The notes under the pieces were generated by a model. The model saw only the letters and a list, made by a program, of their open reading frames with translations, was not told the DNA's origin and made no database searches. From Candidatus Woesebacteria bacterium RIFCSPHIGHO2_01_FULL_39_32 (GTDB taxonomy: Bacteria; Patescibacteriota; Microgenomatia; UBA8517), in the NCBI GenBank assembly GCA_001792345.1, contig MGGJ01000013.1, forward strand, positions 21,371 through 85,370: 64,000 nt of DNA, in the 5' to 3' direction. The stretch's first letter is position 1; each line of letters opens with the position of its first letter. Shown here one piece after another: positions 1-64,000 of the stretch. A program made the translations under genes and the position numbers.

Positions 1-27
1 GTTAGCGTTGGAGGTAAAAAGGGCGAC

Positions 28-1557
28 TTGTCACAAACGGAAGCAATTAAGATTACTGAAGAAACTTTAGATCAAATAAAAACAAAGGATTCAATTGTTA
101 AGGTAGCTGGAGACATGAATGCGCTAATCCGATTCTTGAACTGGTTCCCCTTGATAAAAAGTGAGGAAAATTTTAGTTTAGGGACAGGATGGAGATATGC
201 AGCAGTTTGTGACACAACCAATGCACTACTCAATGAATTATCTGACGGAACATCATTTTTAGAAGGTTTTTCTGATATTTTTGTAGACTCTTTATTACCA
301 CAAATCAGACAGCTTGATGCAACATCTGCTAAGGGTAGATTTCAAATTCAACTTATTGAAGAAGGCAAATTGTCACCAGAAATATATGATTTAATCCAGA
401 AAAGAGGATCAGAAATAGTAGAAAGAACCTCTGTTGGACTTGTAAATCTGAAAGTAGAGGAAGCAGTAGTTGATCTAAATGAAACTAGACCCAGAGTATT
501 AGTTGGGGGTAAAGCTGCCGGTTTAAGTGAAGCAGTAAAAATATTCGGTAAAGAAAACACCCTCCCTGGATTAACTATTACAACTGAATGGATAAACGAG
601 GTGCTTTTCCAAGACGAAGAGATTAAAACCCTAATTAGTATCTTCGAAAATACAAGTAATATAGGCGAGAAATTTATCCTTGCAAGGGAAATCAGAGATA
701 GGATACATAATTTGAGATTTGTCGACCTGATATCTATACCAACTCATAATAGATATGCCATCAGATCTTCGTCTTATGATGAAGATACCACAAATAATGG
801 TACAGCAGCAGGAGTTTATGAAAGTGTGATTGACGTCGAGGCAACAGGAGTTGAAGCTGCAGTGAAAACTGTTGTCGCATCATTTTTTTCAGAAAAAGCA
901 ATTAGTTTTAGAACCTTACACGGTTTTAGCGACAAACCATCTATGGCAGTAGTAATTAGTCCACTTATCGAAGGAAAGGGCGGAGTTATTATTACCTCAG
1001 GAAACGTAAAAGATTGGGAGCTTTCAGTCGGAAAATCGGCTCAGCATGTTGTTAAAGACGGGGAAACAGGCTTCGACTCTTATAGAAGCATTGATGGAGC
1101 TTTAAAGTATAGATCCGATAATAAAATACTTAAACAAAATGAGGTGCTTATGATTGCTGAGGCGGCCCTTAAAGCAGAACGATTGCTAAAAACCCCCGTA
1201 GATATCGAGTTTGTATTCGATAAGGGGAAGCTGTTAATTCTACAATTAAGGTCTGCATCAAACCAAGGTGATACACAAGCTTATTCATCTGAAAGTACAA
1301 ATGAGATGGAAACAACTACGACTTTACAAGTAGACGATCTTGCAACTCTTTATTCGCTTGGCCAATCGCAGACTAATTTCAAGCTGAGGGTTGGAAAGGA
1401 TATCGACATAGGTCAATTCCAGGGTGAACTGTTAAGATTTCTGGTGGTAAATAGAAACCGTTTAAGGGGGTTAATACTAGAAAGAAGAATACCAAGAACT
1501 AGTCATTTAGCAAATATTTGTGCTAACTTAGGAATTAAAATCGAATTCACGGACTAA
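28..1557 (+). CDS. PEP-utilising enzyme-like protein with an N-terminal PEP/pyruvate-binding (PPDK_N-type) domain
   Basis: Motif VLVGGKAAGLSE resembles the GGKxxxL nucleotide-binding loop of PEP synthase/PPDK N-domains. ORF track 509 aa. Start at window edge is plausible. Confidence 0.5.
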   Translation: MSQTEAIKITEETLDQIKTKDSIVKVAGDMNALIRFLNWFPLIKSEENFSLGTGWRYAAVCDTTNALLNELSDGTSFLEGFSDIFVDSLLPQIRQLDATSAKGRFQIQLIEEGKLSPEIYDLIQKRGSEIVERTSVGLVNLKVEEAVVDLNETRPRVLVGGKAAGLSEAVKIFGKENTLPGLTITTEWINEVLFQDEEIKTLISIFENTSNIGEKFILAREIRDRIHNLRFVDLISIPTHNRYAIRSSSYDEDTTNNGTAAGVYESVIDVEATGVEAAVKTVVASFFSEKAISFRTLHGFSDKPSMAVVISPLIEGKGGVIITSGNVKDWELSVGKSAQHVVKDGETGFDSYRSIDGALKYRSDNKILKQNEVLMIAEAALKAERLLKTPVDIEFVFDKGKLLILQLRSASNQGDTQAYSSESTNEMETTTTLQVDDLATLYSLGQSQTNFKLRVGKDIDIGQFQGELLRFLVVNRNRLRGLILERRIPRTSHLANICANLGIKIEFTD

Positions 1558-2312
1558 TGAACAAAAGAGAATTAGTATTGCTTAAAAAAATTAGTAAAGA
1601 GGCTGTAAGACTAGACTGGGAAAAGGCTTTTAATGGAAAAGCAAAAGGGAACAAGCATCTTTTTAGAGTAAATAAAATTGCAAAGTTTCTTCAAAAAAGG
1701 GAGGGTGGAAACTTATTTTTAATTCTTACTTCAGCCTGGGTACACGACGTCTCTTTAGCGTATGATTGTAACGAATCAGAAAAAAATATAAACAAAAATA
1801 CAAGGCAATTTCTAAGTCAGTTTAACTTACTACCAAATGAAATTAATAAAATAGCCCAATATTCATCTTCACATGAGTCGGGGAGAAAAAATATTCCAAT
1901 AGAGGCCAAGATTGTTCATGATTCTGATGTAATAGATAAAGGTGGAATATTGGGAATCATAAGACATGTCTGGAAAATGACCAATTTACTGGAAAAAAGA
2001 ATATTATCTAATAAGGAAGACCTGGCACAAGTAAAGAAACATCTAAAGGAAAGGGAAAGGAAGGTTTTCACAAAGACATCTAAAAAAATAGTAAAACGAC
2101 TGAATAAAAAAAGAGACGAATTCTTTACTAATGAAGATCGTGCAATTGAGTTGATGAACCAAATATCAATTAAAGCAAATAAGGGTATAAATTCCGACAA
2201 GATTGCCCTCTTCTTGATTAAAACTGAAAAAATATATATTTCTGAAATACTAAGAAATCAACTCGACTGCTCTTATCTAAATCTAAGAATAAAGGAAAAT
2301 TATAAGGAGTAA
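1557..2312 (+). CDS. HD-domain phosphohydrolase
   Basis: H..HD...D motifs (AWVHDVS, HDSDVIDKGG). ATGA overlap with the upstream stop. Confidence 0.55.
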   Translation: MNKRELVLLKKISKEAVRLDWEKAFNGKAKGNKHLFRVNKIAKFLQKREGGNLFLILTSAWVHDVSLAYDCNESEKNINKNTRQFLSQFNLLPNEINKIAQYSSSHESGRKNIPIEAKIVHDSDVIDKGGILGIIRHVWKMTNLLEKRILSNKEDLAQVKKHLKERERKVFTKTSKKIVKRLNKKRDEFFTNEDRAIELMNQISIKANKGINSDKIALFLIKTEKIYISEILRNQLDCSYLNLRIKENYKE

Positions 2313-2401
2313 AAAGTATCAGAGATGAAAAAACTTGTTAAGCCAACTTTGTGTGAAAGATCCCGACGGAGAAATAAAAGAATTTTAAAACTTTTAGAAT
2401 A

Positions 2402-2974
2402 ATGGATAAAGACAGAAAAAATAAATACCAGATACTTATTGATGAACAACATACCAGATGGAAGACGGGTAAACAAGAAGATGGAGAAATAGAGCTTTGG
2501 AAACAATCTTTTGAAGAAAAACCAGCACTTCCGGACCCAAAGGATATGTTTGAAATAGAGATTTCAGACAAAGAAACTCTTCAAAAGATAGGAGTTCCTG
2601 AAGATAGAAAATCCTTATTTATCGAAAGAGAAATAATATTAGATAGCGACCTCGGTGATGAGGTGCTTATAGAAAGAATATATACCTCAAACGCACAAGA
2701 GGAAAAACAAGCAGCATCATATTTAATAATTACTCCGACTGGCGAGACTTTCGGTGACAAATCTATATATAGGTATAACTTATCTACACCCAATCCCAAG
2801 CAAGGATTATCTGGTTTGCTAATTATAAGTAATGTAAGAAGTTTACTCGAAACGCCAATCCCCATAACCCATTCAGAATGGAATCAAGGAAACAGTTTCG
2901 CCGGTCTTTCTAAAAGTGAAGTCAATAAAGCTTTGAGAAACGTAATTGAGTTTAGAGATCGAACAAAGAACTAA
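2402..2974 (+). CDS. hypothetical protein
   Basis: 190-aa ORF with no recognisable motif. Flanked by duplicated copies of the HD-gene 3' end. Confidence 0.35.
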   Translation: MDKDRKNKYQILIDEQHTRWKTGKQEDGEIELWKQSFEEKPALPDPKDMFEIEISDKETLQKIGVPEDRKSLFIEREIILDSDLGDEVLIERIYTSNAQEEKQAASYLIITPTGETFGDKSIYRYNLSTPNPKQGLSGLLIISNVRSLLETPIPITHSEWNQGNSFAGLSKSEVNKALRNVIEFRDRTKN

Positions 2975-2981
2975 TGAACCT

Positions 2982-3110
2982 GATTTCAATAAAAGCAAAT
3001 AAGGATATTAATTCCGACAAGATTGCTTTAATATTGGTTAAAAAAGATAAAACTCCTTTCCCAAAAGCTTTTCTTGAACAACTCCGGTGTAAATATTTAT
3101 AATAGAGTAT
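2982..3110 (+). repeat. degenerate duplicate of the 3' end of the HD-domain gene (partner copy at 2150-2290)
   Basis: About 55 nt at ~85% identity (atgaacc[a/t]gat[a/t]tcaat[t/a]aaagcaaataagg[g/a]tat[a/t]aattccgacaagattgc), then protein-level similarity (MNQISIKANKGINSDKIAL.. versus MNLISIKANKDINSDKIAL..). Confidence 0.6.
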
Positions 3111-3144
3111 TGAGTGAATCTTTAAGTATTGCTAATAAGAATAT

Positions 3145-3173
3145 TTGACAAATGATTAAACCTCCTATAATAT
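3145..3173 (+). promoter_or_regulatory. sigma70-like promoter (TTGACA ... TATAAT/TAATAT)
   Basis: ttgaca at 3145-3150 and tataat at 3166-3171 (15-nt spacer), or alternatively taatat at 3168-3173 (17-nt spacer). Confidence 0.45.
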
Positions 3174-3187
3174 TGCAAATTGCTGTT

Positions 3188-3229
3188 ATGACTACTGGCT
3201 ATTACTATTACTTTAGCCCAAGTTTTTAA
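3188..3229 (+). CDS. leader peptide MTTGYYYYFSPSF (4 tandem Tyr codons)
   Basis: atg act act ggc tat tac tat tac ttt agc cca agt ttt taa. The stop codon lies 5 nt before the terminator stem. It sits between the promoter and the decarboxylase-tyrS operon. Confidence 0.5.
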   Translation: MTTGYYYYFSPSF

Positions 3230-3233
3230 AAGC

Positions 3234-3258
3234 AACGCGCCTTTGAGCGCGTTTTTTT
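3234..3258 (+). terminator. intrinsic terminator / attenuator hairpin
   Basis: aacgcgc-ctttga-gcgcgtt followed by a T7 tract, 16 nt upstream of the decarboxylase ATG. Confidence 0.6.
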
Positions 3259-3274
3259 ATGCAAAAAAAATAAG

Positions 3275-4780
3275 ATGATTGAAGAAAGACAAATACTAAC
3301 AACAGATTTAGAACGAGTAAAAGACTTCTTTGTCGATCCAAGAAACCCACAATCAGCAGAAGATCTTGTTCAAATCGGGGGAGATGCAATACGTGTGATG
3401 GCCCAAATTTATTCCACGGCGGGACAGATTGAGTCAATGCCGCCAAAATTCAGGGATTGGTTGCAAGGCATAAAACCTGGAATGTCGGAACTTGAATCAG
3501 TAACAGGGGAAGTCCTAAGAATGGAAGCAAAAACCCGAAGGTTCGATGAAATGTTCATGGGTCAAATTCATCCACAAGGTAGCAAAATCGGAATAATTTC
3601 TAACTTAGTCGCTGCCTATATGAATAACAATCTAATAGTCGAAGATGTCTCTCAATCTGAAAGAGTAATGGAAAGAGAATCTATTAGATGGCTTGCAGAA
3701 ATTTTGGGATATGAGACCGATTTGGCAGGTGGAAATATCGTTACTGGAGGTACTGAAGCTAATGAAATTGCCCTTATGGTTGCTAGGGAAAAGCTATTGG
3801 ACTCAATGGGTTTGAAGAATCCCCTAAAGAGAGTTAAGAATCCTGTGCAGATGTATGTTTTGACTTCAAGGTGGAAACATTATTCGATAAGTAAAAAATG
3901 TGATGAATTAGGTATTGGTCTTCTGGAAATGCCATCTGATGACTTTAAGATTAATGTTCGCGCAACAGAAAAAGCGGTGAGGAAATTGAGAGAGAGAGGT
4001 AAGCATGTTGTTGCAATAGTCGGGTTAGCCGGCGAAACAGAGACTGGAGCCATTGAAGATCTTGAGGGACTTGCCGAAGTTGCGCATAATACTGATATTT
4101 ATTTCCATGTTGATGCAGCATATGGCGGACCTTTTGTGTTATCTAGAAGAAAAGATCTGTTCAAGGGAATTGAGTACGCAGACTCGGTCACAATAGATCC
4201 ACATAAAATGCTCTACACACCTTATCCTGCAGGAGCAATAGTGTTTAGAAACGCCAGCGATCAAGACTATCTCCACACAGATACTAGATATTTGGGGGCC
4301 GTGGCCTCAACATCCTCTGGATCTAGAAGTACTGCTGGCACAATATCCACTTACGCAACAATTAAACTTCTTGGAAATGATGGTATAGCAACCTTGTTAA
4401 ACCACACACTTGATTTAGTGGAAACAGCATATCATTACGTGGAAGATTCTAGAGTACTTAGAGCTCTACATGAACCGGAACTCAACACTATGTTAATAGG
4501 CCTAACTGATGATGTTAAAACAAGAGCGGCTCAAAGAGGAATTGACGGAAAAGCATACGATGACATGATTTGCGCAGTAATAAGACAAATTGACAATCAT
4601 CGATCTAGAAATCCTTACGTCTCAAACAATAGCGATGTAGATCCTGAAAAACGTTTTGGTAGGATCGGTAAACGAAGTGTTTTTAGATTTATAGCTGTTC
4701 ACCCTTATACAACTCATGAAGATGTCAGAACTACTCTTCAAAGAGTCGAAGAGACAGTTAGTGAAAAAATAGGGCTATAA
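3275..4780 (+). CDS. PLP-dependent group II amino-acid decarboxylase (tyrosine/aromatic decarboxylase-like)
   Basis: SVTIDPHKMLYTPYPAGAI contains the PLP-lysine motif of group II decarboxylases. Confidence 0.8.
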   Translation: MIEERQILTTDLERVKDFFVDPRNPQSAEDLVQIGGDAIRVMAQIYSTAGQIESMPPKFRDWLQGIKPGMSELESVTGEVLRMEAKTRRFDEMFMGQIHPQGSKIGIISNLVAAYMNNNLIVEDVSQSERVMERESIRWLAEILGYETDLAGGNIVTGGTEANEIALMVAREKLLDSMGLKNPLKRVKNPVQMYVLTSRWKHYSISKKCDELGIGLLEMPSDDFKINVRATEKAVRKLRERGKHVVAIVGLAGETETGAIEDLEGLAEVAHNTDIYFHVDAAYGGPFVLSRRKDLFKGIEYADSVTIDPHKMLYTPYPAGAIVFRNASDQDYLHTDTRYLGAVASTSSGSRSTAGTISTYATIKLLGNDGIATLLNHTLDLVETAYHYVEDSRVLRALHEPELNTMLIGLTDDVKTRAAQRGIDGKAYDDMICAVIRQIDNHRSRNPYVSNNSDVDPEKRFGRIGKRSVFRFIAVHPYTTHEDVRTTLQRVEETVSEKIGL

Positions 4781-4795
4781 TCTTTTAAATTAAAT

Positions 4796-5908
4796 ATGCC
4801 TGAGAAAGACATACAATTATTAACTTCCGAAATGATCGCTATTCCTTCTTTGACGACCGATCAAGAAGCTTGCCTTAAGGTACTCGATTATATTTCTTCG
4901 TACCTAGGAAAAGTACATGCAGAAACTTACTTGCATACCGGAGTGTATTCACGCATTTGGGGTGACAACAATACACTTATGAACCCAAGACTTCTTCTTT
5001 CTGGGCATATAGATGTTGTCGACGTAGAGGGTGATGACACTTTATTCCACTCCAAAGAGGAAGCTGGAAAATTGTATGGTAGGGGTGCGGGAGACATGAA
5101 GGGACATGTTGCCTCGATGCTTTACTCTTATAAAAAATGGCTAGAAGAAGGAGGGCCTAGAGGAGTAGGTTTGCTTTTAACTTCAGATGAAGAAATGGGC
5201 GGCTTTAACGGTACGCGGTATGTTGTGGAACAAGGTTTAAAACCCAAAGTTGTATTTATTCCTGATGGAACTCTTGATTTTTCTATTGTCAAATCGCAAA
5301 AAGCGCCCCATCACTTTGTAGTCGAAATTCAAGGACAAGGCGGACACGCTGCAGATTCGTATAAAATTAAGGATCCCATCGATAGCCTAATCGCTTTTTA
5401 TTTACGAGTTCAAGAAAAGTACGATATTGCAACTCCAGAAAACGGTTGGGCTTCAACTTTCAAAATGACCGTTGTAAACACTCCAAACCAATCAAAGAAT
5501 AAAATTCCAGATAGAGTAACGGCAGCTTTTAGTTGGAGGTGGCCACCGGAACAAATCCTTTTTGAGGAAGGTAGGGATGAAATTACCAACTTAGCTAAAC
5601 AATATGGGGTAAAAATCCTTGAAGAGGAAGGTGGAGGTGAAGGATGTATTCTTAACGAAAATGCGGAATTTGTAACTCAATGGAAAACAATTATTGAAGA
5701 AATTATAGGTCGTGGTGTAAAATTCGTCAACATGCATGGTACCACAGATGGCCGACACTTCTATAACAGCAAAGTCGCCGGGACTAAAAATGTACTTGTC
5801 ACCTCAGCAATCTCGGGAGATCACCACCAAAAAGGCGAGTGGGTAGACATTCAAAGTTTGAATCAGTTATCTGGAGCTATTAGTAGGTATATGCGCATTA
5901 GTGAATAA
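4796..5908 (+). CDS. M20 family metallopeptidase (ArgE/DapE/carboxypeptidase-like)
   Basis: Metal-binding motifs LSGHIDVVD and GRGAGDMKG. Confidence 0.75.
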   Translation: MPEKDIQLLTSEMIAIPSLTTDQEACLKVLDYISSYLGKVHAETYLHTGVYSRIWGDNNTLMNPRLLLSGHIDVVDVEGDDTLFHSKEEAGKLYGRGAGDMKGHVASMLYSYKKWLEEGGPRGVGLLLTSDEEMGGFNGTRYVVEQGLKPKVVFIPDGTLDFSIVKSQKAPHHFVVEIQGQGGHAADSYKIKDPIDSLIAFYLRVQEKYDIATPENGWASTFKMTVVNTPNQSKNKIPDRVTAAFSWRWPPEQILFEEGRDEITNLAKQYGVKILEEEGGGEGCILNENAEFVTQWKTIIEEIIGRGVKFVNMHGTTDGRHFYNSKVAGTKNVLVTSAISGDHHQKGEWVDIQSLNQLSGAISRYMRISE

Positions 5909-5910
5909 AT

Positions 5911-7179
5911 ATGTCTTTAGAGCACCATCTTGATCAATTAATAAGTCGAGAACAAGAGCCTGTAACTATTGATGAAACGTTGCGTCGAGGTGTCGAGATA
6001 ATTTTACCTGATCGAAGTAGTCTACAAAGCGAGATGGAACAAAGAAAGGTACGGTTGTATTTAGGAATTGATGCAACCAGCCCAAATCTTCATATAGGTC
6101 ATACAGTCCCACTTCGCAAATTAAGACAGTTTCAAGACTTAGGCCACGAGGTAATATTTCTTTTCGGGGGATTTACTTCCTTGATTGGAGATCCATCAGA
6201 TAAGTCGGCTACTAGGCAAAGATTAACTCCAGAACAGGTTGAATATAATATGGCGACCTATGTTGATCAGGCAGCGAGGATACTTGATTTTTCTCCCAAT
6301 TCACCAAATCCAATTAAAATTATGAATAATGCCGAATGGCTTTCGAAACTTACTCTTGCAGAAGTAATAGATATTCAAGCCAATTTTACAGTGCAGCAAA
6401 TGTTAGAACGAAATATGTTTCAAGAACGAGTGCAAGCAGGAAAACCAATCTGGCTTCAAGAGTTTTCTTATCCATGGATGCAAGGTTGGGATGCTGTTGC
6501 TATGAATGTTGATATAGAAGTTGGAGGTAAAGATCAGCTTTTCAATATGCTTGTTGGCCAAACACTTGTCAGAAGATATAAAGATCACGAAAAATGGGTA
6601 ATAGGCACAAAGCTAATAGAGGATCCAAGCGGCAAGAAAATGGGCAAGACTGAAGGAAATATTGTTAATATACTCGATTGGCCGGAGGTCAAATACGAAG
6701 GAGTCATGGCATGGCCGGATACTGCAATTGGCGTAGGTTTCGAATTAATCACTTCTGTACCAATGGAAGCAGTTTACCAAATACAAGAGGAGGTTTTACC
6801 TCAAACACTTGAGGGAACTAGTGGTATTCACCCCATGGAATTAAAGGAAGCATTAGCGTTTAGGATGGTATTAGAATTAGATGGCGAAGATGCTGCCGTT
6901 TATGCACGAGAAGAATTTGATAGAGTGAAAAGACAAAGACTACTTCCTAGACGAATCCAAGAAATCAACGTTCACGCTGATTCGAGCTTTTTACAAATAT
7001 TAGTTGATTCAAACTTAGCTCCAAACGAAACCGAAGCGCAAAGATTGATTGCATCTGGTGCTATTTATATTGACGGCAAGAAAGAGACAAAAAACAGAAA
7101 TTGGGGAAAAAGCGATGGAACTATTCAAATCGGTACTAAGACAATAAGAAATGTAAGGAGAATCGTTCTACAAGTCTAA
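5911..7179 (+). CDS. tyrS: tyrosyl-tRNA synthetase
   Basis: HIGH motif (NLHIGH), GDPSDK, KMGKTEGN (KMSKS) and a C-terminal S4 domain. Confidence 0.9.
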   Translation: MSLEHHLDQLISREQEPVTIDETLRRGVEIILPDRSSLQSEMEQRKVRLYLGIDATSPNLHIGHTVPLRKLRQFQDLGHEVIFLFGGFTSLIGDPSDKSATRQRLTPEQVEYNMATYVDQAARILDFSPNSPNPIKIMNNAEWLSKLTLAEVIDIQANFTVQQMLERNMFQERVQAGKPIWLQEFSYPWMQGWDAVAMNVDIEVGGKDQLFNMLVGQTLVRRYKDHEKWVIGTKLIEDPSGKKMGKTEGNIVNILDWPEVKYEGVMAWPDTAIGVGFELITSVPMEAVYQIQEEVLPQTLEGTSGIHPMELKEALAFRMVLELDGEDAAVYAREEFDRVKRQRLLPRRIQEINVHADSSFLQILVDSNLAPNETEAQRLIASGAIYIDGKKETKNRNWGKSDGTIQIGTKTIRNVRRIVLQV

Positions 7180-7265
7180 TAAACTACTTCAAAATTAATA
7201 GTAGAATAATTTTATGCTTTGACGCTACGACACTTCTAGACTAAAATATTGATTGAAAGGCTAAA

Positions 7266-8438
7266 ATGCGAAATTTATCCATTGAAGAGGTTCTCACGAG
7301 GGGAGTATCTGATATTTTACCAACTAAAGGGGGCCTCGAAAACTTAATGAAAAGAAGGAAAATAACCCTCTATCAGGGTTTTGACCCTTCTATGCCTAGT
7401 CTTCACTTGGGTAATTATGTTGGAGTACTTAAACTCAGTCAATTTCAGAGGTTGGGTCACAAAGTCATATTTCTTGTAGGGGACTTTACTGGAATGATCG
7501 GAGATCCCAGTGATAAACTGTCCAGTAGAAAACAGCTAACTCGCGAGCAAGTTCTAGATAATGCCAAAAGTTGGAAAAAGCAAATCGAAAACATTCTTGA
7601 CTTTGAAGGAGAAAACAAAACACAAATTCTCTACAATTCAGAATGGAGCGACAAAATTTCTTTTAAGGATTTATTAGAAATAACTTCAAATTTTACCGTT
7701 CAGCAAATGATTGAGCGCGATATGTTCCAAGAGCGCCTCAAATTACAAAAACCAATTCGCCTTCATGAATTTTTATATCCTGTTGCTCAAGGGTACGACT
7801 CTGTCGCTATGGATGTTGACTTGGAAATAGGCGGTAGTGACCAAATATTTAATATGCTTGCGGGAAGAACTTTAATGAAAGCGATAAAAGAAAAGGAAAA
7901 ATATGTCTTGGCTACTAAATTATTGGTCGACAAAGAAGGGAAAAAGGTGGGAAAGACTACGGGGAATGCTTTGTTCTTAGATTCATCACCTGAAAATTTT
8001 TTTGCAGGGATAATGTCTTTTCCAGACGACGTAATTGAACTTAGTTTCGAACTATTAACAGAAATTCTCCTTCGGGGATTGAGTATGAAAATTAAGAAAA
8101 ACCCCTTAGACCAAAAAAAGAGATTAGCATATGAAGTAGTTAAAATTATTTGGGGCGAAACGGAAGCCAAAAAATCACAAGAACATTTTGAAAAGACTTT
8201 TCAGAAAGGAGAAACACCAAGCGAGATAAAGCCTTTGGAAATTAGTGTCAGTGAAAACATTACTGTTACAGATGCCGTTGCCCTAGAAGTAGGGAGCAAA
8301 TCTGAGGCCAAACGACTTTTGGAGCAGAGGGCCATAGAAGTTGATGGAAAAGTAGTTGAAAATCCTAAGGCTGAACTAGTGGATGGAGAAGTTCTGAAAA
8401 TCGGAAAGAAAAAATTCGTAAAAGTTGTCATAAAATGA
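7266..8438 (+). CDS. tyrosyl-tRNA synthetase paralog (HIGH motif altered to HLGN)
   Basis: SLHLGNYVG, IGDPSDK, KVGKTTGN and a C-terminal S4 domain. Tandem to tyrS. A TTGACG-17-TAAAAT promoter-like element lies at 7222-7250. Confidence 0.8.
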   Translation: MRNLSIEEVLTRGVSDILPTKGGLENLMKRRKITLYQGFDPSMPSLHLGNYVGVLKLSQFQRLGHKVIFLVGDFTGMIGDPSDKLSSRKQLTREQVLDNAKSWKKQIENILDFEGENKTQILYNSEWSDKISFKDLLEITSNFTVQQMIERDMFQERLKLQKPIRLHEFLYPVAQGYDSVAMDVDLEIGGSDQIFNMLAGRTLMKAIKEKEKYVLATKLLVDKEGKKVGKTTGNALFLDSSPENFFAGIMSFPDDVIELSFELLTEILLRGLSMKIKKNPLDQKKRLAYEVVKIIWGETEAKKSQEHFEKTFQKGETPSEIKPLEISVSENITVTDAVALEVGSKSEAKRLLEQRAIEVDGKVVENPKAELVDGEVLKIGKKKFVKVVIK

Positions 8439-8607
8439 AAATAAGATTTATCAAAGACAAGAAGAAAGCGTTATTTACTTTAATTTTGGTTCTATCAACC
8501 TTAGGACTTTTGTTGACAACCTTTTTACCACTTCTGTCTCCTTTACTATTCGGATAGGTACCTGCGGGGACAGTCTTCGCAAGTTGTAATATAATGCAAT
8601 TAATAAT

Positions 8608-10644
8608 ATGAAGCTCAGTGCTCCGGTTAGTCGACTGCCAATGGTCGGGCATATTTATGTCAATCGTCTAGAAAAACTCGGTATCAGCACCATCGAAGAT
8701 CTTCTTTACCACGTACCTCACAGATATCAAGATTTCAGAATCGTCTCGGATATCTCTCGAGCTCAAATCGGAGAAGTAGTCACAATTCAAGGAATAGTAC
8801 TATCTATGAAAAATATTTATACGAAATACGGGAAAGTAATACAAAAAGCCGAAGTGCAGGATAAAACAGGACAGATTCAAGTGATATGGTTCAACCAACG
8901 CTATTTGGTTCGTTCGGTCAGAGAAGGGGAAAGGTATTCTTTCTCGGGGAAGGTAGATTGGTTTGATAGAAAAAAGTCTTTAATTTCGCCAGATTTTGAA
9001 AACATACAAAACTCCAACACGACAATTCACACCGGAAGGCTTGTACCAGTCTACCCCGAAACACGCGGAGTGTCTTCGAAGTGGATTCGAGGTAGGGTTT
9101 TCTTTGCGCTAACCGAAGTACAACCATATCTAGAAGAGTTTTTGCCGATCGAGATAATCAAAGAAAATTCATTTATCGATTTACCTAATGCCTTACATAT
9201 TGTCCATTTTCCCGACAATTCTGAAGACGCAGAAAAATCAAAAAAAAGACTGGCTTTTAATGAACTTCTTTTTTATCAGCTAAGAAGTCTTTACCGAAAA
9301 AGTGACTGGAAGAAAATTCCCGCGGTTTTTCAGTTAAATATTAACGAAAAAATAATTAATGAATTTATAAAAACCCTTCCTTTTACTCTAACAAAATCGC
9401 AGCTTCGTTCAATCAAAGAAATTTCCAATGACTTGGAAAAAGAGTATCCAATGAATCGTTTGCTGGAAGGAGATGTTGGTAGCGGAAAAACGGTTGTTGC
9501 AGCAGCAGGCGCTTTTGCTTCATTTGTAAATGGTTATCAGACAGTTGTGATGGCACCAACTCAAATACTTGCCCAGCAGCACTTTGATACATTAAATCAG
9601 ATTTTTGACAAATTTAAAGTACGTGTGAGCCTTATTACATCTGCGGGTGTAAAAGCGGACTTAGGAAAAACAGATATCTTTGTAGGAACCCACGCCTTAA
9701 TCCACAAAAAGGTACAATTCGATAAAGTGGCCTTGGTTGTAATCGACGAACAGCATAGGTTCGGAGTAGAACAGCGTGCACACCTGATACAAAAAACCGG
9801 CAAATCCGCAAGCCGGCGGAAAAAAGCTCCTCACGTTCTAACAATGACTGCAACGCCAATTCCAAGAACCGTTGCATTGACTGTTTATGGGGATCTCGAC
9901 CTATCAACCCTAAATGAACTTCCCAAAGGTAGAAAGCCAGTTACGACCTGGATTGTTCCTCCACATAAACGGGAAGGGGGTTATAACTGGATTCGAGAAC
10001 AAATTAAAAAAGAGGGGGTTCAGGTTTTTATTATCTGCCCCCTAATTGAAGAGTCGCAGGTAGAAACAATGAAACAAGTTAAATCAGCTACAACTGAATT
10101 TGAAAGACTGAAAGATATCTTTCCAGATTTAAAACTAGGGCTTCTCCATGGTAAACAATCGTTGAGCTTGAAAAACGAAGTTTTGGAATCATTTAGAAGC
10201 GGAAAAACACATATCTTAGTAGCTACGCCTGTTGTGGAAGTGGGAATAGACGTTCCTAATGCGACAATTATGATTATAGAAGCTGCTGAGAGGTTTGGAT
10301 TGGCACAGCTGCATCAACTTAGGGGTCGAATTGGTCGCGGAGAAAGAAAATCTTATTGTCTCTTATTCACAAATGTAAGATCAAATACTGTTTTAACAAG
10401 ACTTAATGCACTCACCAAATCAATGTCGGGATTTGAGTTGGCTGAGTTGGATTTACAAATGCGCGGGCCAGGTGAAATGTATGGCATAAAACAGCACGGG
10501 TTCCCAGAATTGAAGGTCGCTTCCTGGAGCGACACAGAGTTAATAAAATATGCACGAGAAGTAGCTCAAGAAGCTCTAGATAAGCCAGAAAAATTTCCTA
10601 AACTTATAAAAATAATCGAATCTAAATCCATCGTCCCGAATTAA
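8608..10644 (+). CDS. recG: ATP-dependent DNA helicase RecG
   Basis: Wedge domain, helicase motifs GDVGSGKT, DEQHRFGV and QLRGRIGRG. Confidence 0.9.
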   Translation: MKLSAPVSRLPMVGHIYVNRLEKLGISTIEDLLYHVPHRYQDFRIVSDISRAQIGEVVTIQGIVLSMKNIYTKYGKVIQKAEVQDKTGQIQVIWFNQRYLVRSVREGERYSFSGKVDWFDRKKSLISPDFENIQNSNTTIHTGRLVPVYPETRGVSSKWIRGRVFFALTEVQPYLEEFLPIEIIKENSFIDLPNALHIVHFPDNSEDAEKSKKRLAFNELLFYQLRSLYRKSDWKKIPAVFQLNINEKIINEFIKTLPFTLTKSQLRSIKEISNDLEKEYPMNRLLEGDVGSGKTVVAAAGAFASFVNGYQTVVMAPTQILAQQHFDTLNQIFDKFKVRVSLITSAGVKADLGKTDIFVGTHALIHKKVQFDKVALVVIDEQHRFGVEQRAHLIQKTGKSASRRKKAPHVLTMTATPIPRTVALTVYGDLDLSTLNELPKGRKPVTTWIVPPHKREGGYNWIREQIKKEGVQVFIICPLIEESQVETMKQVKSATTEFERLKDIFPDLKLGLLHGKQSLSLKNEVLESFRSGKTHILVATPVVEVGIDVPNATIMIIEAAERFGLAQLHQLRGRIGRGERKSYCLLFTNVRSNTVLTRLNALTKSMSGFELAELDLQMRGPGEMYGIKQHGFPELKVASWSDTELIKYAREVAQEALDKPEKFPKLIKIIESKSIVPN

Positions 10645-10691
10645 AGATATCTTAGGATTTACAATTTTTAACTTCTAAGTTAAAATTGCAA

Positions 10692-10853
10692 CATGGCTCC
10701 AGTACCGAAGAAAAAACATACAAGAAGCCGAAGTAATATCAGAAGGAATGCTCCTGCCAATAGGAGGAGTTTGCCTAACCTCTCGAAGTGTCCTTCGTGC
10801 GGAAAGTTGCGCGAACCACATAAGGCATGTCCGCATTGTGGATTCTACAAATA
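10692..10853 (+). CDS. rpmF: 50S ribosomal protein L32
   Basis: MAPVPKKKHTRSRSNIRRNAPANRRSLPNLSKCPSCGKLREPHKACPHCGFYK. Below the ORF-track size cut-off. The antisense 69-aa ORF at 10675-10884 is spurious. Confidence 0.8.
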
Positions 10854-10914
10854 GAACATTCGTTTTAATCTTGTTACTTGCCACCTATTACTTATCGCCC
10901 TTATACTTAATCTC

Positions 10915-11292
10915 ATGAAAACAGCTAAAGATCCGAGACACAAGAACCGAAGAGAAGCTGTAAAAAGTTTATTCGCTGAAACCTTTGTAGGGCAACAGAA
11001 TTTCTCAGAATTAGCACGTGTTGTTCTTTCAAAAAAAGAGGAAGTTGACAGTTATATTCGAGAAGCGGCTCCCGCTTGGCCAATCGACAAGTTAAATAAA
11101 ATGGATCTTGCAATTCTTAGGCTTTCCGTATACGAATTATTACATACTGAAACTCCACCCAAAGTAATTATAGACGAAGCAGTTGAGCTTGCAAAGGAGT
11201 ACGGTTCCGAAGCTTCCGCACCATTTGTAAACGGAGTTTTGGGTACAATATACAAACAAAAGTTTGGAGAGACTGCAGATATTGTCGATTAA
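10915..11292 (+). CDS. nusB: transcription antitermination factor NusB
   Basis: NusB fold motifs (RHKNRREAVKSLF ... FVNGVLG). Confidence 0.85.
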   Translation: MKTAKDPRHKNRREAVKSLFAETFVGQQNFSELARVVLSKKEEVDSYIREAAPAWPIDKLNKMDLAILRLSVYELLHTETPPKVIIDEAVELAKEYGSEASAPFVNGVLGTIYKQKFGETADIVD

Positions 11293-11296
11293 AGGT

Positions 11297-11536
11297 ATGT
11301 TGGACAATAAAAATAATGCAAAGATAGTTTTAGAATTACTCGCGAGCCACCTTGGAGTAGAACCCGATGATGTAAGCGAGGACGATTCCCTAACAACTGA
11401 TCTTCACATGCGCGTGACAGATATCTCGGATTTTTTGGGATCGCTCGAAGAAAAGGGAATAGATGTAGATGAGATCGACTTAGCCGAAATCGAGACAGTC
11501 GGCGAGCTCATCGAAGCTCTGGGAGAAAACTTATGA
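11297..11536 (+). CDS. acpP: acyl carrier protein-like
   Basis: Acidic 80-aa protein with a DSL phosphopantetheine-site motif (EDDSLTTDL). acp-rnc synteny as in Firmicutes. Confidence 0.55.
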   Translation: MLDNKNNAKIVLELLASHLGVEPDDVSEDDSLTTDLHMRVTDISDFLGSLEEKGIDVDEIDLAEIETVGELIEALGENL

Positions 11537-12216
11537 GTAAAAATGATCTTGCTAGTCTTTTTAAAAACTTATTTCTTTACGAACAAGCTTTGACTCATAA
11601 GTCGTGGGTAAATGAACACCCAGGGAAAAGAGGTTCTAATGAACGCTTAGAGTTTCTAGGTGATGCGGTTTTGGAATTTATTGTATCAAAAGAACTATAT
11701 GCGCGTTTTCCAGATAAAGAAGAGGGCTACCTTACGGCTCTCAGGGCTAACCTTGTAAATACGATTAATCTTTCTGAAATTGCAAAGAGCTTAAACCTGG
11801 GTCAGAAACTATATTTAAGCAAAGGCGAGGAAGAAACAGGTGGACGAACCAACCACTCACTTTTGGCAAATACAGTAGAAGCGATTGTAGGAGCGCTTTT
11901 CCTAGATAGTGGACTGGGAGACGTAGAAAAGTTCATTGAAGAACACCTGCTTTCGACTCTAGATAAAAAGCTGGCTCAACCTTTAAAAGATTCCAAGAGC
12001 TTACTTCAGGAATATGTTCAGGCTCTTGGGTATCCTGCGCCTCGTTACGAGGTAGTTGAAGAATCGGGGCCTGATCACTCAAAGCAATTTACTATAGCCG
12101 CAATGGTTAATGGAGACTCATTAGGTAGGGGAAGGGGTAGGAATAAAAGCGAGGCGGCGCAAGAGGCGGCGCGGGTTGCACTTGAGAATGTTATGCAAAA
12201 GCAGTTAAAGGAATAA
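11533..12216 (+). CDS. rnc: ribonuclease III
   Basis: ERLEFLGDAVLE signature plus a dsRBD. Confidence 0.9.
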   Translation: MSKNDLASLFKNLFLYEQALTHKSWVNEHPGKRGSNERLEFLGDAVLEFIVSKELYARFPDKEEGYLTALRANLVNTINLSEIAKSLNLGQKLYLSKGEEETGGRTNHSLLANTVEAIVGALFLDSGLGDVEKFIEEHLLSTLDKKLAQPLKDSKSLLQEYVQALGYPAPRYEVVEESGPDHSKQFTIAAMVNGDSLGRGRGRNKSEAAQEAARVALENVMQKQLKE

Positions 12217-12265
12217 TTGCGCAATAAGTCCATATAAAGTAGAATTATAAAAGTCAGATTAAGGT

Positions 12266-12484
12266 ATGATTAAAATTCGCCTAGCTAGACACGGATCTAA
12301 AAACAAGATTTTTTATAGGATAGTCGCCATAGAAAAAGGTAAAAAGCGCGAAGGAGCGCCCTTGTCTGTATTGGGAATAGTAAACCCGACGAAAAATCAA
12401 AAAGAGATTAATAAAGAGAGACTTAAATTTTGGTTAACAAAGGGTGCAACAATGACTAAAGCAGTCGAGAAAATTTTAAAATGA
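12266..12484 (+). CDS. rpsP: 30S ribosomal protein S16
   Basis: MIKIRLARHGSKNKIFYRIV. Confidence 0.9.
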   Translation: MIKIRLARHGSKNKIFYRIVAIEKGKKREGAPLSVLGIVNPTKNQKEINKERLKFWLTKGATMTKAVEKILK

Positions 12485-12714
12485 AGGATTTATTAGCCTA
12501 CCTTACTGAGAACATTCTTGGTAAGAAAGATTTTGCAATAGAAGAAGAGCTTGATACAGATCAGAACAATTTTAAAATTTTTGCTGAATCCGAAGATCTG
12601 GGAATTATTATTGGAAAGGGTGGTCAAACTATTAAAGCAATTCAAACTCTCGTTCGTGTACGCGGACGGCTTGAAAATAAAAACGTAAATGTCTTCGTTG
12701 AAGAGAAAAAATAA
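12481..12714 (+). CDS. KH-domain RNA-binding protein (YlqC-like)
   Basis: IIGKGGQTIKAIQ KH motif. Follows rpsP. Confidence 0.8.
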   Translation: MKDLLAYLTENILGKKDFAIEEELDTDQNNFKIFAESEDLGIIIGKGGQTIKAIQTLVRVRGRLENKNVNVFVEEKK

Positions 12715-12718
12715 CTCT

Positions 12719-13423
12719 TCAATTGAAAGGATTGGGTCTATCTTTTGGTGTGGAAGGTGTAAGGTTTGTAAATACCGGTTTTTTGAGGCTTTGCATTTTT
12801 GCTAAAACTAACTTTTGATCGTCTGTTAGTTCTTGGATAGGTACCGTTAGTTCTGGAAGAGTTACGGGAAGGTTTGCCCAGAAAATATTAATTTCAAGCT
12901 CACCCGAAAATAAATTTTCTCCAACTGAGTGCTTCTGTACATTCAAGCTCTTAACGCTTTGGATTGGTGCTGAATTTACCAAATCTTTCAAGAAACTGAC
13001 ATAGGAAGGAAATTCTTGATTTTCAGTACTTACTTTAATTTCCATATTTTTGATATCTTCGTCCTCCCCAAGACCAACAATCTTTAGTTCTTTAATGACG
13101 ATTGCCTTCTCGGAAGCTGAAGTTCTTAGATTGGATACTATAAGCGCTGCTGGGTTCTCTGTAGGAAGTGCGATAAGAGTAGCATCCGCTTGATCCAAAA
13201 CACCAACTCTTACTTCTCGCAAGATATTAAGTTTCTCATTAAGTGTTGCTTCAGACTGTTTTGCTTCATTGTGCTGCGTTAACTTGACCCTAACTTGAGA
13301 GTAACCATTTTTAAAGACAACTACGGAAAGTAAAATCACCATAATTATAACTATGGTGGGGCCAAATAATATTTTTATATCTGGACCCAAACGTCTTGTT
13401 ATTGATTTCATATTATTTGACAA
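12719..13423 (-). CDS. PilO-like pilus assembly protein
   Basis: N-terminal TM helix plus coiled coil. Position downstream of pilM/pilN. Confidence 0.4.
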   Translation of the reverse strand: MSNNMKSITRRLGPDIKILFGPTIVIIMVILLSVVVFKNGYSQVRVKLTQHNEAKQSEATLNEKLNILREVRVGVLDQADATLIALPTENPAALIVSNLRTSASEKAIVIKELKIVGLGEDEDIKNMEIKVSTENQEFPSYVSFLKDLVNSAPIQSVKSLNVQKHSVGENLFSGELEINIFWANLPVTLPELTVPIQELTDDQKLVLAKMQSLKKPVFTNLTPSTPKDRPNPFN

Positions 13424-13937
13424 AACCGAATTCCGCTGAATACCCCTCAGTTGGTTTAAACGATAGCGTTACTAGATAAATTGATTTAAACTTTCCTGAA
13501 CCGGCTAATGATAATATAAAACGTGAGAGATTTTGTAAATTATCCGAATATACAGCAACTTTTATTGCTTCCTGGGATAATGTTACTTCTTTGAAAGATA
13601 TTCCTTCCGGAAATAACTCTGAAACTTCATCTAAAACATTGACTCCAATGTTTAGAGATTGCGTATTTTCAACAGCAGTAAACTTGTCTATTCTGTCTTT
13701 CAAAAGGATCAATTTTTGTTCTGTTTCTTGTAAAGCTTTAATTTCGGCTTTCAAATTTTCCTGTTGTATGGCACTTTGACTGAGCAATCGTGTGTAAAAA
13801 ATAAAAATGCTAAAAACAGTTAATGTACCAACTAAAAAAACTATAAGAGAAATCAGTGCAAGTTTTCTTAGATTTTTTGCTAGTGCAACCGCATATCCTT
13901 TTGGCTTTAAATCTTGTGGAAGTAAATTTATGGCCAT
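13413..13937 (-). CDS. PilN-like pilus assembly protein
   Basis: MAINLLPQDLKPK, then a TM helix, then coiled coil. Follows pilM. Confidence 0.5.
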   Translation of the reverse strand: MAINLLPQDLKPKGYAVALAKNLRKLALISLIVFLVGTLTVFSIFIFYTRLLSQSAIQQENLKAEIKALQETEQKLILLKDRIDKFTAVENTQSLNIGVNVLDEVSELFPEGISFKEVTLSQEAIKVAVYSDNLQNLSRFILSLAGSGKFKSIYLVTLSFKPTEGYSAEFGFVK

Positions 13938-13947
13938 GGTAAGTAAG

Positions 13948-14961
13948 TTATTCTCTCATCGCTAAGCCAACCGCTATAGAATAAAAAGGAGCATATCCGG
14001 ATAGGCTCTTTACTGCTTCGGGGTCCACGTTTACCTTTGAGAATGGATTTCCAACTACAACTTCAATACCTAAAAGTTTTGTAAGAGTCGAGGCTGCCTC
14101 AGGCATTCCAGCGGATCCACCAGAAAGAATTGCCGAGGAAGGAGAATCTCCTTTTTCCTCAGACTGATAGAAATGGGTTGCCTTTTTCATTTCGTCTGCA
14201 ACCAACCTGAAAATCGGATCTAGCGCACCTTTAATTTTTCCCTCTAACTGAGTAGAACTTAATCCATATGCCTTTTTATATTCTTCCGCTTGAGCCTCTT
14301 CAACACCCAGGGTTTGGGAAACTGCTCTAGTGAATGCCTCTCCTGCTGTTGGAATTGAGCGAGAAAATACCAATTGACCGTTTCTGGCAATTGCAATGTC
14401 AGAGGAGCGTGCGCCGAAATCTACTAATAATACAGTTTGATCCTCGGGCGCAAGAGATCGAACAAGTGCAATAAGTTCTGTTTCAACAGCAGCCAAGGAT
14501 AATCCCGCCATTTCAACAACCCGTGCGTATTTTTCTACTAATTCCTTTGGGGCTGCTACTAAAAGAACAGAAACCGAAGGGGGAGATGTATCATCTCTTC
14601 TTTCGATGATTTGGTGTTGAACAATGGCCTCATTAACAGGAATAGGAATATACTGCTCAGCTTCCCATCGTACAGCTGAGGCAATTTCCGCATCTGTGAG
14701 CTGGGGGAACTTGATTGTTCGCGTGTAAACCTGAGTTTCAGGAAGTGCAATTCCTACCTCGCGTGATGTGATTTTTGCTTCTTTGTGAAGCTTTTTTACT
14801 GCTTCTGCCAGAAGTCCAAGTTCTTTATCCTCCTTTATATGTTCGGGGGTTTTACTCTTGTGAGCCACAACACCGGAAGCACGCAAACGAAAAGTATTGC
14901 CTTCTTTAGACAATTCCACAATCTTTATAGTTTTCGAACCGATGTCTAATCCAACAGACAT
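13948..14961 (-). CDS. pilM: type IV pilus assembly ATPase-like protein PilM
   Basis: Actin-like fold: MSVGLDIGSKTIKIVEL, ILSGGSAG. Confidence 0.85.
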   Translation of the reverse strand: MSVGLDIGSKTIKIVELSKEGNTFRLRASGVVAHKSKTPEHIKEDKELGLLAEAVKKLHKEAKITSREVGIALPETQVYTRTIKFPQLTDAEIASAVRWEAEQYIPIPVNEAIVQHQIIERRDDTSPPSVSVLLVAAPKELVEKYARVVEMAGLSLAAVETELIALVRSLAPEDQTVLLVDFGARSSDIAIARNGQLVFSRSIPTAGEAFTRAVSQTLGVEEAQAEEYKKAYGLSSTQLEGKIKGALDPIFRLVADEMKKATHFYQSEEKGDSPSSAILSGGSAGMPEAASTLTKLLGIEVVVGNPFSKVNVDPEAVKSLSGYAPFYSIAVGLAMRE

Positions 14962-14966
14962 AATAT

Positions 14967-15851
14967 TTATGGCTTAATTAAATCTTTCATGCTAAAGACA
15001 GCACTGTCGAAAAGTGTAGGGTTTTCCGGATAACTTTGAAAGACATTTACTTTTCTTGTCGAGTCTCCGGCAACGCCTGTCGAGGATATTTGAATCCCTT
15101 GAGGTGGAAGCCCTCCAGCACCAGTAGTCCAAATTCCAATAGGCTTTGTAGAATAGTACATTCGTACCTTAGCCATAAGAAGTCGACCTTCACCTGGATT
15201 ACCGACACAACCTGAACAAATATTATTTACGTTTATTTGAGCACGGCGGGCTGACGAGTCGATAAAATTGCACTGGCTAGTCGAACCAAAGGAACTGCTA
15301 GTTCCTCCCAAGGGACCGAAAGCTCTTCTGTAAACTTGCACATTGGCGTACTTGTTCGAGTTCACTGCTTGTTTTGTGTTTGAATCATAAAAAACTAAAA
15401 CTTCAATTGCAGGATTAGGCGATCCGCTCCCCACACATATATTTATTTCCGAACCCCTGAAGCATGTATCGCCAGCGCATGTTAATTTCCCAGCGTCGTC
15501 GTGTTCTACAAGCCAAAATGTGGCTACTTCACCCGAGGCCAGGGTTCCAGGATATGTAAATTTCCCGTCGTTTTCTGCCAGATCAGCGATTAAAACATCG
15601 TAGGTAGCAGCAGTCGGATCCGAAGGATCTGCTGGGATGGGAGGAGGATCTGCAGGAACAGGATTTAGTAATGCGCTTTCAATTCCTGCTTCTGCAGCAG
15701 AAAAAGCCCGAAGAGCCTCCTCTTCATACGAAGTTATCGCTACATCTGTGACTGAACGGGAAGCAACCGACAAAACTACCGTCAAAATTACGGCCATTGT
15801 AAGAAGAACTACGAGGAGTGCTTGGCCGCTCTGGTTTGGCAGGGATCTCAT
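14967..15851 (-). CDS. PilX-like pilus protein (PilX_N-type N-terminus)
   Basis: N-terminus NQSGQALLVVLLTMAVIL. Confidence 0.45.
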   Translation of the reverse strand: MRSLPNQSGQALLVVLLTMAVILTVVLSVASRSVTDVAITSYEEEALRAFSAAEAGIESALLNPVPADPPPIPADPSDPTAATYDVLIADLAENDGKFTYPGTLASGEVATFWLVEHDDAGKLTCAGDTCFRGSEINICVGSGSPNPAIEVLVFYDSNTKQAVNSNKYANVQVYRRAFGPLGGTSSSFGSTSQCNFIDSSARRAQINVNNICSGCVGNPGEGRLLMAKVRMYYSTKPIGIWTTGAGGLPPQGIQISSTGVAGDSTRKVNVFQSYPENPTLFDSAVFSMKDLIKP

Positions 15852-15898
15852 ATTTTAAGTTTAACAAGCGGAGTAACTTCGGTCAACATGTTATTAGT

Positions 15899-16429
15899 TT
15901 AGTCATACGTTCGCAAAAGCATCTTTGTTTTGGATGTGACTTCATTTCCTTCCGCTCCCGAAGAAGCTTTATCTCTTCCCGTTATCGTGATAATTATTGA
16001 ACGTGGTACAGGACCGGGTGCAGGTGTAGCAGGACAAGAAAATACATTAGAACAGTTAGTAATCGTAACCTCCGAGCTGGTTATCCTAAGGTTTGCAGAA
16101 CCTGAAGCGATATAACAATCAGAACCCGAACACATACATCTAAATCTTCCTGCCTTATCATACTCATCAACATAATTAATTTGCGAGCCGCAGGCACCCG
16201 TAATGCTTTTAGAGTTTCTCAGAAGCCTTTCCATAGTACTTATTGCATAATCAACGTTCTGGCGGGCTCTACTTTGTGCATCACTTTTTCTGGAACCTCG
16301 TAGAGATAAACTTAGAGTTTGGGTTGTTACGATTGCCAAAATACTAAAAACAGCGATCACAACAAGCATTTCAATAATTGAAAAACCCTGTAAATTTGTT
16401 CTTTGTTTATTGTTTCTTGCTCTCTTCAT
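15899..16429 (-). CDS. prepilin-type minor pilin / pseudopilin
   Basis: GFSIIEMLVVIAV class III signal. Confidence 0.75.
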   Translation of the reverse strand: MKRARNNKQRTNLQGFSIIEMLVVIAVFSILAIVTTQTLSLSLRGSRKSDAQSRARQNVDYAISTMERLLRNSKSITGACGSQINYVDEYDKAGRFRCMCSGSDCYIASGSANLRITSSEVTITNCSNVFSCPATPAPGPVPRSIIITITGRDKASSGAEGNEVTSKTKMLLRTYD

Positions 16430-16430
16430 A

Positions 16431-16877
16431 TCATTTGTTCCAATTAGTAAAAGTGGTTATATTGCGAACCTGATGGGTTCCTTGGCCGTCACTCCATTGT
16501 ACGATAACTATTGCCCGGATTTCTTCGCCGTTGAGATTTACCACATTAGAAAACGTTGCACCCCTTCTAAACGGTGTCCCAGGTATATCACACATTCCGC
16601 TTACGCTTATACAGTTAGGTGCTGCGCCATTTAAACATTTTGTATTTGTCGCTTGCAATTTGAAAGCATTCCAACCCGTAGTTCGAAGGGCATTGTCTCT
16701 TTGCTCTCTCAGACATTCACTACCTTCTTGAGCATACTTACTTGCAAGTGCATTATTTTTTGAAAAGGTTGAGTTAGCAATCGACTTTGCCGCTAAACTT
16801 GCTATAGCCACAAGTATTACCGCTGCAATTCCAATAGCAAAAATAACTTCAAAAAGTGACTGGCCTTTATGGTTCAT
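16431..16877 (-). CDS. prepilin-type minor pilin / pseudopilin
   Basis: KGQSLFEVIFAIGIAAV. Start taken at the internal Met (MNHKGQ). Confidence 0.6.
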   Translation of the reverse strand: MNHKGQSLFEVIFAIGIAAVILVAIASLAAKSIANSTFSKNNALASKYAQEGSECLREQRDNALRTTGWNAFKLQATNTKCLNGAAPNCISVSGMCDIPGTPFRRGATFSNVVNLNGEEIRAIVIVQWSDGQGTHQVRNITTFTNWNK

Positions 16878-17427
16878 ATATTTCTCCGCTTGATTTAATA
16901 ATAATATCTTTATAGGCACCGCTACTCGTTTCTCTAACTCTTATAGTCATAGATGGGGTATTTGGAGGAAGGGAAATATAAACACCTCTTCCTAAAACAT
17001 TAAAACGAGGGACTGTATTTACGGGAATCCTAATCAAAGAAAATCCGGTAGGTAAATTTTCTATTTTTACAGATACCGTATAATCAGGTCCCGGAAGACT
17101 TCTGTCGCAGTAGGCACGTATTTCATAACTAGTTGAACTAGCGACAAACTCATAACCTAATAAAAAATCATTTGCAGCACATAACTTCCTTTGAGATAAT
17201 GCATACTCCTGAGCAAGCCTTAAATCTGCTTTAATTTTTCTAGTTACGTTTATTATCCCTTGCCTCGCCTGGAATTCTCTATAACCGGCATAACCCACAC
17301 TAAAAAGCAAGGCCATAACTACTATGACAATTAATAATTCAATAAATGTGAAGCCGTGGTTAACAACAAGTAACTGGTGGTTGCGAGGTTGGGCAGAATT
17401 TCTCTGCATATATAAACTATACACCAA
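16867..17427 (-). CDS. prepilin-type minor pilin
   Basis: GFTFIELLIVIVV. Confidence 0.75.
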   Translation of the reverse strand: MVYSLYMQRNSAQPRNHQLLVVNHGFTFIELLIVIVVMALLFSVGYAGYREFQARQGIINVTRKIKADLRLAQEYALSQRKLCAANDFLLGYEFVASSTSYEIRAYCDRSLPGPDYTVSVKIENLPTGFSLIRIPVNTVPRFNVLGRGVYISLPPNTPSMTIRVRETSSGAYKDIIIKSSGEIYEP

Positions 17428-17448
17428 TCAATATTCACTAATCGCTGC

Positions 17449-17937
17449 CTAAGGGCTTTTTACGTTATATGCACAGGGGCCAGGAACACAACCCATACAG
17501 GGCTGAGCAGGTATCGGGCTAGGGGGTTCTTCCAATCCTGTACAAAGACTATAAGAAGTTGTACCAACAGGCACATATCTGTAACGGGCACCCGAAGTCG
17601 GATCCTCAGGCACATCTGATATATATGTGTTGGAATTAGAGCAGGCCGGACCGTAAGCAGAATTACCTTGTAATGGATTTATCCCATCAGGTAAAGGTGA
17701 TGGTGGATATCTGTTACAGTCAGCTTTATAAAGCTCCAGTCCTGACCTTATTACCTCAAGGTCTGCTTTTCTTTTTGCGTCACGCCCAGACTCACGGGCT
17801 CCTTGCAAAGCAAATATCGAAATTCCAGATAAAATGGCGATAATTCCGATAACGACTAAAAGTTCAATTAAAGTAAATCCTATCTCAATTTTTGATTCTT
17901 TATTTTTGATCTTTGATATTAAAATCATATCGGACAA
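17449..17937 (-). CDS. prepilin-type minor pilin
   Basis: GFTLIELLVVIGIIAIL. Cys-rich C-terminus. Confidence 0.75.
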   Translation of the reverse strand: MSDMILISKIKNKESKIEIGFTLIELLVVIGIIAILSGISIFALQGARESGRDAKRKADLEVIRSGLELYKADCNRYPPSPLPDGINPLQGNSAYGPACSNSNTYISDVPEDPTSGARYRYVPVGTTSYSLCTGLEEPPSPIPAQPCMGCVPGPCAYNVKSP

Positions 17938-18434
17938 TTAGTGCCCCATGAATCAGGACCCCTCTTTAAACCGCTTTCACCAGTGGAACATACAACAAAA
18001 TACTGAATCTGGGCTGGCGATACAGTATCATCCAATATTTCAAGCTGACCCCACAACACATATTGCAACGTAGATGATGCCATGCGGTAATGAGCGGGTG
18101 ATTTTGGGTCGTCGGGGCAAGAAGGTAAAACAAGTGGTCTTGGAGCAGAACCACACTGTGTTACTATATTTGTTGCAGCAACTGTAAAATATTGTCCGTT
18201 ATTTTTATTTGCATAGACTTCCATCGCTGTTTGATACTGTTTAATATCACTCCTTCTAATTGAATCTCTGGCTTTTTTCTGTGCTCCCGGATATGAAGTC
18301 ATGAAAATTGCTGCCAACCCACCCAAAACTGCGATGACTATAAGAAGCTCGATGAGGGTAAAACCAAGTTTGGTGATTAGTGTTTGGTGATTAGTGTTTG
18401 GTGGGGAGGATAATCTTAAATTCTCTTTTATCAT
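17925..18434 (-). CDS. prepilin-type minor pilin with a repeat-expanded leader
   Basis: GFTLIELLIVIAVL. The 24-aa leader contains a 14-nt tandem repeat (18368-18405). Confidence 0.75.
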   Translation of the reverse strand: MIKENLRLSSPPNTNHQTLITKLGFTLIELLIVIAVLGGLAAIFMTSYPGAQKKARDSIRRSDIKQYQTAMEVYANKNNGQYFTVAATNIVTQCGSAPRPLVLPSCPDDPKSPAHYRMASSTLQYVLWGQLEILDDTVSPAQIQYFVVCSTGESGLKRGPDSWGTNCPI

Positions 18435-18557
18435 GGGTAGTAATTATTTACAAATGTCTCATTTAAATAATATAAATAATGACATTTGCTACAGAAATCA
18501 CACCTTATCTAAAAAAATATTGTGATTTCTCTATAACATAATACACTATAAAAATAA

Positions 18558-19175
18558 CTAGTTTCCAGTTTTAGACTTCTCTAAAAGCTGCTGTTCATAT
18601 TCCTCAATTGAAATATCCAAAGGGGTTTCGCCGGAACTTTTTCCAAAGCTGCAAATACCGACTCCGCAAGGTAAATTTCGATTAAACACTCCTGAATTAT
18701 ATTCGTCTTCGTCGACTCCTCCTTCGAGAAATGCGTAAAGCTGAAATCTGTTTGCACTCGAAAAATAAACGTAAGAAAATCCCTCATTCGTTTTCGGATC
18801 GGACGGAATTACTGCTAGGTAGGGAGTATATGAATCATCAGTTACGTCACGGAAAGAATCAACTCCGTACTCACAAGCTCGAAGACCTTGAAAAAAAAGC
18901 TCTCTATCAAAGGTTTCCGTATCTTTTATTTCCGTCAGAATCTCATTAAAATTGTTTCCTTTGCAGGCTCTAATTTTCCTCCCATCGCTTGGTGGGAAAA
19001 AACCAAATTCTTCTTGAAACTTATGAAGTGCATCGGAAATTGCACCCAGATCCGCCTTTCTTTGTACATCACGGCTTCGTCGAATAGAAGCTTGTAAACC
19101 AATAAAAGTTAGACCAAAAACCACTATAAAAATAAGAGTTACTCCAATTAATTCCTGTTTTGAAAATGGCTTCAT
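18558..19175 (-). CDS. pilin-like protein lacking Glu+5 (GspK/PilX-style)
   Basis: ELIGVTLIFIVVFGL then RDVQRKADL, typical of the pseudopilin N-domain. Start taken at MKPF so it does not overlap pilD. Confidence 0.4.
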   Translation of the reverse strand: MKPFSKQELIGVTLIFIVVFGLTFIGLQASIRRSRDVQRKADLGAISDALHKFQEEFGFFPPSDGRKIRACKGNNFNEILTEIKDTETFDRELFFQGLRACEYGVDSFRDVTDDSYTPYLAVIPSDPKTNEGFSYVYFSSANRFQLYAFLEGGVDEDEYNSGVFNRNLPCGVGICSFGKSSGETPLDISIEEYEQQLLEKSKTGN

Positions 19176-19996
19176 GGCATATATGGAATTATATATCGCG
19201 AGAGGCTTTCTCCCCAAAAAAGTGCTATAAAAAAGGAGAAAATTAAAAATGGACCAAAGGCTATATGTTTACCAAATGAGGCTCTTTTTAAAGAAATCAG
19301 AATTAGTCCTAAGATAGCACCTATTACAAAACTTAAAAAAATCCAAGTTATCGTTACCTGCCAAGTAAAAATAGGGGAAAGGGCAAGAACTAGTTTGACA
19401 TCTCCAAGTCCCATACCACGCCCCTTGGTTACAAGATGAAGCATTAAAAAGAAAAGTGATGCCGCAAAAGAAACAAAAAGTATTTCATATAGATTATCAA
19501 CTCTAAAAAGGATGAGTGCCATAATATTTACCACAAATAGTAAAAAAACCAAATTGTCGGGAATAATCTGATGTTCTAGATCGATTACAAAAATCGCAAC
19601 AAGGACTGTACTTACAAGTAGTAGATAGGGGAGTATCCACAATCCTAAAAGATCTGTCCATGCGCAAAAAGGGTTACCTTCAAAGGTGCCACCTTGCAAG
19701 ATAGTCGCACAATTAATGTAAAAATAATAAATTCCAGCGAAAAGTATACCTGTTGAAAACTCTATGAGGGGATAACGCAAGGAAATTTTATTACCACAAT
19801 ATCTGCATTTACCTTTGAGGAGTAGGTAAGAGATAAGGGGAATATTGTCAAACCAAGATATTTTTTTACCGCATCGATCACACTTAGACCGACCTTTTTT
19901 CACACTTATTGTCCTAGGCGAGCGGTATGTGTATAAAGTCAGAAATGAACCGATTATTAAACCAAAAATAAATATGAAGATTGATTGAATTACCAC
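19172..19996 (-). CDS. pilD: prepilin peptidase (A24 family)
   Basis: CDRCGKK...CRYCGNK zinc knuckle and a polytopic membrane domain. Confidence 0.85.
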   Translation of the reverse strand: MVIQSIFIFIFGLIIGSFLTLYTYRSPRTISVKKGRSKCDRCGKKISWFDNIPLISYLLLKGKCRYCGNKISLRYPLIEFSTGILFAGIYYFYINCATILQGGTFEGNPFCAWTDLLGLWILPYLLLVSTVLVAIFVIDLEHQIIPDNLVFLLFVVNIMALILFRVDNLYEILFVSFAASLFFLMLHLVTKGRGMGLGDVKLVLALSPIFTWQVTITWIFLSFVIGAILGLILISLKRASFGKHIAFGPFLIFSFFIALFWGESLSRYIIPYMP

Positions 19997-20128
19997 AACT
20001 TTAATTAAACTACAGAAGCTTAATCAAAAACAATACGTAGACACTAATTCCTTGCTCCCTTTTCACCTCGGAGGAGTCCCTTCGACTTCGCTCAGGGTAA
20101 ACTTTACCCTCCGAGGTGGTAAAAACAC

Positions 20129-20662
20129 TTAATTAAGACAAGCGGTCTCATCTACATCAGGACCAGGAGTCGTAGTTCCACAAACAACACAGCTTCTTCC
20201 GGCTAATGACAAATAAGAAGTGTATGCTCCGTCTGCTGTCGTACAAGTACCCATGTTCAAGTTCTGATCAGATTCAAGATTCGACCAAAGGATAAATGAG
20301 TCCGTATCAGATTCGTAACACCATCCGTTTTGAACAGTACCAGTCGCAGTAGTACACAGTGAAGTGAGTGAGTTCGTTACCTCCCCAGGAACTTGAGCTA
20401 TTTCACCTGATGTTGTTAATTCGGTAAAATCGACGGGATAAACACCACTATTAGTTGTGTAGTAAGCCTGAACCGCACGGCCAAGTTGAGCAACCGTATC
20501 TATTCTTCCTGCGTCTCTTGCTCTTGCTAACTGTTGAACAGGATTAATAGCCACTAGTACTACAACTGCTAAAACACCTAAGATCGCGATAACTATAAGA
20601 AGCTCAATAAGTGTAAAGCCCTGCCTGACGGCAGTCAGGCTTTTTTTAATATAGGCAGTCAT
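20129..20662 (-). CDS. pilA: type IV major pilin
   Basis: MTAYIKKSLTAVRQGFTLIELLIVIAILGVLAVV. C-terminal Cys pair. Strong SD (gggggtgag). The 212-aa extended ORF start is rejected. Confidence 0.8.
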   Translation of the reverse strand: MTAYIKKSLTAVRQGFTLIELLIVIAILGVLAVVVLVAINPVQQLARARDAGRIDTVAQLGRAVQAYYTTNSGVYPVDFTELTTSGEIAQVPGEVTNSLTSLCTTATGTVQNGWCYESDTDSFILWSNLESDQNLNMGTCTTADGAYTSYLSLAGRSCVVCGTTTPGPDVDETACLN

Positions 20663-20688
20663 AAATTCATTCTCACCCCCTTCACATT

Positions 20689-20716
20689 CTAACTTTCTTT
20701 TCAGAAAGAAAGTTAG
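20689..20716 (-). promoter_or_regulatory. perfect 12-bp stem/4-nt loop hairpin between the tandem pilin genes
   Basis: ctaactttcttt-tcag-aaagaaagttag, 27 nt upstream of the pilA1 start. Confidence 0.5.
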
Positions 20717-20809
20717 ACAAACAAAATATAAATAATAAAATTCTTTATTTAAACTAAATCTACTCAAGCGTGCGCCAGGCTAACAAATTTCTCCTGGCGT
20801 TTACACAAA

Positions 20810-21367
20810 TTATGGACAAGACGTACCCGCCCCCGGTTGAGCGCCGGCACAGTATACACAACCTCTACCGCTAGTTGATGAATAGAGAGCATAGGCTGGA
20901 TTAGTACCATTACAGGTACCTCCAGAGGTCTCATTCGTGCTCGCCTCCAGCCTTGCAAAGACAACGAAGGAAGAACCGCCAGTTGCATAACACCACGTAT
21001 TGTTTATGCGATTTGTTGTACAAGGCGTCTTCCCGGCTACATTATAGGCAATTGCTGATGGCACCTGCTTTATTTCTCCTGATAGAATAAGTACTTGGTT
21101 TGGTGGCGCCGTAACCCAACTGTTAGCTCCTGTTGCTGGGGGGTAAACACCATTGTGGCTTGTATAGTAAGCTTCGACTGCATGTCCAAGCTGTGTAACG
21201 CTACTTATTCTTCCCGCATCTCTGGTTCTTGCAAGTTGCTGAACAGGATTAATAGCTACCAAAACAACTACGGCCAAAACTCCAAGGATTGCAATAACGA
21301 TTAGAAGCTCAATAAGTGTAAAACCCCGCCTGACGGTAGGCAGGCTCTTTTTAATATAGGCAGTCAT
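20810..21367 (-). CDS. pilA: type IV major pilin paralog
   Basis: MTAYIKKSLPTVRRGFTLIELLIVIAILGVLAVV. The N-terminal ~70 aa are near-identical to the downstream paralog. Strong SD (aaggaggtga). Confidence 0.8.
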   Translation of the reverse strand: MTAYIKKSLPTVRRGFTLIELLIVIAILGVLAVVVLVAINPVQQLARTRDAGRISSVTQLGHAVEAYYTSHNGVYPPATGANSWVTAPPNQVLILSGEIKQVPSAIAYNVAGKTPCTTNRINNTWCYATGGSSFVVFARLEASTNETSGGTCNGTNPAYALYSSTSGRGCVYCAGAQPGAGTSCP

Positions 21368-21463
21368 ATTTCCTTAATTCTCACCTCCTTAAATGCTCAT
21401 ATTCAGTATTCACTAAATCCGACTCTAATGTCAATACCGATCTATCTTTTTCTTTGACTTAAG

Positions 21464-22708
21464 TTAGTTTCCAAGCTGAGTCGTCAAGTTATAAATCGGC
21501 ATAATTATCGATATAACCATTAGCGCGACGCCCACTCCAAGTACTATCAAAATAATCGGTTCAACTGCAGCAGTAAGAGCTTTTAGTTTTTGGTCGCTTT
21601 CAACTTCAAACACATGACTAATTTTTGATAAAACCTCATCCATTTTTCCCGTTTCCTCACCAACCGCAATCATTTGGGATAGGATAAAAGGAAAAGCCTC
21701 AGGATGACGCGAAAAAGCAAATGCAATTGGAAACCCTTTCTCAATCATCTTTGTAGCATCGATAAGCGCATCGGAAATTATCGAACTACCTACAACTTGT
21801 GAGGTAATAGTTAGAGACTCCATTATCGATACACCTGAACCGATCATTAGGGAAAGTGTCCTTGTCAGATCGGTCAAAATTATTTGCCTTTGAAGGTCTC
21901 CAATGAGAGGTAACTTAAGAGTAATTTCGTCAAATTTTCTTTTTCCGGCACTTGTATGTCGATAAATATTAATAGCATAAAAAATCCCTCCGATAGAGAG
22001 AAGCACGATCGGCCAAAAGCGAACCATAAAATTCGATACTGCTATTAACATTTTAGTCATAATAGGCAAATCTACTTCAAACTGCTCATAAAGGGTAGTT
22101 AACCGGGGAAGGACAAAAATAATCATAATTAATGCAACTGCAAGCATACCGAAAATTATGATAATCGGATAAATTAAGGCTCCTTTAACTTTTCCCCTAA
22201 ATTCAGCTTGTTTCTCCATATCATCAGCTAAGCGGGCAAGAACCTCGTCTAGTACTCCACCAATCTCTCCACTTCTAATAAGAGCAAGGTAAGTTTTTGA
22301 AAAAACTTGCGGGTACTTGCTCATGGCAGAACTTAATGCTTCACCCTCTTCAACATCCGCCAAAATTTGGGAGACAATCTTCGATAGAGATCCTTTCGCC
22401 TGAGACCGCAATATTACAAGAGCTTCGGTCAATGGAAGACCGGCATTAATCATCGTGGAGAGCTGTCTGGTTATTGTTGTTACATCTCCTACAGTTACTC
22501 GATCACTTATTTTTTTGAAAAAGTTAAGTGAAAATTCGGTCTTTGTATCCAAAGATATAACTACCAGACCTTGTTGTCGGACAAGCTTTGCGGCTTGATC
22601 TATGGTGGAAGCTTCTACTTCTCCAGCCACCAACTCACCTTTTTCGTTTTTTGCTTTGTATTTATATCTCTTCATGAGATAGTACAAAGAACAAAGCGCA
22701 AAGTTCAA
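21464..22708 (-). CDS. pilC: type IV pilus platform protein PilC (GspF family)
   Basis: Two GspF repeats and three TM segments. Confidence 0.9.
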   Translation of the reverse strand: MNFALCSLYYLMKRYKYKAKNEKGELVAGEVEASTIDQAAKLVRQQGLVVISLDTKTEFSLNFFKKISDRVTVGDVTTITRQLSTMINAGLPLTEALVILRSQAKGSLSKIVSQILADVEEGEALSSAMSKYPQVFSKTYLALIRSGEIGGVLDEVLARLADDMEKQAEFRGKVKGALIYPIIIIFGMLAVALIMIIFVLPRLTTLYEQFEVDLPIMTKMLIAVSNFMVRFWPIVLLSIGGIFYAINIYRHTSAGKRKFDEITLKLPLIGDLQRQIILTDLTRTLSLMIGSGVSIMESLTITSQVVGSSIISDALIDATKMIEKGFPIAFAFSRHPEAFPFILSQMIAVGEETGKMDEVLSKISHVFEVESDQKLKALTAAVEPIILIVLGVGVALMVISIIMPIYNLTTQLGN

Positions 22709-22757
22709 AGGTTAAAAAACTTTATCTACCTTTGTTCTATGTTCTTTGTCCTTTATT

Positions 22758-23819
22758 CTATTTAGAGGTTCTAACTAAACGCATCAATTCTTCTGGTCGG
22801 AGTGAAAAAGTCTGTGCCGTTTCAAGATCAAGCTTGCCGTCTTTTACGTGCTGGGCAAGTGACATTTCAAGAGTATTCATACCTACCTCGGTCGAAGTTT
22901 GTAGTATATTATCGATTTGGTGAGTTTTTCCTTCTCGTATCGTAGTTTTTATAGCTGAGGTTCCAAGCATTACCTCATAAGCTACCACTCGTCTTCCCGA
23001 AATCGAAGGAACTAACCTCATCGAAAAAACAGCTTCGATAACATTTGAAAGCTGCAGACGAACCTGTTCTTGCTGTTCCTCCGGAAAAACGTCGACAATA
23101 CGGTCAATAGTTTGAGCAGCAGAGTTGGTATGCAATGTTGCAAACACAAGGTGCCCGGTTTCTGCTACAGTCAAAGCCGAGGCAATTGTTTCATGATCGC
23201 GCATTTCACCAACAAGAACAACATCAGGATCTTCACGAAGAACGCTTCTTAATGCAATTTGCCATGAATGTGAATCAAATCCCATTTCTCTTTGAGAAAT
23301 AATTGACTTAATGGGTTTGAAAATAAACTCGATCGGATCCTCAATCGTCACAATATGTTCCGCGCGTGTACTATTAATCTCATTAAGCATCGCAGCCAGT
23401 GTTGTTGATTTTCCGTGACCAGTTGGGCCTGTTACCAAAATAAATCCTTGCCTAAGTCCCGTAAAAGAGTGCAAGATTTTGGGTAGTCCCAGCTTATCTA
23501 TTTCAGGAATTTCCAAAGGAATTCTTCTGAAAGCAATTGCAAGAGTCCCTTTTTGCGTATAGGCATTAACCCTAAAACGAGCATTTTGGTTAAAGGGAAG
23601 GGAGAAATCGATTTCTTTATTAACCGTAAGACGCTCCAGCTGCTCAGAGCTAAGAATTTCTTTGATAAATTTAATTACATGATCGGGTGTTAGGATTGGT
23701 TCATCGGGAATGGGGGAGAGAATTCCTTCAACCCTGAGGTGTGGAGGAATACCAGAAATGATATGTAGATCGCTTGCACTTCTATCGACTGTTAACTGTA
23801 GTAATTGCTTGATTTCCAT
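22758..23819 (-). CDS. pilT: twitching motility/retraction ATPase PilT
   Basis: GPTGHGKSTT Walker A, Asp box, His box. 353 aa. Confidence 0.9.
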   Translation of the reverse strand: MEIKQLLQLTVDRSASDLHIISGIPPHLRVEGILSPIPDEPILTPDHVIKFIKEILSSEQLERLTVNKEIDFSLPFNQNARFRVNAYTQKGTLAIAFRRIPLEIPEIDKLGLPKILHSFTGLRQGFILVTGPTGHGKSTTLAAMLNEINSTRAEHIVTIEDPIEFIFKPIKSIISQREMGFDSHSWQIALRSVLREDPDVVLVGEMRDHETIASALTVAETGHLVFATLHTNSAAQTIDRIVDVFPEEQQEQVRLQLSNVIEAVFSMRLVPSISGRRVVAYEVMLGTSAIKTTIREGKTHQIDNILQTSTEVGMNTLEMSLAQHVKDGKLDLETAQTFSLRPEELMRLVRTSK

Positions 23820-23820
23820 T

Positions 23821-25551
23821 TTATTCCTGAGCTACTCTTAGTACCTCCTCAACTGTAGTTATCCCTTCCAATGCTTTTAAGTAACCGTCTTGTTTAAGAG
23901 TAATCATTCCTTCCTCGCGTGCTTCCTTATCAATTTCTCCAGACGACGCCCTTTCTAATATTAGCCTACTAATTTTTTCAGTCACCGGCAATACCTCAAA
24001 AACCGCAATCCGCCCGTAATAACCTGAATTTGCACATTCTTGATCTCCCGTACCTTTGTATAAAGTATTATCCCGCGCCGATGGCCATAGGTTACCTAAA
24101 ACATTTTTCATTTCTTCAATCACTTTAGGTTCTCCCGAATAAGAAGTCTTACAATCTGCGTGTATTGTCCTTACAACACGCTGGGCAACTATTGCCGTAA
24201 CAGAAGAAGCAATTAGGAAAGGTTCGGCTCCCATATCAATCAATCGTGGCAGTGCACCGGATGAATCATTGGTATGAAGAGTCGCAAAAACAAGGTGTCC
24301 CGTAAGTGAAGCTTGTATGGCTAAATCCGCCGTTTCCTGATCACGAATTTCTCCAACTAAAATTATGTTCGGGTCTTGACGTAAAAAGGCTCTTAAACCT
24401 GAGGCAAAAGTAAGACCTGCCGCCGGATTAACTTGTACCTGATTTACTCCGGCAATTTTATATTCAATGGGGTCCTCTAATGTTACTATATTTACTTTGG
24501 GTGTATTTATTTTTTGAATTATTGAGTAAAGCGTTGTCGTTTTTCCACTTCCCGTTGGACCTGTTATAAGAATAATTCCGTGTGGCCTAAGTATTGCGTC
24601 TTGTAAATTTTTAAGGGCCCTACCTCGAAGACCCAACTCCTGCAATTCCGGAACTCCGCCGGTTTTTCTAAGTAATCTCATCACAATTTTTTCTCCCCAA
24701 GTAGTCGGAAGCGTAGAAACACGTAAATCAACTTCTTCATCTTCTGTTTTAAAATTAAAACGTCCATCTTGTGGAACGCGTTTTTCGTCAATCTTCATTC
24801 CCGACAGAATCTTGATCCTGGAAATAAGAGCATCATGAAGTTCTCTGGGAATTGTTAATTTTTCTTGTAAAATGCCGTCAATTCTATATCGAACCCGCGT
24901 TGCTCTTTCCTGAGACTCAATATGCACGTCCGAAGCCCTTGCCTTAACCGCAAAACCTAAGATATGAGTAACTATTTCTGCAACTTTTTCCTCACGAATT
25001 AAACCTGTTTTTGTTGCGTCAAGCGTTTTTATTTTGTCGCGGGAAGGAGATTCACGTAAAGCTTCTGAAACTTCTTTTGCAAGAGAGGTGGTGTAACCCG
25101 CTGCAATCATCGTCTCGATCTTTGCGGGATCGGCTGCGTGAGGCTTTACGATATAGCCTGTTTTTTGCTCGACGAATTCAATCGCAGTTAAGTTCAGGGG
25201 ATCTGCCATTGCGACAACAACTTGCTTGTTGGGGAGGTCAATTGAAACGGGGAAAACTTTAAATCTCATCGCAACCTCTTGAGGCAAGATTGACAGCGCT
25301 TCCGGGGAAACTGGAATATTAGTTAAATCGATATATGGAATGTTGTATAGAGCAGCTTTTGCTTTTACCAATGCTGATTCATCTACTAAGCCTTGATTTA
25401 TTATTATTTCTTCCTGGGGTTTGCCGGTCTGAATCTCAGAAAGTTTAATTTGTTCAGCACGAGCCGAGTCTAATGCTCCGAGAGAAACCAGAATATCTGC
25501 TAAAGTTTTGGAGTCTGAGTTAGTTAAAGATGATTGTGATTGGGCAGGCAT
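23821..25551 (-). CDS. pilB: type IV pilus extension ATPase PilB (GspE family)
   Basis: TGPTGSGKTTTLY and an N-terminal GspII_E-like domain. 576 aa. Confidence 0.9.
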   Translation of the reverse strand: MPAQSQSSLTNSDSKTLADILVSLGALDSARAEQIKLSEIQTGKPQEEIIINQGLVDESALVKAKAALYNIPYIDLTNIPVSPEALSILPQEVAMRFKVFPVSIDLPNKQVVVAMADPLNLTAIEFVEQKTGYIVKPHAADPAKIETMIAAGYTTSLAKEVSEALRESPSRDKIKTLDATKTGLIREEKVAEIVTHILGFAVKARASDVHIESQERATRVRYRIDGILQEKLTIPRELHDALISRIKILSGMKIDEKRVPQDGRFNFKTEDEEVDLRVSTLPTTWGEKIVMRLLRKTGGVPELQELGLRGRALKNLQDAILRPHGIILITGPTGSGKTTTLYSIIQKINTPKVNIVTLEDPIEYKIAGVNQVQVNPAAGLTFASGLRAFLRQDPNIILVGEIRDQETADLAIQASLTGHLVFATLHTNDSSGALPRLIDMGAEPFLIASSVTAIVAQRVVRTIHADCKTSYSGEPKVIEEMKNVLGNLWPSARDNTLYKGTGDQECANSGYYGRIAVFEVLPVTEKISRLILERASSGEIDKEAREEGMITLKQDGYLKALEGITTVEEVLRVAQE

Positions 25552-25653
25552 ACTTTATCAATTATGCCTTAATATTAGATATCGATCAAGGGAGTGATCT
25601 AAACAGCGTTTGTTTGTAAGTTCCAGAAGTGTTTGTATAAACCTTTTAGCTGC

Positions 25654-26376
25654 TTAAAAAAAATTCATATCTTTTATATCTTTATATGTGTTTATGTTTA
25701 AATATTCTGCCCGTTGTATATCAATCACGAAAACATCGTAATCGTTTTTTAAAGAAGTTTCCATAAAAACAGCAGTTCTTTTGCTGGGGCGAGAAAAAGT
25801 GTTCCTAAAATCGATAATGTGATCGGCATGTATTATTAAAGTGGGACCAGGAGACCATGTTGCATTTTGTTCCCTGTTAATACGTACTATTTTGTTATTA
25901 AGAGTAATAACTCTTGGTGGGATAAGTTTTTTAGGTTTCCATTTAGTAAAAATTGAGCAATGGTTTTCTTTAAATAATTTCACAAAGGACCTTAGCCAAG
26001 ACTTTTTATAAATTACATCTCCTGAGGTATAAAAAAGCGAACTTTTTCCGTCTAGAATTTTTTTACCATCACCAAATTTCAATATATCCATGTAATGCTC
26101 TGTACCGAACGGATGCAATGTTTTAATGTAATTATTTTTTGGCACATATCCCTTCAGCATCAGTAAATCAAATAATTCTGCCTGCCAGGAGTAGTTAAAG
26201 GATATCGTTATATCCTGAAAACCAAAATCAAGCAGAGTTCTTAGTTGATATGACACTAGAGGAAAACCATTAATATTGGCTAAGGATTTCGGAATCACCT
26301 CCATCGTCACCTTTTTAATTCTGCTGCCGTCACCCCCAGCGGCTATAAAAACTTTTATTCTCTTTTCATCAGTCAT
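25654..26376 (-). CDS. sugar-phosphate nucleotidyltransferase-like protein
   Basis: IAAGGDGSRIKK resembles the LAGGxGTRL NTP-transferase loop. Confidence 0.5.
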   Translation of the reverse strand: MTDEKRIKVFIAAGGDGSRIKKVTMEVIPKSLANINGFPLVSYQLRTLLDFGFQDITISFNYSWQAELFDLLMLKGYVPKNNYIKTLHPFGTEHYMDILKFGDGKKILDGKSSLFYTSGDVIYKKSWLRSFVKLFKENHCSIFTKWKPKKLIPPRVITLNNKIVRINREQNATWSPGPTLIIHADHIIDFRNTFSRPSKRTAVFMETSLKNDYDVFVIDIQRAEYLNINTYKDIKDMNFF

Positions 26377-26951
26377 TGTTTTACAATTTTTTCAATTTCT
26401 TCTCCAGATAGTTCATATGTATGATAGCTAATTAGATCAGTGCCCAATTTTTTCAGCTTCTTTCTAGCATTGAAATTTGCACATTCGATATAACTTATAA
26501 ATGCTTTAACCACAATGTTCTGGTTCTTGAGGGATTTTATTGCCGCAGAAGCGGTCTCTCCTGTTAAAATCTCGTCATCAATAAACATAATGCTATTTGG
26601 TGTTTCGATGTTATAAAGATATGCTGGTTCGTCGGGTATGTAAGGATCAAAAAGAGAGATTTTTACCGGCAAATCAAGATTATATTTGTAAGCAACTTTT
26701 AAAGGTTTTTGTAACTTTAAACTGAGGGCAACTGCCAATATGATTCCAGGGCGGTCTCTGGCAACAATGTAATTTGAATTTTTTCTAATGGAAAGGGGTA
26801 TTCTTGACACGATAACGTCTACTACCTTTTTCAATTCACTCGGCTCAACTTTGTTTTCAATACCATCACCTGTAAATGTAATTTTAAATTTCCTTTTCTT
26901 TTTCGGGTTATATCTTTTTGTAATTTTGACGTTGAAAATTTTTGGCACCAT
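26373..26951 (-). CDS. phosphoribosyltransferase-domain protein
   Basis: IMFIDDEILTGETA PRPP-binding motif. 4-nt overlap with the downstream gene. Confidence 0.6.
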   Translation of the reverse strand: MVPKIFNVKITKRYNPKKKRKFKITFTGDGIENKVEPSELKKVVDVIVSRIPLSIRKNSNYIVARDRPGIILAVALSLKLQKPLKVAYKYNLDLPVKISLFDPYIPDEPAYLYNIETPNSIMFIDDEILTGETASAAIKSLKNQNIVVKAFISYIECANFNARKKLKKLGTDLISYHTYELSGEEIEKIVKQ

Positions 26952-26980
26952 CTGATTTGTAAATATTTATTTCGTTATTA

Positions 26981-28735
26981 TCACAATTTTATTTGTAAAT
27001 TCCAAAAGTGTTTGTATAAACCTTTTTCCTTCGCAAGCAAACTCATATGGGATCCTTTCTCAATAATTCTACCTTTTTCCATCACAATTATTTTATCCGC
27101 CCGCATTGCGGTTGAAAGCCGATGGGCAATAATGATAGTGGTTTTATCCTTGGCAACTTTCCATAATGCTTCCTGAATTAACCTTTCATTTTCGGAATCA
27201 AGTTGACTAGTCGCTTCGTCGAAAATAATAATATCGGGATCGGATAAAACCATGCGGGCAATAGCCAATCTTTGTTTTTGGCCTCCCGACAATTTGATCC
27301 CACGCTCACCAACATGGGTGTTATATTTTTTCGCCAGAGATTCAATAAAATTATGTAAATTTGCGATTTTCGCTGCAGCAATAACCTCCTGCTTGGTAGC
27401 TTTTTCATTTCCATAATTTGTCATCCTGCCATAGGCAATGTTATAGCCGATTGTGTTATTAAATAGCACCGGTTCTTGGGGGACAACACCCATAAAGCTT
27501 CTTAAATGACTTTTTGTAAACTTACGAATATCAATATTATCAATAGTAATAGAACCTCTATCAACGTCATAAAATCGCATTAAAAGCTTTATCAGGGTAG
27601 TTTTCCCCGAACCGGATCTGCCGACGAGGGCGATCGATTGCCCCTGACGGATCGGTAAGCTGATATTCTTAACCGCTTCCTTTTTGCTTTCTGAATAGGT
27701 AAACGAAGTATTTTTGAACTCTATTTCACCGCGAACTTTATCAAGGAATTTGGGAATTTCAGGATCCTTTATTTTGATGTCGTTATCTAAAATACCAAAA
27801 TATTTCTCGATGTCGGAGTAACTTTTTGCAATATCCCTAAAACCCCATACCAACTCATAAAGATGCGGAAAGAAACTTTGTAAAAAAACCGCTACTAAAA
27901 TAAAGTCCCCGAGGGTGAAGAACCCCTTTATGGTCATATTCAAAGCATAAAGTAGTATGGAAAATATACTGAGATTAATAAGCGTCCCCATAGAGATATC
28001 TAAACCCCTATACGTGTAAACGTATTTCCAAACAGCCTTTTTCCAATCAATCTGAATTTCTGAAAGTCTTTTCTGTTCCCACGATTCTTTAACGAAAAGC
28101 TTAACTGTTTCAAAGTTGATCATATTATCAACAACTACCGCAGAGATATCATCTTCAAGCTGATTTACTTTTCTTCTTCTTTCGACATTAAATTTAACGA
28201 AGACGAGCATAATGATAGATGCAATAGTGAATGTAGCAATGGTCAGCAGAAATATCGTTGAGTTTAAGTTTTTGAAAAAATAAAGAAGAACTATAAACCT
28301 AACCAGTACGTCGACTATCCTAAAATGGATAGAAAAGTAAAGGTTCCACATTGCACCTTCACCGCGTTTTATCGCACTTATCAATGAGCCGGAGGATTTT
28401 GACGAATGGAAAGCAAAATCCAAATTGTGGATGTGAGAAAAAACTGTGGCCAGCGTTTTTGCCACAGCTTCAAGGCCAAGAATATCCCCAACCAGAAATT
28501 TAGCGCTACTCAGCATTAATGCTATAAACTGAATTCCGATGTAGAAAAGCAAAATTTTCAGCATTAAGTTGTAATCCATCTTTGGAATCGTATCTACGAA
28601 AAGTTTATAAAAGTACGGCGTTAAACTTTCGACTACCGGAGAAAGGATAATTAAAACAATAAACACAAAGGTCCAACCCCTTTTATTAAAGAAGAATTTG
28701 TAGTAAGTCTTGAGAATTTTTAACAAATCTTGCAT
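26981..28735 (-). CDS. ABC transporter, fused permease/ATPase (exporter, MsbA-like)
   Basis: Six TM segments plus GRSGSGKTT, LSGGQKQRLAIARM and IIFDEATS. Confidence 0.9.
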   Translation of the reverse strand: MQDLLKILKTYYKFFFNKRGWTFVFIVLIILSPVVESLTPYFYKLFVDTIPKMDYNLMLKILLFYIGIQFIALMLSSAKFLVGDILGLEAVAKTLATVFSHIHNLDFAFHSSKSSGSLISAIKRGEGAMWNLYFSIHFRIVDVLVRFIVLLYFFKNLNSTIFLLTIATFTIASIIMLVFVKFNVERRRKVNQLEDDISAVVVDNMINFETVKLFVKESWEQKRLSEIQIDWKKAVWKYVYTYRGLDISMGTLINLSIFSILLYALNMTIKGFFTLGDFILVAVFLQSFFPHLYELVWGFRDIAKSYSDIEKYFGILDNDIKIKDPEIPKFLDKVRGEIEFKNTSFTYSESKKEAVKNISLPIRQGQSIALVGRSGSGKTTLIKLLMRFYDVDRGSITIDNIDIRKFTKSHLRSFMGVVPQEPVLFNNTIGYNIAYGRMTNYGNEKATKQEVIAAAKIANLHNFIESLAKKYNTHVGERGIKLSGGQKQRLAIARMVLSDPDIIIFDEATSQLDSENERLIQEALWKVAKDKTTIIIAHRLSTAMRADKIIVMEKGRIIEKGSHMSLLAKEKGLYKHFWNLQIKL

Positions 28736-28921
28736 TTAGTCGACAAAGAAAAATCCCCTCACGGGGCCTTCTTAACAGGAATATTCGATTATATTACAAA
28801 AAGCATTAGATTTTCTATATTAATTTCCACAGACCGATCAAAGTAACGGGTGTCAATAGGAGTACACCCGACGGGTGGATTTAAGTTCGCACCCGTTAAT
28901 CCGGAAATATCCGGTTGTTAC

Positions 28922-28952
28922 TTGACTTCTCAATCAGCGCTTGCCGTATAAT
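28922..28952 (+). promoter_or_regulatory. promoter-like element (TTGACT ... TATAAT)
   Basis: ttgact at 28922-28927 and tataat at 28947-28952 (19-nt spacer), just upstream of the holB-like start. Confidence 0.35.
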
Positions 28953-28960
28953 GATTGGTC

Positions 28961-31572
<2,612 letters not shown>

Positions 31573-31619
31573 AACAAACCTCTTGCAAAGCCGAAAATAT
31601 TAAAATAAAATATGATTTG

Positions 31620-31642
31620 GACTCAAGAAAAGAGTCTTTTTT
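31620..31642 (+). terminator. putative intrinsic terminator after gyrB
   Basis: gactc-aagaaaa-gagtc followed by a T6 tract. Confidence 0.4.
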
Positions 31643-31656
31643 GTATCAAATAATTT

Positions 31657-33666
31657 ATGGATATTCAATTAATTGCTTTATTTGTTGCCCCTTTAACCTC
31701 GATAGTTGCGCTAGCGTACGGAATTTATCTTAGCCGGCGTGTAATCAAAGAAGATGAAGGTTCAGATAAACTTCGAGAAATTGCAAAAGCCGTTCGCGAG
31801 GGAGCAATGTCGTACCTAAATAAACAATTCAAGGTAGTACTTCCAATTATGCTTCTTTTAGCATTTCTTATTTGGATTACTTTGGGGTTCGGAATTGCCG
31901 TAACATTTTTGCTGGGTGCAATATTTAGCGCCATAATCGGATATTTCGGGATGTGGATTGCGGTACGCGCCAACGTGCGAACCGCAAATGCCGCCCAAAG
32001 CGGACTGAACAAAGCGTTAAGAATTGCTTTTGGGGCGGGAACTGTAAACGGAATGTTGGTTGTAGGCTTAGGACTTCTTGGGGTATCCCTAATTTATATC
32101 TGGTCATATTTTAACTTCATCGCAGAGGGATCTGATGTTGTTGCCAAGCATGCAACTGAGGTTCTAGTTGGATACGGATTTGGTGCTGCGCTTTTGGCAC
32201 TTTTTATGAGAGTCGGAGGAGGAATATTCACAAAAGCAGCCGACGTTGGCGCGGACTTGGTCGGTAAAGTCGAAAAAGGAATTCCCGAAGATGACCCCAG
32301 AAACCCAGCTACAATTGCAGATAATGTCGGAGATAACGTGGGGGATTGCGCGGGAATGGCAGCCGACGTTTTTGAATCTTATGCCTTAACGATCGTCGCT
32401 GCAATGATTTTGGGCGGGCAGCTTTTCGGACTTGCCGGAGTTGTTTTTCCCCTTTTGGCCCGCTCGGGTGCAATATTAACCTCAATCTTAGGAACTTTCT
32501 TCGTCAAAGCGAAAAGCGAAAAAGAAAATCCGATTAATCCATTGATACGCGGCTTCATCATTTCTGCGATTTCGGCAGTAGTAATATTTATGCTACTTTC
32601 TACATACCTTTTGAAAGAACCAAGGGCCGGTTATGCCGCAATCACAGGAATATTTTCTATGCTTGCACTTTTGTACGTCACGAAATACTACACAGGTCCG
32701 GGAGAAAAACCCGTTGTTGCTATTGCCAAAGCTTCTCAAACGGGTGCGGGAACCAACTTAATAAGTGGAATGGCGTATGGTATGGAATCGACTTTTGTTT
32801 CAGTACTCATAATTGTTGCAACAATTCTTGTCGGTTATCTTTTCCTGGACTTTTACGGAATCGCACTCGCCGGGATGGGAATGCTGGCAACAACAGGAAT
32901 TATTATGGCTTTGGATACCTTTGGTCCAATTTCAGATAACGCGCAGGGAATGGTTGAGATGGCGGGTTTAAAAGGAAAGGCCGAAGAGGTTACTTCAGGA
33001 CTGGATGCAGTCGGAAATACGACTAAAGCTTTAACTAAAGGATTTGCAGTAGGAAGCGCGGCTGTAGCCGCATCAAGCCTTTTTGCAACATACTTTGAAG
33101 CAACCGGTTTAACTGCTATTAATATCGCGCTCCCTAAAGTTTTTATTGGGCTGCTTTTGGGAACAGCGCTACCATTTTTATTTTCTTCAAGACTTGTAGG
33201 CTCCGTAGGAAGAGCTGCATTTCAAGTTGTTGAAGAAGTTAGGCGTCAATTCAGAGAAATTAAAGGAATTATGCAAGGCCGCGCTAAACCAAACTATTCC
33301 AGGGCCGTTGCAATAGTCACTGCCGCCGCCCAAAAAGAACTTGTAATTCCAGCTGCAATTGTTGTTTTTATGCCTATCATGGTCGGATTTTTGGGCGCAG
33401 AACCATTGGGAGGATTTTTAGGGGGAGTTGTAGCATCGGGTCTCACGCTTGCTTTTTATATGTGTAATACAGGAGGAGCCTGGGATAATGCTAAAAAATA
33501 TATTGAGGACGGAAATCTGGGAGGAAAGGGAAGTGACACCCACAAGGCAGCAGTCGTAGGCGACACGGTTGGAGACCCCCTGAAAGATACGTCCGGTCCG
33601 GCACTTAATCCAATGATGAAAATTGTTCAAATCGTTGCTCTTCTTCTGGCACCGTTTTTGATTTGA
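31657..33666 (+). CDS. hppA: membrane-bound H+/Na+-translocating pyrophosphatase
   Basis: DNVGDNVGDCAGMAAD, GDTVGDPLKDT. Polytopic membrane protein. Confidence 0.9.
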   Translation: MDIQLIALFVAPLTSIVALAYGIYLSRRVIKEDEGSDKLREIAKAVREGAMSYLNKQFKVVLPIMLLLAFLIWITLGFGIAVTFLLGAIFSAIIGYFGMWIAVRANVRTANAAQSGLNKALRIAFGAGTVNGMLVVGLGLLGVSLIYIWSYFNFIAEGSDVVAKHATEVLVGYGFGAALLALFMRVGGGIFTKAADVGADLVGKVEKGIPEDDPRNPATIADNVGDNVGDCAGMAADVFESYALTIVAAMILGGQLFGLAGVVFPLLARSGAILTSILGTFFVKAKSEKENPINPLIRGFIISAISAVVIFMLLSTYLLKEPRAGYAAITGIFSMLALLYVTKYYTGPGEKPVVAIAKASQTGAGTNLISGMAYGMESTFVSVLIIVATILVGYLFLDFYGIALAGMGMLATTGIIMALDTFGPISDNAQGMVEMAGLKGKAEEVTSGLDAVGNTTKALTKGFAVGSAAVAASSLFATYFEATGLTAINIALPKVFIGLLLGTALPFLFSSRLVGSVGRAAFQVVEEVRRQFREIKGIMQGRAKPNYSRAVAIVTAAAQKELVIPAAIVVFMPIMVGFLGAEPLGGFLGGVVASGLTLAFYMCNTGGAWDNAKKYIEDGNLGGKGSDTHKAAVVGDTVGDPLKDTSGPALNPMMKIVQIVALLLAPFLI

Positions 33667-33723
33667 AAACCTAAAATAAGTATTCCGCTATCTTTCTAAA
33701 ACTGCTACACTGATATTTAATTT

Positions 33724-33831
33724 ATGAAACGAGCAGGAGACTTCAAACCTTTTTTGATAATTATCGCGGGTGCTATCTTGGTATTCGGAATTATTATTAT
33801 CAAATCTTTAATTTCCATCCTGTCACATTAG
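33724..33831 (+). CDS. small hydrophobic peptide (35 aa), hypothetical
   Basis: MKRAGDFKPFLIIIAGAILVFGIIIIKSLISILSH has a single TM helix. Sits in an otherwise empty spacer. Not in the ORF track. Confidence 0.25.
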   Translation: MKRAGDFKPFLIIIAGAILVFGIIIIKSLISILSH

Positions 33832-33900
33832 TCAAACTTTTAAAACTTCTATTACTTAGGTTACAGAGAAATAGTTTGGGTACATTCGTTTGAGTCATTT

Positions 33901-34446
33901 TTATCCTACAGGAGAATAATTAATTTTTTTAGACTTACCTCCTAATTTCAGCGTACCTAATTTTTTATCATCCCAATTGTAAATTTTATCTTTCCAGTTT
34001 TTATTCGACTCATAGGAAGCAACAACTTCGCCAAGAAAAAGAACATGATCCATCGCATCATATTCCTCAGCAACTTTGCATTCAAAACATGCAATAGAAT
34101 TATCAATTAATGGTGGTTTAATGTGCTTTGATTGAATGAATTTTAATTTTATATTCTTTGTTTTATCGATTTTCCAACCGTGAACAGAGCCACAATATAA
34201 CACGTCTTCAACTTGCTCAAAAGAAGGAAGACATAAAACAAACTCTTTTGTATCTTTCAAAACTGAAGTTGTATAGTGGGTTTTATAAACGCTTATTACC
34301 CACGCTTTTGGTTCCCAACTCGCTAACGTAAAAAATCCGACGGGACACAGGTCTACTTTTCCCGTTTTATTTTTAGTAATAATTAAAGCAACCGCTTCAG
34401 GAAATCTGTATTTTACCACTCCTTCAATATCGTTATTTTTTAGCAT
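33901..34446 (-). CDS. flavin reductase-like (FMN-binding split-barrel) protein
   Basis: PEAVALIITKN..DLCPVGFFTLASWEPKAWVISV pattern. Confidence 0.45.
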   Translation of the reverse strand: MLKNNDIEGVVKYRFPEAVALIITKNKTGKVDLCPVGFFTLASWEPKAWVISVYKTHYTTSVLKDTKEFVLCLPSFEQVEDVLYCGSVHGWKIDKTKNIKLKFIQSKHIKPPLIDNSIACFECKVAEEYDAMDHVLFLGEVVASYESNKNWKDKIYNWDDKKLGTLKLGGKSKKINYSPVG

Positions 34447-34526
34447 TAAGGTAAATGTAGTTCAAATGTTATCTTTTATCAATAATCTACCATGTTTTAT
34501 TTATCTTTTGGTACAATTAAAAGGAT

Positions 34527-34724
34527 ATGGATAAAAAGAATAAACTTAAAGAACTTAAGGAAAAACTTGCGCACTATGAAGAAAAATTAGCACGAGAGAT
34601 GATAGGGTATAGGGGGGTCAAGCACGAATCCGCCGTATCGGAAATTAAACATGATAAAGTCATGGTACTTCGCGACGTGGTTAACAACCTTAAAGAAGAA
34701 ATCCACAATTTGGAAAAAACTTGA
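34527..34724 (+). CDS. hypothetical coiled-coil protein
   Basis: 65 aa, charged and helical. Confidence 0.3.
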   Translation: MDKKNKLKELKEKLAHYEEKLAREMIGYRGVKHESAVSEIKHDKVMVLRDVVNNLKEEIHNLEKT

Positions 34725-34926
34725 TCAAAATCCGATATTGCAACGTAATCAATCTCCGAAATTGTTTAGCTTTGAATATCGGAAAATGGCAGGCAGATTT
34801 TGCTAAATAAACTTGCTTTTTGACCGAATTTATTGTATATTACCCATCATCACCAAATAACTTCAAGCCTGCTTCAGGATCTCATGTCATCTCTCTAATT
34901 TTTAAAACACTTTAAAAATTTGACAG

Positions 34927-35760
34927 GTGGCTAATATGAGAAACAACCTTAAACACTTCTTAATAGGAGCACTGATTGCGGCAGTGCCAATGTCCTATGT
35001 CGTATACAACAATATACCTCATAAACCTGCTGTAACTATGATTAAAACTCCTCAAAATACCCTTAGAGCGGAGGAATTTTTGTGGAGTTCGAAGCTCAGT
35101 TCACCTAAAAAGGCAGTCAAATTATCCTCAGTGAATCTTAATATTCAAGTTTCAGCTTGGACATTTACAAATACTTTAGACCAAGTAAATATGCCTATCG
35201 AAACTCCAACTCCCACGAGTGAAGCCTCCCCAAGCACGGAGCCCTGGGACATCTTTTCTAAAGATACGCCTTCGGCGAAGGCTTCTAGCCTAGGCTCATC
35301 CATCCCCGAGTACAGAGACTCGGGGAATTCTGAATCTGTTCTTAAACCAACGCTTGCACCCAAACCGACAAGGAAACCGGAACCTAAACCTCAAAGTCAG
35401 ACGGAAGCGTACGTTATTCAATCTCAACCCGCCCCTTCCGACGTTGATACGCTAATAGAGATGTACGCAACGGAATACGGAGTTAATAAAGATATGATGG
35501 TTCACATCGCGAAATGCGAATCCGGATTCAGAAGTAATGCAGTAAATGGCCCTTATGCAGGAATTTACCAATTTGTGGCCTCAACATGGTCTTCAAACAG
35601 GCGTGCAATGGGATTAGACCCAGATCCAACTCTTCGATATAATCTTGAGGAAGCGGTAAAAACCGCTGCCTTTAAAATGTCTCGTGATGGATATGGAGCA
35701 TGGCCGGTTTGCCAAAATAAAGCTAGACGACTTCTTGGTTTAAATTCCCAAGGTATATAA
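34927..35760 (+). CDS. secreted transglycosylase-like (Rpf/Transglycosylas domain) protein
   Basis: N-terminal TM helix, P/T/S-rich linker, then AKCESGFRSNAVNGPYAGIYQFVASTWSS. Confidence 0.6.
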   Translation: MANMRNNLKHFLIGALIAAVPMSYVVYNNIPHKPAVTMIKTPQNTLRAEEFLWSSKLSSPKKAVKLSSVNLNIQVSAWTFTNTLDQVNMPIETPTPTSEASPSTEPWDIFSKDTPSAKASSLGSSIPEYRDSGNSESVLKPTLAPKPTRKPEPKPQSQTEAYVIQSQPAPSDVDTLIEMYATEYGVNKDMMVHIAKCESGFRSNAVNGPYAGIYQFVASTWSSNRRAMGLDPDPTLRYNLEEAVKTAAFKMSRDGYGAWPVCQNKARRLLGLNSQGI

Positions 35761-35778
35761 TCTTCCTAGAGCAATACA

Positions 35779-36522
35779 ATGATTCTAAGTGACCTTAAAC
35801 AAGAACTTCAATCGTTTGCGTCAAAGGGAAAGGCAGAATTTCTTCCGAGATTTTTTAAGGCGGGACCAGGCGGATATGCAGAAGGGGATAGATTTATAGG
35901 GGTAACAGTCCCGAATTGCCGTAAGGTTGCAAAAAAATACAATGATTTGCACTTAACTGAAATTCAAAAACTCCTGAGATCTAAGATTCACGAGGAAAGA
36001 CTAGTTGCGCTTTTGATTCTTGTTGAACAATTCAAAAAGGGAGACATGAAGTTAAAAGAAAAAATCTACAATTTTTATCTCAAAAATACAAAATATATTA
36101 ACAATTGGGACTTAGTTGATTTATCGGCAGACAAAATAGTAGGGAAGTATCTATATAACAATTCGAATTGTGCAACAACCTTTAAAGAGTTGCCCCCTAA
36201 AGGTACGGAGATTCTTAAATATTTGGCTAATTCGGAAAATCTCTGGGAAAGAAGAATCGCGATAATTTCTACATTCAACTTTATTAAAAGACATCGCTTT
36301 AAAGAAACTTTGGAAATTTCAAAAATACTACTAACCGATAAACATGATCTGATTCATAAAGCTGTCGGTTGGATGCTCAGGGAAGTAGGCAAGAGATCTC
36401 AGTGGAACCTTGAAAGTTTTTTAAAAAGACATTATAAACACATGCCTCGTACCATGCTTCGCTACGCGATCGAGCGACTCCCCGAGGAAAAAAGGCAAAC
36501 GTATCTTAATGGTTTGATCTAA
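35779..36522 (+). CDS. DNA alkylation repair protein (AlkD/HEAT-like repeat family)
   Basis: FFKAGPGGYAEGDRFIGVTVPNCRKVAKK N-terminal signature. Confidence 0.65.
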   Translation: MILSDLKQELQSFASKGKAEFLPRFFKAGPGGYAEGDRFIGVTVPNCRKVAKKYNDLHLTEIQKLLRSKIHEERLVALLILVEQFKKGDMKLKEKIYNFYLKNTKYINNWDLVDLSADKIVGKYLYNNSNCATTFKELPPKGTEILKYLANSENLWERRIAIISTFNFIKRHRFKETLEISKILLTDKHDLIHKAVGWMLREVGKRSQWNLESFLKRHYKHMPRTMLRYAIERLPEEKRQTYLNGLI

Positions 36523-36650
36523 GTTACAACCGATCTTGAATAATATCCTTCATAAAGAGCATTTCTCTGTGACGAAAAGTAAATAAAATTACCGTATTTT
36601 CGGTATAATCTTCTTCTTGCCTTAGTATATAAGACAAGATAGAATAGGTA

Positions 36651-36673
36651 TAGGCTTCGAGCCTGCTTTTTTT
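36651..36673 (+). terminator. weak hairpin plus T7 tract before gyrA
   Basis: aggc-ttcga-gcct, then gc, then ttttttt. A TATAAT lies at 36604-36609. Confidence 0.35.
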
Positions 36674-36687
36674 GTCCACAAAAATTT

Positions 36688-39318
36688 ATGGAAATAGGTA
36701 AAGTACAACCCGCAAACATTATTGAGGAAATGCAAAAATCCTACTTGGACTATGCAATGAGTGTTATAGTTGCACGAGCTCTTCCTGATGTCCGAGATGG
36801 TCTGAAACCTGTGCATAGAAGAATTCTTTACGCGATGCACCAAATGGGTCTGACACACACTTCGGCTTTTACTAAAAGTGCAAAAGTGGTAGGAGAGGTC
36901 CTCGGGAAATACCACCCTCACGGTGATATGGCAGTTTACGACTCACTTGTCAGAATGGCGCAAACATTTTCGCTTCGTTATCCATTAATTAAAGGCCAGG
37001 GAAATTTTGGTTCCGTTGACGGAGATCCTCCAGCAGCGATGCGTTACACCGAAGTTAAACTTTCTTCAATCTCCGACTTCGTACTTGCCGATATCGAAAA
37101 AGAAACGGTTGATTTTCTGGATAACTTCGATGCCACACTAAAGGAGCCAGTATATTTACCTTCTCTTTTGCCAAATCTACTTCTCATGGGTTCCGAGGGT
37201 ATTGCGGTTGGAATGGCCACGAAAATTCCCCCTCACAATTTATCAGAGGTCATAGACGCAATCGTGGTCACAATCAAAAAAGGTAAAGTCACTTTTGAAC
37301 AAAAGGCTCAAAAAGATGAAGCTGAATTTGTCATCAAAAAGATTAATCTCTTGGCCTCGGGAGCTGAAGCTAAAACAGTAAACGGTGAACTAAAGCCATC
37401 CCAAGTGGGTTTTGAAAGTGATATTACAATTGAAGAGCTTGTTGAAATAATCCCAGGACCAGATTTTCCAACTGGAGGAGCAATCTATGATGCAAAATCC
37501 CTTGCAGATGTATATGCAACAGGAAGGGGAAGAATTCTGGTTCGGGGAATTGCCGAAATAAAAGAAGGAAGCAAAGGCCGTCAGCAAATTATCATTTCGG
37601 AAATTCCGTATCAAGTTAATAAAGCCAATCTCGTCAAAAAAGTTGCTGATCTAGTAAGGGAGAAAAAAATAGTCGGCATAGCGGATCTGCGGGATGAATC
37701 CGACAAAGACGGTATGCGAGTAGTAATTGATTTAAAGCGTGACGCACGCCCAAAGAGTGTTCTTAATAATCTTTTCAAACATACCCAGCTTCAAACTACT
37801 TTTCCTGCAAATTTTGTCGCACTCGTTGACGGAACACCATATACATTAAATCTCAAACAAATCGTCATCGAGTATATAAAACACCGCCAAAGAGTCGTCA
37901 CTCGAAGAACAATTTTTGAACTTACTGCCGCTAAGCGCCGCGCTCACATTTTGGAAGGATTGAAAATCGCGCTTGATAATTTGGACGAAGTTATCGCAAC
38001 CATCCGTAAAAGTAGAACCCAAGAAGATGCAAAGAGTAATTTGATAAAAAAATTCGGCCTAACCGATATACAGGCAACGGCAATTTTGGATATGCAGTTA
38101 AGGCGCCTTGCTGCACTCGAGCGGGAAAAAATTGAAAAAGAATACGAAGAAGTTAAAAAGCTTATTGATTCTCTCACTGCAATTTTGAAGGATCCCAGCA
38201 AAGTCCTCGAAATTATTGTAAAAGAATTAAGCGATCTCAAGGCTAAATTTGGCGATGCCAGAAAAACAAAAATTTATAAACAAAATATAGGAGAGTTTTC
38301 CGAAGAGGATCTTATTCCCAAAGAAGAAACCCTAATTACACTTACAAAAACCGGCTATGTTAAACGCGTTCCAAGAACTACATATCGAGCACAGCGTCGA
38401 GGAGGAAAGGGTGTAACTGGTATGACCACAAAAGAAGAAGACGAGATCGAGCAAATTATTGCAGCCACAACGCACGACATGCTTTTGTTTTTCACCAACA
38501 CAGGGAAAGTCTTCGGAACAAAGGTCTGGGAAATTCCCGAGTCTTCAAGACAATCCAAAGGTCAGGCTGTAGTAAATTTAATCCAAATTGATCAAAACGA
38601 GAAAATAATGTCAATCCTACCTTTATCTGCAGAGGGAAAAAATATATTGATGGCGACAGAAAAGGGCATTGTCAAAAAAACTCCTACTTCAGAATACAAA
38701 AACTTGAGGGCATCTGGTTTAATTGCGATTCGCCTTGATCCTGACGATTCACTTATGGGCGTTCACCAAACATCGGGGGATGATCATGTACTTTTGGTCT
38801 CTCGAAACGGCAAGGCTATCCGATTCCCGGAAGCAAATACAAGACCAATGGGTCGGGCAACAAGCGGAATGAGAGGAATAAAACTCGAAAGCGGTGACGC
38901 AGTGATTGGAATGGAAATATTCCCAGGAAGGCAGGTAACTCCCAAAGATAAACGCAGGAAGTTTTTTAAAGATATTCTGACAATTTCCGAAAACGGCCTT
39001 GGTAAAAGAACACCAATTCACCTTTTTCCAGTACAAAAAAGGGCGGGAAAGGGAGTTAAGGCTTCCGTCGTAAATGCAAAAACGGGTAAACTTACAGCCG
39101 CGTCGATGGTCACAAATGAGACTGATCAGATAGTAATTACTTCAAAAACAGGGCAAGTTATTAAGCTTCCCTTAAAAAATATTCCTCACTTAGGACGCGC
39201 TACACAAGGAGTTATCTTAATGAGATTTGCCAAAAAAGGCGATGCCGTCGCCGCCGTAGCGCCTCTTAACAAAAACGGGGATGAGGAAGAAGGCGAAGGA
39301 ACCTCAACAGCTGGTTGA
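36688..39318 (+). CDS. gyrA: DNA gyrase subunit A
   Basis: [28 protein letters not shown] and a C-terminal beta-pinwheel. 876 aa. Confidence 0.95.
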
Positions 39319-39345
39319 TAAAAAACTTCTGACATAATAGAATGC

Positions 39346-39840
39346 TTGCAGTTTATTATGTCTACTCGATTAGAATTTGGTACGCAAGAAATTTCTCTCG
39401 AAGCTTATTTAGAACGAGCTGATCCGCATATACTAAACGACCACGACGCTTTATCTAGTCTCATTACACATTTAGATCCTAGAATTATGATCCCTTTTGA
39501 GTCGCTATCGGAAAGATTAATGCCACTTAGAAGAGAAGATTTGGTTGATTTGCGTGTGTTAGCATTCATAAAACCCATGGAGTCAATAGAAACCATAAGG
39601 TTTAACTTTCCACATTCAACGCATGAAGACCACGATTGGTGGGAAGCAATTGGAGATCCCATAAAAACAGTGGAATTACTAAGATTAAACTTAGATCCAA
39701 CAACAGTTGGATTGCAAAATTGGAAACTCTTACTTTTAAGAAGAACTCCTGCAGAACAACCGGGAGATGATTGGGAATTTAGTTTCGGATGGGTCAATAA
39801 AGAAGAGTTAGAAAGATTAAGAGAGATCGCTAAGCTATAA
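39346..39840 (+). CDS. hypothetical protein
   Basis: 164-aa ORF with no motif. Confidence 0.3.
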   Translation: MQFIMSTRLEFGTQEISLEAYLERADPHILNDHDALSSLITHLDPRIMIPFESLSERLMPLRREDLVDLRVLAFIKPMESIETIRFNFPHSTHEDHDWWEAIGDPIKTVELLRLNLDPTTVGLQNWKLLLLRRTPAEQPGDDWEFSFGWVNKEELERLREIAKL

Positions 39841-40333
39841 ACTTTTGAAAGTCTTCAGGATAGGGGTAATTATGATCGGAACGGGGTTTGGAAATGACTT
39901 TCAATTTCGGTTCAACAGAGTGGTAGAATTTTTCGGCTTCAGCATAAGGAACAAATTTATCGTTTTCATTTTGAATACAAAGAATATTTTCAACCGGAAT
40001 TTTTGCTAGGGTGGATTCAACTAATGCATATCTATCTTCTGCAACTACACTTGCGATACCACAAAGGATTACTTTATTTACTTGTGAAGATATTTTTGGA
40101 ATGAGGTTTAGCGCAACAAAAACTCCAACCGATTTTGCAATAATATTTATCTCATCATCAGCGATTTCTCCCAAAATCTTTTCAAGCTCGGATTTAAGGG
40201 ACAAACTTCCGCCTTCCAACCAATGACGCCAGTTATGAACAATTACTTCATGACCAACATTCATCTGACTTGCAATCTCTTCCGCCCATTCACGATTGTG
40301 TTCCGATAATCCCGGCAAAATTACCGTCTTCAT
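39830..40333 (-). CDS. hypothetical protein (possible small alpha/beta-hydrolase, YdeN/RBBP9-like)
   Basis: 167 aa. Weak resemblance only. Confidence 0.3.
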   Translation of the reverse strand: MKTVILPGLSEHNREWAEEIASQMNVGHEVIVHNWRHWLEGGSLSLKSELEKILGEIADDEINIIAKSVGVFVALNLIPKISSQVNKVILCGIASVVAEDRYALVESTLAKIPVENILCIQNENDKFVPYAEAEKFYHSVEPKLKVISKPRSDHNYPYPEDFQKFIA

Positions 40334-41289
40334 TAATTGCCTCCTTTTCCATGAAACGCCTCGTGGATGTCACGCAGATGTTTATGGGTAACGTGGGTGT
40401 AGATTTGAGTTGTTGAGACATTTTTATGTCCAAGCATTTCCTGAACGCTCCTTAAATCAGCTCCAGCCATTAAGAGATCTGTTGCAAAAGAGTGGCGCAG
40501 AACGTGTGGAGTAACTTCTACAGGTAATTTCATTTTTTGACTATACTTTTTGATCATTCTTTGAAACGATCGGGGAGTGAGGCGCATTTTCTCGTCAAGT
40601 GTAGTCGGTTCAACCTTCCCTCTATGACGAATAAAAAGTGGCTTAAACCTGTCTGGGCGAGCTTTTAAATAATCCGAAAGCCATTTGACAGCACGGGTTG
40701 AAAGAAAGACAACACGCGCTTTACCACCCTTTCCGACAATTCCGAACTCACGCCTATCTAGATCAAGTTTATCTTTGTCCAACTTTGCAAGTTCCGACAC
40801 ACGAAGCCCTGTTGAAAATAAAACCTCAAGGATTGCTTTATCTCTTTTTCCTTGAATAGTCGAAAGGCTTGGAGCATTTAAAAGTCGATCAACTTGATCA
40901 CCGCTTAGAAATTTAACTTGCCGCTCGCTAATTTTAGGAAGGTCAATTTTATCAGGTGACATTACCTTGTAGTCATTTTTGATAAGCCAGCGCAGAAATG
41001 AACGAAGCGCAATAACATGATAAGCTTGAGTTTTTCTGCTCAAAGTACTACCTTTTCCATCTGATCGACGCGAAAGATATACCCGGTACTGCCTAACCAC
41101 TTCTGGATTTATATCTCTAAGTTCAAGCCTGATTCCTTCTTTTTCCAGCCATTCAAGATAGCGTTGCAAATAATGTTTATAGTTACGGATTGTTAGGGGA
41201 GAGGAACCTTTTTCAACCTCGAGGTATTCAAGAAACTCACTTATCTTTTTTGCAACCTCTGAAGTCTGAGTTTGGGCAGCTGCAGACAT
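40333..41289 (-). CDS. tyrosine recombinase (XerC/XerD family)
   Basis: HVLRHSFATDLLMAGADLRSVQEMLGHKNVSTTQIYTHV and an N-terminal SAM-like domain. Confidence 0.85.
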   Translation of the reverse strand: MSAAAQTQTSEVAKKISEFLEYLEVEKGSSPLTIRNYKHYLQRYLEWLEKEGIRLELRDINPEVVRQYRVYLSRRSDGKGSTLSRKTQAYHVIALRSFLRWLIKNDYKVMSPDKIDLPKISERQVKFLSGDQVDRLLNAPSLSTIQGKRDKAILEVLFSTGLRVSELAKLDKDKLDLDRREFGIVGKGGKARVVFLSTRAVKWLSDYLKARPDRFKPLFIRHRGKVEPTTLDEKMRLTPRSFQRMIKKYSQKMKLPVEVTPHVLRHSFATDLLMAGADLRSVQEMLGHKNVSTTQIYTHVTHKHLRDIHEAFHGKGGN

Positions 41290-41350
41290 ACTTTAGACAG
41301 TTTACATCGAGTGAAGCGAGATGTCAATATTGTGCGACTAAATAAATTAC

Positions 41351-42052
41351 TTACAATATAGCCGCAACGAAGTTCAGGTTTGCACAACTTCCATTTTCTC
41401 CACTCACCCTAAATAGTCTATCCCGAAACATACCATCAAATCTTCCAATATTAGAAAGTAAAAAAATGTACGCGTCTGTATTTGAAGCAATATCCATTGC
41501 TTGTTCAGGAACGTCCTCAAACATTGCCCCGAGATTAAACATATTTATATTAAAAGATTTCAGAATTCCGCCTTTCATTTCCACAGTGGGCCAAATAGAA
41601 ATATTTTGTCTTGGGATTTTAGGCAATTTTTCCTCATACCATTCATAAGTAGATTTTATTAGTTGAGGGCGCCTGGAAGTTATTACTTTAAAAGGTATTT
41701 TAAGATCAACAAGCTTACTCGTAAACTTTTCCGCTCCCGGGAGTACTTCGGCTTGCATAAGAAAACTGGGATCAAACCAAACGTAATTCTCTAAATCTAT
41801 CGCTCGTTGTTGTGGCCATCCACTCTCAAGGGCCCATTGTCTAACTGCATGCCAATGTCTAATATCAACGTCTCTATAACCAGTTTTAAGTTCACAGTTA
41901 ACAAAATCTAAAACTAAAGTTCTTGTATCACTAATAACACCGTCGTTATCTAGACCTGGATTATTTTCCTTGAAAAATTTTTCTGCTGAGTTATTTACAA
42001 GTCTTTCTATTCTTTCGCGAGTCATGTTTTTAGCAACATGATTATATACCAA
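41351..42052 (-). CDS. HAD-family 5'(3')-deoxyribonucleotidase-like protein
   Basis: TYEWYEEKLPKIPRQNISIW resembles the NT5C-family YEWLxxHFPFIPxQN segment. Confidence 0.4.
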   Translation of the reverse strand: MVYNHVAKNMTRERIERLVNNSAEKFFKENNPGLDNDGVISDTRTLVLDFVNCELKTGYRDVDIRHWHAVRQWALESGWPQQRAIDLENYVWFDPSFLMQAEVLPGAEKFTSKLVDLKIPFKVITSRRPQLIKSTYEWYEEKLPKIPRQNISIWPTVEMKGGILKSFNINMFNLGAMFEDVPEQAMDIASNTDAYIFLLSNIGRFDGMFRDRLFRVSGENGSCANLNFVAAIL

Positions 42053-42139
42053 TATCTTTCTGAATCTATAATAGTTTCGGGTTAAGCATTTCGTAAACCC
42101 AGCATTCCATCAGATCGATTCTAAGACCAGTGTATTAAA

Positions 42140-42940
42140 AAAGGTGGGTAACTTATCGTCTCAACAATAATATTTATTCCCTAATAATTAACACAATCAC
42201 TAAATAACTTAGTAACTTAATCTCTTGTATTTCCGTCGGGGGAGAGGGGTGCAGGACTTGAAAAATAACATATTAACTTCTTCGGTTTATGTTCGGCATA
42301 ACTAATTTTAATAGACTTTTGACGGAGAATAAGAAATAAAATAAAGTTACAAAGTAATTGAGTTACAAAGTAACTAACACAGCAAAAATCATAAAAAAAT
42401 GCTCCACTCTGAGGTCCATTTTACTTACGTCGCAAAAGTATCATTGTACGACATTATAATATTTCCTTCTCTAGGTTCTCTCAATACTTCTAATCAAGCA
42501 ACCGCCCAGAGGATAATTAATCAAAGTCTAACGTTACTAAAAGCATTTTAACGCTAGTTCCCCCTAAGAGAAACGGATAAATATTCACTCACTTAAAAGC
42601 ACTTCTTCGGTAAATATCTAATACGTCGCAATTAGTTATCCACATTGTAAAAGGATCATAACCAAATCTATGCAACTTTTTCATCAGTTTACGTTATGCG
42701 AACATAAATGAGGAGAAAGTAGTCTTTCCAAGGCTGGTAACTATATCATTCTGCATCATCTCTGAGTGCATTTCTCTTCCAGTATCCGCTTCGGTCTTTC
42801 TTTGGAGATCATTGATGTACCGCTGTGTGAAAAAAACCTATAATATTTGTGAAAACATTTCTAGAATACTCATCCTATAATATTAACTATGAGTTACCCA
42901 CTACCCTCTCTCCCCCTTTCTACCTGTCCAGTATTTTTTC
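42140..42940 (+). ncRNA. candidate large structured non-coding RNA (family unknown) in a 926-bp ORF-free region
   Basis: gggggagagggg (42238-42249) complements ccctctctccccc (42905-42917). ggtgggtaact (42144-42154) complements agttacccact (42891-42901). Three cttcgg motifs at 42288, 42605 and 42789. A T-tract follows at 42932-42939. Confidence 0.25.
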
Positions 42941-42978
42941 TTTGCCTGGCTTTCTTTTTTAAAAAAAGTTAGAAAAGG

Positions 42979-43749
42979 TTATCCTCCCCAACGTGTAACT
43001 AAAAACATACCGATAAAAACAGCTGCCCCAATCACAAGGTATTCCCTAACTGTTTGTGAAAAAAGCCGCTCTTCTAAATAAGCCTGGCCTAAACCTAAAA
43101 GCACATAGGTAGATACTGTTAAAAAAAGCGATCCTACTACAATTGACGCAGGCCAGAAAAAAAGCGCAAATGCAATCTCTCCAATCACTAGACTCGTAAT
43201 GACTGACATAGACATCATTTTTTTTGAAAATTGTGTGTCTAAACTTATTGTCCAAAAACCTTGGAAAAATAGAGGAAAAGAACAGAAAGTAATAAGTGGA
43301 ACCAAAAAATACAAAGGCCATTTTAAAGATAATATTGTATCGAATATAAGGAAAAAAGTAAGTAGTGTGAGTACAAAGCCAACTCCCCTTGCGGCCCTCA
43401 TAAGAGCTATCGTTCGAACAGCTGCGACCGTGTAAATATTTACCGTAAGACATAAAGCATAGACCCCAAAACCATAAAGAGCTACAACGGGTATCCGGGC
43501 AAAAATACTTGACGGCAAAAGAAACCAAAAAAGTCCGACTGCAACAGTAAAGAGTATTGGTAAAATTAGTGCCAGTAACGTCATGTTATAAGAAAGCCCT
43601 TCACGAAGAGACCAAGAAAATAAGATAAGTGTAAGTACGCCTAAACTTCCTATGCTCAGAAATCGGTATTGTTGAGGAAAAACCTGGACGGCTATAAATC
43701 CGAGAGATAATAATATTGAAGTAAGTATAAAGCGTCTTCGTTTACTCAT
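42979..43749 (-). CDS. polytopic membrane protein, hypothetical
   Basis: About 8 TM helices. Confidence 0.4.
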   Translation of the reverse strand: MSKRRRFILTSILLSLGFIAVQVFPQQYRFLSIGSLGVLTLILFSWSLREGLSYNMTLLALILPILFTVAVGLFWFLLPSSIFARIPVVALYGFGVYALCLTVNIYTVAAVRTIALMRAARGVGFVLTLLTFFLIFDTILSLKWPLYFLVPLITFCSFPLFFQGFWTISLDTQFSKKMMSMSVITSLVIGEIAFALFFWPASIVVGSLFLTVSTYVLLGLGQAYLEERLFSQTVREYLVIGAAVFIGMFLVTRWGG

Positions 43750-44493
43750 TTAGGTAATTTTCTGAAGTATTTCATCAGGAATGTTTATATTAGCATAAAC
43801 TTTTAGAACGTCGCTTTGATTTTCCAGATTGTCTAGAAATGCCAACACTTTTTTAGCAAGAGTTTCTTCATCCACTACCTGGAAATTTTTGGGTTTCTTG
43901 ATTATTTCAAAGGATGATATAGTTATACCAGCTTCTTGAAGTTTATCGCGAGTGGCACCCAATTTATCAACTTGTACGTAAGCTTCTATGTCGCCGTCTG
44001 TTTCTTCGATATCCTCCACTCCGGCGTCGATTAGTGCTAGCATTTGCTCTTCAGGATTATCTTCTTTTTTTACAACAACAAGGCCTTTTGGTTCGAAGTT
44101 AAAGACAACGCTTCCAGGACCCGCTAAACTCCCCCCTCCCCTTTCGAAAAGATTTTTTATTTCTTGACCAGTTCTATTTCTGTTATCAGTCGCAGTTTCA
44201 ATAATAACTGCAATTCCGTTTGGTCCAAAACCTTCGTAAGTAACCTCTTCTAGGTTCGAGCCTTCGCCAACGCCTTTACTGATCGCCCTCTCAATATTAT
44301 CTTTCGGCATGTTATAACTTCTTGCCGTATCAATTGCATCACGAAGTTTTGCATTAGCATTAGGATCAGGACTTCCTCCAGTTTTAACGGAAATCTGAAT
44401 TGCGCGGGCCATTTTGGAAAAAATTTTTCCCTTGGCGGCATCTTTTAAACCTTTTTGCCTCTTTATTGTAGCGTAGTGCGAATGTCCCGACAT
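43750..44493 (-). CDS. yebC: YebC/PmpR family transcriptional regulator
   Basis: MSGHSHYATIKRQKGLKDAAKGKIFSKMARAI. Confidence 0.9.
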   Translation of the reverse strand: MSGHSHYATIKRQKGLKDAAKGKIFSKMARAIQISVKTGGSPDPNANAKLRDAIDTARSYNMPKDNIERAISKGVGEGSNLEEVTYEGFGPNGIAVIIETATDNRNRTGQEIKNLFERGGGSLAGPGSVVFNFEPKGLVVVKKEDNPEEQMLALIDAGVEDIEETDGDIEAYVQVDKLGATRDKLQEAGITISSFEIIKKPKNFQVVDEETLAKKVLAFLDNLENQSDVLKVYANINIPDEILQKIT

Positions 44494-44555
44494 GTTGAAT
44501 CGATAATATTATACTACACACCCCTTGACAACCTAAATTACGATTCTATACTCAA

Positions 44556-45266
44556 ATGAGTTCAATCTTTAAAGGTATGAATACGGATCTTGCCCAAGAA
44601 GCAATTTCTCTTGCTCTTTCCGGCAACTGGCAAGGGGCATTAAAAATTAACGAGGAAATACTAAAAGAAAACCCTAGTGACGTGGATGCCTTGAACCGCT
44701 TAGCTCGTGCCTACTCCGAAACTGGCAACTTCAGAAAAGCCAAAGAAACAGCCCAAAAGGTTCTGAAAATCGATCCCTTTAACACAATTGCAACGAAATC
44801 TATTGAAAAATGGAAAGGGTTGAAAAAGGGTGAAACATATTCGCAAAAGCCTTCCAATCCTCATTACTTTTTGGAAGAGCCCGGAAAAACAAAAATATTA
44901 ACACTGATTCACGCTGGAAGTCCGAAAGTCTTGGCAAAGCTTGATTCCGGAGATGAAATTCATTTAAATACCCATTCCCACAGGGTGTGTGTACAAACTG
45001 TTAACGGAAAGTATATCGGAAGACTCCCCGATGATTTGTCAGCTCGATTACGAAAGCTGATACAACTAGGTAACACTTATCAGGTAATTGTTAAATCTGT
45101 TAACACTCATGAGGCAAAAATTTTTATACGCGAAACTTATCGCGCGCCATCCCTAAAGGACGTACCTTCATTTTCGGCTGAAAGGATAGATTACGTTTCT
45201 TTTACACCACCCGAGCTGGTTCACAATAAATCCGAGATTCATGTAGAGGTTGAGGAGGAAGAGTAA
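44556..45266 (+). CDS. TPR-repeat protein
   Basis: N-terminal TPR-like helices (ALSGNWQGALKINEEILKENPSDVDALNRLARAY). Confidence 0.45.
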   Translation: MSSIFKGMNTDLAQEAISLALSGNWQGALKINEEILKENPSDVDALNRLARAYSETGNFRKAKETAQKVLKIDPFNTIATKSIEKWKGLKKGETYSQKPSNPHYFLEEPGKTKILTLIHAGSPKVLAKLDSGDEIHLNTHSHRVCVQTVNGKYIGRLPDDLSARLRKLIQLGNTYQVIVKSVNTHEAKIFIRETYRAPSLKDVPSFSAERIDYVSFTPPELVHNKSEIHVEVEEEE

Positions 45267-45267
45267 T

Positions 45268-46221
45268 TTAGTACTCAGTTATAAATGACCTGCCGATACT
45301 AACTTCGATATCAAAGTTACCTTCCGGATTTTCTTCAACCTTAATGCAAGGTAATATTGCGGTTAACTTATCAGAAACATTATTTCTTCCTCTAACCTCG
45401 CAGCCTAGATCGTTAACGTTTTCAGGCCCATCAACCTTCTCAATTGAAGTTATTTTTCCTCCCATAACTTCCAGGATAGAACCCATGTCCGTTGCTAGCC
45501 CGTAAACTCCAGTTCCATCTTTTATGCCGACCCTAAAAGCATTTTCCTCAAAGTTTGGATCCACGAAGTAAACCGCCAACTCTTGAGGCAGTGCCCCACT
45601 TACAATATAGCCTTCTTCCCCATCAGAAAGGGTCAGTTTTTTAATATATCCAGTATTTTCCAAAGGTATTTCGAATCTTTTCGGATTTTTAACAGAAAGA
45701 GAGAAAAATCCAATACTTATCTTGTCCCCCACTCCTAGATTTGTACTATAAGGTAGAAAAGTTGCCTTTAACGTGTCAAACATTCTACCTTTGGAAAACC
45801 CACTTGCGGGATAATCTGCCCAAATAAAAACGGGAAATTTAAAATGTTTTGCCAAAGTTCGTGTGAGTAATAATTCTCCTAAGTCTTGTCTTTTACCCAA
45901 TTCCCAAACACTACCTAACTTCCAAACACCCAAGCCTTTTGCAACCTCGACTTCAGTATTACCGGGAATTGAAATTTGAACAATCTCTTCTACAACAGGA
46001 TCAAATATAATAACATCGACTCCACCCTCTGGATTTCGTACTGCAACTGAGATTTTATCTTTGCCGTTCCAGTACTTACGAGTTATATTTACGTACAATA
46101 ATAAAAAAAGGGGTATTAAGATTAAAAGAATATAGCTTATCGCCTTTAAGGGGAAGCTTTTTTTCTCACGATTCCTATTTTTGATTTTTCTTCTTCGGGC
46201 AGGCATGTTAGGTAAATCCAA
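45268..46221 (-). CDS. membrane-anchored hypothetical protein
   Basis: Basic N-terminus and a single TM helix. Confidence 0.35.
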   Translation of the reverse strand: MDLPNMPARRRKIKNRNREKKSFPLKAISYILLILIPLFLLLYVNITRKYWNGKDKISVAVRNPEGGVDVIIFDPVVEEIVQISIPGNTEVEVAKGLGVWKLGSVWELGKRQDLGELLLTRTLAKHFKFPVFIWADYPASGFSKGRMFDTLKATFLPYSTNLGVGDKISIGFFSLSVKNPKRFEIPLENTGYIKKLTLSDGEEGYIVSGALPQELAVYFVDPNFEENAFRVGIKDGTGVYGLATDMGSILEVMGGKITSIEKVDGPENVNDLGCEVRGRNNVSDKLTAILPCIKVEENPEGNFDIEVSIGRSFITEY

Positions 46222-46286
46222 AACCCCAATTTCAAAATCTAAATAAAATTAATTTGATATTTGTCATTTGGATTTGGGATTTTAAT

Positions 46287-47996
46287 TTATGTGAATATCA
46301 ATCTATTAAAATGACTTTGGCCGGCTTTTTTCAAGCGTTCGCTTCTGGTACCGTAAATACGTAATAGGTTTCTGATGTGGTCTCCGGCCACAACTTCAGG
46401 CACGACGACATAATCTGCTCCCTTCTCATAAAGCTTGAGAGCATGAGTTCGTGAGCTACTGGTGAATATAGTCAGTGGTTTTTCCTCAGCTTCAACCACA
46501 TACTCGAGTAATGTGAGGTTGTCCTGCAAGTTACCTACCGTCGAAATTATAAGTCTGGCGCTAACTATTCCCGCTGCTTCCAAAATTTCAGGATCGGAGA
46601 TATCACCAAATATTACGTTAATATTTTCTGCTGTCAGCTCGTTATACACGCTTGGATTAAAATCTACCACCAAAAAGTCATACTTTTTAGCTTTAAAATA
46701 CCTTATCAACGTCCTGCCGGTTCTATGACACCCTGCTATTACGACGTGGTTTTTAAGCGACGTGGGTATATTATCTATATGCTCCGTCGTCTTTCTTCGT
46801 TCAAATATTGAGAGACTTCGTTGTAGTCTTTTGTATAGTTTATCTCCTCCGAGAATAATATAGGTGGAAACAGTCATTGTAATTGCAGTGACCAAAACAA
46901 CCGTGGCTACATCTGATTGACGGACATGGCCTAGTTGGAGGCCAACTGTCAATAAAATAAGGGAAAACTCCGACGTCTGAGAAACAGTAAGGGCTGATAA
47001 AAAAGAGGTTCTTTTTTTGTACCCCATAATCCCCAGAACAACCAATACACTTATAGGATTTATAAGAAGCACAACTGCTGAAAATAATATGGCCGGAAGC
47101 AGGATGCTCTGAATAGGCACACCCAAAACTAGCTGGGTTCCCAGAAAGACAAAAAAGAGTATCAGAAAAAAGTCGTGTAAGCTGCGGCTGCGTGAAGCAA
47201 TCTGCAGGTGCTCAGGAAGCGTTGATAAAGACAAACCCGCCAGAAATCCACCGATTTCTAAACTAAAACCAACTGGGCCGGCCACAAAGCTTGCAACCCC
47301 CAGAGCCCAGGCAACGCTTACAATAAATAATAATTCGGGGGAACCTGCGACAAATCGTTCGAAAAACGGCGGAATTGCTTTTCTGGCAAATATATAAAGG
47401 CTTATCAATAAAATCGCCAATTTAACGGCAACGAAGAAGTAATCAGACAGGGAACTTCCACCTCCACCCACTCCCGCCAAAAAAATCAAAATTAGTATTG
47501 CTACGATGTCCTGAAAAAGAAGCGAGCCAACCGATATCTTGCCGTATAAAGAAGATAAATCCTTTTTATCAGAAAGCAGCTTGACCATGATAATCGTAGA
47601 GGAAAAGGTCAAAGCCGTTGCAATATAGAGTGCCGGAACTAAAGAGAAGCCCAAAATTAGTGCCAATCCCAAACCGACTACTGCTGTGAGTGCCATTTCA
47701 AAAAAACCCGCAATACTTGCGTGTTTACCTATTGTCGCGACTTCCTTGATGTTCATTTCGAGGCCCAACAAAAAAAGTAATAAGGCAACTCCAATTTTTC
47801 CAAGATTTTCGAGAGCAAAATGGTCTGTGATCAAACCACTAACGGAAAGGGCTACACCTGCAAATAAGTAACCTACAAGAAGCGGCTGTCGTAATAGTTT
47901 AGCAGCAAATGCAAAAACTGCAGCCACGACTAAAAGAATAGATAACTGTGAAAAATCCATCAGCTTAAGCTTAAGGGGTTTGAGAGATCTTTTCAA
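46287..47996 (-). CDS. monovalent cation:proton antiporter (CPA2/Kef-type) with a C-terminal RCK/TrkA-N domain
   Basis: Na_H exchanger TM core plus VVIAGCHRTGRTL Rossmann motif. Confidence 0.8.
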   Translation of the reverse strand: MKRSLKPLKLKLMDFSQLSILLVVAAVFAFAAKLLRQPLLVGYLFAGVALSVSGLITDHFALENLGKIGVALLLFLLGLEMNIKEVATIGKHASIAGFFEMALTAVVGLGLALILGFSLVPALYIATALTFSSTIIMVKLLSDKKDLSSLYGKISVGSLLFQDIVAILILIFLAGVGGGGSSLSDYFFVAVKLAILLISLYIFARKAIPPFFERFVAGSPELLFIVSVAWALGVASFVAGPVGFSLEIGGFLAGLSLSTLPEHLQIASRSRSLHDFFLILFFVFLGTQLVLGVPIQSILLPAILFSAVVLLINPISVLVVLGIMGYKKRTSFLSALTVSQTSEFSLILLTVGLQLGHVRQSDVATVVLVTAITMTVSTYIILGGDKLYKRLQRSLSIFERRKTTEHIDNIPTSLKNHVVIAGCHRTGRTLIRYFKAKKYDFLVVDFNPSVYNELTAENINVIFGDISDPEILEAAGIVSARLIISTVGNLQDNLTLLEYVVEAEEKPLTIFTSSSRTHALKLYEKGADYVVVPEVVAGDHIRNLLRIYGTRSERLKKAGQSHFNRLIFT

Positions 47997-48708
47997 GAGA
48001 AGCTAAAGCATTTTTCAGATCTTTCGGAAGATCCGATTGAATATTTAGCGCTTTTTTAGTTTCAGGATGCGTAAAGGAAATCTTACTCGCATGTAAAAAA
48101 AGTCTAACGCAGAATATTTTATCGCGCCTTGCCGTTTTTCTTCCTGCGTAAAAATTGTCAGAGACGATCGAATGGCCTAGATATTTCATATGAATTCTTA
48201 TTTGGTGGGTTCGACCGGTTTTAGGATGAAGCTCTAAAAAAGTGAATAATACTTGATGATTAGTGATTAGTGAATAATACTTAATTACCTTGTATATTGT
48301 AACAGCGTCACGGCCACCCGGAAGCACACCAAAGCGTTCTCTATTCCAAGGTAAACGACCAACGGGTGCATCAATTTCTCCCTCTCCGCCAGCCGGCGGG
48401 TCTACTTTCCCATGAACCAAAGCAATATATTCTTTCTTCACATTCCTACTCTTAAATTGAACCTGCAAATTTTCAAAAGCAGGGTGTGTTTTTGCTACCA
48501 ACAAAATTCCGCTTGTTTCTTTATCAAGCCTGTGGACAATCCCACTTCTTAATTCCCTATTCGCGACAATCGGATAATTAAAATTTTTCTTAAGCCAAGA
48601 TTGAATTACGGGACTGCCTTTGGTTGTTTCAGCCTCGTTAACTATCCAGCCTGCAGGTTTATCAAGAACCAACAAGTACTCATCTTCATATATTACTTTA
48701 GGTTCCAT
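47971..48708 (-). CDS. RluA-family pseudouridine synthase
   Basis: HRLDKETSGILLVAKT catalytic Asp motif, GRTHQIR. Confidence 0.85.
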   Translation of the reverse strand: MEPKVIYEDEYLLVLDKPAGWIVNEAETTKGSPVIQSWLKKNFNYPIVANRELRSGIVHRLDKETSGILLVAKTHPAFENLQVQFKSRNVKKEYIALVHGKVDPPAGGEGEIDAPVGRLPWNRERFGVLPGGRDAVTIYKVIKYYSLITNHQVLFTFLELHPKTGRTHQIRIHMKYLGHSIVSDNFYAGRKTARRDKIFCVRLFLHASKISFTHPETKKALNIQSDLPKDLKNALASLEKISQTP

Positions 48709-48788
48709 AAGTTTAATTTTACCACTAAAAAACCACCTCTCGGCGGTTATTTTTACTAACTACTCACTACCAACTACCCATAACTAAA

Positions 48789-49211
48789 TTATTTCTCCCT
48801 TTTCGCCTGATCTTTGGCACAAAGAGTTGCTTCGGGATAAATCATTAACCTATCCGTATCAATCATCTGTCCACAATCTTCACATATCCCGTATTTTCCG
48901 ATTTTTATACGAGTCAAAGCCTTTCTTGTCTGAATAATTCTTCTATCGAGTTGCTCTTTTAAGGCAGACGCCCTAGCGTGTCCAAATTGTTCGGCAGCAT
49001 CAGCGTCAGGAGACGCGTTATCAATCAGTCGCGAAGTATCCTTGAAAGGATCATCCTCATCAATTTCGTTTCGTCTTTTTTCAAGTAGGTGTAATTTGTC
49101 TTGTAAAAACCCCGCGACAGGAGATAAAAGTTTACTTGGAAAGTTAATTACGTTTTTAACGGTGCTACTTTTCCTTTTTGATATTTTTGTGTTTTTTTTC
49201 GATTTTTTCAT
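48789..49211 (-). CDS. DksA/TraR-family C4 zinc-finger protein
   Basis: CEDCGQMI...LCAKDQ C-terminus. Confidence 0.5.
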   Translation of the reverse strand: MKKSKKNTKISKRKSSTVKNVINFPSKLLSPVAGFLQDKLHLLEKRRNEIDEDDPFKDTSRLIDNASPDADAAEQFGHARASALKEQLDRRIIQTRKALTRIKIGKYGICEDCGQMIDTDRLMIYPEATLCAKDQAKREK

Positions 49212-49816
49212 GGTGATTTTCTTGCAAGATTAAAAAGCAACAAAAAACAAACGAATGCAGCCACCCCTGAAATCAAAGTCTCGTAAGATCCCACAAAGGA
49301 TAGCACAGAGAGAAACTTTAGTGCAACAAGTGATCGAATCAGAAAAAATCCTCCTGCAATCACTAAACCCGAAAACCCAACTTTCCCCGAAGCATACCAA
49401 GTAAAATGCTTGTAATGTTTATTTAGTAGGAAGTATAAGAAAATACCCAGAATAAGAACTACTGAACCAATACCGGAGAAAACTGTTTTATTAATTGTAA
49501 AATCATGCAAGAATGCAAAAAGGATAAGTATTAAGCCCCCCAATATACCTCCTTCAACTGTTTCGAAAATTCGTAATTTGAATCTGAAGATTCCAACTAA
49601 TATTCCCAGGCTTCCACCGACCAACCCTAAGTAAAACCACCAAGGGGCGGCAAAGAAGTTTGCAATAATATTTCCAGCTCCTACACCAAAAAGTGTATAG
49701 AAAGCCGTAGTAAAAACCTGATTACGCGTGTAGTCTTCCTTAAGTTTTTGCCAGAAAAAGAAAAGAAATAACAATACAGCTGCAAAAGTAAAACTGATAT
49801 TTAAAATTAGTGGCAT
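49208..49816 (-). CDS. membrane protein, hypothetical
   Basis: Six predicted TM helices. Confidence 0.35.
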   Translation of the reverse strand: MPLILNISFTFAAVLLFLFFFWQKLKEDYTRNQVFTTAFYTLFGVGAGNIIANFFAAPWWFYLGLVGGSLGILVGIFRFKLRIFETVEGGILGGLILILFAFLHDFTINKTVFSGIGSVVLILGIFLYFLLNKHYKHFTWYASGKVGFSGLVIAGGFFLIRSLVALKFLSVLSFVGSYETLISGVAAFVCFLLLFNLARKSP

Positions 49817-49867
49817 TGGCTTATGGGCTTGACTTGATTTTTAACAAACTATATCATATCAGATACC

Positions 49868-50332
49868 GTGCTTGAGACGCCACATGTCGTCGTAGCGGCA
49901 GCGATAGCGGTAAAGATTGCTAATCCTGCCTTGGCAATCCCCATAGCTTTGGGCAGTCATTTTGTACTGGAAAAAGTCCCTCATTGGAACCCCCATTTAA
50001 ACACCGAGTTTAAAAAATACGGAAAAGTCACAGAGAGAAGTACAAAGATTGTTGTTGTTGACGCTATTGCCTCACTAATATTGGGAAGTTCAATCGCATA
50101 TATGATGCTTCCAGACGTAAATCATGCTGTTTTCGTTCTGGTCGCCTGCCTATTTGGTGTTTTACCCGATTTAATTGAAGCTCCATATTTCTTTCTACGA
50201 AAGAAAAGCCAGTTTTTAGAAAAAGTTTGGATACCACTCCAAAAGTCCTTACAAGTAGATACTTCTCCACTCCCAGGCCTTACAACTCAATTTATAACCA
50301 TACTTGCAGCATTCTGGTGGATATTGGGTTAA
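49868..50332 (+). CDS. membrane protein, hypothetical
   Basis: Four TM helices. Confidence 0.3.
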   Translation: MLETPHVVVAAAIAVKIANPALAIPIALGSHFVLEKVPHWNPHLNTEFKKYGKVTERSTKIVVVDAIASLILGSSIAYMMLPDVNHAVFVLVACLFGVLPDLIEAPYFFLRKKSQFLEKVWIPLQKSLQVDTSPLPGLTTQFITILAAFWWILG

Positions 50333-50917
50333 TTATTTTGCTCTCTCAACGTACTCTCCGGTCCTTGTATCAACAACGATTTTATCCCCTTTGTTTATAA
50401 AAAGTGGAACTTTGACCGAAAGAGCGTTTTCCAGAGTGGCCGGTTTATACATATTTGTGGCAGAGTTTCCTTTTATGCCAGGAGACGTATCGGCTATTAA
50501 TAAGGTAGCTTTTGGAGGAATTTCTATAGATAGAGGTCTATCTTCTTTACCTTGAGCTCCGCCGAAGGACCAAAAAAGTACGTTAGCATCGTTTCCTTCT
50601 TTAATGTAGGGTAATTCATCTTTAATAATTGTAAGTGGGATTTCCACTTGCTCGTAAGTTTTGGGGTCCATAAATACGGCATTTTGCTGCATCTTATAAA
50701 GAAACTGCAGTTTCCTTTTTGATGTTAAAACATCGTCAACTTTGACGTTAGAGCTGAAAGTCTTATCCTCAATAGCCCCTGTGACTAAATCCTTTGCAGT
50801 AACGCGAACAGTAGCACCACCCCTGCCCATTTTTGTATGGGTATACTTAATCACTCGATAAGGCTTCCCATTTGAGAGAAATGTTGTTCCGTTTTTTAAA
50901 TCAGTTGCCTGTATCAT
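50333..50917 (-). CDS. efp: elongation factor P (Arg at the modification-loop tip)
   Basis: KYTHTKMGRGGATVRV aligns with the E. coli VKPGKGQAFARV loop. Three OB domains. Confidence 0.9.
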   Translation of the reverse strand: MIQATDLKNGTTFLSNGKPYRVIKYTHTKMGRGGATVRVTAKDLVTGAIEDKTFSSNVKVDDVLTSKRKLQFLYKMQQNAVFMDPKTYEQVEIPLTIIKDELPYIKEGNDANVLFWSFGGAQGKEDRPLSIEIPPKATLLIADTSPGIKGNSATNMYKPATLENALSVKVPLFINKGDKIVVDTRTGEYVERAK

Positions 50918-50977
50918 TACTTATTCAAATTTTCTTTTGGAGCAAGCTCGCTTAGGCTCACTCTGAAATAGTTTTTG

Positions 50978-51994
50978 TTATTTAAGTGCATATCTTTCCG
51001 GGTATACCAATAAATTACTCATTGCTTCCGATAAAGGTAGTTTTGTTAAATGCTCGATCCAAAGATATTGGCCATTTGGGTTAATCTCAAAAAAAACATA
51101 TTTACCTTCAGGTGTAACGGCCATGTCAATTGCTCCAAACTGTAATTTAAAATGCTTGCATAAATTAAAACACTTCTTAATGATATCCTTTGGCAATTTA
51201 TATTCTTTATGTGGAATATCAAACGGATTCGCTTTTGTCCAATCAAGTTTTGCATTTTTATTCTCCTGTGAGTAAATAGCACAAGGAAATATCTGATTAC
51301 CGATAATTGTTATACGCAATTCCAATGATTTCTCAATTTTTTCCTGAACTAAAAAGGGATAATCAACTTCTCTTTTTTTGTAATATTCACGAAATTTATC
51401 AATACTAACTAAATAAGTTTGGAAAGTAATACTTTTTTTACCGTAAGTTACTTCAGGTTTACCAAGAACCTTAATAATCATTTGTCCGTCATGATCGGAG
51501 CAAAATTTTTCTATTTCATCATAACGTGTCGATACCAGTGTATCCGGTATTGAGAGTCCGATATTAAAAGCTTTATCTAACTGTAATATTTTATATTTTG
51601 CTTTATTCAAAGCATTATATGGACTAACAACAAAAATACCATTTTCTTCTGCTTTTATAAGAAGTGTATTACAAACCTGTCTAAATTCGTCAATTTTATA
51701 GCGTTCTGACAAAGCCTGTTGTACTTTCAGCTCATTATTAATCATATCGTAACCAAAATACGGTTTCCGAAACCATACTGACCTTATATCGGATAGGGAT
51801 ATTTCTAATTCTTTATCAAATATTGAATAATGACTTGTTTTATTAATTTTTGAAAATCTGATATCTGGAGATTTGATCAAGTTGTTCGTTTCCAGTTTAT
51901 AAAACGGTATACTCCATGCCCTTAGATACTTAACGACTTTATCTACATGGGGGTCAGGTTTACTGGAAACAATAAGTACAAATCCCTTCGCCAT
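50978..51994 (-). CDS. ATP-grasp ribosomal-peptide maturase (MdnC/MvdD graspetide macrocyclase family)
   Basis: SVWFRKP (VWYRRP), ELRITIIGNQIF, KLDWTKA (DWR) and FGAIDMAVTPEGKYVFFEINPNGQYLWIE, all collinear with MdnC. Confidence 0.8.
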   Translation of the reverse strand: MAKGFVLIVSSKPDPHVDKVVKYLRAWSIPFYKLETNNLIKSPDIRFSKINKTSHYSIFDKELEISLSDIRSVWFRKPYFGYDMINNELKVQQALSERYKIDEFRQVCNTLLIKAEENGIFVVSPYNALNKAKYKILQLDKAFNIGLSIPDTLVSTRYDEIEKFCSDHDGQMIIKVLGKPEVTYGKKSITFQTYLVSIDKFREYYKKREVDYPFLVQEKIEKSLELRITIIGNQIFPCAIYSQENKNAKLDWTKANPFDIPHKEYKLPKDIIKKCFNLCKHFKLQFGAIDMAVTPEGKYVFFEINPNGQYLWIEHLTKLPLSEAMSNLLVYPERYALK

Positions 51995-52031
51995 ACTTAT
52001 ACTATAACATTTGAAAAATTACCAAAGAAGT

Positions 52032-52319
52032 TTAATCTGGATCTGTAGTCTGAATATCATAAGAGCCACCCTTTGGAGTATACAAACTTGTGAGATAGCG
52101 CGTAGCTCCTTCCATAGATTGAATATTAGTTAGAGTGGAAGGATCGGGTTTATCAGATCGGGACTCTTGAAAGACAATGGGCTCAGGAGGAGTAATAGTT
52201 TCAATAAAGGGGATAGATTCAGAAGATACAGAAGTTCCCACAGGAGAAGAGGGGTGGACTTCTTGTTCTAAATCAACTAGGATGGGTATTTGTCGTCTAT
52301 TATCTATTTCAGTACTCAT
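52032..52319 (-). CDS. candidate graspetide precursor peptide
   Basis: 95-aa ORF directly upstream of the ATP-grasp gene on the same strand. Pro/acidic leader (IPFIETITPPEP). C-terminal T/S/K/D/E-rich core TSLYTPKGGSYDIQTTDPD. Confidence 0.4.
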   Translation of the reverse strand: MSTEIDNRRQIPILVDLEQEVHPSSPVGTSVSSESIPFIETITPPEPIVFQESRSDKPDPSTLTNIQSMEGATRYLTSLYTPKGGSYDIQTTDPD

Positions 52320-52425
52320 ATATAATTATCTATATTTAATAGCTATAACTTATTAGTTGACGAGTATTGTAATTTAATCCAAAACAATAATCAAGAATCT
52401 ATCAAATAAAGACTAAGAGTCTTAT

Positions 52426-53538
52426 TTACAATTTTACTAACCATTTTCCGTTTCTCTGAACAAGCTTGTCATCGAACCATAATTCTCCACCCCGCCGAAG
52501 ATCCTTAATCATATCCCAGTGAAGTGCTGATACGTTTTTACTACCCGTTTCCTTGTATCCCGATCCTAGTGCTATATGGATACTTCCACCGATTTTCTCA
52601 TCAAATAAAATATCTTTCGTAAAGCGACTTATGGCGAAATTGTTTCCAATCCCTAGTTCCCCGACAAATCTTCCGCCGCGGTCTACATCCAAAATTTTAT
52701 TGAGGGCTTCTTCATTCTTTTCAGCGCTTGCCTTGACAACTTTCCCGTCTTTAAATTCGAGTCTGACGTTATGGAATTCTTTACCGAGGTAAAGAGCTGG
52801 ATACGTATAGGCTATAAATCCATTCGCGGAATTTTCAACCGCTGAAGTAAATACTTCCCCGTCCGGCATATTAAACCTTCCGTCGCCATTTTCTGAACTT
52901 CTACCCTTTTTAGATATTCTTAAATCGGTTTCAGGACCTAGTATATGCATCTCATTTGTCACATCGATAATTTTCCTCAATTTCTCCTGCTCTTTATGTT
53001 TTGCCTCCCAATCAACTTCATTGATGGCGGGAAATACAAAATCTTCATAATCGCTTAAAGACATATCGGCTTCCTGCGCTTGTGCTTCTGTCGGAAACTT
53101 TGTAATAACCCAACGGGTTTTCAGAACGCGATAATCAATTAACGGCCTAACAACTTTTGATCTTGAAGAGATTTTTGCCGCATCAATGTTTGAGAAACCT
53201 CGGGTATTAGCTTGAGCATATAATCTAATCCAAACATCAAGTCCTTTTAATTCCTGATCTGCTAATTTCGGAAATGCTTTAATTTGTTCCGGTTTTGCGT
53301 ATTTAAAATAGCTTTCAGCAAACTCATTGTAAGATCGACTTATCACCTGCTCATCAACATCAACGTGAACTCTTACTTCAGATGCACCTGCCTTAATTAG
53401 TTCTTTATAAACTTCTAAAGCTAAGGGTTTAGCTAACCAATCCGATACAATTAATGCTCTATCGCCCTTTTTGACTTTTGTAGAGTATTTCACCAAAATC
53501 TTGGCCTGTTTTGTAACTCGTGGATCAATTAGAGACAT
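52426..53538 (-). CDS. M29-family aminopeptidase (AmpS/PepS-like)
   Basis: C-terminal IHIALGSGYKETGSKNVSALHWDMIKDL. 370 aa. Confidence 0.65.
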   Translation of the reverse strand: MSLIDPRVTKQAKILVKYSTKVKKGDRALIVSDWLAKPLALEVYKELIKAGASEVRVHVDVDEQVISRSYNEFAESYFKYAKPEQIKAFPKLADQELKGLDVWIRLYAQANTRGFSNIDAAKISSRSKVVRPLIDYRVLKTRWVITKFPTEAQAQEADMSLSDYEDFVFPAINEVDWEAKHKEQEKLRKIIDVTNEMHILGPETDLRISKKGRSSENGDGRFNMPDGEVFTSAVENSANGFIAYTYPALYLGKEFHNVRLEFKDGKVVKASAEKNEEALNKILDVDRGGRFVGELGIGNNFAISRFTKDILFDEKIGGSIHIALGSGYKETGSKNVSALHWDMIKDLRRGGELWFDDKLVQRNGKWLVKL

Positions 53539-53604
53539 GTCTTTTGGGTATTTTAGCGTTAGCTTGGTTTTTATTCAAGGAGTTTGATAAAATACGAGTG
53601 TTAA

Positions 53605-53650
53605 GCCGAGGTGGCGGAATGGCAGACGCGCAGGTCTCGTGCGAGCGTAA
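53605..53650 (+). pseudogene. 5' remnant of a Leu-type tRNA (acceptor, D-arm and anticodon-stem 5' strand only)
   Basis: GCCGAGGTGGCGGAATGGCAGACGCGCAGGTCTC parallels the tRNA-Leu 5' half. No matching 3' anticodon-stem strand or T-arm follows. Confidence 0.4.
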
Positions 53651-53704
53651 TTAAAAGCGAGCAAAAGCGTTAGCGACAAAACCTTTATTGCGAAGCAAGA
53701 ATTT

Positions 53705-53789
53705 GGCCAGGTGCTGGAATGGTAGACAGGCTGGTCTCAAAAACCAGTGGTCATAACAGACCGTGTGGGTTCGACTCCCACCCTGGCCA
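53705..53789 (+). tRNA. tRNA-Leu(CAA)
   Basis: Hand-folded: acceptor GGCCAGG/CCTGGCC, anticodon stem CTGGT/ACCAG, loop CTCAAAA, 17-nt variable arm, T-arm GTGGG-TTCGACT-CCCAC, discriminator A73. No encoded CCA. Confidence 0.85.
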
Positions 53790-53834
53790 CTTTAATACCT
53801 TGTTCGGGAGAGTAACCAATTTGGTTACAAATTG

Positions 53835-53853
53835 TCGACTCCCTCCCTCGGCA
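53835..53853 (+). pseudogene. 3' remnant of a Leu-type tRNA (T-loop, T-stem 3' strand, acceptor 3' strand)
   Basis: tcgactccctcCCTCGGCa then actttatatc. The acceptor CCTCGGC complements the GCCGAGG of the 5' remnant at 53605. The flank mirrors the tRNA-Leu 3' flank actttaatacc. Confidence 0.4.
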
Positions 53854-53861
53854 CTTTATAT

Positions 53862-54737
53862 CTATCTGTAATCAGGTCTATTTACGTCGCTTAACTCAAT
53901 TTGCGCCGAAAATCTTGTTTTTAAATTAAAAACCAGTCTATCTAAAATATGCCTTCTTAAATTTTTCGAGGTCGTAAATCTTCGAGCAGAAGGGTATACA
54001 ATTGCGTCTGGTACAAACTTAATTTCACCTTCGCTTTTAAGTTTCAGCATTATTTCTAAGTCCTCACTTGAGTAACGGCTTTCGTAACCACCCACCCTCA
54101 AAGCTGCTTCTCTAGAATAAGCAGAATTATTTCCTATGGAAAGAATAATTCCTTTTCTTAATCTCTTGTAATCATGGACCTTATCTCCGATTATTTGAAA
54201 TAAATACAACAAAACTCTATCTAAAGGGTCAATTTCCCCCTCAAAACGATCGTAAACCCTCCCATATGAACCGACTACCCCAGCTTGGGATAAGGCGCCA
54301 ATATGAAAACCAACCATTTCTGGATCTACTATCACATCTGCGTCAGTAGTTACTACATGCTTAACTCTTTTATCTAGCGATAACAAGCCCTTCTGCCTTG
54401 CTCGCCCAATACCCTTCTCGGACTCAAAAATTACTCTCGCGCCAAAAGCTTCTGCGATTTGAGAGGTCGCATCGGTGGAACCGTTATCAACTAATAGAAC
54501 TTGAGTAGGTATATCAGGAATTCTTGCCAATGCTTCATTAACTGATGCTAGACAAAGAGGAAGCCTTCTTTCTTCATTCAAAGCCGGTATAACAATTGCA
54601 GCAACCCACTCTCTGGATCCCGCCATTTCGCGTATATATTGCGAGTTGGCCTCTATTAATTTTAGAGTTTTATGCCCCGACAAATCGTTGGGATCAAACT
54701 CAGTAGGATTAAAAGGAAGAGGTATCTCCTTCATCAT
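53862..54737 (-). CDS. family-2 glycosyltransferase
   Basis: VIPALNEE, LLVDNGSTDAT, TDADV (DxD). Confidence 0.8.
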   Translation of the reverse strand: MMKEIPLPFNPTEFDPNDLSGHKTLKLIEANSQYIREMAGSREWVAAIVIPALNEERRLPLCLASVNEALARIPDIPTQVLLVDNGSTDATSQIAEAFGARVIFESEKGIGRARQKGLLSLDKRVKHVVTTDADVIVDPEMVGFHIGALSQAGVVGSYGRVYDRFEGEIDPLDRVLLYLFQIIGDKVHDYKRLRKGIILSIGNNSAYSREAALRVGGYESRYSSEDLEIMLKLKSEGEIKFVPDAIVYPSARRFTTSKNLRRHILDRLVFNLKTRFSAQIELSDVNRPDYR

Positions 54738-54848
54738 ATGATGTATTATAGGATTATCTACCTAATTCGTCTAGTAATTCTGAATTGTAGACAACCTATT
54801 CGTTGATCATCAGTAAAAGAACTTACTTTTACAGAATCTTGTATTCGC

Positions 54849-56177
54849 TCAGTCACTTCGCTTAGTTTCTCTTCCGAAGAACTTCATCTTATCCCCTTTG
54901 AAAACCATTTTTAGGCTTCTTAACGGGCCATTTCGGTGTTTCGCAATATCAAGATTTAGATTCTCGGGATTTTCTTCGTTTTCCTTCCACAAAAATATTA
55001 CAACATCAGCGTCCTGCTCGATACTTCCACTCTCACGAAGATCGGCAAGTTGGGGACGTTTTTCCCCCCTTTGTTCAACAGCTCGGGAAAGTTGCGAGAT
55101 AGCCAGAACGGGAATTTTGAGTTCTCTCGCCAAATTCTTAAGTCCTTGGGATATTTCAGAAACTTCCTGAACCCTATTTTCAAGCCTTCTAGATAAAGCT
55201 AGTTGCAAATAATCAATAATTATTAAATCTACACCAGACTCAACCTGTAAACGACGCGCTTTCGTTCTCATCTCCAAAATGCTCTGTGCCGGCGTATCAT
55301 CGATAAAAATTGGTGCTTCTGCCAGTTCCCCCATTGCATTAGAGAGTTTTGTAAAATCGTCTTCAGAAAGCTTGCCAGTTTTTAACTTCCATGCATCAAT
55401 ATCCGCTTGCACAACCAATAACCTATCCACCAATTCTTCCCTACTCATTTCCAGTGAGAAAAAGCCAACGGGCTGTTTATATTTTACGGCAAGATTCTGA
55501 GCGATATTTAAAGCTAGGGTTGTTTTTCCTATTCCCGGTCGAGCAGCCAAAATAATTAAGTTTGATTTCTGAAGTCCTGCCAAAGTATCATCAAGATCTT
55601 TAAAACCAGTAGGAACACCCCGTAACCCTTCTGCTTGTTTATGAAGCTCATCAAGTCTGTCAAAGCTTTGTGCCAAAGCGTCGCGTACAGGAGTAAAGGC
55701 GTGTTTAATGTGCTTTTGAGTAATTGCAAAGACTTGAGCCTCTGCTTTATCCAGTAGTTCATCTGCTGCCAAACCTTCATCCATTGATAACTCAACGAGT
55801 GTACTTGCAGCTTTCATTAGGGAGCGTTTAGTTGCAGCGTCTTTAACTATCTTACCGTAATGTTCAACGTGCGCTGCTGTCGGAACTTGATTAGCCAAAC
55901 CAACAAGATAACTCACGCCACCTATTTTTTTGAGGATTTTTCTTTTTTTGAGGCGCTCAGAAATTGTTAATACATCAATCGGAGTTCTTTCCTCATAAAG
56001 CTCGAGTGCTGCTAGATAAATCTCTCTATGCCTGTCGTCATAAAAGTCATCGGGTTTTAAAAACTCAGCAATAGCAATAATTGCATCTTTGTCCAATAAA
56101 AGTGCGCCAAGAACTGACCCCTCGGCCTCAGGAGAATGTGGAGGAATACGTACTTGTAGTTGATCCGTAAATGCCAT
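54849..56177 (-). CDS. dnaB: replicative DNA helicase DnaB
   Basis: ARPGIGKTTLALNIA and the RecA-like H1-H4 motifs. 442 aa. Confidence 0.9.
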   Translation of the reverse strand: MAFTDQLQVRIPPHSPEAEGSVLGALLLDKDAIIAIAEFLKPDDFYDDRHREIYLAALELYEERTPIDVLTISERLKKRKILKKIGGVSYLVGLANQVPTAAHVEHYGKIVKDAATKRSLMKAASTLVELSMDEGLAADELLDKAEAQVFAITQKHIKHAFTPVRDALAQSFDRLDELHKQAEGLRGVPTGFKDLDDTLAGLQKSNLIILAARPGIGKTTLALNIAQNLAVKYKQPVGFFSLEMSREELVDRLLVVQADIDAWKLKTGKLSEDDFTKLSNAMGELAEAPIFIDDTPAQSILEMRTKARRLQVESGVDLIIIDYLQLALSRRLENRVQEVSEISQGLKNLARELKIPVLAISQLSRAVEQRGEKRPQLADLRESGSIEQDADVVIFLWKENEENPENLNLDIAKHRNGPLRSLKMVFKGDKMKFFGRETKRSD

Positions 56178-56219
56178 TGAGCCTTTTTACCATCAAAAGA
56201 AGTAGCTGTAAAGTGCATA

Positions 56220-56864
56220 CTAGCGTCTTTCAAGTACAACAACTTTCTTCTCTTCGGTAATATCTCCCTTTTTGATAGAAAGCTTATCAAGATTCTCTGT
56301 TGGCAGCGCTACTTCCTTCAAGAAGTCATCAACTGCTGCCAAACTACCAAATGTAGATTGATCAAGTCCTGAAACCTTATAATGCATCGGAATTGTAATA
56401 GTAGGTTCAATGTTTCGAACGATATCTGAAGCCTCAGTTGGACCAATAGTATAAAATCCTCCTACAGGTACCATGAGTATGTCAACTGTCCCAATATCTT
56501 CAAGAACCTCCTCAGAAAGTTTGTGGCCCAAATCCCCCAAATGTACTACCCGCAAGTCATCTATCTCAAAGACATAGATTGTATTTGTACCCCGTTTGGC
56601 TCCTTTTTCTTCATCATGGAAGGACGGAATCCCTATAATCGAAACGCCCGAAATTTCATACTCCCCAGGTCCTGCAACAACTCTTTTTACGTTCGAAACC
56701 AGTTGTGACTGATTATGATCTTCGTGATTATGAGATATTGTCACAATATCTGCCTCAACTTTGGGAAACTTGAAACCTACGTAGGGTGCATAAGGATCCG
56801 TGACAACTGAAGCTCTCCTTCCTTTCATTCTAAAGGAAGCGTGTCCAAGGTAACTGATATCCAT
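56220..56864 (-). CDS. MBL-fold metallo-hydrolase
   Basis: TISHNHEDHN (HxHxDH). Confidence 0.75.
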   Translation of the reverse strand: MDISYLGHASFRMKGRRASVVTDPYAPYVGFKFPKVEADIVTISHNHEDHNQSQLVSNVKRVVAGPGEYEISGVSIIGIPSFHDEEKGAKRGTNTIYVFEIDDLRVVHLGDLGHKLSEEVLEDIGTVDILMVPVGGFYTIGPTEASDIVRNIEPTITIPMHYKVSGLDQSTFGSLAAVDDFLKEVALPTENLDKLSIKKGDITEEKKVVVLERR

Positions 56865-56946
56865 CGCGTCTCATACTAACAAACTCGTCCTTTCTTGACA
56901 AGAGTCTTAATCTTAACTATATTAACCCTGTCTTAGGAAAGTTTTC

Positions 56947-57972
56947 TTGCCAGCCTTAATGCGAAAAGAGATTCTTATTGCAATTGTCGTGGGAGTGGGA
57001 GTTGGTATTGCCGTTGCCTTCGGAATTTGGAGAGCAAATAGCGCCCTTAAAACTAACTTACCCGAATTACCTTCGCTTTTACAAAAACAGAGCCCAACTG
57101 AAGTCCCTTCCGAATTTAAGATAACCCTTTCGCAACCCGAACAAAATGACGTAATTTCAGAAAGCCCAGTTACGGTCGCAGGCATTACAAAACCTGCCTC
57201 AACCATCGTAATTTTAGGCGAAACCGAGGATTATGTGCTTGAAACTGATAATCAAGGTTCCTTTAGCCAAGAAGTAGAACTAACGTCGGGAGTTAATCAA
57301 ATCTTAATAGCAGCATATGATGCGGCTAGCGAAAACACCCAAAGTAAGCTAACAATTGTTTACTCAAGTGAGTTCGCCAAAGACATCGTAACACCATCGG
57401 TTGTCTCGCCGACCAGTAAAGAAGATAATGCTATTCGAGAAAAGGTACAGGAAAAGCTTCAAGCGGCGCGTAATAACCCAAAGGCCTATATCGGCTCTGT
57501 AACAGACAAAACCCTAGATTCTCTACAAATAAAAGATGAAAGTGATGAAATTCAACTTGTATCGGTAGATCCCGAAAACGTAGCGTTTGCGAAAGTTTTA
57601 ACCAAGTCGACTTCCAAAATTTCTTTTAACGACATTGCGATTGGAGACTTCATAGTTGCTATGGGATTAAAAAACGGAAATAACGTTTTGACTGCAGTAA
57701 GAATCCTCGTGACAGAGCCCCTCGAAACACTTAACCGAAGGATAGTTCTTGGCGAGATAATCAACATAGCAAAAAAGGAGGTAACACTCCAAGAAAAAAA
57801 TGGCAGTGAAATAATATTACAATTTCCTAAAAGCTGGAAAGGGCCTGATCTGGATGAATTAGAAGAAGAAAATATACTTTTCGCTTTCGGAGAATTTGAG
57901 GGAAATGCCTTAAATATCCGAACAATTAAGGTAGCTGAAAAAGAGGTATCCCCCACTCCGGCTGAAGAGTAG
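56947..57972 (+). CDS. membrane-anchored/secreted hypothetical protein
   Basis: N-terminal TM helix then an extracellular beta-rich domain. Confidence 0.35.
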   Translation: MPALMRKEILIAIVVGVGVGIAVAFGIWRANSALKTNLPELPSLLQKQSPTEVPSEFKITLSQPEQNDVISESPVTVAGITKPASTIVILGETEDYVLETDNQGSFSQEVELTSGVNQILIAAYDAASENTQSKLTIVYSSEFAKDIVTPSVVSPTSKEDNAIREKVQEKLQAARNNPKAYIGSVTDKTLDSLQIKDESDEIQLVSVDPENVAFAKVLTKSTSKISFNDIAIGDFIVAMGLKNGNNVLTAVRILVTEPLETLNRRIVLGEIINIAKKEVTLQEKNGSEIILQFPKSWKGPDLDELEEENILFAFGEFEGNALNIRTIKVAEKEVSPTPAEE

Positions 57973-57981
57973 AATTACTAT

Positions 57982-58497
57982 ATGATCCGGATACTAACCC
58001 CCAATGATACCGAAATCTATCGCCAGCTTCGACTCCTATCTTTAAAAACCGATCCTTTGGCATTTTTATCAACCTATGATGTAGAAACTAAGTATGATCT
58101 ATCATACTTTCGGCAAAAGATTTTTAACTCGATAAAGCATCCGCTTTACGGAATATATGGATTATTTGATAAAGACAAATTAGTCGCTTTTGCCCAGCTT
58201 GCGGATTCTTATTATAAAAATAAAAGACACATTGCATATCTAAATGAGGTTTATGTACACACTGATCTTCGAAGGAAAGGTGTTGCATCAAAGCTTGTTA
58301 AATATTTAATAGACAAGGCAAAGGAAAATCTATCTCTTGAGCAACTTCATTTGAGGGTTAATTCAGAAAATTTAAGCGCAATATCGCTTTACGAAAAGTT
58401 GGGATTCGAAAAAGTTACAGTTCTAAAAGATGCTGTAAAAAATCCGGACAACACCTACCAAGACGAATATTTCTATTGTTTTTATATTAAGAGCTGA
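57982..58497 (+). CDS. GNAT-family N-acetyltransferase
   Basis: RRKGVASKLVKYLIDKAKE acetyl-CoA-binding motif. Confidence 0.8.
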   Translation: MIRILTPNDTEIYRQLRLLSLKTDPLAFLSTYDVETKYDLSYFRQKIFNSIKHPLYGIYGLFDKDKLVAFAQLADSYYKNKRHIAYLNEVYVHTDLRRKGVASKLVKYLIDKAKENLSLEQLHLRVNSENLSAISLYEKLGFEKVTVLKDAVKNPDNTYQDEYFYCFYIKS

Positions 58498-58658
58498 TCT
58501 CTCGACTTTGTTCGGAATCAATGGTGAGCAAGGTCGAACCATTGACAAGTTTTATCTATTAAAGTATTATACTTTCCAACATATGAATATTTTTTATTCG
58601 GTTCAAAATCATCACTCCAGCCGAGTCTAACTCGGTTGGTGGTTTATTTATTTGATTT

Positions 58659-58682
58659 ACCCACCTAACCGGTGGGTTTTTT
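58659..58682 (+). terminator. intrinsic terminator
   Basis: cccacc-taacc-ggtggg followed by a T6 tract. Confidence 0.6.
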
Positions 58683-58712
58683 AGTCCTTAAAAAATCTAG
58701 TTCGACTCGACA

Positions 58713-58734
58713 ACCCCGCAGCTGCGGGTTTTTT
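58713..58734 (+). terminator. intrinsic terminator (second, in tandem)
   Basis: aaccccgc-agct-gcgggtt followed by a T tract. Confidence 0.6.
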
Positions 58735-58745
58735 GATGGAAAGAT

Positions 58746-58819
58746 GGTGAGTGTAGTGTAGCGGAAACACGCCAGTTTGTGGAGCTGGAATCGGGGGTTC
58801 GACTCCCCTCACCTACCCA
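58746..58819 (+). tRNA. tRNA-His(GTG) with an encoded G-1
   Basis: Hand-folded: G-1, acceptor GTGAGTG/CACCTAC (one A-C mismatch), anticodon stem CCAGT/GCTGG, loop TTGTGGA, T-arm GGGGG-TTCGACT-CCCCT, discriminator C73 pairing with G-1. Confidence 0.6.
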
Positions 58820-58856
58820 AGGGTGAACTCAAATAATTTGAAAGGAGGTAAATGTC

Positions 58857-58937
58857 ATGAACCGTCAAGAGCGACGGTGGTTAATATATCATGGCCACTG
58901 GCTCCACACCCTACGGCGAGGGGACTACCAATTCTAA
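58857..58937 (+). CDS. SD-led 26-aa mini-ORF (MNRQERRWLIYHGHWLHTLRRGDYQF), candidate leader peptide
   Basis: aaaggaggt lies 7 nt upstream of the ATG and is the strongest SD in the window. Three His codons within six positions. Its stop sits inside the loop of a 9-bp hairpin (58915-58962). Confidence 0.35.
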   Translation: MNRQERRWLIYHGHWLHTLRRGDYQF

Positions 58938-58973
58938 ATACATTTTCTTAATCCCCTCGCCAACCTAATTCAT

Positions 58974-59879
58974 ATGTATATCGATGACGAAAATAGATTT
59001 GAATATTTTTCTAGATGGGATAGAGATGAGGCTGCAAAAAAGGCCGATAATTTCTATAGTTTTATAAAATCTGTCTCCGTTGCTCCGCCCGAAAGACCAA
59101 TAAGAATAAAAGAACTGATACAATATACTGCACTGGGAATAGGAACTCCATTAATCATTAATTGGATCTGTCCAGTAGGAACTCCTTTAGAATTCGACTC
59201 AGAAACAAATAAACTATATAGAAGATATGCGCCAATAGATCCAGTCGAGGGATTCCAAAAAGATTATAGAATTATATCTAGAATTGGCCTTGAAAAAAGG
59301 CTGACAGAAATGATTGGGCAAATCCAATCTTCATTAGAATATGTAAAAATTGTTGCCGACAATAACCCATACTGCTTATATCCAGCCTGTCTTAGACTAG
59401 ACGGAGAGATAGACACAAGAAATGCTATAGAAACATATACAGGTTACGTACAAACTAAACTTGACGAGCTTATAGGATCCAAAAAAGTGGCGGTACTAAC
59501 ACTCTCCTCTCTTCTGGGCCAGCAGGGTTTTGAAGAATTTATGAATCTTTTCAAAGAAACTCAGGTGGACGATTTACTCCCCTTTCTACCAAATGATGTA
59601 TTAAAAACAGAAGTAGATATAATATCAAAGCATACCAAATTAGACCCATTATTAGAACCCAAGTTGGAATCTTTAGCAACTGATGTTATAAGACAATATG
59701 CGGTGGAAGGATTCTATTTATACAAAATGTTCGGAGATTCTGTAATTCTTGCTTGGAATGAGTCCACAAGAAGAAGCCAAATCATAGATTCTTTAAGAAA
59801 AGCTAGAGGAATTCCTCCCCTACCCAAAATATTTGTCTTGCACGAAAAAGGGAAAGGGCTAATTATTGACAATTATTAA
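58974..59879 (+). CDS. hypothetical protein, paralog A of a two-gene tandem pair
   Basis: 301 aa. Shares INWICPVGTPLEFD and YAVEGFYL...LAWNESTRRSQ with the next gene. Confidence 0.4.
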   Translation: MYIDDENRFEYFSRWDRDEAAKKADNFYSFIKSVSVAPPERPIRIKELIQYTALGIGTPLIINWICPVGTPLEFDSETNKLYRRYAPIDPVEGFQKDYRIISRIGLEKRLTEMIGQIQSSLEYVKIVADNNPYCLYPACLRLDGEIDTRNAIETYTGYVQTKLDELIGSKKVAVLTLSSLLGQQGFEEFMNLFKETQVDDLLPFLPNDVLKTEVDIISKHTKLDPLLEPKLESLATDVIRQYAVEGFYLYKMFGDSVILAWNESTRRSQIIDSLRKARGIPPLPKIFVLHEKGKGLIIDNY

Positions 59880-60712
59880 TGAATAAAAAAATTTTAAATA
59901 AAATTAAAGACAAATTCACTTACTCTCCACAAAACTGGAGCAAGCTAGCAAATTTATGGGAATACAACGAACCCATATCTTTCTACAGTTGGGAATGTCC
60001 TCCAAGGCAAATTCGGGAGGACAAAAAGTACGGAAGGTGGGTCAATTTTGACGTTGATATAAAGTCGGTTGTTGGGGGTAAAAAATTAGATAAGTTTACC
60101 GAACTTCCCAGGCTAACCTCTCAATGGAGGAAAGAAAAGTGGTTTTCAGAAAACATTATCCAAAAAAACTCCGAAGCAACATATACCAAGCTCATCGCCA
60201 ATACCAATGGATTATATCTTTACCCCAAATCTAAAAAGATATTGGGTGAAGAAAAAATAAAGTCTTTATCGAAAAAATTTAAAAAAATATTAGAAAAAAG
60301 GGCAAAAAAATTGTTGGGCAAAAACTCTCCCAAAATTGTTCTATATACCGAACTTCAAAATATTTTTAAAGTTGAATATGAAATGTTTTTTAAACTCGTC
60401 TATAGGTATCTCAGCAATAAAGAAAACGCAATCATCCCGAAAAGTATCATTGACTATTGGACGGATAGAATGATAAGCCACGTTGGCTTGACAAAGCAAG
60501 ACGAGAAAGAAAAGTTAATTATTTTAAAAAGAGTTATAGCCTCATACGCGGCAGAAGGCATAATCTTTGCCTTACTGGACAATACCAAGATTATGCCAAA
60601 TCCTGTATGGGTAAATTGGGAAGAAAAACCTGAATCTTCACAAACGTCAGAAATACTGAGAAAAAGATACGGTCTTGATAGTATCCCCGTAATTTACTTT
60701 ACTAAATACTAA
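59879..60712 (+). CDS. hypothetical protein, paralog B
   Basis: 277 aa. YSWECPPRQIRED and YAAEGIIF...VNWEEKPESSQT. ATGA overlap with paralog A. Confidence 0.4.
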   Translation: MNKKILNKIKDKFTYSPQNWSKLANLWEYNEPISFYSWECPPRQIREDKKYGRWVNFDVDIKSVVGGKKLDKFTELPRLTSQWRKEKWFSENIIQKNSEATYTKLIANTNGLYLYPKSKKILGEEKIKSLSKKFKKILEKRAKKLLGKNSPKIVLYTELQNIFKVEYEMFFKLVYRYLSNKENAIIPKSIIDYWTDRMISHVGLTKQDEKEKLIILKRVIASYAAEGIIFALLDNTKIMPNPVWVNWEEKPESSQTSEILRKRYGLDSIPVIYFTKY

Positions 60713-60729
60713 ATGCTAATATTTAAACT

Positions 60730-61986
60730 ATGGACAAACAGATGTTGCAACCAGTCAAAGGGTTTAGGGATTTTTTGCCGAAAGAGGCTAAGAAACGCAC
60801 TTTTCTTAAAAATAAATTCAGAGAGGTGTTTGAACTTTATGGATTCGAACCTTTAGAGACCCCAGCATTAGAATATCAAGAAGTACTCCTTAATAAATAC
60901 GGCGAGGAAGCAGACAAGCTAGTATTTAAATTCGAAGACGAAGGAGGAAGGAGAGTTGCATTACGTTATGACCAAACAGTTCCCACGGCCCGAATACTTG
61001 CCATGTATCAGCAAAATCTCCCAATGCCTTGGCGCAGATATCAAATTCAATCTGCATACAGGGCTGAAAAACCCCAAAAAGGACGGTTTAGAGAATTTAC
61101 CCAGTGTGATGCCGATATATTCGGTACAACCTCTCCCCTATCCGATGCCGAAATACTCGCAGCAGGAAATACCCTACTAACCAGTTTAGGTTTTAAGGAA
61201 TTCAAAATTCTCATTAATGACCGCGATATTTTATTCCAAATCATGGAGAGCGCCGAAATTCCCGAAAATATGCAGCTGCCAGTCATTCAAACAATCGATA
61301 AATTAGACAATAAAACTCGTGGAGAGGTGGAAGAAGAATTGGCCCAGAAAGGCATCTCAATCGATAGTGTTCACCTTCTTTTTGATTCATTAGACAAGGC
61401 TCGACCAACCGATAGGCTAGAAAAAACAATGGGGTTTGCAAGGAAACTGGGAATACCCGATTTTGTATTTTCTTTTACACCACGCTTGGCCCGGGGACTT
61501 GATTATTATAATTCAACAATTTATGAGTTTGTCATTGAGGGCTACGCTGCCGGATCCGTCTGTGGTGGAGGAAGATATGACAATCTCATAAACCAGCTTT
61601 CTGGAGTTAACATTCCTTCAACCGGTTATTCCTGGGGATTTGATCGTGTTATAGAGGCAATGGAACAATTTAAACTCTTCCCGCAAGAAGATAGAAGGCA
61701 AGGGGTTTTAGTTACAGTTTTTTCGCCCGAGCAGATTGAAAGCTCAACAGCCGTAGTTAAAAACTTGCGGGAAAATAAAATTGAAGCAGAAATTTTCCCT
61801 GATGAAAATACCAAACTTGAAAAACAATTACGATATGCCGACAAAAAAGGTATAAAGTGGCTTATTGTAATTGGTCCTGAAGAAGTGGAAAAAAATACTG
61901 TTATTCTTAAGGACTTGGAAACAGGTAAACAAGCGGATGTTAAGTTGGAAGAACTGGTTCGAAAATTTAAAGACACAAATGAATAG
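60730..61986 (+). CDS. hisS: histidyl-tRNA synthetase
   Basis: Class II motifs, VKGFRDFLP, and a C-terminal anticodon-binding domain. Confidence 0.9.
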   Translation: MDKQMLQPVKGFRDFLPKEAKKRTFLKNKFREVFELYGFEPLETPALEYQEVLLNKYGEEADKLVFKFEDEGGRRVALRYDQTVPTARILAMYQQNLPMPWRRYQIQSAYRAEKPQKGRFREFTQCDADIFGTTSPLSDAEILAAGNTLLTSLGFKEFKILINDRDILFQIMESAEIPENMQLPVIQTIDKLDNKTRGEVEEELAQKGISIDSVHLLFDSLDKARPTDRLEKTMGFARKLGIPDFVFSFTPRLARGLDYYNSTIYEFVIEGYAAGSVCGGGRYDNLINQLSGVNIPSTGYSWGFDRVIEAMEQFKLFPQEDRRQGVLVTVFSPEQIESSTAVVKNLRENKIEAEIFPDENTKLEKQLRYADKKGIKWLIVIGPEEVEKNTVILKDLETGKQADVKLEELVRKFKDTNE

Positions 61987-62025
61987 TTCCCTAACTACTA
62001 ACTACTCACCGCCAACTACTAAAAT

Positions 62026-62946
62026 ATGAGTTCACATCGCCTGCGCGCTTATATCTATTTAATACTCACTGCAGCCATTTGGGGGGCAGCCGGACCAATT
62101 ATTAAATACACATTGTCAGGAATTGATCCCCTACCATTTCTCACTTACCGTTTCACGATTGCAGCCATATTTTCTTTAGGCTTTTTTCTTTTAAAAATTA
62201 AAAGAGGTAAGAAATTTCGAAAGTTAAGGGCAAATTTTCCAATCGCAGTATTTTACGGTTTACTTGCCGTTCCAATTGCTCTGGGAATTTTATTTTTTGG
62301 GCTAGACAACTCCACTGTTTTAGATTTAACACTAATCGGCATTATCGGACCCCTGATGGTAACAGCAGGGGGTTCGATATTTTTCCGAGATCGTATAACC
62401 CGTAGGGAAAAGGCTGGCATCTCAATTGTTCTTCTCGGTGTACTGTTAAATTCTTTCTCCCCACTATTCAGAAGTGGGTCTGACGTGAGACTAACGGGAA
62501 ACATTTTACTGTTACTTTTTCTTTCTGCAGACAGCGGCTCAATTCTTGTTGCAAAAAAAGCAGTCCAGAAAAAAATTGTATCGGCAAATCTTACAAACTT
62601 GGCTTTTATTGTTGGAGCCGTTACCTTAATCCCAATAGCACTATTAGCTTATGGGTTAAGTGATTTAATAAACATTATTACCACTCTTCCGCTGAAATAT
62701 CACTTAGGCGTTTGGTATATGGCACTTTTATCAGGCAACCTCGCTTATTTTCTTTATGTGAGAGGCCAGCGATCGATAGAAGTTTCGGAAGCAGTACTTT
62801 TTAATTATCTCCAACCTTTATTTATGGTTCCCTTGGCAATTTTCTGGCTTCATGAAAGCTTATCAACTTCCTTTGTCTTGGGAGGAATAATAATTGCAGT
62901 CGGCCTTGTAATTGCCGAGTCAAAAAAAAGAAGGTATAATACCTGA
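62026..62946 (+). CDS. EamA/DMT-family transporter
   Basis: Ten TM helices and two EamA repeats. Confidence 0.7.
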   Translation: MSSHRLRAYIYLILTAAIWGAAGPIIKYTLSGIDPLPFLTYRFTIAAIFSLGFFLLKIKRGKKFRKLRANFPIAVFYGLLAVPIALGILFFGLDNSTVLDLTLIGIIGPLMVTAGGSIFFRDRITRREKAGISIVLLGVLLNSFSPLFRSGSDVRLTGNILLLLFLSADSGSILVAKKAVQKKIVSANLTNLAFIVGAVTLIPIALLAYGLSDLINIITTLPLKYHLGVWYMALLSGNLAYFLYVRGQRSIEVSEAVLFNYLQPLFMVPLAIFWLHESLSTSFVLGGIIIAVGLVIAESKKRRYNT

Positions 62947-62948
62947 TT

Positions 62949-63269
62949 GTGAAAGCTAGTATTCATCCACAATGGTTTGAGGAAGCAAAGGTAAGTTGCG
63001 CTTGCGGTAATTCATTTACAGTAGGAGCAACTATACCCGAAATACAAGTTGAGGTTTGCTATAACTGTCACCCCTTCTATACAGGCCAGATGAAATATGT
63101 AGATACTGCAGGACGAGTAGATGCATTTCGTACAAAACAGTCTCAAGCCAAAGAGAAAAGAGTTACAAAAACTGAAAAAAGAAGACTAAAGCGCGAGCGC
63201 AAGATTCAGAAAGAACTTGAAAGACCAGAAACTTTGGAAGAGCTTCGAAAAACAGGAAAAAAACACTAG
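62949..63269 (+). CDS. rpmE: 50S ribosomal protein L31 with a Lys-rich C-terminal tail
   Basis: MKASIHPQW...CACGNSF...CYNCHPFYTGQ. Confidence 0.85.
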   Translation: MKASIHPQWFEEAKVSCACGNSFTVGATIPEIQVEVCYNCHPFYTGQMKYVDTAGRVDAFRTKQSQAKEKRVTKTEKRRLKRERKIQKELERPETLEELRKTGKKH

Positions 63270-63351
63270 TAGCAAGTAGATAGTAGCTTGGGAAATCTCT
63301 TGAATAAACATGCTACAAGCTACCAGCTACATTCTACTTCATTACTTAAAT

Positions 63352-64000
63352 ATGGACTCTACAAAACAAGATAACCAATATAATTCAAATTATCGATCGA
63401 TCGACCTTCCCCAAAAAGCATACATTGAAATTCGTGGAGCAACAGGGGGCGACGAAGCCAAGATCTGGGGAGTAGATCTTCTAAGAATGTATATGCGATA
63501 TGCTGCTAAAAAAGGCTGGAAGGTAACACAACTCGATGAAAAAACTGTCCTGATCTCCGGTTTAAATGCCTTTGATCTTTTGAAAAATGAATCCGGTGTC
63601 CATAGGGTCCAAAGAATCCCTATAACAGAAAAGCGAGGTAGAATTCATACTTCAACGGCAACAGTTGCTGTGTTACCGGAAATAAAAGAATCCGAAATTC
63701 AAGTTAATCCGGGAGATCTTGACTGGCAATTTTTCAGAGCTTCAACTCAGGGAGGTCAAAATGTACAAAAGGTCTCAACGGCGGTAAGGCTTATACATAA
63801 ACCTTCAGGCATAATTGTTACCGCACACGAGGAACGCTTCCAGGAAAGAAACCGCGAAATTGCACTCGATTTACTTCGTGCAAAACTCTGGGAACGCGAA
63901 GAAGAAAGAAAAATTCAAGAGATTGCAGATTACCGCTCCCCTATCGGCCGCGGCATGCGAGCTGAAAAAATCCGCACATATAACTACCCCCAAGATCGGA
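63352..64000 (+). CDS. prfA: peptide chain release factor 1 (3' end truncated by the window edge)
   Basis: PIT (PxT) tripeptide and GGQ motif. Confidence 0.8.
   Translation, partial: MDSTKQDNQYNSNYRSIDLPQKAYIEIRGATGGDEAKIWGVDLLRMYMRYAAKKGWKVTQLDEKTVLISGLNAFDLLKNESGVHRVQRIPITEKRGRIHTSTATVAVLPEIKESEIQVNPGDLDWQFFRASTQGGQNVQKVSTAVRLIHKPSGIIVTAHEERFQERNREIALDLLRAKLWEREEERKIQEIADYRSPIGRGMRAEKIRTYNYPQDR

What the first reader, a model, noticed from the sequence alone, without database searches (positions are those of the whole stretch)
50333..53538. Graspetide (microviridin-type RiPP) cassette: precursor-like ORF + MdnC-family ATP-grasp macrocyclase, flanked by an M29 aminopeptidase and efp
The 338-aa protein is collinear with MdnC/MvdD. 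Shared hallmarks are SVWFRKP (VWYRRP), ELRITIIGNQIF (ELRITIVGEQIF), KLDWTKA (TDWRKE) and FGAIDMAVTPEGKYVFFEINPNGQYLWIE. This family installs side-chain ester/amide macrocycles on ribosomal peptides. Directly upstream on the same strand is a 95-aa ORF. It has a Pro/acidic leader (…SESIPFIETITPPEPIVFQE…) and a C-terminal core TSLYTPKGGSYDIQTTDPD, rich in donor (Thr/Ser/Lys) and acceptor (Asp/Glu) residues. The core is reminiscent of the microviridin T-x-K-Y-P-S-D-x-E core. An M29 aminopeptidase gene immediately upstream could be a leader-trimming protease. A GNAT gene (57982-58497) exists but is 6 kb away. The ligase is clearly present, but the product and precursor are unverified.
Basis: partly seen in the sequence, partly recalled or inferred. 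Interest (0 to 1): 0.7.

Follow-up and report, generated by a model that had tools for sequence, protein, structure and literature searches.

The report
Two-gene graspetide cassette in Woesebacteria
A small precursor-peptide gene and a ring-forming ATP-grasp enzyme gene sit as an inserted two-gene module between two housekeeping genes of a candidate-phyla-radiation bacterium; this exact pair was already predicted in a 2022 survey, and the neighbouring peptidase and efp genes have nothing to do with it.

Summary
The 338-aa protein is a graspetide-type ATP-grasp macrocyclase. It scores E about 1e-55 against the MvdD/MvdC/TIGR04187 profiles and 1e-9 against RimK. Its AF2 model's 32 best PDB matches are all graspetide macrocyclases. 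It falls far below every curated cut-off, so it is not an MvdD equivalog.

The 95-aa ORF is a credible precursor. It carries the published CPR 'branch 1' leader and core signatures. It aligns without gaps (z = 5.6) to the ORF abutting a 43%-identical ligase elsewhere. Ligase phylogeny tracks precursor type.

This very locus is already in Makarova et al. 2022 (Branch_1, precursor cluster6490), so the prediction is not new.

M29 and efp are not part of the system. Neither occurs in 165 other ligase loci. In two sister Woesebacteria, M29 and efp are directly adjacent in the same synteny block without the cassette. The cassette also has the lowest GC in the window. The core is not microviridin-like.

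One new caveat: the ligase has Thr in place of the Arg of the D(F/W)R loop. That position is Arg in 108 of 111 homologues and 158 of 159 loci, and Ala substitutions of the loop residues abolish activity in PsnB. Activity is therefore uncertain.

The parts
50918..52425 (-). The whole inserted two-gene cassette: upstream intergenic region, precursor gene, 37-nt spacer, ligase gene and 60-nt downstream intergenic region.
   Evidence: It is absent from sister Woesebacteria L174 and L175, where M29 is followed by efp after 67-74 nt within otherwise identical synteny. Its GC is 0.320, the lowest of all 1.5-kb windows in the 64 kb (mean 0.387, sd 0.024).
52032..52319 (-). Precursor peptide gene (95 aa; identical to KKR30825.1, Makarova cluster6490).
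   Evidence: The identical sequence is in the published curated precursor set. It aligns without gaps to the ORF abutting the L092 ligase (z = 5.6, 0 of 1000 shuffles). GC3 is 0.25 against an overall GC of 0.40, as expected for coding sequence in this frame.
52269..52286 (-). Leader motif PILVDL (residues 12-17). It matches the published Phhx(1,2)h signature within the first 30 residues.
   Evidence: with the motif definition from PMC8939145. This N-terminal part has no counterpart in the shorter L092 homologue.
52167..52181 (-). Mid-leader motif PIVFQ (residues 47-51). This is my candidate for the ligase-recognition element.
   Evidence: It aligns in register with PIQFY of L092 at identical spacing to the core. 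It recurs as PIIFQ (L008), PIIFT (L172) and PVVVY (L143). Its role is inferred.
52035..52103 (-). Predicted core peptide, residues 73-95: TRYLTSLYTPKGGSYDIQTTDPD. It has three Thr spaced i, i+4, i+8 (T73, T77, T81), a PKGG turn and three Asp (D88, D93, D95).
   Evidence: It matches TxxxTx(6-10)Dx(1-4)D. T73, Y75, T77, L79, T81, G84, D88, T91, T92, D93 and D95 are conserved in L092. Ring connectivity is inferred, not shown.
50978..51994 (-). ATP-grasp macrocyclase gene (338 aa; Makarova Branch_1).
   Evidence: TIGR04184 9.6e-55, TIGR04187 2.2e-51, RimK 1.1e-9. MdnC 5IG9 matches at 8e-38 over the full length. The AF2 model has pLDDT 92.4, and its 32 best Foldseek PDB hits are graspetide macrocyclases. 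R76, K175, R227, D251, D290, E303 and N305 are kept.
51236..51238 (-). Codon ACA for Thr253, which replaces the Arg of the D(F/W)R loop.
   Evidence: Arg occupies this position in 158 of 159 readable loci and in 108 of 111 protein homologues, with 2 Lys and 1 Thr. The codon is one transversion from AGA. The DNA is identical in six assemblies. In PsnB, Ala substitution of the DFR residues abolishes macrocyclisation.
52320..52425 (-). AT-rich (GC 0.21) intergenic region upstream of the precursor gene, with a promoter-like site TTGATT-17-TACAAT at 52394-52366.
   Evidence: Promoter-like sites in this region are not more frequent than in shuffles (10 found, 12.5 expected), so this is weak evidence.
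52426..53538 (-). M29 aminopeptidase. It flanks the cassette and is NOT part of the system.
50333..50917 (-). efp (EF-P). It flanks the cassette and is NOT part of the system.

Best explanation
The region holds a minimal, horizontally acquired graspetide (omega-ester peptide RiPP) module of the CPR-specific 'branch 1' kind. It consists of one precursor gene (95 aa) and, 37 nt downstream, one MvdD/MdnC-family ATP-grasp macrocyclase. The module lies between the ancestral neighbours M29 and efp.

Inferred mechanism, by homology to MdnC and PsnB:
1. The ligase docks on a hydrophobic leader element, either PIVFQ at residues 47-51 or PILVDL at 12-17.
2. R227 positions a core Asp carboxylate next to ATP, and the carboxylate is phosphorylated.
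3. A Thr hydroxyl attacks the acyl phosphate to give a side-chain ester, losing 18 Da per ring.

The conserved core T73-x3-T77-x3-T81-PKGG-x2-D88-x4-D93-x-D95 could give up to three lactone rings, probably nested around the PKGG turn.

What is shown: family membership of the ligase, conservation of the precursor, and the indel. What is inferred: ring number and connectivity, the leader cleavage site (possibly after G71-A72), export and biological role. The Thr253 substitution in the D(F/W)R loop makes present-day activity uncertain.
For: Ligase: full-length profile matches to graspetide maturases, about 45 orders of magnitude better than RimK. MdnC is the best solved relative. The AF2 model (pLDDT 92.4) has all 32 top PDB fold matches among graspetide macrocyclases at TM about 0.8, against about 0.65 for RimK, LysX and ArgX. 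The residues equivalent to PsnB R72 and R213, and the K, D, E and N positions that are invariant across 111 homologues (assigned to ATP/Mg binding from general knowledge of ATP-grasp enzymes), are all kept.

Precursor: it is identical to published cluster6490. Both published branch-1 signatures are present. It aligns collinearly and without gaps to the ORF abutting the 43%-identical L092 ligase (z = 5.6). Comparable short ORFs with a Thr...Gly...Asp-rich C-terminus lie directly upstream of the ligase in L093, L143, L008, L172, L173 and L007, and P0002's contig has a 93-aa ORF in that position whose sequence could not be read. The ligase NJ tree splits by precursor type.

Insertion: sister genomes have M29 and efp adjacent without the cassette. 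The cassette GC is the lowest in the window.
Against: There is no expression, peptide or mass-spectrometry evidence. The 95-aa ORF has no detectable homologue in a 5.8-billion-protein database other than itself. Only one relative (L092) shows statistically significant sequence similarity; the others rest on position and composition. No protease, exporter or tailoring gene accompanies the pair. The ligase lacks the near-invariant Arg of the D(F/W)R loop, whose alanine mutant is inactive in PsnB. Scores are far below all curated NCBIfam cut-offs. Promoter-like sites are not enriched, and Shine-Dalgarno motifs are uninformative in this genome.
Confidence: 0.7

Rival explanations
1. The cassette is a decaying relic. 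The ligase was inactivated by the R253T change in the D(F/W)R loop, so the precursor is no longer cyclised, or only poorly.
For: Thr253 is the only such residue among 159 readable loci. Among 111 protein homologues it is one of three non-Arg residues, and the other two clean cases are the conservative Lys. The nearest relative, L113, keeps DWR. Ala substitutions of the PsnB DFR residues abolish macrocyclisation. The codon is a single transversion from AGA.
Against: Both genes are intact full-length ORFs. All other conserved positions are retained. The AF2 model is confident through this loop (pLDDT 92-98 for residues 241-270). Lys254 follows immediately (DWTK), and Lys replaces Arg in two homologues, so partial compensation is conceivable. 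The same sequence is fixed in six assemblies, although these are clonal and so carry little weight.
Confidence: 0.22
2. The M29 aminopeptidase is a dedicated leader-trimming protease of the cluster.
For: It is on the same strand, 106 nt upstream of the precursor gene. Makarova et al. note metallopeptidases in several branch-1 loci.
Against: No M29 homologue occurs in 165 other ligase loci, about 1.09 Mb in total. More than 5,500 M29 homologues score E <= 1e-60, with orthologues at 60-80% identity across Woesebacteria, whereas the ligase's best relative is about 45% identical. In sister genomes M29 occupies the same position next to efp without the cassette. An exopeptidase would need to remove about 72 residues. 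An incidental trimming role cannot be excluded.
Confidence: 0.05
3. The ATP-grasp enzyme modifies a protein rather than a RiPP precursor, for example EF-P encoded next door or a ribosomal protein, in the manner of RimK. On this view the 95-aa ORF is irrelevant.
For: efp lies 60 nt downstream on the same strand. One relative (L007) sits near the rplA and rplK genes. JGI auto-annotation calls relatives 'RimK-type ligase-like'.
Against: efp is absent from all 165 other ligase loci and is adjacent to M29 in genomes lacking the ligase. RimK similarity is far weaker by sequence (1e-9 against 1e-55) and by fold (TM 0.65 against 0.8). A short upstream ORF co-varies with the ligase clade.
Confidence: 0.03

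Closest known systems
CPR 'Branch 1' graspetide loci of Makarova et al. 2022 (Biol Direct 17:7, PMC8939145); precursor cluster6490
   Same: It is this locus. The 338-aa ligase of Ca. Woesebacteria GW2011_GWA1_39_8 (GCA_000995445.1, my L003) is listed as Branch_1. The identical 95-aa protein KKR30825.1 is their cluster6490 precursor. The leader Phhx(1,2)h and core TxxxTx(6-10)Dx(1-4)D signatures are both present.
   Different: Nothing differs in kind. In the paper the precursor is a singleton with no cross-lineage support. Added here: a homologous precursor next to a 43%-identical ligase (L092), a shared PIxF leader motif, proof that M29 and efp are ancestral neighbours split by an indel, and the Thr253 anomaly. 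The cluster-23 and TPR genes typical of branch 1 are not adjacent here.
Microviridin system (MdnA precursor; MdnC/MvdD ester ligase and MdnB/MvdC amide ligase; MdnD GNAT; MdnE ABC transporter), group 1 graspetides
   Same: MdnC is the closest solved structure (8e-38 over the full length; TM about 0.8). It has the same domain architecture and the same conserved R, K, D, E and N residues. The precursor lies directly upstream, with a Pro-hydrophobic leader element.
   Different: Identity is only 28%. Scores are 186 and 170 bits against cut-offs of 475 and 425. There is a single ligase. There is no PFFARFL leader. The core lacks conserved TxKxPSDx(E/D)(E/D): Lys83 and Ser86 are not conserved in L092. 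No GNAT or ABC transporter is associated. The enzyme has DWT instead of DWR.
PsnB/plesiocin (group 2 graspetide) and hairpin-type multi-ester graspetides (thuringinin, amycolimiditide; the last two recalled from my own knowledge)
   Same: It is a single ATP-grasp enzyme that would install several Thr-to-Asp/Glu esters. The equivalents of PsnB R72 and R213 are kept. A several-Thr, turn, several-acid layout suggests nested rings across a hairpin.
   Different: PsnB is a distant fold match (16-19% identity). The plesiocin core is TTxxxxEE, repeated; here there is a single C-terminal core with a different spacing. The Arg of the DFR loop, required in PsnB, is Thr here.

Membership tests
Graspetide (omega-ester peptide) ATP-grasp macrocyclases (MvdD/MdnC/PsnB superfamily) | Full-length sequence similarity to graspetide maturase profiles that clearly exceeds similarity to RimK, LysX or GshB. 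| tested here: met
   TIGR04184 9.6e-55, TIGR04187 2.2e-51, TIGR04185 7.4e-50 and TIGR04192 1.3e-36, against RimK 1.1e-9 and LysX 6.7e-7. The PDB sequence hits are MdnC, MdnB, AMdnB, CdnC and PruB (the 9bou entry, named) only.
Graspetide (omega-ester peptide) ATP-grasp macrocyclases (MvdD/MdnC/PsnB superfamily) | Pre-ATP-grasp domain plus ATP-grasp fold, as in MdnC, CdnC and PsnB. | tested here: met
   AF2 model pLDDT 92.4, pTM 0.91. Foldseek ranks 1-32 are all graspetide macrocyclases (TMq 0.70-0.80, with one truncated MdnB chain at 0.60). RimK, LysX and ArgX start at rank 33 with TMq 0.59-0.66. The PF21068 match is weak (1.6e-4, below cut-off).
Graspetide (omega-ester peptide) ATP-grasp macrocyclases (MvdD/MdnC/PsnB superfamily) | Conserved core-binding arginines (PsnB R72 and R213) and nucleotide/Mg ligands. 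| tested here: met
   R76 (WFRKP), R227 (ELRITI), K175, D290, E303 and N305 are present. They are invariant or near-invariant in 111 homologues. Their roles are taken from the PsnB paper.
Graspetide (omega-ester peptide) ATP-grasp macrocyclases (MvdD/MdnC/PsnB superfamily) | D(F/W)R loop, which is required for macrocyclisation in PsnB. | tested here: not met
   The window protein reads D251-W252-T253. Arg occupies this position in 158 of 159 loci and 108 of 111 homologues.
Graspetide (omega-ester peptide) ATP-grasp macrocyclases (MvdD/MdnC/PsnB superfamily) | An adjacent precursor gene with a leader recognition element and a Thr/Ser plus Asp/Glu-rich core. | tested here: met
   The 95-aa ORF ends 37 nt upstream on the same strand and carries the motifs. 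It has a homologue in L092. Analogous ORFs occur in six further relatives.
Graspetide (omega-ester peptide) ATP-grasp macrocyclases (MvdD/MdnC/PsnB superfamily) | ATP-dependent formation of side-chain ester or amide rings on the precursor (-18 Da each). | not testable with these tools
   This needs heterologous co-expression or in-vitro reconstitution with mass spectrometry.
MvdD / MvdC equivalogs (TIGR04184 / TIGR04185), i.e. a microviridin-type system in the strict sense | Score at or above the curated equivalog cut-off. | tested here: not met
   186 bits against 475, and 169.9 bits against 425. The TIGR04187 subfamily model gives 175 against 350.
MvdD / MvdC equivalogs (TIGR04184 / TIGR04185), i.e. 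a microviridin-type system in the strict sense | Microviridin core TxKxPSDx(E/D)(E/D) and PFFARFL leader. The core motif is from my own knowledge; the leader motif is quoted in PMC8939145. | tested here: not met
   The core is TRYLTSLYTPKGGSYDIQTTDPD. Lys83 and Ser86 are not conserved in the homologous L092 core. The leader has PILVDL and PIVFQ, not PFFARFL.
MvdD / MvdC equivalogs (TIGR04184 / TIGR04185), i.e. a microviridin-type system in the strict sense | Two ligases (ester and amide) plus an associated GNAT and ABC transporter (from my own knowledge of mdn/mvd clusters). | tested here: not met
   There is one ligase and no transporter within 8 kb either side. The GNAT is 6 kb away. A weak GNAT homologue occurs in only 1 of 165 other loci.
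CPR Branch 1 graspetide loci (Makarova et al. 2022) | The ligase falls in Branch 1 of their ATP-grasp tree. | tested here: met
   The identical protein, gi 1091043429 from GCA_000995445.1, is listed as Branch_1 and appears in their tree file. GCA_000995445.1 carries the exact window sequence.
CPR Branch 1 graspetide loci (Makarova et al. 2022) | Precursor with Phhx(1,2)h in the first 30 residues and core TxxxTx(6-10)Dx(1-4)D. | tested here: met
   PILVDL at residue 12 and TSLYTPKGGSYDIQTTD at residue 77. Both occur together in 0.8% of shuffles.
CPR Branch 1 graspetide loci (Makarova et al. 2022) | Frequent association with cluster-23 proteins, TPR proteins or metallopeptidases. | tested here: not met
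   None is adjacent. The nearest TPR gene, about 5.7 kb away, is also present in sister genomes that lack the cassette. M29 is not associated. This feature is frequent in the branch but not obligatory.
RimK-type protein/peptide glutamate ligases | Best similarity to RimK-family profiles and structures. | tested here: not met
   RimK family 38 bits against a cut-off of 143. RimK structures rank below all graspetide macrocyclases.

The most novel reading that the evidence does not exclude
The Woesebacteria ligase may be a naturally active macrocyclase that works without the canonical Arg of the D(F/W)R loop, for example by using the shifted Lys254. It would make a previously unseen three-lactone hairpin peptide from the T-x3-T-x3-T...D-x4-D-x-D core. 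That would give the first experimentally tractable graspetide from a CPR episymbiont and would show that the DFR arginine is dispensable.
Probability: 0.15. Interest if true: 0.5.

Novelty: already known. Interest (0 to 1): 0.22.

Why it matters
RiPP gene clusters are rare in the tiny genomes of candidate-phyla-radiation bacteria, and no CPR graspetide has been characterised chemically or biologically. Known graspetides are mostly protease inhibitors, so such a peptide could act in the episymbiont-host relationship. This particular pair, however, is already catalogued.

What this analysis adds is practical:
- It gives a minimal two-gene construct to express.
- It supplies a homologous pair (L092) as a control.
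- It identifies a candidate leader recognition motif.
- It shows that the flanking peptidase should not be included in the construct.
- It flags a single-residue anomaly, T253, that should be tested against a T253R revertant before a negative result is interpreted.

Tried and rejected
1. **EF-P or ribosomal-protein modification by the ligase.** Rejected. efp is absent from 165 other ligase loci and is adjacent to M29 in cassette-free sister genomes.

2. **M29 as the cluster protease.** Rejected for the same reasons, and because M29 is highly conserved and vertically inherited.

3. **GNAT at 57982-58497 as an MdnD analogue.** Rejected. It is 6 kb away, with only one weak homologue in another locus.

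4. **Direct homology search with the 95-aa ORF.** It found only itself and a fragment. Conservation had to be shown through synteny.

5. **Pairwise similarity of the 95-aa ORF to the L093, L143 and L008 upstream ORFs.** Not significant (z = 0 to 2.1). Only L092 is significant.

6. **Shine-Dalgarno evidence.** Uninformative: 6 of 43 long ORFs have an SD-like motif.

7. **Promoter and terminator scan.** Not above chance.

8. **Population polymorphism for dN/dS.** All six assemblies are DNA-identical over the cassette.

9. **Flanking repeats or a tRNA target for the insertion.** The junction alignment showed no obvious target duplication. tRNA-Leu lies 1.3 kb away, beyond M29, and is not at the junction.

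10. **Precursor in L012.** No convincing candidate was found.

11. **P0002's 93-aa upstream ORF.** The DNA was not retrievable.

12. **Antisense ORFs at 52011-52133 and 52177-52356.** They have no relevant features.


Full report
**1. The observation**

- efp, 50333-50917
- a 338-aa ATP-grasp protein, 50978-51994
- a 95-aa ORF, 52032-52319
- an M29 peptidase, 52426-53538

Pfam and NCBIfam confirm M29 (4e-65), EF-P (8e-62) and the distant GNAT. The window comes from a Candidatus Woesebacteria genome (CPR/Microgenomates). The same DNA occurs in six assemblies, including GCA_000995445.1 and GCA_001792545.1.

**2. The ligase**

Sequence evidence:
- It matches the graspetide maturase profiles over its full length: TIGR04184 MvdD 9.6e-55, TIGR04187 2.2e-51, TIGR04185 MvdC 7.4e-50.
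- The RimK family scores only 1.1e-9.
- Every score is far below the curated cut-off (186 against 475, 175 against 350). It is therefore a distant family member and not an MvdD equivalog.

Structural evidence:
- The best solved relative is the microviridin ester ligase MdnC (5IG9, 8e-38, full length).
- An AlphaFold2 model built on 25 homologues is confident (pLDDT 92.4, pTM 0.91).
- Its 32 best Foldseek matches in the PDB are all graspetide macrocyclases: MdnC, AMdnB, CdnC, PruB, MdnB and PsnB, at TM about 0.8.
- ArgX, LysX and RimK follow at E about 1e-14 and TM about 0.65.

**3. The precursor**

Makarova et al. 2022 (PMC8939145) described two CPR-specific ATP-grasp branches. Branch 1 precursors share two signatures: a leader Phhx(1,2)h within about the first 30 residues, and a core TxxxTx(6-10)Dx(1-4)D.

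The 95-aa ORF has both: PILVDL at residue 12 and TSLYTPKGGSYDIQTTD at residue 77.
- Both occur together in 0.8% of shuffles of the peptide.
- This ORF is the only one of 557 short stop-to-stop segments in the window with the core motif near its C-terminus.

Their supplementary tables list this very ligase (gi 1091043429, GCA_000995445.1, 338 aa) as Branch_1. They list the identical 95-aa protein KKR30825.1 as precursor cluster6490, a singleton. The central claim of the finding is therefore already published as a bioinformatic prediction.

**4. Independent test of conservation**

A database search with the 95-aa ORF finds only itself. I therefore collected 165 other ligase loci from genome and metagenome collections and from contig look-ups.

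In the closest relatives (ligase 38-45% identical), a short unannotated ORF abuts the ligase start on the same strand:
- L092, 67 aa: ...KTFYKTTLWTGPGQTCDGTTTDSD*
- L093/L094, 68 aa: ...GTETFTPPDNDFDDSNPDP*
- L143, 134 aa: ...GTIVRTTQTPQGTVVDDYKRDPE*
- L008, 134 aa
- L172, 52 aa
- L173, 51 aa
- L007: an ORF cut off at the contig edge
- P0002's contig: a 93-aa ORF 12 nt upstream, for which no DNA was available

The window ORF aligns to the L092 ORF without gaps over 65 residues (score 51, z = 5.6, 0 of 1000 shuffles). Both a leader element (PIVFQ against PIQFY) and the core (TxYxTxL[YW]TxxGxxxDxxTTDxD*) align at identical spacing. The other pairs are not significant by sequence alone (z = 0 to 2.1), which is usual for RiPP precursors.

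A P-I-x-F-like motif recurs in L008 (PIIFQ), L172 (PIIFT) and L143 (PVVVY).

More distant branch members carry a different, well-conserved precursor type (PFPxLFxEKMP...GxYDxxAQxF...TDTGGHGDTDTDSD). A neighbour-joining tree of the ligases splits according to precursor type. Ligase and precursor therefore co-vary.

**5. The flanking genes**

Neither M29 nor efp has a homologue in any of the 165 other ligase loci, about 1.09 Mb in total. M29 is abundant and highly conserved in Woesebacteria, with orthologues at 60-80% identity. The ligase's best relatives are only about 45% identical.

Two sister Woesebacteria genomes (M29 78-79% identical) have the same gene order as the window: MBL-fold, DnaB..., M29, efp, 154-aa ORF, 200-aa ORF, DksA-type zinc finger, RluD, Na/H exchanger, TPR. 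In both, M29 is followed directly by efp after 67-74 nt, with no precursor and no ligase.

The 1,508-nt interval 50918-52425 is therefore an indel inside a conserved housekeeping block.
- Its GC is 0.320, the lowest of all 1.5-kb windows in the 64 kb (mean 0.387, sd 0.024).
- The ligase GC3 is 0.245, against 0.32-0.34 in the flanking genes.

This points to horizontal acquisition. M29, efp and the GNAT are not part of the system. The idea that the ligase might modify EF-P is also rejected on this evidence.

**6.

This is the D(F/W)R loop. In PsnB its Arg contacts the nucleotide phosphates, and alanine substitution of the loop residues abolishes macrocyclisation.

The window enzyme has Thr253 at that position (codon ACA, one transversion from AGA).
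- The aligned residue is Arg in 158 of 159 readable loci.
- Among 111 protein homologues it is Arg in 108, Lys in 2 and Thr in 1. That last homologue (P0021) is itself degenerate in this loop.
- The closest relative, L113 (58% identical over the C-terminal part), keeps DWR.

All other conserved positions are retained: R76 and R227 (equivalent to PsnB R72 and R213), K175, D251, D290, E303 and N305.

Whether the enzyme is active, perhaps with Lys254 compensating, or was recently inactivated cannot be decided computationally.

**7. Mechanism**

Shown:
- family and fold of the ligase
- precursor conservation and co-variation with the ligase
- the indel

Inferred from MdnC and PsnB:
- leader docking through a hydrophobic element
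- R227-guided positioning of a core Asp next to ATP
- acyl-phosphate formation
- attack by a Thr hydroxyl to form an ester

Eleven core positions are conserved between the window and L092: T73, Y75, T77, L79, T81, G84, D88, T91, T92, D93 and D95. They suggest up to three esters, probably nested around the PKGG turn.

The core is not microviridin-like. Lys83 and Ser86 are not conserved, and there is a single ligase. No protease, exporter or tailoring gene lies nearby. A Gly/Ala doublet before T73 (EGA|T; QG|T in L143; GAG|T in L093) is a possible cleavage site.

**8. Verdict**

- The finding is already known (Makarova et al. 2022).
- The additions here are modest: cross-lineage support for a singleton precursor, a candidate leader motif, the indel and its boundaries, and the T253 caveat.
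- Interest is low to moderate, mainly as a ready-made minimal construct for the first experimental look at a CPR graspetide.

Noticed in passing
window 51236-51238 (minus strand), ligase residue 253: Thr replaces the near-invariant Arg of the D(F/W)R loop. This is unique among 159 readable loci and one of 3 non-Arg residues among 111 homologues. The nearest relative keeps Arg.
   Followed up: yes
window 50918-52425: The cassette has the lowest GC (0.320) of any 1.5-kb window in the 64 kb and is missing from two sister genomes with otherwise identical synteny. No flanking direct repeats or mobility genes were seen.
   Followed up: partly
window 53539-54848 compared with L174 4246-6000 and L175 4806-6000: The DnaB-M29 interval is also variable between sister genomes. 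The window has a GT2 glycosyltransferase and tRNA-Leu(caa) at 53705-53790. L174 has a Trp-repressor-like gene plus an 82-aa ORF. L175 has a 197-aa ORF on the other strand. This is a second variable spot right next to the cassette.
   Followed up: no
L095 593-949, L100 601-780, L105 1-276, L098 1615-1851, L103 2721-2987; L096, L101 and L104 (oriented opposite to the ligase): There is a second, well-conserved CPR precursor type (PFPxLFxEKMP...GxYDxxAQxF...TDTGGHGDTDTDSD). It is often accompanied by a roughly 170-220-aa conserved protein next to the ligase. The ligase tree separates these loci from the window's group.
   Followed up: partly
P0021, P0018, P0107 (ligase homologues): These are other departures at the D(F/W)R position. 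P0018 and P0107 have D-I-K. P0021 has a deletion and Thr, plus further divergence in the ELRITI region (DIRVTV).
   Followed up: no
window 50333-50917 (efp): EF-P is 194 aa here against 186 aa in the sister genomes. Its modification loop reads KMGRGG, with Arg at the tip. No known EF-P-modifying enzyme gene was looked for.
   Followed up: no
window 58974-60712 (+): Two adjacent ORFs of 301 and 277 aa have no Pfam hit on record. They are conserved in the same position in all strain assemblies.
   Followed up: no

Follow-up and report, generated by a model that had tools for sequence, protein, structure and literature searches.

Between a tRNA-His gene and a downstream unit comprising two unannotated genes (genes A and B) and hisS, Candidatus Woesebacteria bacterium RIFCSPHIGHO2_01_FULL_39_32 carries a mini-ORF with a strong Shine-Dalgarno (SD) sequence, followed by a hairpin. 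Both were encountered in a 64,000-nt stretch of contig MGGJ01000013.1 (hereafter the window). As they are conserved in seven further distinct loci, the comparative data confirm the mini-ORF and hairpin as a conserved element that did not arise by chance. We tentatively read this element as a translated cis-acting leader of the gene A–gene B–hisS message, which we regard as possible rather than probable. The element is most likely not the histidine sensor of the operon; that role most likely falls to a predicted His leader-peptide attenuator located upstream of the tRNA. The features of the locus are as follows.

58542–58570, + strand: promoter-like sequence TTGACA-17-TATTAT (11/12 matches), the probable operon start
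58583–58630, + strand: His leader ORF MNIFYSVQNHHSSRV, with His codons at 58610–58615 and no SD
58617–58639, + strand: attenuator hairpin 1:2, in which CCAGCCGAGT pairs with ACTCGGTTGG and the loop holds the leader stop codon
58659–58683, + strand: terminator T1 (segments 3:4), a hairpin at 58659–58677 followed by six U residues
58715–58734, + strand: terminator-like hairpin T2, CCCGCAGCTGCGGG plus six U residues, directly 5′ of the tRNA
58746–58818, + strand: tRNA-His(GTG), with its body at 58747–58818 and an encoded G−1 at 58746 (53.9 bits)
58841–58849, + strand: SD of the mini-ORF, AAAGGAGGT, 7 nt 5′ of the ATG at 58857
58857–58937, + strand: mini-ORF of 26 codons, MNRQERRWLIYHGHWLHTLRRGDYQF, with the conserved core W8–H17 at 58878–58907
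58915–58961, + strand: hairpin 2, a 10-bp stem with a 27-nt loop enclosing the mini-ORF stop codon
58952–58965, + strand: TCCCCTCGCCAACC, the hairpin 3′ arm, a 12/14 direct repeat of the tRNA-His 3′ end at 58804–58817
58974–59879, + strand: gene A (301 aa, short form), with a predicted fold like that of class-Ic aminoacyl-tRNA synthetases (aaRS) and cyclodipeptide synthases (CDPS)
59879–60712, + strand: gene B (277 aa), a paralog of gene A
60730–61986, + strand: hisS (histidyl-tRNA synthetase)

Layout and conservation of the mini-ORF and hairpin

The layout agrees largely with a first-pass annotation of the window, which had placed a tRNA-His, an SD 7 nt before an ATG and a 26-codon ORF where we find them. 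That annotation had also counted three His codons within six codons (cat 58890, cac 58896 and cac 58905) and two Trp codons, as do we; the peptide contains five Arg residues rather than the four it reported. Its 9-bp stem with a 30-nt loop proved to be a 10-bp stem, in which GGCGAGGGGA (58915–58924) pairs with TCCCCTCGCC (58952–58961), and a 27-nt loop. The mini-ORF stop codon (TAA, 58935–58937) does lie within this loop, and the 3′ arm ends at 58961, 12 nt rather than 11 nt 5′ of the gene A ATG at 58974. The CCA end of the tRNA is only incompletely encoded, and the mini-ORF would sit on the RNA that remains once the tRNA has been excised.

Folding of the window leader is unusually stable (z = −4.2 and −3.1), and in the leader of each locus the SD or start region is predicted to pair with codons of the core. 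The hairpin was said to lack a U-tract and a clear alternative pairing, and we agree on both counts: neither a U-tract nor a listed terminator-like site was found 3′ of 58961, and no alternative pairing partner was found for the 3′ arm. We rejected an intrinsic terminator at this position because the U-tract is missing. Rfam searches returned the tRNA alone at the gathering threshold, and relaxing the cutoff to E = 10 brought up no meaningful match over 58819–58973.

Relatives of gene A were collected through protein and contig searches. Scanning contigs with the single gene A protein gave no match, and alignment-based scans gave 18 loci. An SD-led mini-ORF is found directly 5′ of short-form gene A in eight distinct Woesebacteria loci (the window, L001, L002, L003, L015, L018, L022 and L023); the relatives bearing it are related groundwater bacteria. 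The first-pass annotation had proposed checking the conservation of the mini-ORF and of its His codons. The former is kept in all eight loci, but the latter number three, two or one depending on the locus.

The consensus of the core is [RKQ][RKN]-W-L-x-[FY]-[HQ]-G-[HN]-W-L-H, and the invariant residues of the mini-ORF are M, W, L, G, W, L, H and L. Synonymous variation occurs at both Leu codons and at the Gly codon of the core. Pairwise comparison of the 10 core codons yielded 62 synonymous and 54 non-synonymous codon differences in the mini-ORF frame, compared to 30:119 and 24:130 in the other two frames, both counted over the core and interrupted by stop codons. As changes are mostly synonymous in the mini-ORF frame alone, we conclude that this frame is probably translated and selected as a peptide. 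The SD (GAAAGGAG) is kept in five of the six aligned loci, and an SD-like GGAG or GAGG lies 6–8 nt 5′ of an ATG, GTG or TTG in every copy. None of the mini-ORF peptides was present among the predicted proteins searched, and their exact sequences are unannotated in public protein collections.

The tail that follows W-L-H behaves differently from the core. Its reading frame differs between close relatives (RKILIKKSKQSVQP versus RKILIKNQNNLCNRN...), because the hairpin loop contains a run of 5, 6 or 7 A residues. In L003 the stop codon directly adjoins the stem; the window and L001 have it within the loop, L015, L018 and L022 just 3′ of the stem, and L002 and L023 inside gene A. Measured from the stop codon to the gene A ATG, the spacing ranges from a 32-nt overlap to a 56-nt gap across loci (the L003 value was recounted by hand). 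Given that both the tail and the stop position vary, the mini-ORF looks regulatory and not like a finished protein. In the window and L001 the mini-ORF is in frame with gene A and separated from it by a single TAA; in L002, L003 and L015 the two frames differ. Stop-codon readthrough or bypass fusing the two was rejected, since the frames are not common to all loci. We also considered kinship of the mini-ORF to a TrpR-like protein of L003 and found no similarity.

The full core motif accompanies only short-form gene A; long-form loci are without the element. In one of these, L006, the gene A ATG is about 80 nt after the tRNA, and a shorter SD-led ORF (MKESKRGWVHPGL) ends 10 nt 5′ of gene A.

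A stable stem of 10–14 bp is present in all eight mini-ORF loci, ends 11–16 nt 5′ of the gene A ATG and folds with z = −3 to −7.7. Two unrelated stem sequences are used, GGCGAGGG.../...CCCTCGCC in type 1 and GGTTGCACAGA/TCTGTGCAACC in type 2. When L002 was compared with L015, the 3′ half of the core together with the hairpin was 92–95% identical at the nucleotide level and formed the best conserved stretch of the locus; the tRNA gene was 62–75% identical, the gene A windows reached at most 82% (over the part compared), and the HisS proteins are just 63% identical. As judged from such comparisons, the RNA is also under constraint, alongside the peptide core. We computationally masked the 5′ arm of the hairpin and found that the predicted unpaired probability at gene A positions −12 to +13 was unchanged or lower. 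Sequestration of the gene A start by the hairpin is therefore unsupported, as opening the stem gives no predicted gain in accessibility.

Probable histidine sensing upstream of tRNA-His

The promoter-like sequence at 58542, also present as the same motif in L001, is the only strong site of its kind on the + strand between 58300 and 62100. Transcription most probably starts here and, as this site stands alone, tRNA-His through hisS would constitute one apparent transcription unit. About 12 nt after the −10 hexamer is the ATG (58583) of the His leader ORF, whose two adjacent His codons (58610–58615) lie 2 nt 5′ of segment 1. Segment 2 offers the 5′ arm of T1 an alternative partner, and their pairing creates an antiterminator. 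When folding was constrained by a ribosome at the His codons, the 2:3 antiterminator resulted, while a ribosome at the stop codon allowed T1 to form. The element at 58583–58683 thus combines consecutive cognate codons just before segment 1 with mutually exclusive 1:2, 2:3 and 3:4 pairings, of which 3:4 is an intrinsic terminator.

Equivalent leaders precede a terminator in L001 (MNIYSKVLNHHSSRV, of the same design), L006 (MRSLSLHHHHSHE) and L009 (MESVLTQSHHHEPA). The His leader peptides of relatives contain HHHHSH or HHH at the equivalent site, and second hairpins like T2 also occur in relatives. No Rfam family matched the upstream element at threshold, and His_leader was not listed; its sub-threshold matches were Trp_leader (22.5 bits versus a threshold of 41, E = 0.044) and Phe_leader (E = 0.45).

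The likeness to the his, trp and phe leader attenuators thus resides in this upstream element and not in the mini-ORF. It shares with them a short ORF in which His codons follow one another, a 1:2 hairpin whose loop holds the stop codon, mutually exclusive pairing of 2:3 or 3:4, and a U-tract. It differs from classical his leaders in having just two His codons and a leader ORF without an SD, in controlling a tRNA-His gene besides hisS, and in being followed by a second terminator-like hairpin. His leaders upstream of hisS paralogs have been described, and switching between T-box and His leader at hisS is known (PMC2965389).

A comparable switch is seen among the relatives. The His leader is replaced by a T-box-like leader in L002, L005, L011, L013, L015, L017 and L018; this type of element is absent from the window. 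The T-box-like core (AAUUAAGGAUGGGACCGCG, AUGGGACCGCG or AAGGAUGGGACCGCG) contains a UGGG that fits the discriminator C73 of tRNA-His, a CAC is displayed in the GUCACGA loop of a covarying hairpin, and a terminator follows. These leaders recall the T-box riboswitch (RF00230) in a core that resembles the T-box sequence, in the CAC as a candidate specifier codon and in the terminator, but Stem I is shrunk to a small hairpin. Searches with RF00230 gave no match at the gathering threshold in 12 loci and none for L002 at E up to 1; L011 scored 22.9 bits against a threshold of 93 (E = 0.0025). A literature search returned no paper linking T-box riboswitches to this group, or CDPS to Woesebacteria.

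The first-pass annotation had combined the mini-ORF with a Tyr leader at position 3188 into a proposal that this organism senses amino acids through leader peptides in its aaRS operons. Attenuation is indeed used, but the Tyr leader (MTTGYYYYFSPSF, followed by a terminator) is situated 5′ of a gene for a PLP-dependent decarboxylase and not of an aaRS gene. It shows that the organism uses leader-peptide attenuation elsewhere too.

Genes A and B and cassette exchange

The two unknown genes and hisS reported downstream are indeed present, and they are followed by genes for an EamA transporter and L31 (the latter assigned by synteny with L003). Genes A and B have no Pfam match, even at E = 5, and no match among PDB sequences. 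Their paralogy was recognized by hhalign with a probability of 99.5%. AlphaFold models of both (pLDDT 94) were compared by Foldseek with known structures, and the matches were catalytic domains of TyrRS and TrpRS as well as CDPS, with TM scores of 0.4–0.65.

Genes A and B thus have in common with CDPS and the class-Ic aaRS TyrRS and TrpRS a predicted Rossmann fold, here of 270–300 aa, and with CDPS the lack of ATP-binding motifs, as inspection of the consensus sequences revealed no HIGH or KMSKS. They differ in having no sequence match to these families, Pfam CDPS membership included, in forming an adjacent pair of paralogs and in belonging to a very rare family (65 representatives among 1.84 billion). 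CDPS carry a catalytic Ser after a β-strand. In genes A and B an invariant Cys (C66 in gene A, C40 in gene B) follows a β-strand in the motif W-[IE]-C-P, at a place that may correspond to that of the catalytic Ser. This Cys and a Y-A-x-E-G motif are only reminiscent of CDPS residues; the catalytic Ser with its Tyr and Glu residues was not recovered.

Most relatives of gene A are 400–470 aa long. The gene A of the window lacks their N-terminal extension of ~150 aa, a segment that is poorly conserved and gives weak HTH matches. On an NJ tree of gene A, which is poorly resolved, the short forms occur at scattered positions. The long-form loci L005, L008, L011, L017 and L029 have the gene A ATG only 1–3 nt after the tRNA-His 3′ end, so that tRNA 3′ processing would leave a message with almost no leader. 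The gene A of the window has no SD, which is ordinary here as most genes of the window are without one; by the same token the strong SD of the mini-ORF is exceptional, with an SD of at least 6 nt found in only about 4 of the ~60 genes.

The flanks of L015 and L018 (T-box-like leader, tRNA, hairpin and hisS) are 85–98% identical, but the A–B cassettes they enclose share only 35% and 32% protein identity. One breakpoint lies where the hairpin meets the start of gene A, the other at the start of hisS. From these alignments we conclude that genes A and B are exchanged together, as a cassette, within flanks that are nearly identical. The N-terminal variants of the mini-ORF occur in shuffled combinations with the two A–B cassette types, which argues against a specific partnership between peptide and enzyme.

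Candidate functions of the mini-ORF and hairpin

How might a translated leader act here? Excision of tRNA-His would leave an RNA starting about 20 nt 5′ of the strong mini-ORF SD. Ribosomes would load at this SD and translate the mini-ORF, so that the 10-residue core is just finished when they meet the hairpin, and would then terminate in, just after or beyond it. Translation of the mini-ORF would set the number of ribosomes reaching the SD-less start of gene A, 11–16 nt past the hairpin, and would probably also protect the processed 5′ end. As the core is conserved as a peptide, we infer that the nascent chain may slow or arrest the ribosome at the hairpin base. The element is independent of the enzymes, and conservation of the flank stops where the hairpin gives way to gene A, both of which speak for a cis-acting leader. 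Several observations weigh on the other side. The spacing from stop codon to gene A ATG is loose for termination-reinitiation, gene A does not obviously need ribosome delivery where an SD is missing from most genes, opening the hairpin is not predicted to make the gene A start more accessible, and the long-form loci manage without the element. A trans-acting micropeptide would account equally well for the conservation of the peptide.

The cis-acting leader has recognizable counterparts. The leaders ermCL, catA86 leader, TnaC, SecM and SpeFL likewise consist of a short SD-led ORF just 5′ of a gene, with a conserved core, a variable tail and a hairpin that the ribosome must enter. As in leaders of the erm, cat and SecM type, the mini-ORF has its own ribosome binding site and lies immediately upstream of a gene. 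Unlike in those leaders, its hairpin contains neither the start nor the ribosome binding site of gene A, and hence the sequestered downstream start of the erm and cat systems is missing. The core is not known to resemble any arrest peptide.

The strongest rival to this reading is that the mini-ORF encodes a trans-acting micropeptide, whether an enzyme partner, a cofactor or a metal-binding HxH peptide, with the hairpin setting only expression or stability. Selection at the amino acid level on the 10-residue core, a strong SD amid an SD-poor genome and the confinement of the full core motif to short-form loci lacking the ~150-aa extension would all be expected of such a peptide. The tail, however, is frameshifted among close relatives, neither the position of the stop codon nor the overlap with gene A is conserved, and the nucleotide sequence is conserved beyond what a peptide needs. 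Furthermore, the peptide does not co-vary with the two A–B cassette types and shows no sequence similarity to the N-terminal extension whose place it would take; this lack of similarity likewise disposes of the mini-ORF as a remnant of that extension. A micropeptide acting in trans is thus unlikely. A RiPP precursor for genes A and B is unlikely as well, as its tail would be frameshifted and its variants do not track enzyme type.

Another explanation assigns the primary role to the hairpin, as a tRNA-like processing or stabilizing signal (an acceptor plus T-arm minihelix) that would mark where the gene A message begins, much as the genuine tRNA-His would in long-form loci, or as a scar of integration at the tRNA. 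In the window, TCCCCTCGCCAACC matches the tRNA-His 3′ end TCCCCTCACCTACC (58804–58817) with a shuffle p of about 0.02. The hairpin 3′ arm of L001 is identical to the tRNA 3′ end at 12 of 13 positions (shuffle p about 0.007). From this repeat in type-1 loci, the stem resembles a stacked T stem and inner acceptor stem. The placement of gene A also fits, with the long-form ATG 1–3 nt after the annotated tRNA-His 3′ end and the short-form ATG always 11–16 nt after a helix of 10–14 bp, as does the point at which L015 and L018 cease to match, right at the hairpin/gene A start. The type-2 hairpins, however, have no similarity to their tRNA, the stem has neither the top of an acceptor helix nor a T-loop, and the mini-ORF reads into or through it. 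An att-site model was rejected, as no third copy of the repeat exists in the window, and no integrase is nearby. The 3′-arm repeat could represent a tRNA-like processing signal, a duplication or integration scar, or chance. We consider the reading of the hairpin as a tRNA-like signal or integration scar quite unlikely.

The first-pass annotation had suggested that ribosome pausing at the His codons modulates the hairpin. In its full form this model states that ribosomes stall at the mini-ORF His codons when charged tRNA-His runs short, and that a stalled ribosome melts the hairpin, so that gene A, gene B and hisS are expressed more strongly. The setting within a tRNA-His/hisS operon invites it, and the mini-ORFs of L001, L003 and the window each place three His within six codons. 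All eight loci share one invariant CAC, which lies inside the hairpin 5′ arm in the type-2 loci; moreover, L003 and L004 lack tRNA-His and a recognized upstream His leader or T-box, leaving the mini-ORF as the only candidate sensor there. Other features of the mini-ORF are those of neither a His-codon run nor an attenuator. Its His codons are non-adjacent, number three, two or one (a single one in L018 and L022) and undergo H→Q and H→N replacement, whereas W, L and G residues are as invariant as the last CAC. Type-1 loci have the last His codon 10–11 nt upstream of the stem, type-2 loci 5–7 nt within it. From the type-1 spacing, a starved ribosome would barely touch the window stem; with CAC 58905 in the A site, geometry suggests that it would reach only about 58915–58917, the stem base. 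The hairpin leaves the gene A start uncovered, its opening brings no gain in accessibility there, and it has neither a U-tract nor an alternative hairpin. Finally, a dedicated His attenuator or T-box-like leader is found upstream in most loci. With histidine sensing most likely placed upstream of the tRNA and a single invariant His in the mini-ORF, the pausing mechanism is poorly supported, and we judge it improbable.

The weakest rival, chance occurrence of the ORF and inverted repeat, draws on a window rich in such features (8 kb contain 109 ORFs with 20 aa or more, the window as a whole has 29 inverted repeats of 10 nt or longer, and AAGGAGG is unenriched at 10 copies versus 8.4 expected), which by themselves do not rise above chance, and is refuted by comparative data to the point of being negligible, as ORF, hairpin and spacing are kept in eight loci and the ORF has a coding signature.

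The translated cis-acting leader remains our preferred reading. A bolder version would make the mini-ORF a new nascent-peptide sensor (W-L-x-F-H-G-x-W-L-H) that acts with the hairpin as a second, translational checkpoint behind the transcriptional His attenuator, reading a small molecule (histidine or the enzyme product, for instance) and setting the level of a swappable, His-tRNA-using aaRS/CDPS-like pair. We consider this version a long shot.

We know of no earlier conserved regulatory micro-ORF in Candidate Phyla Radiation (CPR) bacteria; if the cis-acting reading is true, the mini-ORF would, to our knowledge, be the first in this group. Its combination of an RNA left by tRNA excision, a strong SD in an SD-poor genome, and selection on both peptide core and stem is not known from any textbook system. 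In these streamlined CPR genomes, predicted His attenuation and T-box-like control are interchangeable at the tRNA-His/hisS operon. The same operon embeds a very rare, unannotated aaRS/CDPS-like pair that is exchanged as a cassette between near-identical genomes. The locus therefore offers a testable entry into the tRNA-dependent chemistry and gene regulation of uncultured bacteria.

Leaders upstream of tRNA-His and elsewhere in the window

We conclude that the region 5' of tRNA-His is a classical His leader-peptide attenuator with the parts listed below. Comparison with Rfam assigned no family to this region at threshold. Judging from sequence, the leaders of seven loci of gene A relatives (L numbers; coordinates local to each locus) appear to be T-box-like and specific for His, and their Stem I is very short. 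GUCACGA forms a hairpin loop in these leaders, and UGGG within the core AUGGGACCGCG matches C73. The Rfam T-box model either did not match these leaders or scored far under threshold.

Leader features
Window 58542-58737: His attenuator, with promoter, leader ORF MNIFYSVQNHHSSRV lacking an SD, mutually exclusive hairpins 1:2/2:3/3:4, and terminator T1
Window 3146-3275: 'Tyr leader', with TTGACA/TATAAT promoter, MTTGYYYYFSPSF and terminator
L002 730-1091: T-box-like leader
L005 3150-3300: T-box-like leader
L011 1128-1317: T-box-like leader
L013 3300-3470: T-box-like leader
L015 3530-3690: T-box-like leader
L017 1-40: T-box-like leader
L018 3490-3650: T-box-like leader
L003 355-868 (= L004 3321-3830): region 5' of the mini-ORF

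No tRNA-His, recognized His leader or T-box was found in the L003/L004 region; upstream of the mini-ORF lie instead a gene for a TrpR-like HTH protein and a hairpin resembling a terminator. The first-pass annotation had taken the 'Tyr leader' for the leader of an aaRS operon, but the next gene encodes a PLP-dependent decarboxylase (Pyridoxal_deC) rather than an aaRS.

Genes A and B

Genes A and B (58974-60712) are adjacent paralogs, with confident structure predictions of folds like those of class-Ic aaRS and cyclodipeptide synthases. Both lack HIGH and KMSKS motifs, contain an invariant Cys within W-[IE]-C-P, and gave no Pfam or PDB sequence match. The family has just 65 representatives in a set of 1.84 billion proteins. 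It adjoins hisS in most loci examined, L001 and L024 being the exceptions. All that remains of hisS in L001 (2692-3372) is a 23-codon N-terminal remnant 3' of gene B, and after this remnant come two small genes, one of them for a PhdYeFM antitoxin.

The A-B pair is exchanged as a cassette between L015 (3977-5682) and L018 (3941-5621). Nucleotide identity of the flanks (T-box-like leader, tRNA-His, hairpin and hisS) is 85-98%, whereas protein identity is only 35% for A and 32% for B, and the breakpoints are sharp.

Boundaries of tRNA-His

In five loci where gene A has its N-terminal extension (long form), only 1-3 nt separate the tRNA-His 3' end from the gene A start codon, such that tRNA 3' processing would yield an almost leaderless mRNA. 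If such processing occurs, this junction would be a bacterial counterpart of the tRNA punctuation seen in mitochondria.

tRNA-His 3' end/gene A start junctions
L005 3615-3620
L008 3472-3476
L011 1442-1447
L017 215-220
L029 664-669

The 3' arm of the hairpin before gene A (58952-58965) repeats the 3' end of tRNA-His (58804-58817) in direct orientation, with 12/14 positions identical. The corresponding arm in L001 likewise repeats it (12/13); type-2 loci, with an unrelated stem sequence, have no such repeat. The AAAGGAGGT of the mini-ORF is conspicuous because the genome is SD-poor, only ~4 of ~60 genes in the whole window having an SD of at least 6 nt.

Besides T1, another hairpin of terminator type, also with a U-run (58715-58734), lies only ~10 nt 5' of tRNA-His, and one is likewise found directly 5' of tRNA-His in L002, L005, L011, L015, L017 and L018. 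This hairpin would stop transcription regardless of the attenuator outcome.
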